Source of the DNA: a virus
Taxonomy: Duplodnaviria > Caudoviricetes
Strand: one strand, 5' to 3'
Virus record (IMG/VR): IMGVR_UViG_3300020045_006781
Coordinates: 1 to 33,949 of that record
Length of the DNA: 33,949 nucleotides
Positions 1 to 33,949 of the stretch are shown piece after piece. Below the pieces are notes generated by a model, which had not been told where the DNA came from, made no database searches, and saw nothing but the letters and a program-made list of their open reading frames with translations. A program made the position numbers and the translations under genes. Numbering within the stretch: the stretch's first letter is position 1; each line of letters starts with the position of its first letter.

Positions 1-34
1 TCTTGGGTCAAAACGGGTAATATTCGCTCCTACA

Positions 35-1105
35 ATGCCGAAGAAGATCAGATTATACGGTTCTATTTATCAGTACAGCGCTGAATATTTCATGCAGCAG
101 ATGGATGAGGTTCAGGAAGAATCTGATGTAGATCCGATCATTGATGCAAATTGCAGTGGAGGTTCTCCTGATTATGGAATGTCTGTAATTCAGAGAGCAC
201 AGCAGGCAAATGCTTTCTTGGAAGTCGGTGCCCAGGCTCATTCAATGGGTCTTTTTATGATGGCTTACCTTCCAAAAGAGAGAGTTACCTGCATTGACAC
301 TACACAGGCTGTACTTCATAGAGCTTCTTACGGAGAGTACATGGAGAGCCGTTCTGATTTCAGAGGTAGCGTTTATGAGACAATCATGAACAATACTAAT
401 AAGGATTTGGAAAAAGCATTTCGTGCACGTGTGGATGTTGAAGCCCTTGAAGCTCTTCCTGCGATGAAGAAAAATAACATCACATTGAATGACATCTTTG
501 CTACTGATAAGAGATTAGAAGTGGTGTTAACAGCAAAGGATCTTAAAAAATTAGGATTGGTTAGTAGGATCATAAAAATCACTCCTGAAAAACAAGCTGA
601 AATGGAAGCGAACTTTAAGGCTTTTTCTAAAGCGTCTTCAGTAGAAGGTTTTAGATTAGCGGCAGAGGTAGCTGATAAATCAGAAAAGCCAGTAATTGAA
701 AAATCACAACCTCAAATAAACAAGATTATGACACTTGCGGAATTAAAAGCGGCTCATCCTGAATTAGCTGCGCAAATCAAGAATGAAGGCACTGCTGAAG
801 GAATTGCTGCTGAAAAAGCTCGAATCGAAGCATGGAATCAGTTTCTTGATATTGATGCTGTAGCTGTAAAAGCGGGTATTGATAGTGGAAAAACCATAGG
901 CATGAACGAAATGGCTGCTTTTGTAAAAAAAGGTATGAATCGTGAGCATTTGGATAAGCTCAATGCTGACGCTGCTCCTGTTGCGGGTGCTGGTGAGACT
1001 CCTACTATTGACACAACCAAAACAGCTGCTCAATTAGCAGATGAAAAGAGAATAGCTGGTATTGAAGCTTTGCTTGATGCCGGGTTGGGACTTGCGAAAA
1101 AGTAA
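35..1105 (+). CDS. Clp-type prohead maturation protease with C-terminal scaffold region
   Basis: ClpP-like motifs CSGGS, AHSMG (catalytic Ser) and VLHRA (His). C-terminal MTLAELKAAHPEL scaffold-like segment. Lies upstream of the decoration and capsid genes. Confidence 0.85.
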   Translation: MPKKIRLYGSIYQYSAEYFMQQMDEVQEESDVDPIIDANCSGGSPDYGMSVIQRAQQANAFLEVGAQAHSMGLFMMAYLPKERVTCIDTTQAVLHRASYGEYMESRSDFRGSVYETIMNNTNKDLEKAFRARVDVEALEALPAMKKNNITLNDIFATDKRLEVVLTAKDLKKLGLVSRIIKITPEKQAEMEANFKAFSKASSVEGFRLAAEVADKSEKPVIEKSQPQINKIMTLAELKAAHPELAAQIKNEGTAEGIAAEKARIEAWNQFLDIDAVAVKAGIDSGKTIGMNEMAAFVKKGMNREHLDKLNADAAPVAGAGETPTIDTTKTAAQLADEKRIAGIEALLDAGLGLAKK

Positions 1106-1130
1106 TTTTAAGACCTTTAAATAAAAAATC

Positions 1131-1565
1131 ATGAGTCAATCAATCGTTTATAATAACGGGCAGCAGATGATCATTAACACAGACACCTCAAAGGTGTTCT
1201 TGTGGAATAGACGCAGCCAACCTTGTAACATTATCAACAGCGGTGGCGCTCCTGTAACTTACCTTGAAGGTCAGGTAATGGGACGTATTTCTGCCTCTGG
1301 TAATATCATCCCTTGTGTAGCTGCTGCTGTAGATGGTTCTCAATTCCCTATCGGGGTTTTGATTGATGGACTTACTGTAGCTGCCGGTGCTACTGTTCCT
1401 TGCTTCATCTGTGATGATGGTGATGTAGCTTCTGAATTGTTGATTTTCAACGGTGCGGAGACATTAAGCACTGTGGTATCGGGACGTCAAATGAGAGACT
1501 GGTTGAAATTGGCCGGTATCAAATTGGTTGCCGGTGTTGACTTAACTGGATACGCAAACCAGTAA
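1131..1565 (+). CDS. Head decoration protein (lambda gpD-like)
   Basis: GQVMGRISASG...DGSQFPIGVL pattern; 144 aa, between protease and capsid genes. Confidence 0.85.
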   Translation: MSQSIVYNNGQQMIINTDTSKVFLWNRRSQPCNIINSGGAPVTYLEGQVMGRISASGNIIPCVAAAVDGSQFPIGVLIDGLTVAAGATVPCFICDDGDVASELLIFNGAETLSTVVSGRQMRDWLKLAGIKLVAGVDLTGYANQ

Positions 1566-1595
1566 TAAATTTTTAAAAGCTAAAAACGAAAAACG

Positions 1596-2657
1596 ATGGC
1601 AAATATTTCAACCACGGATGCAAGGGGACTTTACACTAAAAAACTGGTTGCTGTCTGGAAGGACAGAGTTAAACCAAGTAATTTTCTTGAGTTATTTTTC
1701 CCGACTGCACCGTCTGACGTTACAGATTCTTACGAGATATCAGTAGTCGCTCAACGAGTAACTGAAAAGATCGCTACAGATGTGATCCGTGGTACGGATG
1801 GTAATCGTAACAAGTTCGAGAAGAGCACTGAGAAAATTCTTGTTACTCCTTACTACCGCGAATATTTTGATCAGACAAACATGCAGTTGTATGATCGCAC
1901 GTTCCAGGCAAGTGAGGTTACAGATAATCAATTGATCCGACTGATCAATGATACTGCTGATCACGCCTCACAATTGCAGGGTAAAATTGAGCGCAGGCTT
2001 GAACTGCAGAGAGCTCAACTTTTGGATACTGGTATTCTTACCATGACTCAAGGTGCTGGATTTATCAATTTCTTCCGTAAAGCCACATCAATGGTTGATC
2101 TTGGTGCGGGGCAATATTTCGCGAACAACAGTAATGTTTTCACGCAATTAGCTGCGGGTGGAAAATGGCTACGTCAGAATGGTAAAATGTCTGGAAACAG
2201 AATTATTGCCATCTTCGGAGAAACAGCGAAGGCTGACTTTGATGCAAACACAGTGTTTACTTCACGTCAGAATTTGTTCAACATGGCACTTGATTCTATC
2301 GCAGCGCCAAGAACAAATGCTCAGGGTGGAGTGTATCATGGTCTCCTTACAGCTGGCCCATACACTATTGAGGTTTGGACTTATCCAGAATTCTATGACA
2401 ATGCTGGTGGTGTATCAACGCCTTACATTGATCCTAAGAAGGTCATTTTGTTCCCGGCTAACGGAATTCAGGCTAAAACTGTTTACGCAGCTTGCCCTCA
2501 GTTGTTGGAGCCAGGACAAGCCCCTATCAGAGCGAAGTTCTTGCTGAATGAGTTTACTGATGAGAAGAGAAAGACACGCGAATTCCACATTGAATCCGCA
2601 GGGATGCCGATGTTGGTGGGTGAAGATAATATCTACACTATTAAGGCTGTCGCTTAA
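1596..2657 (+). CDS. Major capsid protein (lambda gpE-like, HK97 fold)
   Basis: 353 aa. FLELFFP, IERRLELQRAQLLDTG, YIDPKKVIL and ESAGMP segments resemble the phage capsid E family; synteny agrees. Confidence 0.9.
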   Translation: MANISTTDARGLYTKKLVAVWKDRVKPSNFLELFFPTAPSDVTDSYEISVVAQRVTEKIATDVIRGTDGNRNKFEKSTEKILVTPYYREYFDQTNMQLYDRTFQASEVTDNQLIRLINDTADHASQLQGKIERRLELQRAQLLDTGILTMTQGAGFINFFRKATSMVDLGAGQYFANNSNVFTQLAAGGKWLRQNGKMSGNRIIAIFGETAKADFDANTVFTSRQNLFNMALDSIAAPRTNAQGGVYHGLLTAGPYTIEVWTYPEFYDNAGGVSTPYIDPKKVILFPANGIQAKTVYAACPQLLEPGQAPIRAKFLLNEFTDEKRKTREFHIESAGMPMLVGEDNIYTIKAVA

Positions 2658-2676
2658 AGCTTAAATAGTTACCATT

Positions 2677-3261
2677 ATGAAATATTTAGTACTTGCCCCC
2701 ATAGGGGGAACGCGCAGATTTCCTCATGATATGGGTGAGGTAGTAAGCGAAATAGACTTGGTGATCAAGGCTGAAAAATTGATCGAGGATGGATTTATTA
2801 AGGAAATTTCTGACGAAGAAGCTGAAGAAATTATTGCCAAGCAAAAGGCAAAGGCTGAAGAAGAGGGAGTTCCTTTTGAAAAGATAAACCCATCGGCCAT
2901 CCCGGGTGATCAATTTGCTGTCAACACAGAGCTCCTATCAAAGGAAAAGAAGGAGAAGGAGTTGAACTTCGAGCCTGATTTAACTGAAGCTGAAAAAGCG
3001 GAAATGTTGAAGTTGAAAGAAGCTGAACTGTCTGCTTTGAAAAGTAAGGAGGAGGAATTGGCTGCGCAAGAAGCTGCTAAAGTAGAAGCTGAAAAAGCGG
3101 AAATGTTGAAAGCAGAGCCGGCTGATGAGGTTGATTCTGAGGATGGAATTGAAGGAGTTAGTAAGAGTCAGATTGTTGCTGCTCTTACTAAAGCAGGAGT
3201 TGCCTTCGACAAGAAGGCTTCGAAGACCGATCTTTATGAGAAGTTTAAAATGCTTTCATAG
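2677..3261 (+). CDS. Acidic head-associated/packaging accessory protein with C-terminal HeH/LEM-like motif
   Basis: Follows the capsid gene; E/K/A-rich; ends SKSQIVAALTKAGVAFDKKASKTDLYE. Confidence 0.6.
   Translation: MKYLVLAPIGGTRRFPHDMGEVVSEIDLVIKAEKLIEDGFIKEISDEEAEEIIAKQKAKAEEEGVPFEKINPSAIPGDQFAVNTELLSKEKKEKELNFEPDLTEAEKAEMLKLKEAELSALKSKEEELAAQEAAKVEAEKAEMLKAEPADEVDSEDGIEGVSKSQIVAALTKAGVAFDKKASKTDLYEKFKMLS
2986..3110 (+). repeat. 26-bp exact direct repeat inside CDS (EAEKAEMLK twice)
   Basis: GAAGCTGAAAAAGCGGAAATGTTGAA at 2986-3011 and 3085-3110. Confidence 0.9.
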
Positions 3262-3300
3262 GTATATTTTGGTTTAGGTGGGTAATTGGGATTTAAAACG

Positions 3301-3334
3301 GCCCTTGGACTGGTAACCCAAGGGCTTATTTTTT
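3301..3334 (+). terminator. Intrinsic terminator/hairpin after the capsid cluster
   Basis: GCCCTTGG-actggtaac-CCAAGGGC followed by TTATTTTTT. Confidence 0.7.
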
Positions 3335-3345
3335 ACCATACTTTT

Positions 3346-3735
3346 ATGAATATGTTTGAAAGAGCTCAGCGGGATATAAGAAGGTTCACCACTGATGTTC
3401 AGGGATGGACCAGGGCTATCACGTTGATATCCAGAGAGGCTTCTATTCAATTCGTTGGAATCGGTATCCACACAGTTCATCACCTGTCGGTAGATGCGTC
3501 CTATCAGAAGTTTGTTAACTTTAAGAATGGGCATATCGCTATCAACGAGGATGAATTAGTACTGCAAGGATATCCGGTTCGTAATGCTGCCGGGTTAGTT
3601 GATATGGTAGGAGATACCGTTCGTGTTGTAGATAGCACTGGAGTGGTGAAGGAGTACAGGGTTCAGCAGTCATTCCCTGATGAAACTATTGCTTTAATTG
3701 TGATTATTTTGGAAGATAAAGAGCCAACGGCATGA
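3346..3735 (+). CDS. Head-tail joining/closure protein (putative)
   Basis: Size and synteny; beta-rich, ends FPDETIALIVIILED. Start moved from TTG 3286 to ATG 3346, downstream of the hairpin. Confidence 0.6.
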   Translation: MNMFERAQRDIRRFTTDVQGWTRAITLISREASIQFVGIGIHTVHHLSVDASYQKFVNFKNGHIAINEDELVLQGYPVRNAAGLVDMVGDTVRVVDSTGVVKEYRVQQSFPDETIALIVIILEDKEPTA

Positions 3736-4343
3736 GTTTGATAAATGAAATTATACCGCCATCTGCTGTTGAGCTTGTTGTTGATCGCATTGGTGAGATT
3801 ATTGTTGAGGAATTGGCAAATCAAAAAGTGCTTACATCAGAACAGATTTTTGATGCAGTTACTTACAAAGAGCGCGTTACGCCTTACCAGCCGGAAGAGG
3901 GGCCGACACTTAATATTTTCTTTGAGAGAGGAGAGTATAGCCAGCAGCACCAAGGGCAGACGAATGCAGAGTACCGAATAATTATTGAAGGATTTGCTAA
4001 TGCGAAGGCCACTGGGTCAACCAAGTTAACGAGAGCGGATGTATTGTCGATGGCGAAATTGAAGCGGTTGTTATTGGTATGCCGGTATATTTTAGAAGAT
4101 CCTAAATATAAGTTTCTTGGGTTTGCGCCAGGATTCATCATGTGGCGGCATGTGGAGAATATATGGTTTCAGCCGGAAACGAAGCAGGATGCGGATACAT
4201 CAAGGCTTGGAAGATTAACCTTTGTGGTTAAGGTGTCCGAAGTGAATTCGCTTATTAATCCGGTTATTATTGCTGGAAATAAAACCACAGTAAGGCTTTC
4301 TGAGACTGACCGTGGTTATATTTGGGAGTATGTAGCGCCTTGA
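3732..4343 (+). CDS. Neck/tail-completion (terminator-like) protein, putative
   Basis: ATGA overlap with the previous gene; about 200 aa; position after the head-tail joining gene. Confidence 0.5.
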   Translation: MSLINEIIPPSAVELVVDRIGEIIVEELANQKVLTSEQIFDAVTYKERVTPYQPEEGPTLNIFFERGEYSQQHQGQTNAEYRIIIEGFANAKATGSTKLTRADVLSMAKLKRLLLVCRYILEDPKYKFLGFAPGFIMWRHVENIWFQPETKQDADTSRLGRLTFVVKVSEVNSLINPVIIAGNKTTVRLSETDRGYIWEYVAP

Positions 4344-4368
4344 TTTGAAACTTTTAAACCAAATTTTT

Positions 4369-4833
4369 ATGGAATTATTTCTTTTGTACTTAAAACTATC
4401 CGCAGCTTCTCTTGTTGGAATGTTTTTAATGCTGATTTCGAAGTCTTCAGATATGGAGATTACTGCCAAGAAAGCAAATCTTGAATATGAGGGTTTTGCC
4501 ACTTTCTTAAAGAGAGATTGGAAGGCAGTTACGGTTAATATACTGACTATCGTTGCTACATTTTTGATATTCGGTGGATTGGTAGATGTGGGTGAGCAGA
4601 CGTTTCAGAATAAAACATACACGATACTTACTTTTGATGTCCCTATGGGTATAATCTGGGATGTTTTTATTGCTATTTGTTTTTTTGCCACAGGATACTT
4701 TGGGCAGGATTTTATACTAAGGAAGCTTGTTAAGAGCGTTCAGAATAGACTGCTCAAGGAAGCAATCGATTATAAGACTACGATAGCAGACACAGCAAAT
4801 GGAACTTTAGATAAACCAACTCCAGTAAAATGA
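4369..4833 (+). CDS. Membrane protein (about 3 TM), function unknown
   Basis: Three hydrophobic segments. ATG 4369 preferred over TTG 4345. ATGA/TAA overlap with the next gene. Confidence 0.7.
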   Translation: MELFLLYLKLSAASLVGMFLMLISKSSDMEITAKKANLEYEGFATFLKRDWKAVTVNILTIVATFLIFGGLVDVGEQTFQNKTYTILTFDVPMGIIWDVFIAICFFATGYFGQDFILRKLVKSVQNRLLKEAIDYKTTIADTANGTLDKPTPVK

Positions 4834-6803
4834 AGAGAATAGATGTAATTGTCGGGATTATTTTGGCTGTCTTAGTGACAGCCTTTCCTGTTTTTGGACA
4901 GACCGCTAAAAACGTAACTGATCTCACTACCCAGGTGAATGTGATCAGAAATGAAACGGCACCAGGTGCCAATACTCGCGGAAGAATTGCTGATATGTAT
5001 CAGTCTGTATTTTTGAGTTCTCCGAATGTGTTTGCTTTCTATTCAGATCCATCATGGCTCACTGGTCTTTCTTTAAGTAAAATACTTGGATTCCCTACCC
5101 AGGTTGGGCAGTCAGGTAAATATTTAACCACTGATGGAACAAATTTGAGTTGGTCAAATGTCACATCAGGGGTATCGAGTGTTTCAGGTGCTTTGAATCG
5201 GGTTACATCGACAGGAGGCGCTAACCCGGTGATTGATGTGTCCCCTACATTTGAGGCACTTCTTGGTAAGGTAGCGAGTCCTCTTTCTCAATTTGCATCT
5301 ACTACATCGGCACAATTAAGAGGTGTATTGCCAGACGAACTTGGAACTGGTGCTGCTTTGTTTGATGGAGCTACACCGACATCATTTAATCTTGCCAATG
5401 CTACAGGATTACCTTTACTAACTGGTATATCTGGTTTTGGAGCAGGAGTAGCCGCTGCATTGAGTGTTAATACAACAGGATCTCCCGGCGCTTTCATTAT
5501 TGATAATGGCACTACTGTACAGGCTGGTACTACTTACACAGTACAGAGCACTGATCACGCCTCCACAATTGAGTTTACTAATTCTTCGCCCATAACAGTA
5601 ACATTACCAAATGGATTGCCCGTTCTCTTCAATGTTATTTTAAAGAAAATGGGAACAGGTAGTATTACGGTAACTGCAACCGGAACTCTTGAAGCTCCTG
5701 CAAATACTATCCAGGTGCAATATACAGGAGCGTACTTCCGTCATAAAGGTAGTAACATTTGGGAAGGAATGGGTGCTCTAGGCGCATCCTCTTTAGCTAT
5801 AAACGTAGGAACCACCGTAATATCATCAGGTACAAATGGCCGTATAGCACGTAACAACTCAGGCGTGTATGGGGAGTACGACATATCAGGGAATGGGAGC
5901 AGTGTTGCTATGGCGAATGGCGCATCCCTTACAAATGTTGCGTTAAATACCCCGATTAGCGGGAATGCTTTAAACATTACAAATTTACAAGCATCTGCTT
6001 TGGTCGGCATTACATCTCCTGCTAACGGAGGAACTGGTGTAAATAATGCTTCTAAGACGATAACCTTAGGAGGTAATTTGACAACAATCGGGGCATTTCC
6101 ATTATCCATAACAATTGCAAATAACACCGCATTGACCATTCCTAATGGGATAGTAACTATGGCTACTCAATCAGGTACAGAGACATTCACAAACAAAACG
6201 TTAACATCACCATTGATTAACTTTGGATCTGACGCGAATGGTGATATAATGGTTCGCCAGTCCGGGGCTTATGCAAGATTGCCAATAGGTAGTACTAATC
6301 AGACTATAAGAGTTGTATCAGGAGCAGTAACGTGGGCAAATCCAATGGTATATTCTTTGTTTGACGATTACACAGACGTGTCAAATACATCTACAACTGA
6401 AACAGATTTGTATAGTCATACCATAGCATCAAATACATTAACCGCTAACGGTAATAAGTTAGAAGTTGTATTTTCTGGTAGCTTCGTAACTACATCGTCA
6501 AATGCTTTATCGGTAGGTAATAAAGTGGCCGTGTATTTTGCGGGGACTAAAATATTTGATCCAGGATCAGGTTCATCAGTATCAACTGAGGGAGGATGGC
6601 GAGTAACTGGCACATTGGTAAGATCATCATCATCTGTTATGAGATGTTCCATTGTGTACGTGACAGAAGGTACTTTAATTACAAAAGTGGTAGACGTTTC
6701 TTCGGTTGATTTTACAACGACTAACATTTTAAAAATAACAGGACAGGGGGCAGCGAGTTCATTTATAACCGCTAAAATCGGAAACATAACTTTCAACCAA
6801 TGA
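4830..6803 (+). CDS. Fibre-like protein with N-terminal signal peptide and internal adaptor-like domain
   Basis: G/S/T/N-rich fibre segments (GKYLTTDGTNLSW, TETFTNKTLTSP, GSDANGDI...RLPIG). Starts MKRIDVIVGIILAVLVTAFPVFG-Q. Confidence 0.7.
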   Translation: MKRIDVIVGIILAVLVTAFPVFGQTAKNVTDLTTQVNVIRNETAPGANTRGRIADMYQSVFLSSPNVFAFYSDPSWLTGLSLSKILGFPTQVGQSGKYLTTDGTNLSWSNVTSGVSSVSGALNRVTSTGGANPVIDVSPTFEALLGKVASPLSQFASTTSAQLRGVLPDELGTGAALFDGATPTSFNLANATGLPLLTGISGFGAGVAAALSVNTTGSPGAFIIDNGTTVQAGTTYTVQSTDHASTIEFTNSSPITVTLPNGLPVLFNVILKKMGTGSITVTATGTLEAPANTIQVQYTGAYFRHKGSNIWEGMGALGASSLAINVGTTVISSGTNGRIARNNSGVYGEYDISGNGSSVAMANGASLTNVALNTPISGNALNITNLQASALVGITSPANGGTGVNNASKTITLGGNLTTIGAFPLSITIANNTALTIPNGIVTMATQSGTETFTNKTLTSPLINFGSDANGDIMVRQSGAYARLPIGSTNQTIRVVSGAVTWANPMVYSLFDDYTDVSNTSTTETDLYSHTIASNTLTANGNKLEVVFSGSFVTTSSNALSVGNKVAVYFAGTKIFDPGSGSSVSTEGGWRVTGTLVRSSSSVMRCSIVYVTEGTLITKVVDVSSVDFTTTNILKITGQGAASSFITAKIGNITFNQ

Positions 6804-8554
6804 AAAGGATAATTCTATACTTATTACTTTCAGCATCATTAATTACAACAGCGCAGCCTAATAAAGTAGGCGTCTTGAATTGGTGGGGGTTAGAATCAAA
6901 TTCGTTTAGCCCTTCCGCTGAATCTAACGCGGTGTTCGCTCGGATGAACACGCCTTTGCCATTGAACTTAAAAATACTGATAAATGATTTTGTAAACGCA
7001 GAGGTGGCGGCTGGAAACTGGAATCTGATAATAGATTTCGGCTATCTTGGTTTAGATACTAAACCGAACAGCCTTACTTCATTCAAAGGTGTAGCTACTC
7101 CAGTCGAAAATCTTGCATATTGGCAATCTTATTACGGTTACAGATTTTCAGGTATAGCTAATAATTACATCAACCTTCAGTTCGTACCGTCAACAAATAC
7201 TGATTTTATTATTGATAACTGCGGTATGGGTGCATGGGTAAAGGAAGATCGCTATGTTTCCGCTCAGAAGGCATTGATGGGAGTAACGGAAACTACAGCT
7301 GCAAATCAGGTTTACTTAGCTAATACCGGATCTGCTATTGTCGGTCGGATGAATAACAGTGCTCTATCATCTAATACTGGAGAAGGAAGGTTCGCGCGTG
7401 GTAATTGGTATTCAGTAGATAGACCAAATTCGACACAGATAGCACTATCTAAAGGAAGTAGCAGGACATTATACACTAATGCAGTTGGAGCAGCAAAACC
7501 GAACCAACCGGTATACTTAGGAGCGAGAAGAAACAACACAAGCGCTGACCTTGTTTGGGCCGGTGATGCCTCTGCATGGATGGTTTATCAACCCGTAGGC
7601 TTCAATCTATCAGCTCATGTTAGCGCGATCAGTTCCTTAGAGTCTGGCGTACAAGCGTTGTTTGAAAATCAAGTTCCAAACTATGATGCCTTATTAACAT
7701 CTAGCTCTACATTTTACGTGTTTCTTCGATTAGGTCAGAGCAACACTAATAGTAAAGCAGAGATTGCACGTATGCTGGCGTTAACAGACGCGCAAGTAAT
7801 GTATCAATCATCATACGTGTGGGATAAGGGGTACAACTCTACGAACAATGGATTTTGGAATAAGTCAATAGCAGGTGTAAATCTTCCACCCAACGCTCAA
7901 GCACCAGGGAACACATACGGAGCGCAGGGAGTCATGCGGAAATTTATGTCTGCGGCAGGATTTCCAACCTTCACGATAGACTGCGCATTTGACGGAAGTG
8001 CAGTATTACCAGTGGCAGGCTATTCAGATTGGGCACCTTCTTCAGTTGGCACTACAGCACTCTACCCACTTGCCAGCGCTGGATTCTGGATTCCAGCATT
8101 AAATAATTTACAAGCAACATACCCAACGAAGACAATTAAAGTAGTCATTGAATGGCAGGAGGGAGAGACAGCAGCCACAGACAACACGGCAACGGCTGGC
8201 CATGCGGCAGCATTTGACACATTCGTTACATCGTTACGAGCATCACATTCACTACTTGCTACGTGCCCTCTTGTAATATCAAAAATCTATTACAATCTGA
8301 CGGCTAACGAGACTACAATTAACAATGGGTATGTCACTTACGCTGGTTCGCATTCAAACACATACGTTATTGATCCAGCGGCATCAGTTATAGCTGACGG
8401 TAATCCAGCCAGGAAGAAAGATTTATCTTTGGGGATAAGAACAGCATACCCTCCTACCGTTACACCTTTAGCTGATGATGAGCATGATAATTATTTATTT
8501 CAGTATCGTAAGGCTGAATTGACTTACGGTGTAATGACAAGTATAGGATACTAA
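6800..8554 (+). CDS. Signal-peptide-bearing receptor-binding-like protein with C-terminal SGNH/sialate O-acetylesterase-like domain
   Basis: GQSN, WQEGE and DDEH motifs of SASA/CE6-type SGNH esterases; lectin-like middle region; starts MKRIILYLLLSASLITTA-Q. Confidence 0.7.
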   Translation: MKRIILYLLLSASLITTAQPNKVGVLNWWGLESNSFSPSAESNAVFARMNTPLPLNLKILINDFVNAEVAAGNWNLIIDFGYLGLDTKPNSLTSFKGVATPVENLAYWQSYYGYRFSGIANNYINLQFVPSTNTDFIIDNCGMGAWVKEDRYVSAQKALMGVTETTAANQVYLANTGSAIVGRMNNSALSSNTGEGRFARGNWYSVDRPNSTQIALSKGSSRTLYTNAVGAAKPNQPVYLGARRNNTSADLVWAGDASAWMVYQPVGFNLSAHVSAISSLESGVQALFENQVPNYDALLTSSSTFYVFLRLGQSNTNSKAEIARMLALTDAQVMYQSSYVWDKGYNSTNNGFWNKSIAGVNLPPNAQAPGNTYGAQGVMRKFMSAAGFPTFTIDCAFDGSAVLPVAGYSDWAPSSVGTTALYPLASAGFWIPALNNLQATYPTKTIKVVIEWQEGETAATDNTATAGHAAAFDTFVTSLRASHSLLATCPLVISKIYYNLTANETTINNGYVTYAGSHSNTYVIDPAASVIADGNPARKKDLSLGIRTAYPPTVTPLADDEHDNYLFQYRKAELTYGVMTSIGY

Positions 8555-9783
8555 TGAAAAGCAGGGTAATCATATTGCTATTATTTATCAATTACTATTC
8601 AAGCGCACAACTTAATAAGTCAATTTTTTACAATTGGTGGGGAGTTGGTGTAAATGTCTTAGATCCTCTTACAATCACTCATCGATACTGGTCTGCGGAT
8701 CAATCGTTCCAAGATGATGCAATGACAATACCATCAGGGAATAATCAACCGGTTTTGACAATCAAAGAGCAAAAAAACTCAGTTTTAAATCTTGATTGGA
8801 TCGGAACTACAGTAGGCGCGGGTGTGGAAAAGCAGAATGATAACGACTATGGCGATACGCAGCCGTATCCCGTATATCATTCGGAAAATGGCGGCTTCAT
8901 TCATATCAGAAACGCCACACCCAAAAAATATGAGACACAGGGTGGCTCTTTAGGTTATACTGGTGATGTATCTTTTTATTTCATGATCCGATTAATGGCC
9001 GGTCTTGATAATGAATATATCTTTTTTGTTACCAATGGTCCTATGTTGCGAGACAGGGACGAAGCAACCGGAAACAGTACGCAGATCGGTGCAACTCCTA
9101 CGGTAGTCACACTGTCAACAGGTGGTAGATTTTGGACTCAATATGCCTATCAATTAATATTTGTAGAAATTCATAGATTGGCTGACGGTACAGCTCAGTT
9201 GTATATTAATGGAGACGCGTGGGGAGAAGCTGTGAATATTGGCACCAATACAATAAATGAATTTGCATTCGGAAGCAATGCGCATAATGCAAATGTGATG
9301 AACTACAAAGGTGCTATTAGGACTGGAATACGAGATGCTGGAGTATCTACTCAACTTATGAATTTCTGGGAAACAAAGCATGGTGCTGTAGGGAGTCTTT
9401 TCCCTGGTGTAACGGCTCTTTTTAATCCAGGTGGGGTTCTTGATTCGAAGGAAACTTGGAATACTTCTGATAAGTCGATTAATGCCCCTGTATACGTATT
9501 TAGATCGCCTACGGGAGCACCCGAGGGTGCTACTGAGTATCGGCTTTACACTTCACAAAGCAGCACTCAGGCAACGGCTTTAACTCAGCGTACTTATGTT
9601 AAAACAAAGATCCGGGGAGTGGATGCAAATCCTACAAAATTTATAAGGGGAACTGATTTTGGTGTAGATGCCGGATCGCCAACAAATGTGTGGTACTGGA
9701 TTGAAATAATCGGTGTAGACTCAAATGGAGTAAGGCAGATCATAGAAACCCAGACGCATGGTATATTAGATTTTCAATCTTAA
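8554..9783 (+). CDS. Signal-peptide-bearing lectin (LamG/ConA-like) protein with possible C-terminal Ig-like domain
   Basis: AQLYINGD beta-sandwich pattern; GAPEGATEYRLY; starts MKSRVIILLLFINYYSSA-Q. Confidence 0.55.
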   Translation: MKSRVIILLLFINYYSSAQLNKSIFYNWWGVGVNVLDPLTITHRYWSADQSFQDDAMTIPSGNNQPVLTIKEQKNSVLNLDWIGTTVGAGVEKQNDNDYGDTQPYPVYHSENGGFIHIRNATPKKYETQGGSLGYTGDVSFYFMIRLMAGLDNEYIFFVTNGPMLRDRDEATGNSTQIGATPTVVTLSTGGRFWTQYAYQLIFVEIHRLADGTAQLYINGDAWGEAVNIGTNTINEFAFGSNAHNANVMNYKGAIRTGIRDAGVSTQLMNFWETKHGAVGSLFPGVTALFNPGGVLDSKETWNTSDKSINAPVYVFRSPTGAPEGATEYRLYTSQSSTQATALTQRTYVKTKIRGVDANPTKFIRGTDFGVDAGSPTNVWYWIEIIGVDSNGVRQIIETQTHGILDFQS

Positions 9784-9795
9784 ATTAAAGTGAAT

Positions 9796-9891
9796 ATGTC
9801 AAAGAAAAAAAAGCTAAAGAAACCGATCTCAGATCTTGATACGGTGAATCCAGATCCAACGCCTCCACCTCCACCACCTAAGAAAGATTGA
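9796..9891 (+). CDS. 31-aa Lys-rich polyproline peptide (not in ORF track)
   Basis: MSKKKKLKKPISDLDTVNPDPTPPPPPPKKD*. Fills the intergenic gap, and its TGA overlaps the TTG start at 9888. Confidence 0.65.
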   Translation: MSKKKKLKKPISDLDTVNPDPTPPPPPPKKD

Positions 9892-10238
9892 AAACATTAG
9901 TTGCTATAATCTGTCTTCTGGTGTACTTACTCAACTCTATTGTAATATCAAAAATTTACGATACGAGTGATCCCTATCAGTTTGTGGACTCTTACATGAT
10001 CAGATGCAAGCTGTATGAGGCCATTTTTTGTATATTATTTTACTCGATTTACAAGAAGAGTGAAGGATTTGAAAAAGTGATATTCTGCTTTCTTTTGATG
10101 GTATGCTTGGCGAGTTGTATTGATAAGATAATATTCAAAATAAATGGGTATCTGTGGAGTGACATTGTAGTGGTTTCGATTGCATTATATTTCGCTTATA
10201 TTTGTTTTAAACGAGAAAGAAATGTTCGAAAGAATTGA
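9888..10238 (+). CDS. Small multi-pass membrane protein upstream of the holin
   Basis: About 4 hydrophobic segments; TTG start coupled to the upstream peptide. Confidence 0.65.
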   Translation: MKTLVAIICLLVYLLNSIVISKIYDTSDPYQFVDSYMIRCKLYEAIFCILFYSIYKKSEGFEKVIFCFLLMVCLASCIDKIIFKINGYLWSDIVVVSIALYFAYICFKRERNVRKN

Positions 10239-10554
10239 CAATGAGACGAAATCATTTTTCTTCAAAATAATAATCCCAGCAATGGTCGGAGTTAGCATCA
10301 AACTTGCAATAGCATCTCAAAAAGCAAAAATGAGCGCTTTCAATATAATCGGGTCTTTCGTTATCGGAATCGGGTTGGCTTACCTATCTGGAGATTTGAT
10401 CCTGGCAACAGTAGAGCATACGTATGTGCCCCTTGTGATTGGGATAATGACGCTGGTGGGGGAGAAGTTATCTTATTTCATACTTTACAAGTTGAATGTG
10501 GATAAGCTGGCGGTTTCATTTTTTGAATACATCATCTCAATTTTAAAGAAATGA
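10222..10554 (+). CDS. Putative holin
   Basis: About 110 aa, 3 TM, directly upstream of and overlapping the endolysin. ATG 10222 is the likely start. Confidence 0.7.
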   Translation: MFERIDNETKSFFFKIIIPAMVGVSIKLAIASQKAKMSAFNIIGSFVIGIGLAYLSGDLILATVEHTYVPLVIGIMTLVGEKLSYFILYKLNVDKLAVSFFEYIISILKK

Positions 10555-11150
10555 GTTTGGTTACGAACGAAAAAGGGCAATACATTCTTTACGAGAATGG
10601 AGAGCCTATTGGCGCAACAGATGTGATAATAATAGATGGGTGTATAGTTCCTGTAAAGTGGGCTCCCGTTGTCGCTAAAATGAAGATTGACGCAGCGAAA
10701 GTTGGAGTGACGCTTACGTTAGCTGTGGGCATAAGAATTATTGAGAAACAGATAGCCTCCAGGTGGAAAAATTTAATCATTACCCCGGCAATGATTAAAA
10801 TGAAGGAGGAAGATATTGATGGGTATAAGGTGTGGGTAACTGATATAGTTATGCACGGATCTCCTTCCTTATTCAGTCCTGAGACGGGCAAGCCTGGGTA
10901 CTCTAAGCATCAAAAAGGGACTGCGTTTGACTGGAATGTAACTAAGCTGGATAATAAGGGTAAAAAGATAGGGATGCTTCGAAGTTACAAGTGGTTGCGT
11001 GACAACGCATGGAAGTATGGGATGGTCAGATCAATAAAATCTGAACCTTGGCATTTTGAAGTAGATAGGTTTAAGGATGAAATGACTCCAGCCAATACCT
11101 ATTTTTTCGTTCCGAAAGAACATGCATCTTGGGATCTAAATCAAAAATAA
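10551..11150 (+). CDS. Endolysin, peptidase M15B (VanY-like Zn peptidase)
   Basis: PGYSKHQKGTAFD (SxHxxGxAxD) and EPWH motifs. Confidence 0.85.
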   Translation: MSLVTNEKGQYILYENGEPIGATDVIIIDGCIVPVKWAPVVAKMKIDAAKVGVTLTLAVGIRIIEKQIASRWKNLIITPAMIKMKEEDIDGYKVWVTDIVMHGSPSLFSPETGKPGYSKHQKGTAFDWNVTKLDNKGKKIGMLRSYKWLRDNAWKYGMVRSIKSEPWHFEVDRFKDEMTPANTYFFVPKEHASWDLNQK

Positions 11151-11156
11151 AACATC

Positions 11157-11504
11157 ATGAAAAAATTATTGTTCATCTTTTTAATTGGAGTTCTGTCACT
11201 TAATTCATTTGGAGCAGAACCGTATTTCTTTGTTTCCGTTCGTAATGGTGATTTAGTCCCTGCTGGCAGCACCTCAGCTACCCCTGTTTTGATCACTGAT
11301 GCGCTGGCGGCTGAGAGGGGTGAGAAGATTATTACCTACACAGTAGAAGTGGTTTCTGGAACTATCAAATTCGGAGTGGGATCTATCGGTGCCAACTCTT
11401 ACGGAAACCCAGTAGGAGCCAAGAGAATGATTACCTGTAAGAATGGGGAGTTGTACTTTCAGGCGGCATCCGGGGCTGATACGTTCGTTATAACCGGAAT
11501 CTGA
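11157..11504 (+). CDS. Small secreted beta-rich protein within the lysis cassette
   Basis: Signal peptide MKKLLFIFLIGVLSLNSFG. Confidence 0.65.
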   Translation: MKKLLFIFLIGVLSLNSFGAEPYFFVSVRNGDLVPAGSTSATPVLITDALAAERGEKIITYTVEVVSGTIKFGVGSIGANSYGNPVGAKRMITCKNGELYFQAASGADTFVITGI

Positions 11505-11505
11505 T

Positions 11506-12165
11506 ATGTGGTTTCTCACTATTTTCAAGGCACTTACTCCTAAAAGAATCGCTATTATACTGGCGATTCTTCTTCTTTTGTATGCCATCTTCCAGACTTA
11601 TCGTGCAGAGCGCTTGAAGGAGGAAAAAGAATATGCTGAAACTGAGCGTGATCAGGCGCTCACATTTGCCACCAGTAATAAGAAAGTGACCGACTACTAC
11701 ATTAGCCGAGCAAACGAATTGGTGGCCGTCACGGAGACACAGGAGCTTTCTGAGGATAACCTGAAGGCGCTGATCAACACTCAGGAATTATCATGGATAA
11801 AGAAGTTTGATCGACTGGATAAGAAGTACAAGCAATTGGGCAGCGCTCACTCTTTTGATTTCACCATGGAGGGAGAAGGTATTCCTATCGTGCCTGTGAA
11901 TATCGATACGATTAGTAAGGCTCCGAAGTTCTTTAAGTGGGAGTTGAAAGATCAGTACAATAATATCAGTGCTATCGTTTTGGATACGCCAGTGTTTCAT
12001 GTGAATGTTCCGGTGTACACGATCATGGAGTGGGAGAGAAAGCATCACTTCATTTTTAAGAAGTGGAGGTATGGTAAGAAGGAATGGTTTCAGCAGACGT
12101 TTTCTCCGAACAAATTAGTGAAGCTGGATAGTCAGTCTGTGTTTACGATTAAAAGGAAAGAATAG
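11506..12165 (+). CDS. Spanin-like protein (N-terminal TM plus coiled coil)
   Basis: IAIILAILLLLYAIF TM followed by a coiled coil; last gene of the lysis cassette. Confidence 0.55.
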   Translation: MWFLTIFKALTPKRIAIILAILLLLYAIFQTYRAERLKEEKEYAETERDQALTFATSNKKVTDYYISRANELVAVTETQELSEDNLKALINTQELSWIKKFDRLDKKYKQLGSAHSFDFTMEGEGIPIVPVNIDTISKAPKFFKWELKDQYNNISAIVLDTPVFHVNVPVYTIMEWERKHHFIFKKWRYGKKEWFQQTFSPNKLVKLDSQSVFTIKRKE

Positions 12166-12189
12166 CTCTCTTGCCAAGGAGTAGCGTGG

Positions 12190-12221
12190 AGCCCTTTCTG
12201 TTAATTCAGGAGGGCTTTTTT
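12190..12221 (+). terminator. Intrinsic terminator ending the late operon
   Basis: AGCCCTTTCTG-ttaatt-CAGGAGGGCT followed by a T-run. Confidence 0.85.
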
Positions 12222-12228
12222 ATTGCAC

Positions 12229-12294
12229 CTATTTGTGTTTAAAAAATAATTAGCGAAATCTATTTGTTTTTTAAAAAGTAAATAGCGACCTATG
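12229..12294 (+). promoter_or_regulatory. Promoter with two tandem palindromic operator copies
   Basis: CTATTTGTGTTTAAAAAATAATTAG (12229-12253) and CTATTTGTTTTTTAAAAAGTAAATAG (12260-12285), then GACCTATG (variant of the -7 element TAnnTTTG). Confidence 0.7.
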
Positions 12295-12319
12295 TGTCAC
12301 CAATAAAACACACCGAAAT

Positions 12320-12595
12320 ATGAAAATCATCCTGTTGATAATCGCTATCTGTTTATTCTCTTCCTGCCGTGAATGGGGTAGACAAGAAAAGAAAGATTAT
12401 GTGTTCATTGAAATTATTTACAATGACGGTAAGAAAGAGACTATTCAGTATTTGGCTGATATCATCAAAGATGGTGATGGTGAATGGGAAGTTAGATGGA
12501 GTTGGTTGGAAGGTGGATGCATTAAAGGCTTCTATAAATTGAATGTCTGCAATGTGAAGTCGTATGAAGTTGTGAGCGCTTATAAAGAACAGTAA
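12320..12595 (+). CDS. Small lipoprotein (possible superinfection exclusion)
   Basis: Lipobox-type LFSS-C after a hydrophobic leader; first gene after the promoter. Confidence 0.65.
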   Translation: MKIILLIIAICLFSSCREWGRQEKKDYVFIEIIYNDGKKETIQYLADIIKDGDGEWEVRWSWLEGGCIKGFYKLNVCNVKSYEVVSAYKEQ

Positions 12596-12597
12596 TT

Positions 12598-12825
12598 ATG
12601 AATACACCATACGTAGAGAAGTTCAATCAGATTGCGGATGATTTTTTTAATGAGAAAAAATACAATCCAAATTTAGATCCAGTGATTTGGGGAGAGCCTT
12701 TGGTATTTGCACTTCTTAAAGTTAAATCAGAGATGCATCTTCCATCCAAATCTTCTGTTCACCTTGAAGGAATTGATTTTTACATAACCCCAGAGCAATG
12801 CCATTCATCGAACAACGAAGCTTAG
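12598..12825 (+). CDS. Hypothetical protein
   Basis: Tightly packed co-oriented ORF. Confidence 0.55.
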   Translation: MNTPYVEKFNQIADDFFNEKKYNPNLDPVIWGEPLVFALLKVKSEMHLPSKSSVHLEGIDFYITPEQCHSSNNEA

Positions 12826-13103
12826 TAGAAAAGGAAAATAAGTTTTTATTCCTCATGTCTGACCAGACGGTAATTATTGATTCGTACTGGGGTGCTTTTA
12901 AGAAATGGAGAATAAGCAACAGAAAGCCGATTGTTGAAATTCTCAATTGTCCGGCAAATAGAAGATCGCAGGAAAGGGTTTTAAGTATCCTTTTGGAAGA
13001 GTTGGAACGTAACAATCAAGTTTATAATAAAAACCAGAATAATGACTACCAAAAAACAACCATCGCCCAAGAAGAAAGAACGCCAACCCTCTTCAGCCAT
13101 TAA
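12798..13103 (+). CDS. Hypothetical protein
   Basis: Co-oriented ORF filling the gap; overlaps both neighbours. Confidence 0.5.
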   Translation: MPFIEQRSLVEKENKFLFLMSDQTVIIDSYWGAFKKWRISNRKPIVEILNCPANRRSQERVLSILLEELERNNQVYNKNQNNDYQKTTIAQEERTPTLFSH

Positions 13104-13860
13104 AGTTTTGCCTAAAGAGCAGATTCAGGATTACTCAACTCAGAATGCATTGGCAGAATACAACCCTGCGCAGATGTTGATTGCAGCCATCAATAATAAG
13201 CTTGATCCTTCTATGATAGAGCGGTTCATGGATTTGAATGATCGCTGGCAGAAGGAGATCGCTAAGAAGGAATTCACGGTAGCATTCGCTGAGTTTCAAA
13301 AATCTTGCCCTGTTCTTTACAAGGGAAATCAAAATTCGTACAATACGAAAAGTGGGGATCATGTCTCGTACAATAGTGCAGACATATCTGATGTGGACAC
13401 AGCCACTAAAGAAGCGCTTGCTAACAACGGACTTACCAAAGATTGGGAGATTGAGCAGCTGGATGGAAAGGTGAAGATCACTGCTGTGATTACTCACGTA
13501 GGTGGCCACTCTAAAAGAGTGCCGCTGATCGCGGAGGCAGATACTTCCGGTGGCAAGAACGCAATACAGGCTCTTGGCTCATCGATCACTTACCTGGAGC
13601 GTTACACATTGATGGCCGCTCTCGGATTGACTGCAAAGGGAATGGATGATGATGGTCGTGCTCATAAATCTTCATCGCAAGAAGATGAAGCTGTCATAGA
13701 TACCCGTCCGAAGCTAAGAAATGAGCAGGTGACTAATATCGCCAGGGCGATCCAGAGAGGAGAGAAAACGTTGGAAGATTTTAAGAAATTTTCTTTCATC
13801 TCACCAGAACAAGAAGAAGCTATTTTAAAATTCTTAGCGAAGTCAGATGTCAAAAACTAA
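13042..13860 (+). CDS. ERF-family single-strand annealing protein
   Basis: QALGSSITYLERYTLMAALGL...DDDG ERF signature. Confidence 0.9.
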   Translation: MTTKKQPSPKKKERQPSSAIKVLPKEQIQDYSTQNALAEYNPAQMLIAAINNKLDPSMIERFMDLNDRWQKEIAKKEFTVAFAEFQKSCPVLYKGNQNSYNTKSGDHVSYNSADISDVDTATKEALANNGLTKDWEIEQLDGKVKITAVITHVGGHSKRVPLIAEADTSGGKNAIQALGSSITYLERYTLMAALGLTAKGMDDDGRAHKSSSQEDEAVIDTRPKLRNEQVTNIARAIQRGEKTLEDFKKFSFISPEQEEAILKFLAKSDVKN

Positions 13861-13990
13861 AACCATATTCTACGCAAGGCACGCCAACGGTGCCAGCTGT
13901 TTGTTTGACTTTATGCCTTACAATGTAGCTACAGTCAAGTTGGGGATTTACAATAAATACTTTCACACGTTCAGGTTGCCGCTTAATTAA
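13847..13990 (+). CDS. 47-aa hypothetical protein (not in ORF track)
   Basis: MSKTKTIFYARHANG...FRLPLN*; fills the gap between ERF and the nuclease. Confidence 0.45.
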   Translation: MSKTKTIFYARHANGASCLFDFMPYNVATVKLGIYNKYFHTFRLPLN

Positions 13991-13996
13991 TGGATA

Positions 13997-14872
13997 ATGC
14001 AAAAGATTTCACAAAGCTTTATTAAGTCATTCCGAGATTATAAGAACGGAGATGAATGCGGCCTTCTGATTAAGCATCAGTACGCTGATGGCAAACTTCT
14101 GGATCGATATAGCCATGACATGGCATTGGGCAGCTACTTTGAGTATGTGCTTACAGGAGCTCTTCCAAAGAACGGAAAGATCCCATTGGCAGAGTATACG
14201 GTTACGGGGCAGAAGAAGTCTCCAGCAGACCGGAAGATATCGGATATGACTACTCATTACCAGCGTGCTCATTGGAATGCTGGAGTGGTTAGAAACTATC
14301 TTCAGATCGATCTTGGATTAGAATTCGTGCATATCGGAAAGAGGCTTACCAAGGGGAGATTTGAAGGGACGCTGGATCTTATCTGCCGGGTAACAAAATC
14401 CATCACTTTTGAGGATGGAACTGAGTGGAAGGTAGGTGATATGATCGTGATCGATATTAAGTATTCCGGATTGCTACATAACCGTTGGGAGAAGCATGGA
14501 TGGATGTGGAGCGATATTCAGAAAGAATACCACGGCACTCAGGCTATGCAGTACAATTTTGTTTCGGAGCTTCCATTTTATTTTCTGGTAGTTGGTAATT
14601 CCAATAATGAGATACCGAACTATCGCGGTGGAGGATTTGAGCCAACTGAAATAAAATTCATGTTTGTTCCGATTACTGAGGAAATGACGGCCAGACATAT
14701 TCGCCAAGCAAATGCTTTGGCTAAAGAATTGGAAGTAGATAAGGAGATTGGGTTTGTTGCCAGGCCAGACTTCATCCGCTGCGGCAAGTGTCCATTGTTT
14801 GAAGGGTGCGATAGGAAGCATACATATCCTCATCCGAAGAGTGTTGATTTAACTATTACAAGAACTTGGTAA
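13997..14872 (+). CDS. PD-(D/E)XK exonuclease (Cas4/RecB-like), probable ERF partner
   Basis: GSYFE, GTLDL, IDIK, QAMQY motifs; C-terminal CGKCPLFEGC. Confidence 0.8.
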   Translation: MQKISQSFIKSFRDYKNGDECGLLIKHQYADGKLLDRYSHDMALGSYFEYVLTGALPKNGKIPLAEYTVTGQKKSPADRKISDMTTHYQRAHWNAGVVRNYLQIDLGLEFVHIGKRLTKGRFEGTLDLICRVTKSITFEDGTEWKVGDMIVIDIKYSGLLHNRWEKHGWMWSDIQKEYHGTQAMQYNFVSELPFYFLVVGNSNNEIPNYRGGGFEPTEIKFMFVPITEEMTARHIRQANALAKELEVDKEIGFVARPDFIRCGKCPLFEGCDRKHTYPHPKSVDLTITRTW

Positions 14873-14879
14873 AAAGATT

Positions 14880-15146
14880 ATGAAACCAGTAATGATTCCA
14901 TCTAAAGGAGAATATGAGTACGAGGGTGATAGATTAACTCTTGGTGATTTAAGAAGTGGGCTTCATCACTTCATTGGACATTTCATAGAAGTCCCTAAAA
15001 ATGTTGTTTTGAATCCTAATGTATGGCTTGAGTTTACTCAAGAATGGGGCCATAATGTAGGGTTACGTTATGGGAATGAGATCATTTCAGTAAATGTAAT
15101 TAAGAGTAACAGAACGCCTATTAAAAGATTTGACTTTATAGACTAA
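14880..15146 (+). CDS. Hypothetical protein
   Basis: Packed ORF. Confidence 0.6.
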   Translation: MKPVMIPSKGEYEYEGDRLTLGDLRSGLHHFIGHFIEVPKNVVLNPNVWLEFTQEWGHNVGLRYGNEIISVNVIKSNRTPIKRFDFID

Positions 15147-15286
15147 TGACAAAGCTTAAGGATTTAAAGTACGAAGCTCAGGGTATTGAATCACCTCGCC
15201 CGGCTCTCGGATTATTGGAAGCAATCGCTGTAGGATGGTTGGTTGCTGTGGTGATTATTGTATTGGTAGTAGCAATTTTAATTTAA
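15146..15286 (+). CDS. 46-aa single-TM peptide (not in ORF track)
   Basis: MTKLKDLKYEAQGIESPRPALGLLEAIAVGWLVAVVIIVLVVAILI*; TAATG overlap with the previous gene. Confidence 0.6.
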   Translation: MTKLKDLKYEAQGIESPRPALGLLEAIAVGWLVAVVIIVLVVAILI

Positions 15287-15292
15287 TTTAAT

Positions 15293-15697
15293 ATGACAAG
15301 AGAGACAGTTTTAAAGAAGATCAAGAAGAAGTTCAAGAAGTATTCTGTATTTGTGAAAATGGCAGGGCTTGATTACTACGAATTTCAGAAAGACTTTGCC
15401 AGGGAAGGAGCTACAGTGAGCCAAGGGCAAATTACTGAGATGGATCAAGTGTGTGATAATATTCCTTTTACGTTAAGCAATAAGCTAACCAAGGAAATGA
15501 TATTGGATTTGATCGATGCTTTTACAAACTACGGAGGCGTGCGCAAGTTCGTTCGTGATCAGCATGAGATTGATCCGAAGTGTGGTTATAGTGAAGATCC
15601 TATCTTCAAGATCCTTGCAGCAAAGAAGAAAACGATTACCCCTACTGCTAAGAAATTGCTTGCTCACTTTGGCATCAATCAAAATGCAAATTCTTAA
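15293..15697 (+). CDS. Basic helical protein, possible HTH-type DNA-binding regulator
   Basis: Two segments loosely resembling Cro/Xre helices (KYSVFVKMAGLDY; GGVRKFVR...KTITPTAKKLLAHFG). Confidence 0.4.
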   Translation: MTRETVLKKIKKKFKKYSVFVKMAGLDYYEFQKDFAREGATVSQGQITEMDQVCDNIPFTLSNKLTKEMILDLIDAFTNYGGVRKFVRDQHEIDPKCGYSEDPIFKILAAKKKTITPTAKKLLAHFGINQNANS

Positions 15698-16029
15698 TGG
15701 AAAAGTTTACTAATAAGAAATTCAGAGAGGTGTTTGGGTTCAAGCCGCAAGTTTTATTCCTTCCGGATGAGAAGATGATCTTCCAGATGTCACAGGCTAT
15801 TGATAATAACAAAGGACAACCGGTGATAAGATCAGAGTACGGATCGTTGAAGCAGGATGATATTGAAGTGATGTACTGCCTTGAAGTTCTGTGGATGGTT
15901 AGGATCACTGATCAGAAGTTGGTGCACGGTATTGAGAATGTTATTCTCTTCTTCGATGAAAATGAAATGCTTCGGCATCAAGCAGAAGTTGAAAGAGTTA
16001 TGAAGGAATTGGAGAGTCGTAAAAATTAA
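15697..16029 (+). CDS. Hypothetical protein
   Basis: TAATG-coupled ORF. Confidence 0.6.
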   Translation: MEKFTNKKFREVFGFKPQVLFLPDEKMIFQMSQAIDNNKGQPVIRSEYGSLKQDDIEVMYCLEVLWMVRITDQKLVHGIENVILFFDENEMLRHQAEVERVMKELESRKN

Positions 16030-16088
16030 AAAATGTACTCGCTCATTCCTATTTTCTTTTGAATTGAAAATTTAAAACATTGAATTAT

Positions 16089-16337
16089 ATGAGCAACGAA
16101 GAAATAATTAAAAAGATAATTGTTGATAAGGGAAATTTTGAACACATAGCTAAAACAGGGTCAATTAATGGCTCATTGTATCATTCGATTAAAGATGCGT
16201 TAAGGAAGGCCCGCATCGACACCATAAAGCAATGCGCTGAACGGGCTAATACACACAAAACAGGAAACTCTGGAAGTTGGTTTGATGCATCAGTAGACAA
16301 AAAATCCATTCTATCACTAATAGACGAAATACAATGA
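16089..16337 (+). CDS. Hypothetical protein
   Basis: ORF in the accessory cluster; ends VDKKSILSL. Confidence 0.55.
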   Translation: MSNEEIIKKIIVDKGNFEHIAKTGSINGSLYHSIKDALRKARIDTIKQCAERANTHKTGNSGSWFDASVDKKSILSLIDEIQ

Positions 16338-16645
16338 GCTTAGAAGAAATAAAGGATCAGGTAGCTAAGGAAAATGGATGGCCAACATGGGATCAATTGT
16401 CTGCTTATGTTCCTAATAAGCGTGAAAGTACTTACTGGCCAGAAGTATGCAGACGTGCCTGTGAAGAAACAGGAAGGCTTACACTGGAAAAGGCGGCTGA
16501 GAACGCTGAAATTGGTATAAGGAAAGGAGGAATCCCATTCTCTACGGCATGCCGTCCTCATTGTGATGATTATGGACAATCATCCTTTATTGGGGTCACT
16601 AAAGAATCAATCACCGATCCATCAAACATAGTAATAGTAATATGA
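16334..16645 (+). CDS. Hypothetical protein
   Basis: ATGA-coupled ORF. Confidence 0.6.
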   Translation: MSLEEIKDQVAKENGWPTWDQLSAYVPNKRESTYWPEVCRRACEETGRLTLEKAAENAEIGIRKGGIPFSTACRPHCDDYGQSSFIGVTKESITDPSNIVIVI

Positions 16646-16848
16646 GAAGCACAGAGCAATTGAAATACGAAATCAGAAAAGCCCTTGCAGACTATATTAG
16701 CTCAGAAGGGTGCTCATGTTGCCAAGATAAATCTAAGCATGAAAAAGCGGCTGGTGTGCTTGCAATACTGCTTGATGTTGAACCCTACTTAGATGGCTCA
16801 GGATTCGATTTTTACAAGTACAAAACAGATAAAACATTAGTACAGTAA
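16642..16848 (+). CDS. Hypothetical protein with SEGCSCC motif
   Basis: ATGA-coupled ORF. Confidence 0.6.
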   Translation: MRSTEQLKYEIRKALADYISSEGCSCCQDKSKHEKAAGVLAILLDVEPYLDGSGFDFYKYKTDKTLVQ

Positions 16849-16859
16849 CCACAGAGAAT

Positions 16860-17051
16860 ATGAAAACAGATGATGAAATTATTTTAATAGAGATTTGGGA
16901 TAAAGGAACACATGTTGGATTTGAGCGATTAACCGAAAAAGGATGGCAGTGGAGATATTTTGCTATTGATCCTGATAATGGTGAAAGATGGTGTGATGGT
17001 GTAATTGTTGGTGATTATGAAATCGAAAGATTAATAGTAAAAAAGCCATGA
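16860..17051 (+). CDS. Hypothetical protein
   Basis: Packed ORF. Confidence 0.55.
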   Translation: MKTDDEIILIEIWDKGTHVGFERLTEKGWQWRYFAIDPDNGERWCDGVIVGDYEIERLIVKKP

Positions 17052-17479
17052 CCTACGCAACATTAAAAGACGGGAAGTTCCTATTATTCGAAGCTGAGAA
17101 TCCAGAGATAAGAGATCATTGTAAAATGAAATTCAGCCCTTCATATCCTTGTGATGGATCTAAATCAACTGATTACTATTGCAAGTGCCATGAAGATATT
17201 GAATTATTTGAAAGCTCAAGCGAATCAGCAATAGTAGCATCTGATCAGGAGCAGGTGAGAGATTTGCTTACTAAGAAATGCGACTGTCTATGCCACACAA
17301 GCGGAGCTATGCATTTTATGCCATGCTGTGATAATGGCCTTATACATCCAGAGAGTAATATTTTCTATCCTCTCGAAGGGTATAGAATAGAAGTTAAGGA
17401 ACGTTCACCTTCTGAAATGGAGATGTACGTCTATAAGTCACAGGAGAATATCAAAACAGCAAGACTGGTAAAAGAATAG
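17048..17479 (+). CDS. Cys/His-rich hypothetical protein
   Basis: CDCLCH...HFMPCC; ATGA-coupled. Confidence 0.55.
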   Translation: MTYATLKDGKFLLFEAENPEIRDHCKMKFSPSYPCDGSKSTDYYCKCHEDIELFESSSESAIVASDQEQVRDLLTKKCDCLCHTSGAMHFMPCCDNGLIHPESNIFYPLEGYRIEVKERSPSEMEMYVYKSQENIKTARLVKE

Positions 17480-17482
17480 ACT

Positions 17483-17767
17483 ATGAATAAGGAAGAACTA
17501 ATAGAGCGATACATTGGCGCATACCCTGATGAAAGATTTCAAAAAGGTAGAAAAACATGGGAAGAACTTCGTAATTCAATGCATGCTGATCTTGATCTAT
17601 TTGTTTCCAATCTATCTTTGTCAGGAAAGGAAGAAAGAAACTCTTTGCAAGCCGAAATAGAATCCCTAAAGGGGAAGCTAAAGGAGATTCGTAAGATTCT
17701 TTATCGTCATGATATTGTACAAGGCAATCCATTATTCAATGAAATTGAAAAAATAACTAACGCCTAA
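17483..17767 (+). CDS. Hypothetical coiled-coil protein
   Basis: Packed ORF. Confidence 0.55.
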   Translation: MNKEELIERYIGAYPDERFQKGRKTWEELRNSMHADLDLFVSNLSLSGKEERNSLQAEIESLKGKLKEIRKILYRHDIVQGNPLFNEIEKITNA

Positions 17768-17855
17768 CAGAGCGGATTAACAGAAAATCAAGTAAAATGA
17801 CCCGCCAGGAAGAAGCAATGAGCTTAATTTTATAACCCAACAAACTATTTACCCA

Positions 17856-18266
17856 ATGAATAAAAAAGAAATGATCCTCGTTAAAATAATGGAGGAATGC
17901 GATGAGGTATCTCAGCGCTGTGCGAAAGCCTTACGGTTTACTTTGGAAGAAGTGCAGCCGGGTCAGGAATTTGATAATGCTTGTCGTATTGTGGAGGAAT
18001 TGAAAGATTTGTTCGCTGCTGTTTATTATTATGGAAGGGAAGGTGTTCTTCCAATTGTTGACCCTACTCCTGATGAGATCGAATCCAGGATACAAAGAAT
18101 TAAGAAGTACATGGAGTATTCAAAAAGCGTTGGTGCTATGGTGGAAAAGATTGATCTTAAAAGAGAGATCATTAAAGCAATAGAGGCAACCAAAGGTTAC
18201 CGAACTGATGTGGAATACATCCCTGGGATGTCTGTTGAAGAATACCTGAAAGAAAGGGGGCTTTAA
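17856..18266 (+). CDS. MazG-like nucleotide pyrophosphohydrolase
   Basis: EECDE...KALRF...EELKD acidic helical motif. Confidence 0.7.
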   Translation: MNKKEMILVKIMEECDEVSQRCAKALRFTLEEVQPGQEFDNACRIVEELKDLFAAVYYYGREGVLPIVDPTPDEIESRIQRIKKYMEYSKSVGAMVEKIDLKREIIKAIEATKGYRTDVEYIPGMSVEEYLKERGL

Positions 18267-18267
18267 C

Positions 18268-18750
18268 ATGACCAACCAACAAATGATCGATGAAGGCTAC
18301 AAGATCCGCACTATCGGATTATGCCAGCCGTATGCCTCCGCTATGCTCTATGGAAAGATTGAATCCAGATGGGTAAAGGATGGGCATAAGCCAAGCTTTC
18401 CTGTTGGGATGTATATGATCTACTCCACGAAGCGCGGATACACTGCGAGCGAAATAAAGGCTATCTCAGGGCAGCACGCTTCCTACCTGTTCCATGTACT
18501 GAGAGATGAGAAAGAACTTCCTGATGGACAACCTATAGCCATTGGTCAGCTTTTTAATGTGAGGAAGTTTGATCCGAATAAAGACGGTGTTGTAACCTTT
18601 GTTGATGAGTCTGTAGGGAAGGATGAGTTTAAGCAATTGTGGTGCCTTGAATTCACCAATATCCAGCGGATAAAGCCCTTTCCTTTCACCGGCAAGCAGG
18701 GAGTAGGTATTTTGACGGAAGAGCAGAAGAAATTGATTGAGGTGGTGTAA
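18268..18750 (+). CDS. ASCH-domain protein
   Basis: TIGLCQPYASAMLYGKIESR and PFPFTGKQG motifs. Confidence 0.75.
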   Translation: MTNQQMIDEGYKIRTIGLCQPYASAMLYGKIESRWVKDGHKPSFPVGMYMIYSTKRGYTASEIKAISGQHASYLFHVLRDEKELPDGQPIAIGQLFNVRKFDPNKDGVVTFVDESVGKDEFKQLWCLEFTNIQRIKPFPFTGKQGVGILTEEQKKLIEVV

Positions 18751-18752
18751 AA

Positions 18753-18768
18753 TGTTTCCCGTGGAACA
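18753..18768. promoter_or_regulatory. parS-like palindrome
   Basis: TGTTTCCCGTGGAACA, one mismatch from TGTTTCACGTGGAACA (chromosomal parS type). Confidence 0.65.
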
Positions 18769-18784
18769 TCTACAAAGCATAAAG

Positions 18785-18878
18785 TTATCCACAATTGAAT
18801 TTTAAAATGTGGATAAGTATGCTTTAAAAATAAAGTTATCCACAATCAATCCACATACGGTGGTTTTGGTTTGGATAA
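18785..18878. promoter_or_regulatory. DnaA-box cluster (candidate origin or DnaA-controlled promoter)
   Basis: Perfect TTATCCACA at 18785-93 (+), 18808-16 (-) and 18836-44 (+); degenerate copies at 18847-55 and 18870-78. Confidence 0.8.
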
Positions 18879-18902
18879 ACGAATAGAATGCTTTTACATT
18901 TG
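18870..18902 (+). promoter_or_regulatory. Bacteroidota housekeeping-type promoter
   Basis: TTTG (18870-73), 21-nt spacer, TACATTTG (18895-902). Confidence 0.65.
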
Positions 18903-18905
18903 GAA

Positions 18906-19284
18906 ATCGGGGTGCAGTCAATTAATTTTGATTCCGATAACGAAAGGTATCAAGAACCCTTGTTAGAAAAGAATGCACCTCTTTTCTCTCAGGGGTTTCT
19001 CTTTTTACGCTGACGTTGTAATTCGGTGGGGTGTAAAATTGAATGAAGTCTGAACCACGGGGTGTAACATATCAGACATTGTAGCCTTAAGGAGAGAAGC
19101 ATGTTACCACGGGGGCCGATTCCCCAAGAGTATTTCTCCAGACCAACAGACACGGTGCTCATGTTGGGACTTTCGGGACGGGACTCATCCAGTCAAGCAA
19201 GTGAGGAAGACAGATGGGATAAATCTGCCTTTCTCTAACAGAAAACAGGATCTAAACCAGTAAGCAATTGTTATTCTTTAGTAT
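18906..19284 (+). ncRNA. Structured leader/attenuator RNA (c4/CI-like architecture) upstream of the replication genes
   Basis: Terminator-like hairpin at 18953-19006 whose loop TGCACC is complementary to GGTGCA (18911) and GGTGTA (19030, 19061); further hairpins downstream; no convincing ORF. Confidence 0.5.
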
Positions 19285-19566
19285 ATGAAAGAAGTAGTTT
19301 GTATAAAGGATCACACTAAGACGATTGGAACTGTAACGGGATGGGCAATTGGCCGCGGCCCTAAGCTTAATGAAGTGTGTCAGGTGACAGTTGTCCAAAA
19401 TGATCCTCCGTATGTTTTCTATGAACTGAAGGGGTATGAAGGATTTCACCCAAATACAAGAAGCAGGCGGTTTGTGTACAATTCTATCTACTTTGTAGAT
19501 GTGGCTTCTTCAGAAGAGATAAATGAAATGATGGAGGAAATATTTAACCAAGTTACCAATGGATAA
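19285..19566 (+). CDS. Hypothetical protein
   Basis: First ORF after the structured leader. Confidence 0.6.
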   Translation: MKEVVCIKDHTKTIGTVTGWAIGRGPKLNEVCQVTVVQNDPPYVFYELKGYEGFHPNTRSRRFVYNSIYFVDVASSEEINEMMEEIFNQVTNG

Positions 19567-20062
19567 AAAATTCAAAGAGTGGTTTGATCAAAAGGTGAAT
19601 GGTCGGATTATACCAGCTAACTCAGAAAATGAAATGTATCGCGCTATGCTTGAATGGACAGAGGAAGCATATAAGCTCGGGAAAGAGGTAAAAAAGAAAT
19701 CAAAAATTGAATCAGACGGCAGCTACCCTGAGTTCGTTCGTATCTGGTGTGAATCATTCCCGGAATATGGATTTACTGCTATGGATGGTAAGAAAATTAA
19801 ATCCATCATTCAACAAACTAAAAATTGGTTGTCTGCCGGTGGTAAGGATTCAGGCGCAAAAGCTTCTGCGGATATGTTCCAGTACATTATGAACTATGTT
19901 AAGAAAGGGGACACATGGTTTACAGGTAAAGACTTAGCAACAATAGATTCCAAATACAGATCATTAATAATCGAAATTAAGAATGGAAAACAACAAGCTT
20001 CAAAAAAGCCAGCCAGCGCAAGAGACTACATTAACAATCTACGAAAAGAAGCGGGTATTTGA
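19559..20062 (+). CDS. Putative replication-associated protein
   Basis: Position ahead of the DnaB-like genes; helical protein; function inferred from synteny only. Confidence 0.4.
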   Translation: MDKKFKEWFDQKVNGRIIPANSENEMYRAMLEWTEEAYKLGKEVKKKSKIESDGSYPEFVRIWCESFPEYGFTAMDGKKIKSIIQQTKNWLSAGGKDSGAKASADMFQYIMNYVKKGDTWFTGKDLATIDSKYRSLIIEIKNGKQQASKKPASARDYINNLRKEAGI

Positions 20063-20318
20063 TGTAGCTGAGGTAGTGGCTAATGTGAATGACCTGCTGG
20101 ACTTTAAACGCAGCGGTGAAGAGGTGCACAGTTGGGCACAGGACGTTGAAAGGCTTGCTCCGGGTACAGACCTTGAAAAGTTAAAGTTCCTTCTGGACTG
20201 CTTTAAAACAGAGCGGCTGGTGTGGGATAAGACGAAGGGTATTCAGAACATCTTCATCGGTCTGAAGCAGATTAAGAAAACAGATAATGGGTACGAGGTA
20301 TTAAAAAATATTTGGTAA
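19983..20318 (+). CDS. Hypothetical protein (replication module)
   Basis: Overlaps the previous ORF, as in O/P-type gene pairs. Confidence 0.5.
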   Translation: MENNKLQKSQPAQETTLTIYEKKRVFDVAEVVANVNDLLDFKRSGEEVHSWAQDVERLAPGTDLEKLKFLLDCFKTERLVWDKTKGIQNIFIGLKQIKKTDNGYEVLKNIW

Positions 20319-20668
20319 TGATAAAATTCAGCAGAGACGATTTTAAAATTGATAAAGTAGCCGCACATCTATTCGATACAGTCAAAAGAAATCACAAGCC
20401 AGCTAATCACACTGAGCGGATTCTTTTGAAGAATAAGCATGTAAAGGATTTTTGTGAAGAAGCTACGCATTATTCGCAATATAAATTGGGAGATAGAATT
20501 ATATACATCAGCTATGAAGTATCCAGTTGGTTTAAAAAACCGATGGGTGTGCAGCTTCGAATTGATTCGATAACCCTTTACGATGATTTTATTGAATACA
20601 CCAAGGCTAAAATGAAGGGATTGAATTCTGTTGGGCTTGGTCATGCGGATAACCCTAATTTGAATTGA
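20312..20668 (+). CDS. Hypothetical protein
   Basis: Packed ORF (ATG at 20318 likely). Confidence 0.55.
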   Translation: MVMIKFSRDDFKIDKVAAHLFDTVKRNHKPANHTERILLKNKHVKDFCEEATHYSQYKLGDRIIYISYEVSSWFKKPMGVQLRIDSITLYDDFIEYTKAKMKGLNSVGLGHADNPNLN

Positions 20669-20669
20669 T

Positions 20670-20900
20670 ATGCCGAGATTAGATAAAGTGCGCGAAGCGG
20701 AGCTTACTCCAGTGAGAAAAGAATTCGCTAAAAATGTTTTGAGGAAGATGGGTTACTCTATCAGTTATGAAGATGATGTTAAAATAAAATTCATTTTCAA
20801 AGGTGAGCCAGTTACGTTCTTTGCTTACTCAGGATGGTACACAGGAAAGACGATTAAAGACGGTCGTGGATTTCAGAACTTACTTAATCAGTTAGATTAA
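20670..20900 (+). CDS. Hypothetical protein
   Basis: Packed ORF; YSGWYTGKTIKDGRG motif. Confidence 0.65.
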   Translation: MPRLDKVREAELTPVRKEFAKNVLRKMGYSISYEDDVKIKFIFKGEPVTFFAYSGWYTGKTIKDGRGFQNLLNQLD

Positions 20901-21554
20901 ATGGCAACATCATCAAAAATTGATAAGGCTATTGCCAAGGCTAAATTCATCGTCAAGAAGAAGAAAGGACGCATCGATGAATTAAGCCGCAGGAGTGATC
21001 TGAATGAGTCTCAGAAGATTTTCATCGGGGAGGAAACTGAGTTGATTCAAATAGTGGAACTGCTAATTAGCAGCGCTAAGATTGGATTTGATGTTGCCCT
21101 TGGAAAGCTACCTGCGCAGGCTGTGGATATGGAAGAGGCTGTTCTTGGTGCATTGATGTTGGAAAATGCTGCCATGGGAAAGGTGATCAGTTTCCTCCGG
21201 GCAGAGCATTTCTATGTGGAGGCACACAGATTGATTTACAGCGCTATTAACACCATGGCCATAGCAGAATATCCGATAGATATGCGCACAGTAGTAAGCG
21301 CTCTGCGTAGATCGGGTGATATAGAAACAATCGGTGGCGCGGCTTATATAGCGGAACTAACATCAAAAGTGAGTTCAGCTGCTAATATTGAATTTCACGC
21401 CCGGACAATGGTGGAGATGGCCATCAAGCGCCAGGTTGGAATACTGGCTGGTAATGCACTGGCTGCAGCATACGATGATCAGAAGGACTGCTTTGTGTTA
21501 CTGGAAGATTTGGAAGAAGGAATTAAGGAAGTAAATAGCTGGATAAAGAAATGA
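20901..21554 (+). CDS. Stand-alone DnaB N-terminal domain protein
   Basis: LPAQAVDMEEAVLGALMLE...HFYVEAHRLIY...IGGAAYIAELTSKVSSAANIEFHA; no ATPase domain follows. Confidence 0.85.
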   Translation: MATSSKIDKAIAKAKFIVKKKKGRIDELSRRSDLNESQKIFIGEETELIQIVELLISSAKIGFDVALGKLPAQAVDMEEAVLGALMLENAAMGKVISFLRAEHFYVEAHRLIYSAINTMAIAEYPIDMRTVVSALRRSGDIETIGGAAYIAELTSKVSSAANIEFHARTMVEMAIKRQVGILAGNALAAAYDDQKDCFVLLEDLEEGIKEVNSWIKK

Positions 21555-22138
21555 ATAACGAAATGTATAAACCGGTGGAGGGTACCGCTGAATCTTTTAA
21601 ATCAGATTTTCAGACTCCAGTTGAAGTGGCGAAATATATGGTATCTCTTCTTCCTGAAGGGGTGGGTACCGTGCTTGAGCCTACTCCTGGGATAGGAAAT
21701 ATTAAAAATGAATTAGTGAAGGCCGGATATCAGGTTACTGCTCCAGATGATTATTTCCTGTTGGATAAATCGATTCGTTTTGATGCCATTGTAATGAATC
21801 CCCCATTCTCACATAAATTTTGTCTGTTGGATAATGCCCCGCAGGAAATTCATAAGGCTGGTATGCGTATGGGGTATTGGTTTCTTACTGATTGTTTGAA
21901 CCGATGCGATAGGGTGATTGCTTTAATGCCATGGTTTACTATATCAGATTCGGATGTTCGTTTACGTTCTTTGATGAGATATGGGATGCGGTCGATCACA
22001 GCACTTCCTCGGAAGACATTCCAATTTGCCAGGATTCAAACCGTAGTACTGGATCTTGAAAAGGGGTACCGTGGAGAAACTTTGTTCAGGGCGTATGACT
22101 GCCAGAATGATCACGTACAGCATAAACTCATAAAGTGA
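21551..22138 (+). CDS. DNA N6-adenine methyltransferase (gamma-type motif order, orphan)
   Basis: FQTP, VLEPTPGIG and NPPF motifs. Confidence 0.85.
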   Translation: MNNEMYKPVEGTAESFKSDFQTPVEVAKYMVSLLPEGVGTVLEPTPGIGNIKNELVKAGYQVTAPDDYFLLDKSIRFDAIVMNPPFSHKFCLLDNAPQEIHKAGMRMGYWFLTDCLNRCDRVIALMPWFTISDSDVRLRSLMRYGMRSITALPRKTFQFARIQTVVLDLEKGYRGETLFRAYDCQNDHVQHKLIK

Positions 22139-23193
22139 TGGCAAGTAGTAAAATAATCAAACCCGAACCACCTAAGATCATCACTGACCTCACAAGCTCT
22201 TACATTCCGCTGGATGTAAGCGCAGCCATCGATCAGCATGGAGAGATCGTGCAGCCTGGGGAGTCTTCCGGTATCTCTGAGTTGGATAAGTACTTCAAAT
22301 GGATGCGTGGATTCGTGAGTGGATGGTATGGCTGGGCGAATGCTGGTAAAGGTGTGTTTACTGATTACATGATGGTTGTGAAGGCTCTCCGCAGCGGATG
22401 GAAGTTCTGTCTTTACAAGCCGGAGGATATGGATACGGTGGTTACTGATGGAAAGGTAACTATCAAGTCCAACCGGTTTTACTACAACCTTGCGTGGACA
22501 CTTACTGGTAAAACATGGAGTGCTGACTACGCGAAAAGGAATAAAGTGCCGGCAATGACTATTGATGAGTTGATGGATGCTCTTGATTTCATTACTGCTC
22601 ACTTTTTTGTAATTCATCCAAAGGACAGGAGGTTCAATGCGTTGATGGATGAATCGATGTTCATGTACGAGAAGTTTGGAGTTGATGGATTTATGTGGGA
22701 TCCATGGAATGCTGTGAAGTTACCACGTACTGCAGGGATGCGCGATGATGAGCTTTATGTGGATGCTTTTATGAATATAAAGGAAGCCGCTCTGCTTACG
22801 AATTCTTCATGGAACATCATCACTCACCCAAAGTCTCAGGGTGAAGTGAGGAATAAAGACGGGAGTTATAAAGTCGTTACGCAGCATTTGGTTTTGGGTG
22901 GAGCGGCCTGGGATATGAAGATGGATACTCAGTATAGCGTATACCGGCAGAATGCACACAATGATCCTGATGATCCATGGATGGAATTGTACAACTTGAA
23001 GCAGAAGCAGAAGGAGATTGTTGGCGCGAAGAAGGGGGTGTATAGTAAGATAGAATTCGATGAAACGCGCAGGCAGTACTATTTCAATAACATCAACCCG
23101 ATAACTGGAGAGCCGAAAGGATACGAGAGTGATGTGGATATCTTTGCGAGTAAGAAAGATGTAAAGCCAACAGATCAAGAATTACCATTTTAA
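22135..23193 (+). CDS. SF4 (DnaB/T7 gp4/Twinkle-like) helicase ATPase domain
   Basis: SGISELD, Walker A-like GWANAGKG, WDPWN, IITHPK and GGAAW...D motifs. Confidence 0.75.
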   Translation: MMASSKIIKPEPPKIITDLTSSYIPLDVSAAIDQHGEIVQPGESSGISELDKYFKWMRGFVSGWYGWANAGKGVFTDYMMVVKALRSGWKFCLYKPEDMDTVVTDGKVTIKSNRFYYNLAWTLTGKTWSADYAKRNKVPAMTIDELMDALDFITAHFFVIHPKDRRFNALMDESMFMYEKFGVDGFMWDPWNAVKLPRTAGMRDDELYVDAFMNIKEAALLTNSSWNIITHPKSQGEVRNKDGSYKVVTQHLVLGGAAWDMKMDTQYSVYRQNAHNDPDDPWMELYNLKQKQKEIVGAKKGVYSKIEFDETRRQYYFNNINPITGEPKGYESDVDIFASKKDVKPTDQELPF

Positions 23194-23202
23194 AACACAA
23201 TT

Positions 23203-23412
23203 ATGAAAAACTGGAATTATCGCAAATTTAAGATCATTGCCTTTGAAGGAGGGGAAGTCCCATCGTCAAATGCTGATCTGGTTGGATTCATTATCCCAAC
23301 AATTTCTTATGTAACTTATCGGAAAGAATTTATGTACGGAAAAATGTTGACCTTCCATTTTTGGAAATGGTATGTCGGTATTAAATGGAATTTTCGGGCC
23401 GGTGATTATTAA
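23203..23412 (+). CDS. Hypothetical protein
   Basis: Packed ORF. Confidence 0.5.
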   Translation: MKNWNYRKFKIIAFEGGEVPSSNADLVGFIIPTISYVTYRKEFMYGKMLTFHFWKWYVGIKWNFRAGDY

Positions 23413-23418
23413 TAAATC

Positions 23419-23655
23419 ATGATCGGATTAACCATAGAAGAATCAAAGCTAAAGCTCATCACCAAGTGGATAGAGATGCGTGAGGGATATTTCTACAAGA
23501 AGAACAATGACGGCAGCTACTCCACTTGCATTCTTAATCTTAGTGATTTTGTGGAGGAATGGGAGAAGTTAGTTTTTAAGAAAGAAACCGAGCGATTGAT
23601 TAAATTGAAATTGCTTTTTGTAAGAAGAGATAATAATTGGAAACGATTTGAATAA
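23419..23655 (+). CDS. Hypothetical protein
   Basis: Packed ORF. Confidence 0.5.
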   Translation: MIGLTIEESKLKLITKWIEMREGYFYKKNNDGSYSTCILNLSDFVEEWEKLVFKKETERLIKLKLLFVRRDNNWKRFE

Positions 23656-23660
23656 ATAAA

Positions 23661-24719
23661 ATGTGGATACTACCAAAACAACTATTAACTGCTTATCCTT
23701 CTGCTCCGGCATTCGGGGAATCGAAAGAGGACTTGAAAGAGTTGTCCCAAATTTACGAACAGTCTGCCATGTGGAGATCGAAGCTTTTGTCATCGAAAAT
23801 CTGGTTGCGGAAATGGAAGCAGGTTTGGTGGCTCCGGCTCCAATTTGGTCGAATATTAAAACCTTCGACCCAACACCTTTTCGTGGAAAAATACACGTCC
23901 TCACTGGCGGATACCCTTGTCAACCATTTTCCAATGCCGGTAAAAGAAATGGCGAAGAAGACCCCAGACATCTATTCCCATACATTGCCAAAGCAGTTGA
24001 CGTTGTTCGGCCCGACATCTGCTTCTTCGAAAACGTCCGTGGCCACATCACTCTCGGACTCAGAGAAGTCATTGCTTTGCTGGAAGGAATGGGTTACCGA
24101 GTGCGTTGGGGAATATTCAGCGCGGAGGAAACAGGCGCAAGCCATAAGAGAGAAAGAGTTTTTATCATGGCAATCAGAAAGGAACTGGCCTACACCTACA
24201 AGTTCGGATGTTGTAACTGCAAATTTAAAGTCAACTCAACAGAAAGAGGGGAGTATGCACAGCGTGTCGTTGGGACATGCAGTTGTGAAGAATTGGCCCA
24301 CTCCAAAGAGCAACTCAGCCAACAGCCCGGGAATACACGGGAACGGAGGACAGGATTTACAAACGGTAGTAACAATACCGGCTTGGCCGACTCCGACCAC
24401 TGCGGAAGCAGGGAAGATTTCAAATCAGGCCAACTACGGTCAGAAGGGATTGAGCAATCATCCAGCAATAGTAGGAGAGACAACGAGGGAGAAGAAATCG
24501 AAAGACAGAAAAGATCAGTTGCACGACCCAGACAAGTTCAGCACGAATGGGAACGACCCCGAACAATTTCGTATGCTGAAGAAACGCTTGAACCCCCATT
24601 GGGTTGCACAGCTCATGGGTACCGATTCAGAGAAGATTTTCTTCGTGCACTTGGAAACTCCGTCTATGCCGATGCAGCGGAACTTGCATGGAATGTCCTC
24701 AGTAAAAAACACGGATTAA
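23661..24719 (+). CDS. Overlapping alternative-frame polypeptide (beta): WPTP-repeat variable region plus MTase motif IX
   Basis: 352 codons with no stop; NWPTPT, NWPTPK and AWPTPT repeats; RLNPHWVAQLMG (motif IX). Confidence 0.75.
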   Translation: MWILPKQLLTAYPSAPAFGESKEDLKELSQIYEQSAMWRSKLLSSKIWLRKWKQVWWLRLQFGRILKPSTQHLFVEKYTSSLADTLVNHFPMPVKEMAKKTPDIYSHTLPKQLTLFGPTSASSKTSVATSLSDSEKSLLCWKEWVTECVGEYSARRKQAQAIREKEFLSWQSERNWPTPTSSDVVTANLKSTQQKEGSMHSVSLGHAVVKNWPTPKSNSANSPGIHGNGGQDLQTVVTIPAWPTPTTAEAGKISNQANYGQKGLSNHPAIVGETTREKKSKDRKDQLHDPDKFSTNGNDPEQFRMLKKRLNPHWVAQLMGTDSEKIFFVHLETPSMPMQRNLHGMSSVKNTD

Positions 24720-24724
24720 TTTAA
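23663..24724 (+). CDS. C5-cytosine DNA methyltransferase, catalytic (alpha) polypeptide: motifs I-VIII and X
   Basis: SFCSGIRG (I), GGYPCQPFS (IV), ENVRG (VI), HKRERVF (VIII), RALGNSV (X); motif IX not recognisable in this frame. Confidence 0.9.
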   Translation: MDTTKTTINCLSFCSGIRGIERGLERVVPNLRTVCHVEIEAFVIENLVAEMEAGLVAPAPIWSNIKTFDPTPFRGKIHVLTGGYPCQPFSNAGKRNGEEDPRHLFPYIAKAVDVVRPDICFFENVRGHITLGLREVIALLEGMGYRVRWGIFSAEETGASHKRERVFIMAIRKELAYTYKFGCCNCKFKVNSTERGEYAQRVVGTCSCEELAHSKEQLSQQPGNTRERRTGFTNGSNNTGLADSDHCGSREDFKSGQLRSEGIEQSSSNSRRDNEGEEIERQKRSVARPRQVQHEWERPRTISYAEETLEPPLGCTAHGYRFREDFLRALGNSVYADAAELAWNVLSKKHGLI

Positions 24725-24729
24725 AAACT

Positions 24730-25128
24730 ATGATATACTTAATTTGGTTTACCCTCATTGCCTTAGAGGTATGGAGGAACTGGTACAAGATTGAAAAGAA
24801 GAAGATTCGTATCAATCACAAGGGAGCTACCCTGCTACGAATAATTGTTGGATTTGCCTTCTGGGCGTTTATACCCCTGGCCCTTCCTATTCCGGTGGAT
24901 AGATATTTGGCATTGCCAGTGATGATGTCGCTTACGTTCTGGTTTTTGTTTGATCTGGGATTGAATATAGCGCGTGGCAGGTCATACTTCTATCTTGGGG
25001 AAGATTCGTGGTTGGATAAGAAAATGAAGAGTAGTCTGGGTGCCTGGCCGTGGTTCTGGTTTAAGCTGTGCTTTGCTATTGGAGGGGTGCTTACGTTCGA
25101 GTATGGGTTTAAGGGTGTGGTGGGATGA
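24730..25128 (+). CDS. Membrane protein (about 4 TM)
   Basis: Hydrophobic segments; FDLGLNIARG...YLG...D motif. Confidence 0.65.
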   Translation: MIYLIWFTLIALEVWRNWYKIEKKKIRINHKGATLLRIIVGFAFWAFIPLALPIPVDRYLALPVMMSLTFWFLFDLGLNIARGRSYFYLGEDSWLDKKMKSSLGAWPWFWFKLCFAIGGVLTFEYGFKGVVG

Positions 25129-25583
25129 AACACATTCTTTACACCAGGCAACAAGGAACCCCACAAGGTGAACAGAATCACAGGTCTGTAGGTAGGCAGC
25201 TACTTGAATTGCCAGATGGTGATTACATAATTTCGATTAAGAAGAAGAAAAACATCCGCTCATTATCAGCAAACCGCTACTACCACATGGTATGGCATAT
25301 CTACGCTACTCACACAGGTCATTACATCGATGAGATAAAGCGGGAATTCTATGACAAAATTGGATTCTATGACTTGTTCACCGATAAGCGCGGGAAGACA
25401 ACAAAGCATTATAAATCCAGTGCTGATTGTGATACTACAGAGATGGCTGCTTTGATCAATCAGCAGGCTCAGTGGGGAAGAGATGAGTTCCCTGAAGTAA
25501 TCATACCGAGGAAGGAAGATGCCACGTATATGCAGTGGTTAAATGTGGAATCAGAGTATAATAGAACTTTCTCAGGATGGTAA
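25125..25583 (+). CDS. NinB/Orf-like recombination accessory protein
   Basis: RSLSANRYYH...SSADCDTTEM pattern. Confidence 0.65.
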   Translation: MKHILYTRQQGTPQGEQNHRSVGRQLLELPDGDYIISIKKKKNIRSLSANRYYHMVWHIYATHTGHYIDEIKREFYDKIGFYDLFTDKRGKTTKHYKSSADCDTTEMAALINQQAQWGRDEFPEVIIPRKEDATYMQWLNVESEYNRTFSGW

Positions 25584-26017
25584 GATTTTGTAAGTGGAGT
25601 GAAGATGATGAAACTTGTGACTGTTACGTAGAGGGTAATACTGAATACTGTGCAAGTCACAATGCGCTTCTTCGAAAGCGTGATCGAAATAAAGGAAAAG
25701 AGAAGAAAATTTATACTTTAAAAAAATCAGAGAAGAAAATTAAGCGTAGATCATCATCCCGTGCTGCTGAGGAAAGAGTTTATAATAAACTTGTAGGCCC
25801 ATGGAAAGAAGGAAAGACTTGTGGTGTTGATGGGTGTGATAGACCATGTGAAGAATGTCACCACAAAAAAGGAAGGGAGGGAAGATTACTATTGTATGTT
25901 CCTTTATGGTTTCCGGTTTGCCATGAGCACCATGTGTACATCACTGAGCATTCTGCCTGGGCAATAGAAAAAGGGTATTCATTGCCAAGAAATCAGGTTA
26001 GTGAAGAAATAATTTAA
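25577..26017 (+). CDS. HNH-like Zn-binding endonuclease
   Basis: CGVDGC...ECHHKKGR...VCHEHH...H motifs. Confidence 0.65.
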   Translation: MVRFCKWSEDDETCDCYVEGNTEYCASHNALLRKRDRNKGKEKKIYTLKKSEKKIKRRSSSRAAEERVYNKLVGPWKEGKTCGVDGCDRPCEECHHKKGREGRLLLYVPLWFPVCHEHHVYITEHSAWAIEKGYSLPRNQVSEEII

Positions 26018-26019
26018 AA

Positions 26020-26054
26020 CTATTTGTTTTTTAAAATACGAATAGCTACCTATG
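26020..26054 (+). promoter_or_regulatory. Promoter/operator copy
   Basis: CTATTTGTTTTTTAAAATACGAATAG followed by TACCTATG. Confidence 0.7.
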
Positions 26055-26107
26055 TATCTCAGAATTATAAAGTAGTCCCAATTAATAACGTTTACCAATT
26101 ACCAAAC

Positions 26108-26812
26108 ATGAAAATTGAAATCAAAACCATTCTTGGAAGTATTCTTTTTGAATATGATGTAGAGGGGAACACTATCGCTAAAACTTTAATAGAAGCGGTT
26201 CGTCTTAAGAAATACTTGACAGGCGCAGACTTGACAGGCGCATACTTGAGAGGCGCAGACTTGAGAGGCGCAGACTTGAGAGGCGCATACTTGAGAGACG
26301 CAGACTTGACAGGCGCAGACTTGACAGGCGCAGACTTGAGAGGCGCAGACTTGAGAGACGCAGACTTGAGAGACGCAGACTTGAGAGACGCAGACTTGAC
26401 AGGCGCAGACTTGAGAGGCGCAGACTTGAAAGGCGCATACTTGAGAGACGCAGACTTGACAGGCGCAGACTTGAGAGGCGCATACTTGAGAGGCGCATAC
26501 TTGAGAGAAATAAAGCACGATCTGTTTGCTTTATTGCTCAATGCTAAATCAGAGATTGGTAATCTTAAAAAATCAATCATAGATGGTAAGGTTGATGGTT
26601 CCACTTATGAAGGTGAGTGTGCGTGTTTGTGTGGCACTTTGGAAAAAACAGAAAACGCAGAGGTTAAGAAGCGAGTTTATGATTTACGTGATTCAGGCCG
26701 TCCTATTGAGCGGTTCTTCCTTGGTATTAAACCAGGCGACACGCCTGAAACGAACAGTGTTTCTAAAATTGTTCTTGAGTGGATTGAAGAGTTCGAATCC
26801 TTAATTAAATAG
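26108..26812 (+). CDS. Pentapeptide-repeat protein
   Basis: A(D/Y)L(R/T)(G/D) repeats; C-terminal GSTYEGECACLCGT domain. ATG 26108 preferred because the TTG at 26024 lies inside the operator. Confidence 0.9.
   Translation: MKIEIKTILGSILFEYDVEGNTIAKTLIEAVRLKKYLTGADLTGAYLRGADLRGADLRGAYLRDADLTGADLTGADLRGADLRDADLRDADLRDADLTGADLRGADLKGAYLRDADLTGADLRGAYLRGAYLREIKHDLFALLLNAKSEIGNLKKSIIDGKVDGSTYEGECACLCGTLEKTENAEVKKRVYDLRDSGRPIERFFLGIKPGDTPETNSVSKIVLEWIEEFESLIK
26213..26507 (+). repeat. 15-bp tandem repeat, 19 full units plus one partial
   Basis: Unit (G/T)ACTTGA(C/G/A)AG(G/A)CGCA. Confidence 0.95.
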
Positions 26813-26820
26813 TTACCAAA

Positions 26821-27909
26821 ATGTCAGATGAATTAAAAGTTGTCCCTCAGTCAACCGATATGGTGGCTGTAATGGAATCCTATTTTCTCCCATTCCGAGA
26901 GCAAGCTGCTGATTGGATGGAGAAGGCTAAAGCCATTAGTGTTACTGATGAGTCGCAGGTTGCTGAAATGGCAGCGGCTAAGGCTGCAAGGCTTGCTCTT
27001 AGAAAGATCAGAACAGGAGCCGAGGCAAAGCATAAGGAGTTGAAAGAAGAGTCTCTGAAGACCGGACAAATGCTTGATAAAATCAAGCGTGAGTTAGTAG
27101 GAATGATTGAGCCTATTGAAGCTGTGTTGAAAGAGAAGGAAGAATTTGCTGAAGTTCAAGAAGAGAAAAGAAAGATCGCTCTTCGCGATGAACGCACGAA
27201 ACTGCTGCATCCTTATTTCGGTAGTGAAACTCAGCATATGCAATTGGGAGATATGAACCAGAGTGTGTTTGAATCTCTTCTGGCGGGTGCTAAAGCTGCA
27301 AAGAAAGAAAAGGAAGAAGCTGCTGCGGAAGAAGCGCGTGTGAAGGCTGAGACTGATCGGAAGCGTGAGGAAGAAGATAGAAAAGTGAGGGAAGAAAATG
27401 AGCGATTGAAAGCTGATAGATCAAAGTTGGAAGCTCGCGTAAGATTGATTACTCCATTTGGTATGATATGGAATGAGGTAAGTCAATCTTACATAAAGGA
27501 TGATCTCAGTATTTCATTGTTTGAAATAAAAAACGATTCTGATGATTCTTTTGCTGAAAAATGTTTGGCTATAAGTAGTGAGCTTACTAAGCGAAGAGAG
27601 AAAGAAGAGACGGCTAATAAAAGAAAGGAAGAGCAGTTGAAGAAAGAGCGTGCTGAGCGAAAGAGATTGGAAGAAGAGGCCGCTGCCAAGCAAGCTGAAG
27701 AAGAAGCTGCGAAGAAGAAGAAGTTAGCTGAAGAAAGGAAGGCGCGTAATGCTCCCGATAAAGTAAAACTTATTGCTGCGGCTGCTCAGATTGTAGCTAT
27801 TCAGTTCCTTCCGGTTTCAAGTGATGAAGCAAAGAAGATCGTGGAGGATGCTAAAGCATTGCTTGCTAAGGTAGTTTCATTCATCAACAGTAAATCGGAG
27901 GGATTGTAA
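26821..27909 (+). CDS. Long coiled-coil phage protein
   Basis: E/K/A-rich; AKAARLALRKIRTGAE...HKELKE pattern. Confidence 0.7.
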   Translation: MSDELKVVPQSTDMVAVMESYFLPFREQAADWMEKAKAISVTDESQVAEMAAAKAARLALRKIRTGAEAKHKELKEESLKTGQMLDKIKRELVGMIEPIEAVLKEKEEFAEVQEEKRKIALRDERTKLLHPYFGSETQHMQLGDMNQSVFESLLAGAKAAKKEKEEAAAEEARVKAETDRKREEEDRKVREENERLKADRSKLEARVRLITPFGMIWNEVSQSYIKDDLSISLFEIKNDSDDSFAEKCLAISSELTKRREKEETANKRKEEQLKKERAERKRLEEEAAAKQAEEEAAKKKKLAEERKARNAPDKVKLIAAAAQIVAIQFLPVSSDEAKKIVEDAKALLAKVVSFINSKSEGL

Positions 27910-27911
27910 TC

Positions 27912-28229
27912 ATGGATAAATTAATTGATTTAGTATTGCTTTGGTGGGAAGACCATAAGTATGATACTATAGGTTATGGGATGGATGAGCGAAATGTCTA
28001 CGATGAAGAGCCTGATTTTGTAAAGACTGCAAAAGGCTTAAGGGAAGAATCATTGTTACAAAATACAGTTCAAGGTATGACTAAGCGAGATTATTTTGCT
28101 TGTCACGCAATGCATGGACTTATTGTTTCTTTTAGCGCACATGGTCATGATGCAGTTACTTACAAAGAGACTATTTCTGCAAATGCAGCCAGTATTTCAG
28201 ATGCTTTACTTAAAAGATTAGAACCATGA
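27912..28229 (+). CDS. Hypothetical protein with GMTKRDYFA motif
   Basis: Resembles the common phage GMTLRDYFA motif. Confidence 0.6.
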   Translation: MDKLIDLVLLWWEDHKYDTIGYGMDERNVYDEEPDFVKTAKGLREESLLQNTVQGMTKRDYFACHAMHGLIVSFSAHGHDAVTYKETISANAASISDALLKRLEP

Positions 28230-28996
28230 CAATAGACAGAATCACTTTCGTAGATATTGAAACTGTACCTCAGAATGATCCTGATAAGATGTTCAAGGGA
28301 GTTAATTATGACATCAGTTCCGTTAAAGGTGAAGGCGGATTATTCATAAAGAGATTCATGAAGGATATCCTAAGCATGACAGAGGATGGTCTTATTGGTG
28401 TTGAAGAGTCTCTTTATAATAATTATTATAAGCATGGGTCACTTAGTGCTGAGTTTGGTAAGATCGTATCCATATCCATCGGTAAGATGAATAAGGATTC
28501 CTTCCGAATTAAAACCATCTCCGGCCGGGATGAATTAAAAATACTGGTAGAGGCATCGGACATCTTCAATAAAGTAGGTTGTTTGTGCGGCCATAACTCT
28601 AAAGAATTTGACTTCCCTTACTTGATGCGCAGGATGATCGTAAACAAATTGCCAATTCCATCAGTGTTGGATTCTTACGGCAAAAAGCCATGGGAAATGA
28701 ATTTGGAAGATACGATGTCTATGTGGGGAGGGTCAGCATTTAATTACAGAGTATCACTGGAACTTCTTTGCGGCGTGCTTGGAATACCATCTCCAAAGAA
28801 GGTTATTGAAGGAACTTCTGTGTCGAAGATTTATTACGATAGTTTCCTTCCTGAAGAAGGTGTACTTCCTTTTGTTAAAGAGGAAGAGGCTTTAAAACTG
28901 ATCGGTCAGTATAATGCTGGAGATGTGCTGGCTACGGCCAACTGCTACTCGGTTATGAGAGGTCTTCCGTTGATTGAAAATGTTGAATACGTATAA
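28226..28996 (+). CDS. 3'-5' exonuclease (DEDDy, PolB-exonuclease-like)
   Basis: DIET, GHNSKEFDFPYL and YNAGDV motifs. Confidence 0.85.
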   Translation: MTIDRITFVDIETVPQNDPDKMFKGVNYDISSVKGEGGLFIKRFMKDILSMTEDGLIGVEESLYNNYYKHGSLSAEFGKIVSISIGKMNKDSFRIKTISGRDELKILVEASDIFNKVGCLCGHNSKEFDFPYLMRRMIVNKLPIPSVLDSYGKKPWEMNLEDTMSMWGGSAFNYRVSLELLCGVLGIPSPKKVIEGTSVSKIYYDSFLPEEGVLPFVKEEEALKLIGQYNAGDVLATANCYSVMRGLPLIENVEYV

Positions 28997-28998
28997 TT

Positions 28999-29511
28999 AT
29001 GGGAGATAACAGCGCATTCTACGATCAAGATAAATTCCCTCAATCAGGTGGGAAAAGGATTGTTATCAGTCCGGATCATCCAATGCTTGTGGGTAATGAT
29101 ATTAAACTTCCTGAGTTCAATGGTTATGGAGTAATGGAGGTAATTAAAGGGGTGGTGCCCAGTAAAAGCAATAGCTATCGGATTGTGACCATTAAATCTA
29201 AAGATCCTTCTAAAAAAGGATTCTCCAGCCTGGCAAAAACAAAAGAGGCTAAGGCTTACGAAAACGCTTTCATTCTTCAGTGCAGGAAATACCGCAATGC
29301 TAACATCGACTGTGATTTCAATTTCGAGATGGATGTGTACTACCCTTCGCGTAGGGCTGACCTGGATGGATCGCTTAAAATGGTTCTGGATTGTCTTCAG
29401 AAGGCCAATGCAATCAAAAACGACAATAAGACGAATCAGCTGCTCATTCGTAGGCATGTGGATAAAGATAATCCCCGGGTAGAGTTTTCGATTACCAAGG
29501 CAATTCAATAA
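28999..29511 (+). CDS. rusA: RusA-family Holliday junction resolvase
   Basis: PSKSN; DLDGSLKMVLDCLQ...IKNDN; DKDNPRVE motifs. Confidence 0.8.
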   Translation: MGDNSAFYDQDKFPQSGGKRIVISPDHPMLVGNDIKLPEFNGYGVMEVIKGVVPSKSNSYRIVTIKSKDPSKKGFSSLAKTKEAKAYENAFILQCRKYRNANIDCDFNFEMDVYYPSRRADLDGSLKMVLDCLQKANAIKNDNKTNQLLIRRHVDKDNPRVEFSITKAIQ

Positions 29512-29534
29512 GTTTATAATCTAAAAATAAAAAA

Positions 29535-29744
29535 ATGGCTAAGAATGCTATTAATCCTGAAGAAGAATTTGATAAGAAACTGAAAGAAGTTTCTGATGCT
29601 TATGAAAGTGGTAAAGATGCTATATACTCAATTATGTCTCCGGCCAACAGGTATGACATTGATCGGGTATTGGAGTCGTTGATAAAGCTCAGGGATGTTG
29701 CTTCTGTAAGCCTTAGAGCAAATTTCAACATCAAAAACAATTAA
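29535..29744 (+). CDS. Hypothetical protein
   Basis: A-rich leader, packed ORF. Confidence 0.55.
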   Translation: MAKNAINPEEEFDKKLKEVSDAYESGKDAIYSIMSPANRYDIDRVLESLIKLRDVASVSLRANFNIKNN

Positions 29745-29762
29745 TCTTAAAACAAAAAACTA

Positions 29763-30047
29763 ATGACTAACACTGAAAAGAAGAAACTCGGGCTGGATAC
29801 TCCACCTCGCTACACTTATGAGGATGTGATAGATGATATCCAATCGTGCAAATCGATATCTGAAGAGGATAAGGAAAAAGCGATTGCTGAAATAGAGGGC
29901 CGGGTAAAGCAGGGCAAAATCAATATCTTGGATGTGAAGCTTCGTGCCCAGGAAAATTCAAAACTTGCTGGCTTGTTCGATTGGGCTAAGTCAGAACTGG
30001 AATTTAAATTCTGGAATAATATCGAGTCACAATTAAACCAAAAATAA
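29763..30047 (+). CDS. Hypothetical protein
   Basis: A-rich leader, packed ORF. Confidence 0.6.
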   Translation: MTNTEKKKLGLDTPPRYTYEDVIDDIQSCKSISEEDKEKAIAEIEGRVKQGKINILDVKLRAQENSKLAGLFDWAKSELEFKFWNNIESQLNQK

Positions 30048-30620
30048 ATGAGTACGCTTACAGACAAGCAGCTATCAAAACTGAAGCTCAGTGCAGACTT
30101 GAATAAGGTCACCATCGGCTTTGTAGACATCCAGACAACCCACACTGCAGCGGAGGAATCTGAAGGCATGGATGAGGAAAAAAAGATCAAGAATCAATAC
30201 TTGGTTAAAGGTTCGCACAGGCCACACAAGACGCTTTCTGATAGTATGAAGAAGTTGCGAAAATACGCGCTTGAGCTTTGTGATATCGAAGTGAGCTCAA
30301 AGCATATTGGAGATTGGACTGTTTCGGCTATTTCTATTGCTGGAGACATGACTTTGAGACAAAGCCGGGTAGTTATGACCTTGGCAAAAGAATGTCCCAC
30401 AGGCAAGGTAATTGAGTTTGACGTGCCGCAGGTTACGATGTATCCAGAAAAGGAAGCTGAAGATCGCTACCACAGAGCGGAAGAGATGTCTGTGTTGATT
30501 GAAGACATTGTTGAGGAAGCCTTCTTGTACCTGGGAGGTAATTACGAAGTGAAGTATGATGGCCAGCTTCCTTTGATGTTCGCGATTGAACGGAAGTTTG
30601 AGACGAATATTACTCAATAG
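30048..30620 (+). CDS. Hypothetical protein
   Basis: 190-aa ORF abutting the previous gene. Confidence 0.7.
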   Translation: MSTLTDKQLSKLKLSADLNKVTIGFVDIQTTHTAAEESEGMDEEKKIKNQYLVKGSHRPHKTLSDSMKKLRKYALELCDIEVSSKHIGDWTVSAISIAGDMTLRQSRVVMTLAKECPTGKVIEFDVPQVTMYPEKEAEDRYHRAEEMSVLIEDIVEEAFLYLGGNYEVKYDGQLPLMFAIERKFETNITQ

Positions 30621-30627
30621 TGATAAA

Positions 30628-30765
30628 GTTGATGTGGCGGAATTGGTAGACGCTGAGAAGTATGATCTTCAAGAAACAGACATTTAAGAGAGGTACTTGT
30701 AGTCGATGCCACCTGTAAGAACGCATAGAACAACTCTCATTCAGGTTCGAATCCTGACATCAACA
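30628..30765 (+). tRNA. tRNA-like RNA (Leu-type D arm) with greatly enlarged anticodon region; anticodon not assignable
   Basis: Acceptor stem GTTGATG/CATCAAC, D arm TGGCGGAATTGGTAGACGC, T arm TCAGG-TTCGAAT-CCTGA, discriminator A. 86 nt lie between the D and T arms. No encoded CCA. Confidence 0.75.
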
Positions 30766-30873
30766 CTAAAAAGAGTCTTAGTAATTTTAAATAAATTAAC
30801 CATGGGGTGGAAAAATAAGTTTAGAATATGTCCAGGCTCTTTTTTAAAAACATTGCCCAGACGGGGTGATTAA

Positions 30874-31008
30874 AAACTAAAGAAGGATTTAATGCCCTTT
30901 CTTAGTTTACCTATGGATAGATACATTAATAAGGAAGCTTTTGATCGGGCGTTATCCGAATAGGTATCAACCCTGAAACGTGGGTCTTTATCGTCCATAG
31001 GTTTTTTT
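30874..31008 (+). ncRNA. Candidate structured RNA/terminator
   Basis: Hairpin at 30874-30908, then a multibranch structure closed by ACCTATGGA/TCCATAGGT and followed by a T-run. Confidence 0.45.
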
Positions 31009-31033
31009 GTATTTAAATGAAACAAATACCGAT

Positions 31034-31129
31034 ATGACTAAAATAAAAAACTGCCAATTTAATAATATCATGATTTTTATCATCTGGACGGTTTATATAT
31101 GCTTATTAATTACTGAGATGCTGAGATAA
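31034..31129 (+). CDS. 31-aa hydrophobic peptide (not in ORF track)
   Basis: MTKIKNCQFNNIMIFIIWTVYICLLITEMLR*; A-rich leader. Confidence 0.35.
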   Translation: MTKIKNCQFNNIMIFIIWTVYICLLITEMLR

Positions 31130-31283
31130 TAATGTCATATCGGTAACCGGCAGACTCCACACTTAAACCATTACCGCAAAGAAGTTGAAGCTGAAGGATA
31201 GACACGGTGGGGACATCAATGAGTAGCCAGAGCATTTAAGAGTAAGAGAATTCCCACGCAAAATCGAATAACTGAAAAAGACA

Positions 31284-31559
31284 ATGGCAAAATTCAAGGA
31301 CAAAATCGCAGATTCACGGAAGGACTCAATAGCCCTGATTATAATACTTCTACTTTTGATTATAGCCATCTCAACTTCATTCATTGTACCAGGTAATCCA
31401 CAATACACAGTGACTATCCATGATGGATGTAATCAGAAAGTCTTCTATAACTGCACGCAGGCTTTCACAGAAGCTAAGGGAACTACTTTAATGTTCCCGG
31501 ACGGATCAGAGCACCACTACTCACAATCGGTGCAGATACGCATTGTAAAGCACCACTAA
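31284..31559 (+). CDS. Small single-TM protein
   Basis: IALIIILLLLIIAIS TM; followed by a terminator. Confidence 0.55.
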   Translation: MAKFKDKIADSRKDSIALIIILLLLIIAISTSFIVPGNPQYTVTIHDGCNQKVFYNCTQAFTEAKGTTLMFPDGSEHHYSQSVQIRIVKHH

Positions 31560-31579
31560 CAACCACTACGTTTTTTTTG

Positions 31580-31613
31580 AAGTCCTGTATTAGAAATGAT
31601 GCAGGACTTTTTT
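31580..31613 (+). terminator. Intrinsic terminator
   Basis: AAGTCCTGTATT-agaa-ATGATGCAGGACTT region forms a stem followed by a T-run. Confidence 0.75.
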
Positions 31614-31885
31614 ATTGGCAAAAAAAATTGAGTGTCCATTTTACCCCCGGGGTGGGGGTGTGCCCTTGTAGTTATTCATTGGATATGGATTTCCATTTTT
31701 GAGAATAGGGTGCTTTTTGGAGGCTTTCCATAATTGGTACTGAATTCCAATAAAGAGACTGTTTTATAAAATGGGAATGCGTTTGTAAACGGCTGTGTTC
31801 GACTCTATTATGTATATTATGGAGTGATTATGTTTAAGGGTGCCTGTAAAAAATAATTGAAGATATTTTCGAAACTTGTTGACTT

Positions 31886-31919
31886 CTATTTGCGTTTTAA
31901 AAAGAAAATAGTACCTTTG
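31886..31919 (+). promoter_or_regulatory. Consensus Bacteroidota promoter overlapped by an operator copy
   Basis: CTATTTGCGTTTTAAAAAGAAAATAG followed by a perfect TACCTTTG (-7 TAnnTTTG). Confidence 0.8.
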
Positions 31920-31956
31920 AACTGTCGAAAGAATTAAAACAAAAACTATCAAAGTC

Positions 31957-32028
31957 ATGAAAAAAGTAATCGCAATCTTCGCCCTGGTTATCGCAGCGTA
32001 CAACGTTGTTTCAATGATCATTCTTTAA
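31957..32028 (+). CDS. 23-aa hydrophobic peptide (not in ORF track)
   Basis: MKKVIAIFALVIAAYNVVSMIIL*, preceded by the AAAAACTATCAA leader. Confidence 0.6.
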   Translation: MKKVIAIFALVIAAYNVVSMIIL

Positions 32029-32057
32029 TAAGTCACTCACCAAAAACTATCAATAAC

Positions 32058-32198
32058 ATGAAAACACAAAACACACTTTCTTTTAAAATCGCAGTAGCGG
32101 TTTCGTACACAATAGCAATCGTTTTGCTTGCTGGAATTGTTTACTTCGCTTGGAAGGTATCGGGCGGGGTTAATGCTGACCAACTTCTTTCAATCTAA
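32058..32198 (+). CDS. 46-aa single-TM peptide (not in ORF track)
   Basis: MKTQNTLSFKIAVAVSYTIAIVLLAGIVYFAWKVSGGVNADQLLSI*, same leader motif. Confidence 0.65.
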   Translation: MKTQNTLSFKIAVAVSYTIAIVLLAGIVYFAWKVSGGVNADQLLSI

Positions 32199-32229
32199 AA
32201 TCTGTCTATCTATTTAAAAACTATCAATT

Positions 32230-32628
32230 ATGAGCACTACAATCGAAAAACAAGAAAACCAAAAAGAGGCAATCGCATATCTACGCAAGACATTGAAGCC
32301 AGGCGCAAAAGTTTATACTATTTGTCGCCATGTTTCATCCAGCGGTATGAGTAGGTCAATCTCCGTTTTAATATCAACTAAAGACGGTATCCAGTCTCTC
32401 GATTGGTACGTTGCTAATGCGTTGGATTATAAAAGAGACGATAAGCATCAAGGTGCTATCAAAATTGGCGGGTGCGGTATGGATATGGGCTTCGCTCTGG
32501 TTTACAATCTTGGTCGTAAATTATACCCTGACGGCTTTAAACTTCCAAAAGGCAAGTTTGGCCGTAATGGTGACAAATCAGGATTTGATAAGGATGGGGG
32601 ATATTCTTTAGATCAAAATTGGCTATAA
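32230..32628 (+). CDS. Phage hypothetical protein (RHVSSSGMSR/GCGMDMGF motifs)
   Basis: Same leader motif; protein motifs recalled from phage early-region hypotheticals. Confidence 0.75.
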   Translation: MSTTIEKQENQKEAIAYLRKTLKPGAKVYTICRHVSSSGMSRSISVLISTKDGIQSLDWYVANALDYKRDDKHQGAIKIGGCGMDMGFALVYNLGRKLYPDGFKLPKGKFGRNGDKSGFDKDGGYSLDQNWL

Positions 32629-32633
32629 AAATT

Positions 32634-32697
32634 CCTTCCTGTTTAGGAAGGTAAAGCGGGTGCGGTTTATCTGATAGTTTTCCGCCCCGCTTGTTTT
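32634..32697 (+). ncRNA. Double-hairpin RNA with loop antisense to the AAAACTATCA leader motif
   Basis: CCTTCCT-gttt-AGGAAGG, then AAGCGGG-T-GCGG-[tttatcTGATAGTTTT]-CCGC-CCCGCTT. Confidence 0.6.
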
Positions 32698-32732
32698 AAA
32701 AACTGTCATAATCATTTCAACGCGCAAACTAT

Positions 32733-32939
32733 ATGGAAGGTATAATATATAACGGCTTCGGATATACGGCTGAATTGGTAGGTAAGCAAGCACACAACGG
32801 CCCATTTCTGTGTATCTCTAAGGGAGGGAAAGGAAAATATTTGAAGGGCAAAGAAGCTGAACAATGGGCCGAACATATTAGCACGGCCATAGACTCAAAA
32901 GAGGCTTTGGCGCTTTGTAGATCAATCTTTAAGTCATAA
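32733..32939 (+). CDS. Hypothetical protein
   Basis: AAACTAT leader, packed ORF. Confidence 0.6.
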   Translation: MEGIIYNGFGYTAELVGKQAHNGPFLCISKGGKGKYLKGKEAEQWAEHISTAIDSKEALALCRSIFKS

Positions 32940-32944
32940 TTTCC

Positions 32945-33184
32945 ATGTTCTACGAAATCACACTTTACTATTCGATCAAAAAGCAGGAACTAACTCATTC
33001 CTGTATGTTGATAGCAAAGGACGAAAGGCAAGCCTTTGACAAAGCCCGCGCATCTCTATTCATCGAGTCCGGGCAATGGCATGATATAGCCCATGGGGTT
33101 ATCACTGAAGTAACTGACGAAAACTATTTTCTTTTACCTGAATTTCTTTTTGAAAATGAAGACAACACTGCAGATATTGTGTGA
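32945..33184 (+). CDS. Hypothetical protein
   Basis: Packed ORF. Confidence 0.55.
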   Translation: MFYEITLYYSIKKQELTHSCMLIAKDERQAFDKARASLFIESGQWHDIAHGVITEVTDENYFLLPEFLFENEDNTADIV

Positions 33185-33458
33185 GATTCACTCTCAGCAA
33201 GGGGGCACTATCCACCAATTCAATGAAAAGTACGGTATTGATTTTTTGATTGATAAACCGATTTTGGATAGTTCATCCTATAAATTAGGGAATGAATCAG
33301 GTGGATCAAATAAGAGTATTTGGAAAAATAAATACATCTTTTACCCTGTAGCTTCTTTTGGTAATCCAACACATCAAACAAAGGTTAATTTTATTTTAGG
33401 ATTTGTAAATTCATATAAAAATGAGAATAACTCCAAAGAGCGTTCAGGTACATTTTGA
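33150..33458 (+). CDS. Hypothetical protein
   Basis: Packed ORF; QQGGTIHQ motif. Confidence 0.55.
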   Translation: MKMKTTLQILCEIHSQQGGTIHQFNEKYGIDFLIDKPILDSSSYKLGNESGGSNKSIWKNKYIFYPVASFGNPTHQTKVNFILGFVNSYKNENNSKERSGTF

Positions 33459-33603
33459 ATGCATTTGCGGATTTAATCAGGTTAATCATGATACTTTATT
33501 AATTCGTTGGAAAGATCTGTCTAAGGCCGGTATTAAACGAAAAAAAGGATGGTTATTTACTCACATTAAAAGCACTCAATGTTTATGCAGCACTGCTATA
33601 TAA
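33421..33603 (+). CDS. Hypothetical protein
   Basis: Short overlapping ORF. Confidence 0.4.
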   Translation: MRITPKSVQVHFECICGFNQVNHDTLLIRWKDLSKAGIKRKKGWLFTHIKSTQCLCSTAI

Positions 33604-33764
33604 TTTACTACGAATACCTCAACCCTGATTTTGAAAAGGTTTGGAATAGCAATACTGTTCAGTGTGATACCTTCCAGGAACTATTATATCAGCTTCGCCA
33701 ATCGGAAACGAAAGGGTTTCGAAACGTCATAATAACTACTATACAGAATGCTCAGCCGCAATAG
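33579..33764 (+). CDS. Hypothetical protein
   Basis: Short overlapping ORF. Confidence 0.45.
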   Translation: MFMQHCYIIYYEYLNPDFEKVWNSNTVQCDTFQELLYQLRQSETKGFRNVIITTIQNAQPQ

Positions 33765-33933
33765 AAAATATTTTGAGAAAAGATCTCGGGGTTTTAGTCC
33801 ATTAAATTTTTGGGTTTTTAACGCCAATAAGAAAAAGAGCTACCTTTCTTCAGCTACGCCATTTCCGGCAACGAAGCTAACCCGTGGTACTTCAATTTCT
33901 ACTTCACATTTTTTAATTAAAAAAATAGCCTAA
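33748..33933 (+). CDS. Hypothetical protein
   Basis: Short basic ORF; weak support. Confidence 0.3.
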   Translation: MLSRNRKYFEKRSRGFSPLNFWVFNANKKKSYLSSATPFPATKLTRGTSISTSHFLIKKIA

Positions 33934-33949
33934 TCATGAGAAAATTATT

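Follow-up and report, generated by a model that had tools for sequence, protein, structure and literature searches.

A hairpin with a loop complementary to the tagged leaders of three putative early genes in a Bacteroidota-type phage, and its homologue in an unrelated phage

The window analysed here is a whole virus record of 33,949 bases (59% complete), and it carries behind three small genes a hairpin whose loop displays the exact complement of a ten-base tag present in the leaders of all three. We consider this hairpin to be a real element and likely a regulator, which probably times the shut-off of the putative early genes in front of it. The main evidence for a real RNA element, and for its ability to act in trans, comes from another phage record, G016, where a homologous hairpin forms a stand-alone promoter-terminator unit.

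The capsid protein of the window has matches of about 30% to those of Cellulophaga phiSM-type and Flavobacterium FCV-type phages, and the leaders of the window are A-rich and without Shine-Dalgarno boxes. Together with the presence of Bacteroidota promoter boxes, these features point to a Bacteroidota host. Close relatives of the window were found neither by protein nor by DNA searches. ORF 32733, ORF 30048 and the ERF gene had no viral relatives, the sole protein match of ORF 32733 being itself. No prophage was found in a capsid search of genome contigs, and BLAST against cultured phages, run for the region, for each of the two hairpins and for leader 3, gave chance matches only. Integrase and repressor were without a match among the window proteins scanned (19 with Pfam, 12 and 50 with PHROGs) in this 59% complete record. 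An immunity role, one of the functions first proposed for the hairpin, is speculation since nothing in the window points to lysogeny.

The three genes are preceded by one of the three window sites that hold both boxes of a Bacteroidota promoter (Table 1), and this site fits the consensus TTTG / TAHHTTTG as given in the available part of the Flavobacterium johnsoniae study (PMC6847099). The predicted RNA start lies about 15 bases ahead of the first tag. We regard the genes as early because of this host-type promoter and because small genes without known function follow it. The predicted peptides of ORF1 and ORF2 have the small size and hydrophobicity (2.6 and 2.4, respectively) expected of the products of type I toxin mRNAs. 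ORF3 is a mobile cargo gene for which the ESM Atlas gave no usable match. In a single low-depth contig of a relative, a copy of the early promoter region follows ORF 33579 (33773 joined to 31884), and in another low-depth relative contig the promoter is joined straight to the tag ahead of a different gene (31945 to 32214). These contigs weakly suggest that the early cassettes have been shuffled.

Table 1. Positions of the promoter, leader tags, genes and hairpins at the early region of the window.
Feature	Position	Strand	Remarks
Bacteroidota primary-sigma promoter, TTTG-N19-TACCTTTG	31889..31919	+	boxes 31889-92 and 31912-19; predicted start ~31925
Leader tag 1 (AAAAACTATCAA)	31941..31952	+	10-mer core at -15..-6 of ATG 31957
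ORF1, 23-aa hydrophobic peptide	31957..32028	+	19-residue mean hydropathy 2.6; no Pfam/PHROG match
Leader tag 2	32042..32053	+	core at -15..-6 of ATG 32058
ORF2, 46-aa peptide with one hydrophobic segment (2.4)	32058..32198	+	no family match
Leader tag 3	32216..32227	+	core at -13..-4 of ATG 32230
ORF3, 132 aa, phrog_12365 (unknown function)	32230..32628	+	widespread cargo gene in many phages
Hairpin 1, 7 bp, 4-nt loop	32634..32651	+	predicted fold; missing from the G016 copy
Hairpin 2, 11-bp GC-rich stem with one bulge, 16-nt loop 32666-81, UUGUUUU	32654..32697	+	predicted intrinsic terminator and regulatory RNA
Antisense seed TGATAGTTTT	32672..32681	+	exact complement of the three tags, inside the hairpin 2 loop
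Fourth tag copy, one mismatch	32695..32708	+	13/14 identical to leader 3; -34..-25 of ATG 32733

The exact 10-mer AAAACTATCA occurs at 31942, 32043 and 32217 on the plus strand, each time before an ATG, and its complement at 32672-81; the coordinates given in the original prediction are correct. The 10-mer and its complement together have exactly these four copies in the record. AAAAACTATCAA is the sole 12-mer common to at least three of the 70 called leaders of the window. The 8-mer core of the tag was absent from all 720 leaders in 14 records not selected for the tag and therefore it is not a generic leader word. The tags supply A-12 and A-13 relative to the start codons. Initiation in F. 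johnsoniae is promoted by A-3, A-6, A-12 and A-13, according to the accessible text of PMC6847099, and Shine-Dalgarno sequestration in Bacteroidota ribosomes is described in the available part of PMC7797042.

Behind ORF3 the predicted folds bear out the double hairpin (32634-51 and 32654-92) that had been proposed to expose the complement in its loop, with an energy of -28.8 kcal/mol, a z-score of -4.2 and none of 200 shuffles equally stable. The stem of hairpin 2 contains nine G-C pairs among its 11 bp and is followed by UUGUUUU, as in an intrinsic terminator, while its 16-nt loop lies outside the 3-8 nt of the terminator scan rule, so that the scan omits it. It is the most stable among the 19 wide-loop intergenic hairpins of the window. 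Loop 32666-81 is open in the centroid fold, and the three tagged leaders are the top three of 70 by duplex energy with it, at about -10 kcal/mol. This 10-bp duplex is short and AU-rich, and opening of the tags or of the loop is predicted to cost 0.3-1.2 kcal/mol. No separate promoter was found upstream of the window hairpin. One contig (depth 3.6) across the hairpin has eight listed substitutions and one deletion at 32592-32641 and none listed at 32642-32706; it is given little weight because the list lacks two of its changes and because other runs, too, show an invariant downstream block.

Chance was estimated over the 70 called leaders and 19 stable wide-loop intergenic hairpins of the window. 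A 10-nt complement of at least three window leaders arose in 148 of 200,000 loop shuffles, and such a match was reached by none of the 322 wide-loop hairpins taken from a further 14 phage records of Bacteroidota type. With 19 such loops in the window, the chance becomes roughly 1% per genome, which is insufficient alone in a large scan, and an independent case was therefore sought. In our assessment, the copy in G016 settles what the window-only chance figure cannot. Stable hairpins with U-rich loops and a 9-nt complement to three low-complexity leaders each were also seen in two other records (G004, L260:4309 (+) and G010, L262:9222 (+)), where the matches may be due to chance.

The record G016 was retrieved via the 17-mer of leader 3 alone, which occurs at 39 loci in viral contigs; eight records were taken from these loci because they had additional copies of the tag or of its antisense. 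The G016 hairpin, with the loop TTTACCTGATAGTT, was flagged by an unbiased scan of loops against leaders. A covariance model made from the window sequence alone gave this hairpin 37.1 bits (E 1.2e-7 over 805 kb), the next best score being 18.5 bits, and the model had a match in one of 63 virus records. All 23 countable stem cells of the window/G016 stem pair, with two double (compensatory) changes and one single change, and on two sequences this stem covariation is not significant (122/500 shuffles). The covariation of loop and leaders expected across related phages was not observed, since the seed core is identical in the window and G016 and no reciprocal change has occurred. A second model, built from both sequences, was run on 1.13 Mb and on 48 records and added no further member.

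The G016 hairpin is intergenic and has a TTTG-N20-TAAATTTG box of its own about 20 bases upstream (position 23002, minus). It ends in a U-run, giving a predicted RNA of about 65 nt. Nine starts in G016 are tagged, eight of them on the strand opposite the hairpin and four at most 60 nt from a -7 box. Among its 69 called leaders, the top seven by duplex energy are all tagged, the seventh tying with an untagged leader, and the first of them is the helicase leader, to which the hairpin has an exact 13-nt match. The head protein of G016 belongs to phrog_11589, a family other than that of the window, and its best cultured match is the crAss-like Azobacteroides phage ProJPt-Bp1. The window and G016 share only two distant proteins (33% and 26%).

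We consider it moderately probable that the hairpin forms the end of the early message and that initiation is blocked by pairing of its loop with the tags, chiefly in trans through accumulation of the stable 3' end. The components of the first step are visible in the sequence as promoter boxes, three tags, a hairpin with the exact 10-nt complement and a U-tract. Host RNA polymerase would produce from them an RNA of about 770 nt, from ~31925 to ~32697, with partial read-through into ORF 32733. Open tags and loop are then predicted to pair at about -10 kcal/mol and to cover A-12/A-13, the positions which Bacteroidota ribosomes use in place of a Shine-Dalgarno box. Since the G016 hairpin is a separate promoter-to-terminator unit, action in trans seems plausible for the window as well, and the stable 3' hairpin would accumulate, either attached to the full-length RNA or set free by decay, and silence new early messages. 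The outcome would be a protein-free negative-feedback timer for the early genes, among them the two for small hydrophobic peptides. The silencing of leaders by a hairpin RNA, as originally predicted, is in this way backed by the promoter-terminator homologue and by the tagged top leaders of G016, and the control of read-through that was coupled to it is not supported.

The same complementarity could act purely in cis, the 3' loop folding back on the leaders of its own message so that only nascent transcripts are translated, as for hok, and no diffusible RNA is made. A single transcript of 770 nt is predicted to hold both the loop and the tags, the products of ORF1 and ORF2 are short and hydrophobic, a look-alike in record G020 is operon-internal too, and the full-length hok mRNA is kept silent by pairing of its 5' and 3' UTRs according to the available text of PMC9841398. 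However, a single loop binds one of the three tags at once, and the G016 homologue, having its own promoter and lying on the strand opposite to eight of nine tagged starts, would be unable to reach these by cis pairing; we therefore regard a cis-only action as unlikely. The motif might instead be bound by a protein, either as a DNA operator in either orientation or as an RNA repressor site, the copy in the loop being a site or decoy and not a seed. The tag recurs in a further five phage records, of which two lack an antisense copy, four of the G016 tags lie close behind promoters, and 32672 and 32699 form an inverted pair, all of which would suit a protein site. Against it, both phages place the inverted copy exactly in the loop of a stem with compensatory changes, before a U-tract, and in G016 this copy also follows a promoter; moreover, an RNA-binding protein would require the sense word and not its complement, and no repressor match exists among the scanned proteins. 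A protein site thus appears quite improbable.

It could also be argued that an ordinary terminator stands beside strong A-rich leaders which spread by local duplication and gene shuffling, with complementarity as a by-product of U-rich loops facing A-rich leaders. The tags supply A-12/A-13, which along with A-3 and A-6 favour initiation in the available account of F. johnsoniae (PMC6847099). In single low-depth contigs the tag is followed by another gene and preceded by other upstream DNA, the chance of about 1% per genome has to be set against the many genomes scanned, and low-complexity matches of 8-9 nt are present in the comparison genomes. Such a by-product, however, would explain neither why an unrelated phage, chosen by the tag alone, has a homologous hairpin carrying the same loop nor why that hairpin has its own promoter. 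The summed frequency with which a permuted 8-mer lies in a loop among the five multi-tag records is 0.036, and a 16-nt loop, overlooked by the scan rule, is unusual in a plain terminator. On balance this origin of the match is hard to credit, and regulation by pairing of loop and tags remains our preferred reading.

The G-U-compatible copy of the tag that had been noted downstream, AAAACTGTCA at 32699-708, is present and can pair with the loop over 10 bp with one G-U (duplex -9.9 kcal/mol). It is likely a decayed fourth leader, present in read-through RNA alone. In an attenuator, this copy or the leaders would switch the hairpin and set read-through, on which ORF 32733, having no consensus promoter of its own, would depend. 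The copy, however, lies 3' of the U-tract and is transcribed only by a polymerase that has already passed the terminator, a fold involving this copy is 8.4 kcal/mol worse (-10.9 versus -19.3 kcal/mol), and G016 has no counterpart of it. Read-through control by an attenuator is therefore very improbable, and at most the 32699 copy might mask the loop in read-through RNA.

Five of the fetched records have at least three tagged starts (G015, G016, G017, G018 and G020). G015 and G018 are counted as one lineage as they have the same first gene, and the four tag-bearing lineages besides the window comprise one with a clear homologue, two with suggestive look-alikes and one with none. In G017 a 12-nt tag complement is located in a loop immediately after a tRNA-Asn gene, and its stem is weak (z -1.4; 16.8 bits, E 0.59) and fails the -7 kcal filter. 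In G020 the window element recurs between two tagged genes as three exactly matching blocks (11, 9 and 10 nt, order kept). The block chain scores 39, of which 9 come from the selecting tag, whereas the runner-up in 1.54 Mb reaches 31 and the controls reach 30; half of the seed is within a small stem and the top-ranked leaders are untagged. Both are weaker, suggestive look-alikes. No antisense copy was found in G018 (complete, six tagged starts) or G015 (an 11-kb fragment with four). The tag can thus exist without an antisense RNA, as in the complete G018 with its six tags and no hairpin. A G-U variant of the loop in G018 was rejected, being apparently intragenic and weakly folded.

Wider searches for the arrangement covered several patterns. 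The hairpin pattern gave 40 matches in viral contigs, none of the 40 with a sense tag within 1.5 kb, and these were rejected as chance; the double-leader pattern gave 10 matches, none with the anatomy of the window. Among genome contigs the loop pattern had two matches, one from an archaeon and one from Lachnospiraceae, which were also taken as chance. Homologues of ORF3 were collected from 80 viral and 80 metagenome loci, making 122 distinct contexts including the window. Leader-to-downstream complementarity in these equalled the reversed control, and none except the window has both the tag and the loop match. The covariance model found nothing in 100 ORF3-homologue loci. Separately, CAAACTAATT occurs seven times in a run of small genes in another Bacteroidota-type phage (G001:C1:30589-32597, L001), a complete record in which no exact antisense of this seven-copy tag was found.

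The CI RNA of P4 is a comparable phage antisense RNA, and both the c4 and CI RNAs are processed from a precursor and confer immunity. The window hairpin is similar to them in that its loop, according to the predicted fold and the exact match, displays the complement of a translation start region. Loop-displayed sequences of the c4 RNA of P1/P7 pair near the ribosome-binding region of a phage mRNA and block its translation, as described in the available part of PMC12197685. In comparison to c4, whose sites are on one antirepressor message, the window hairpin has one loop for a tag present on three to nine genes, the window leaders are of the Bacteroidota type without Shine-Dalgarno boxes and there is no sign of lysogeny. 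Rfam gave no relevant match at E<=1 for the window or at E<=5 around the G016 copy, and ORF1-3 have no match to an antirepressor in this 59% complete record. The hairpin is therefore not filed as c4.

FopS of Bacteroides blocks mRNA translation by pairing near the start codon, as far as the accessible text of PMC11697453 describes it. The window hairpin resembles FopS and GibS of Bacteroides thetaiotaomicron in the presumed trans pairing beside start codons in a phylum without Shine-Dalgarno boxes and in the use of one seed for several targets, and the promoter-driven and 3'-UTR-derived members reported for FopS in the same partial text seem to have their counterparts in the hairpins of G016 and the window (PMC11697453). 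FopS and GibS, however, are host chromosomal, act on carbohydrate genes and have a 5' seed, whereas the window hairpin is phage-borne, with a seed in a terminator loop directed at phage early genes. In the tac/fbi pairing of hok mRNA, as given in the available part of PMC9841398, the 3' end of a message likewise pairs with its 5' region and stops translation of a small peptide. The window differs from hok in having three identical targets and a stand-alone homologue in G016, and no minus-strand -7 box was found between 30047 and the window end that could serve a cis-antisense antitoxin of the hok type. CisR of Vibrio cholerae, a 3'-UTR-derived sRNA, likewise originates at the 3' end of a message and has a phage mRNA as its pairing partner, but it is host-encoded and Hfq-assisted, judging from the part of PMC13250501 that is available, whereas the window hairpin is phage-encoded and aimed at its own operon.

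A still tentative and rather doubtful extension is that the ten-base early-leader tag and the ~45-base terminator hairpin reading it make up a portable two-part RNA circuit of Bacteroidota phages, which moves between unrelated lineages, sits at an operon 3' end or as a free-standing gene and could silence co-infecting tagged phages. Silencing across phages is conceivable because the tag is common to several of them. If true, the RNA of one phage could shut the early genes of co-infecting phages that are tagged and lack the RNA, such as G018, and would thus mediate inter-phage exclusion without any protein. Early-gene shut-off in Bacteroidota phages is largely unknown, and their hosts offer no Shine-Dalgarno box to occlude. 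A timer made of no more than a 45-base hairpin and a 10-base tag would need no protein, and it could serve as a compact translational switch in Flavobacterium or Bacteroides. Its position at an operon end in the window and as a separate unit in G016 suggests how small RNAs may arise and move. In a literature search over titles and abstract openings, with subscription papers mostly outside its reach, no description of such an RNA in Bacteroidota phages was found; the mode of action would be of a known, c4- or FopS-like kind and the hairpin itself has no Rfam family.

The same relation of loop and target had been suggested for two other loci of the window. At 3296-3326 (+), a terminator-like hairpin follows the head-gene block, and its loop ACTGGTAAC at 3301 matches GTTACCA in three of 70 window leaders (2677, 19559 and 26821; the first and last share 13 bases), as compared to 0 of 1,221 leaders elsewhere and 1 of 300 shuffles. 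The hairpin is kept with its loop in three related contigs of one lineage (L125-L127), and GTTACCA is absent from the 26 leaders of the longest related contig (a 17-kb fragment), the orthologue of gene 2677 included. The suggestion did not hold at 18953, where the loop matches no start-codon leader and pairs over 8 bp with 18909-16, likely the 5' end of the same RNA. This locus (18895-19007, +) has a Bacteroidota promoter at 18895 followed by a ~95-nt non-coding RNA (z -4.1) with a terminator-like hairpin end, for which Rfam gave nothing; a pseudoknot or leader switch is possible.

Other features were observed at three places in the window. Three DnaA-box-like 9-mers at 18785, 18808 and 18836 lie in a gene-free gap (18785-18844) that is possibly a host-type replication origin. 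A tRNA-like element at 30628-30768 (+) has a perfect 7-bp acceptor stem, a Leu-type D arm and a T arm, with about 75 extra bases replacing the anticodon loop and a variable loop that is almost absent. It was missed by ARAGORN and Rfam and had no full-length match in cultured phages. A contig of run X4 matches its D and T arms with 75 different letters between them, hinting at a family of such elements. The gene-free stretch 31135-31270 (+) contains the short complementary blocks CGGTAA/TTACCG and CTCCAC/GTGGGG and has no stable nested fold (z 0.75). An identical 188-nt contig in run X4 covers 31160-31347.
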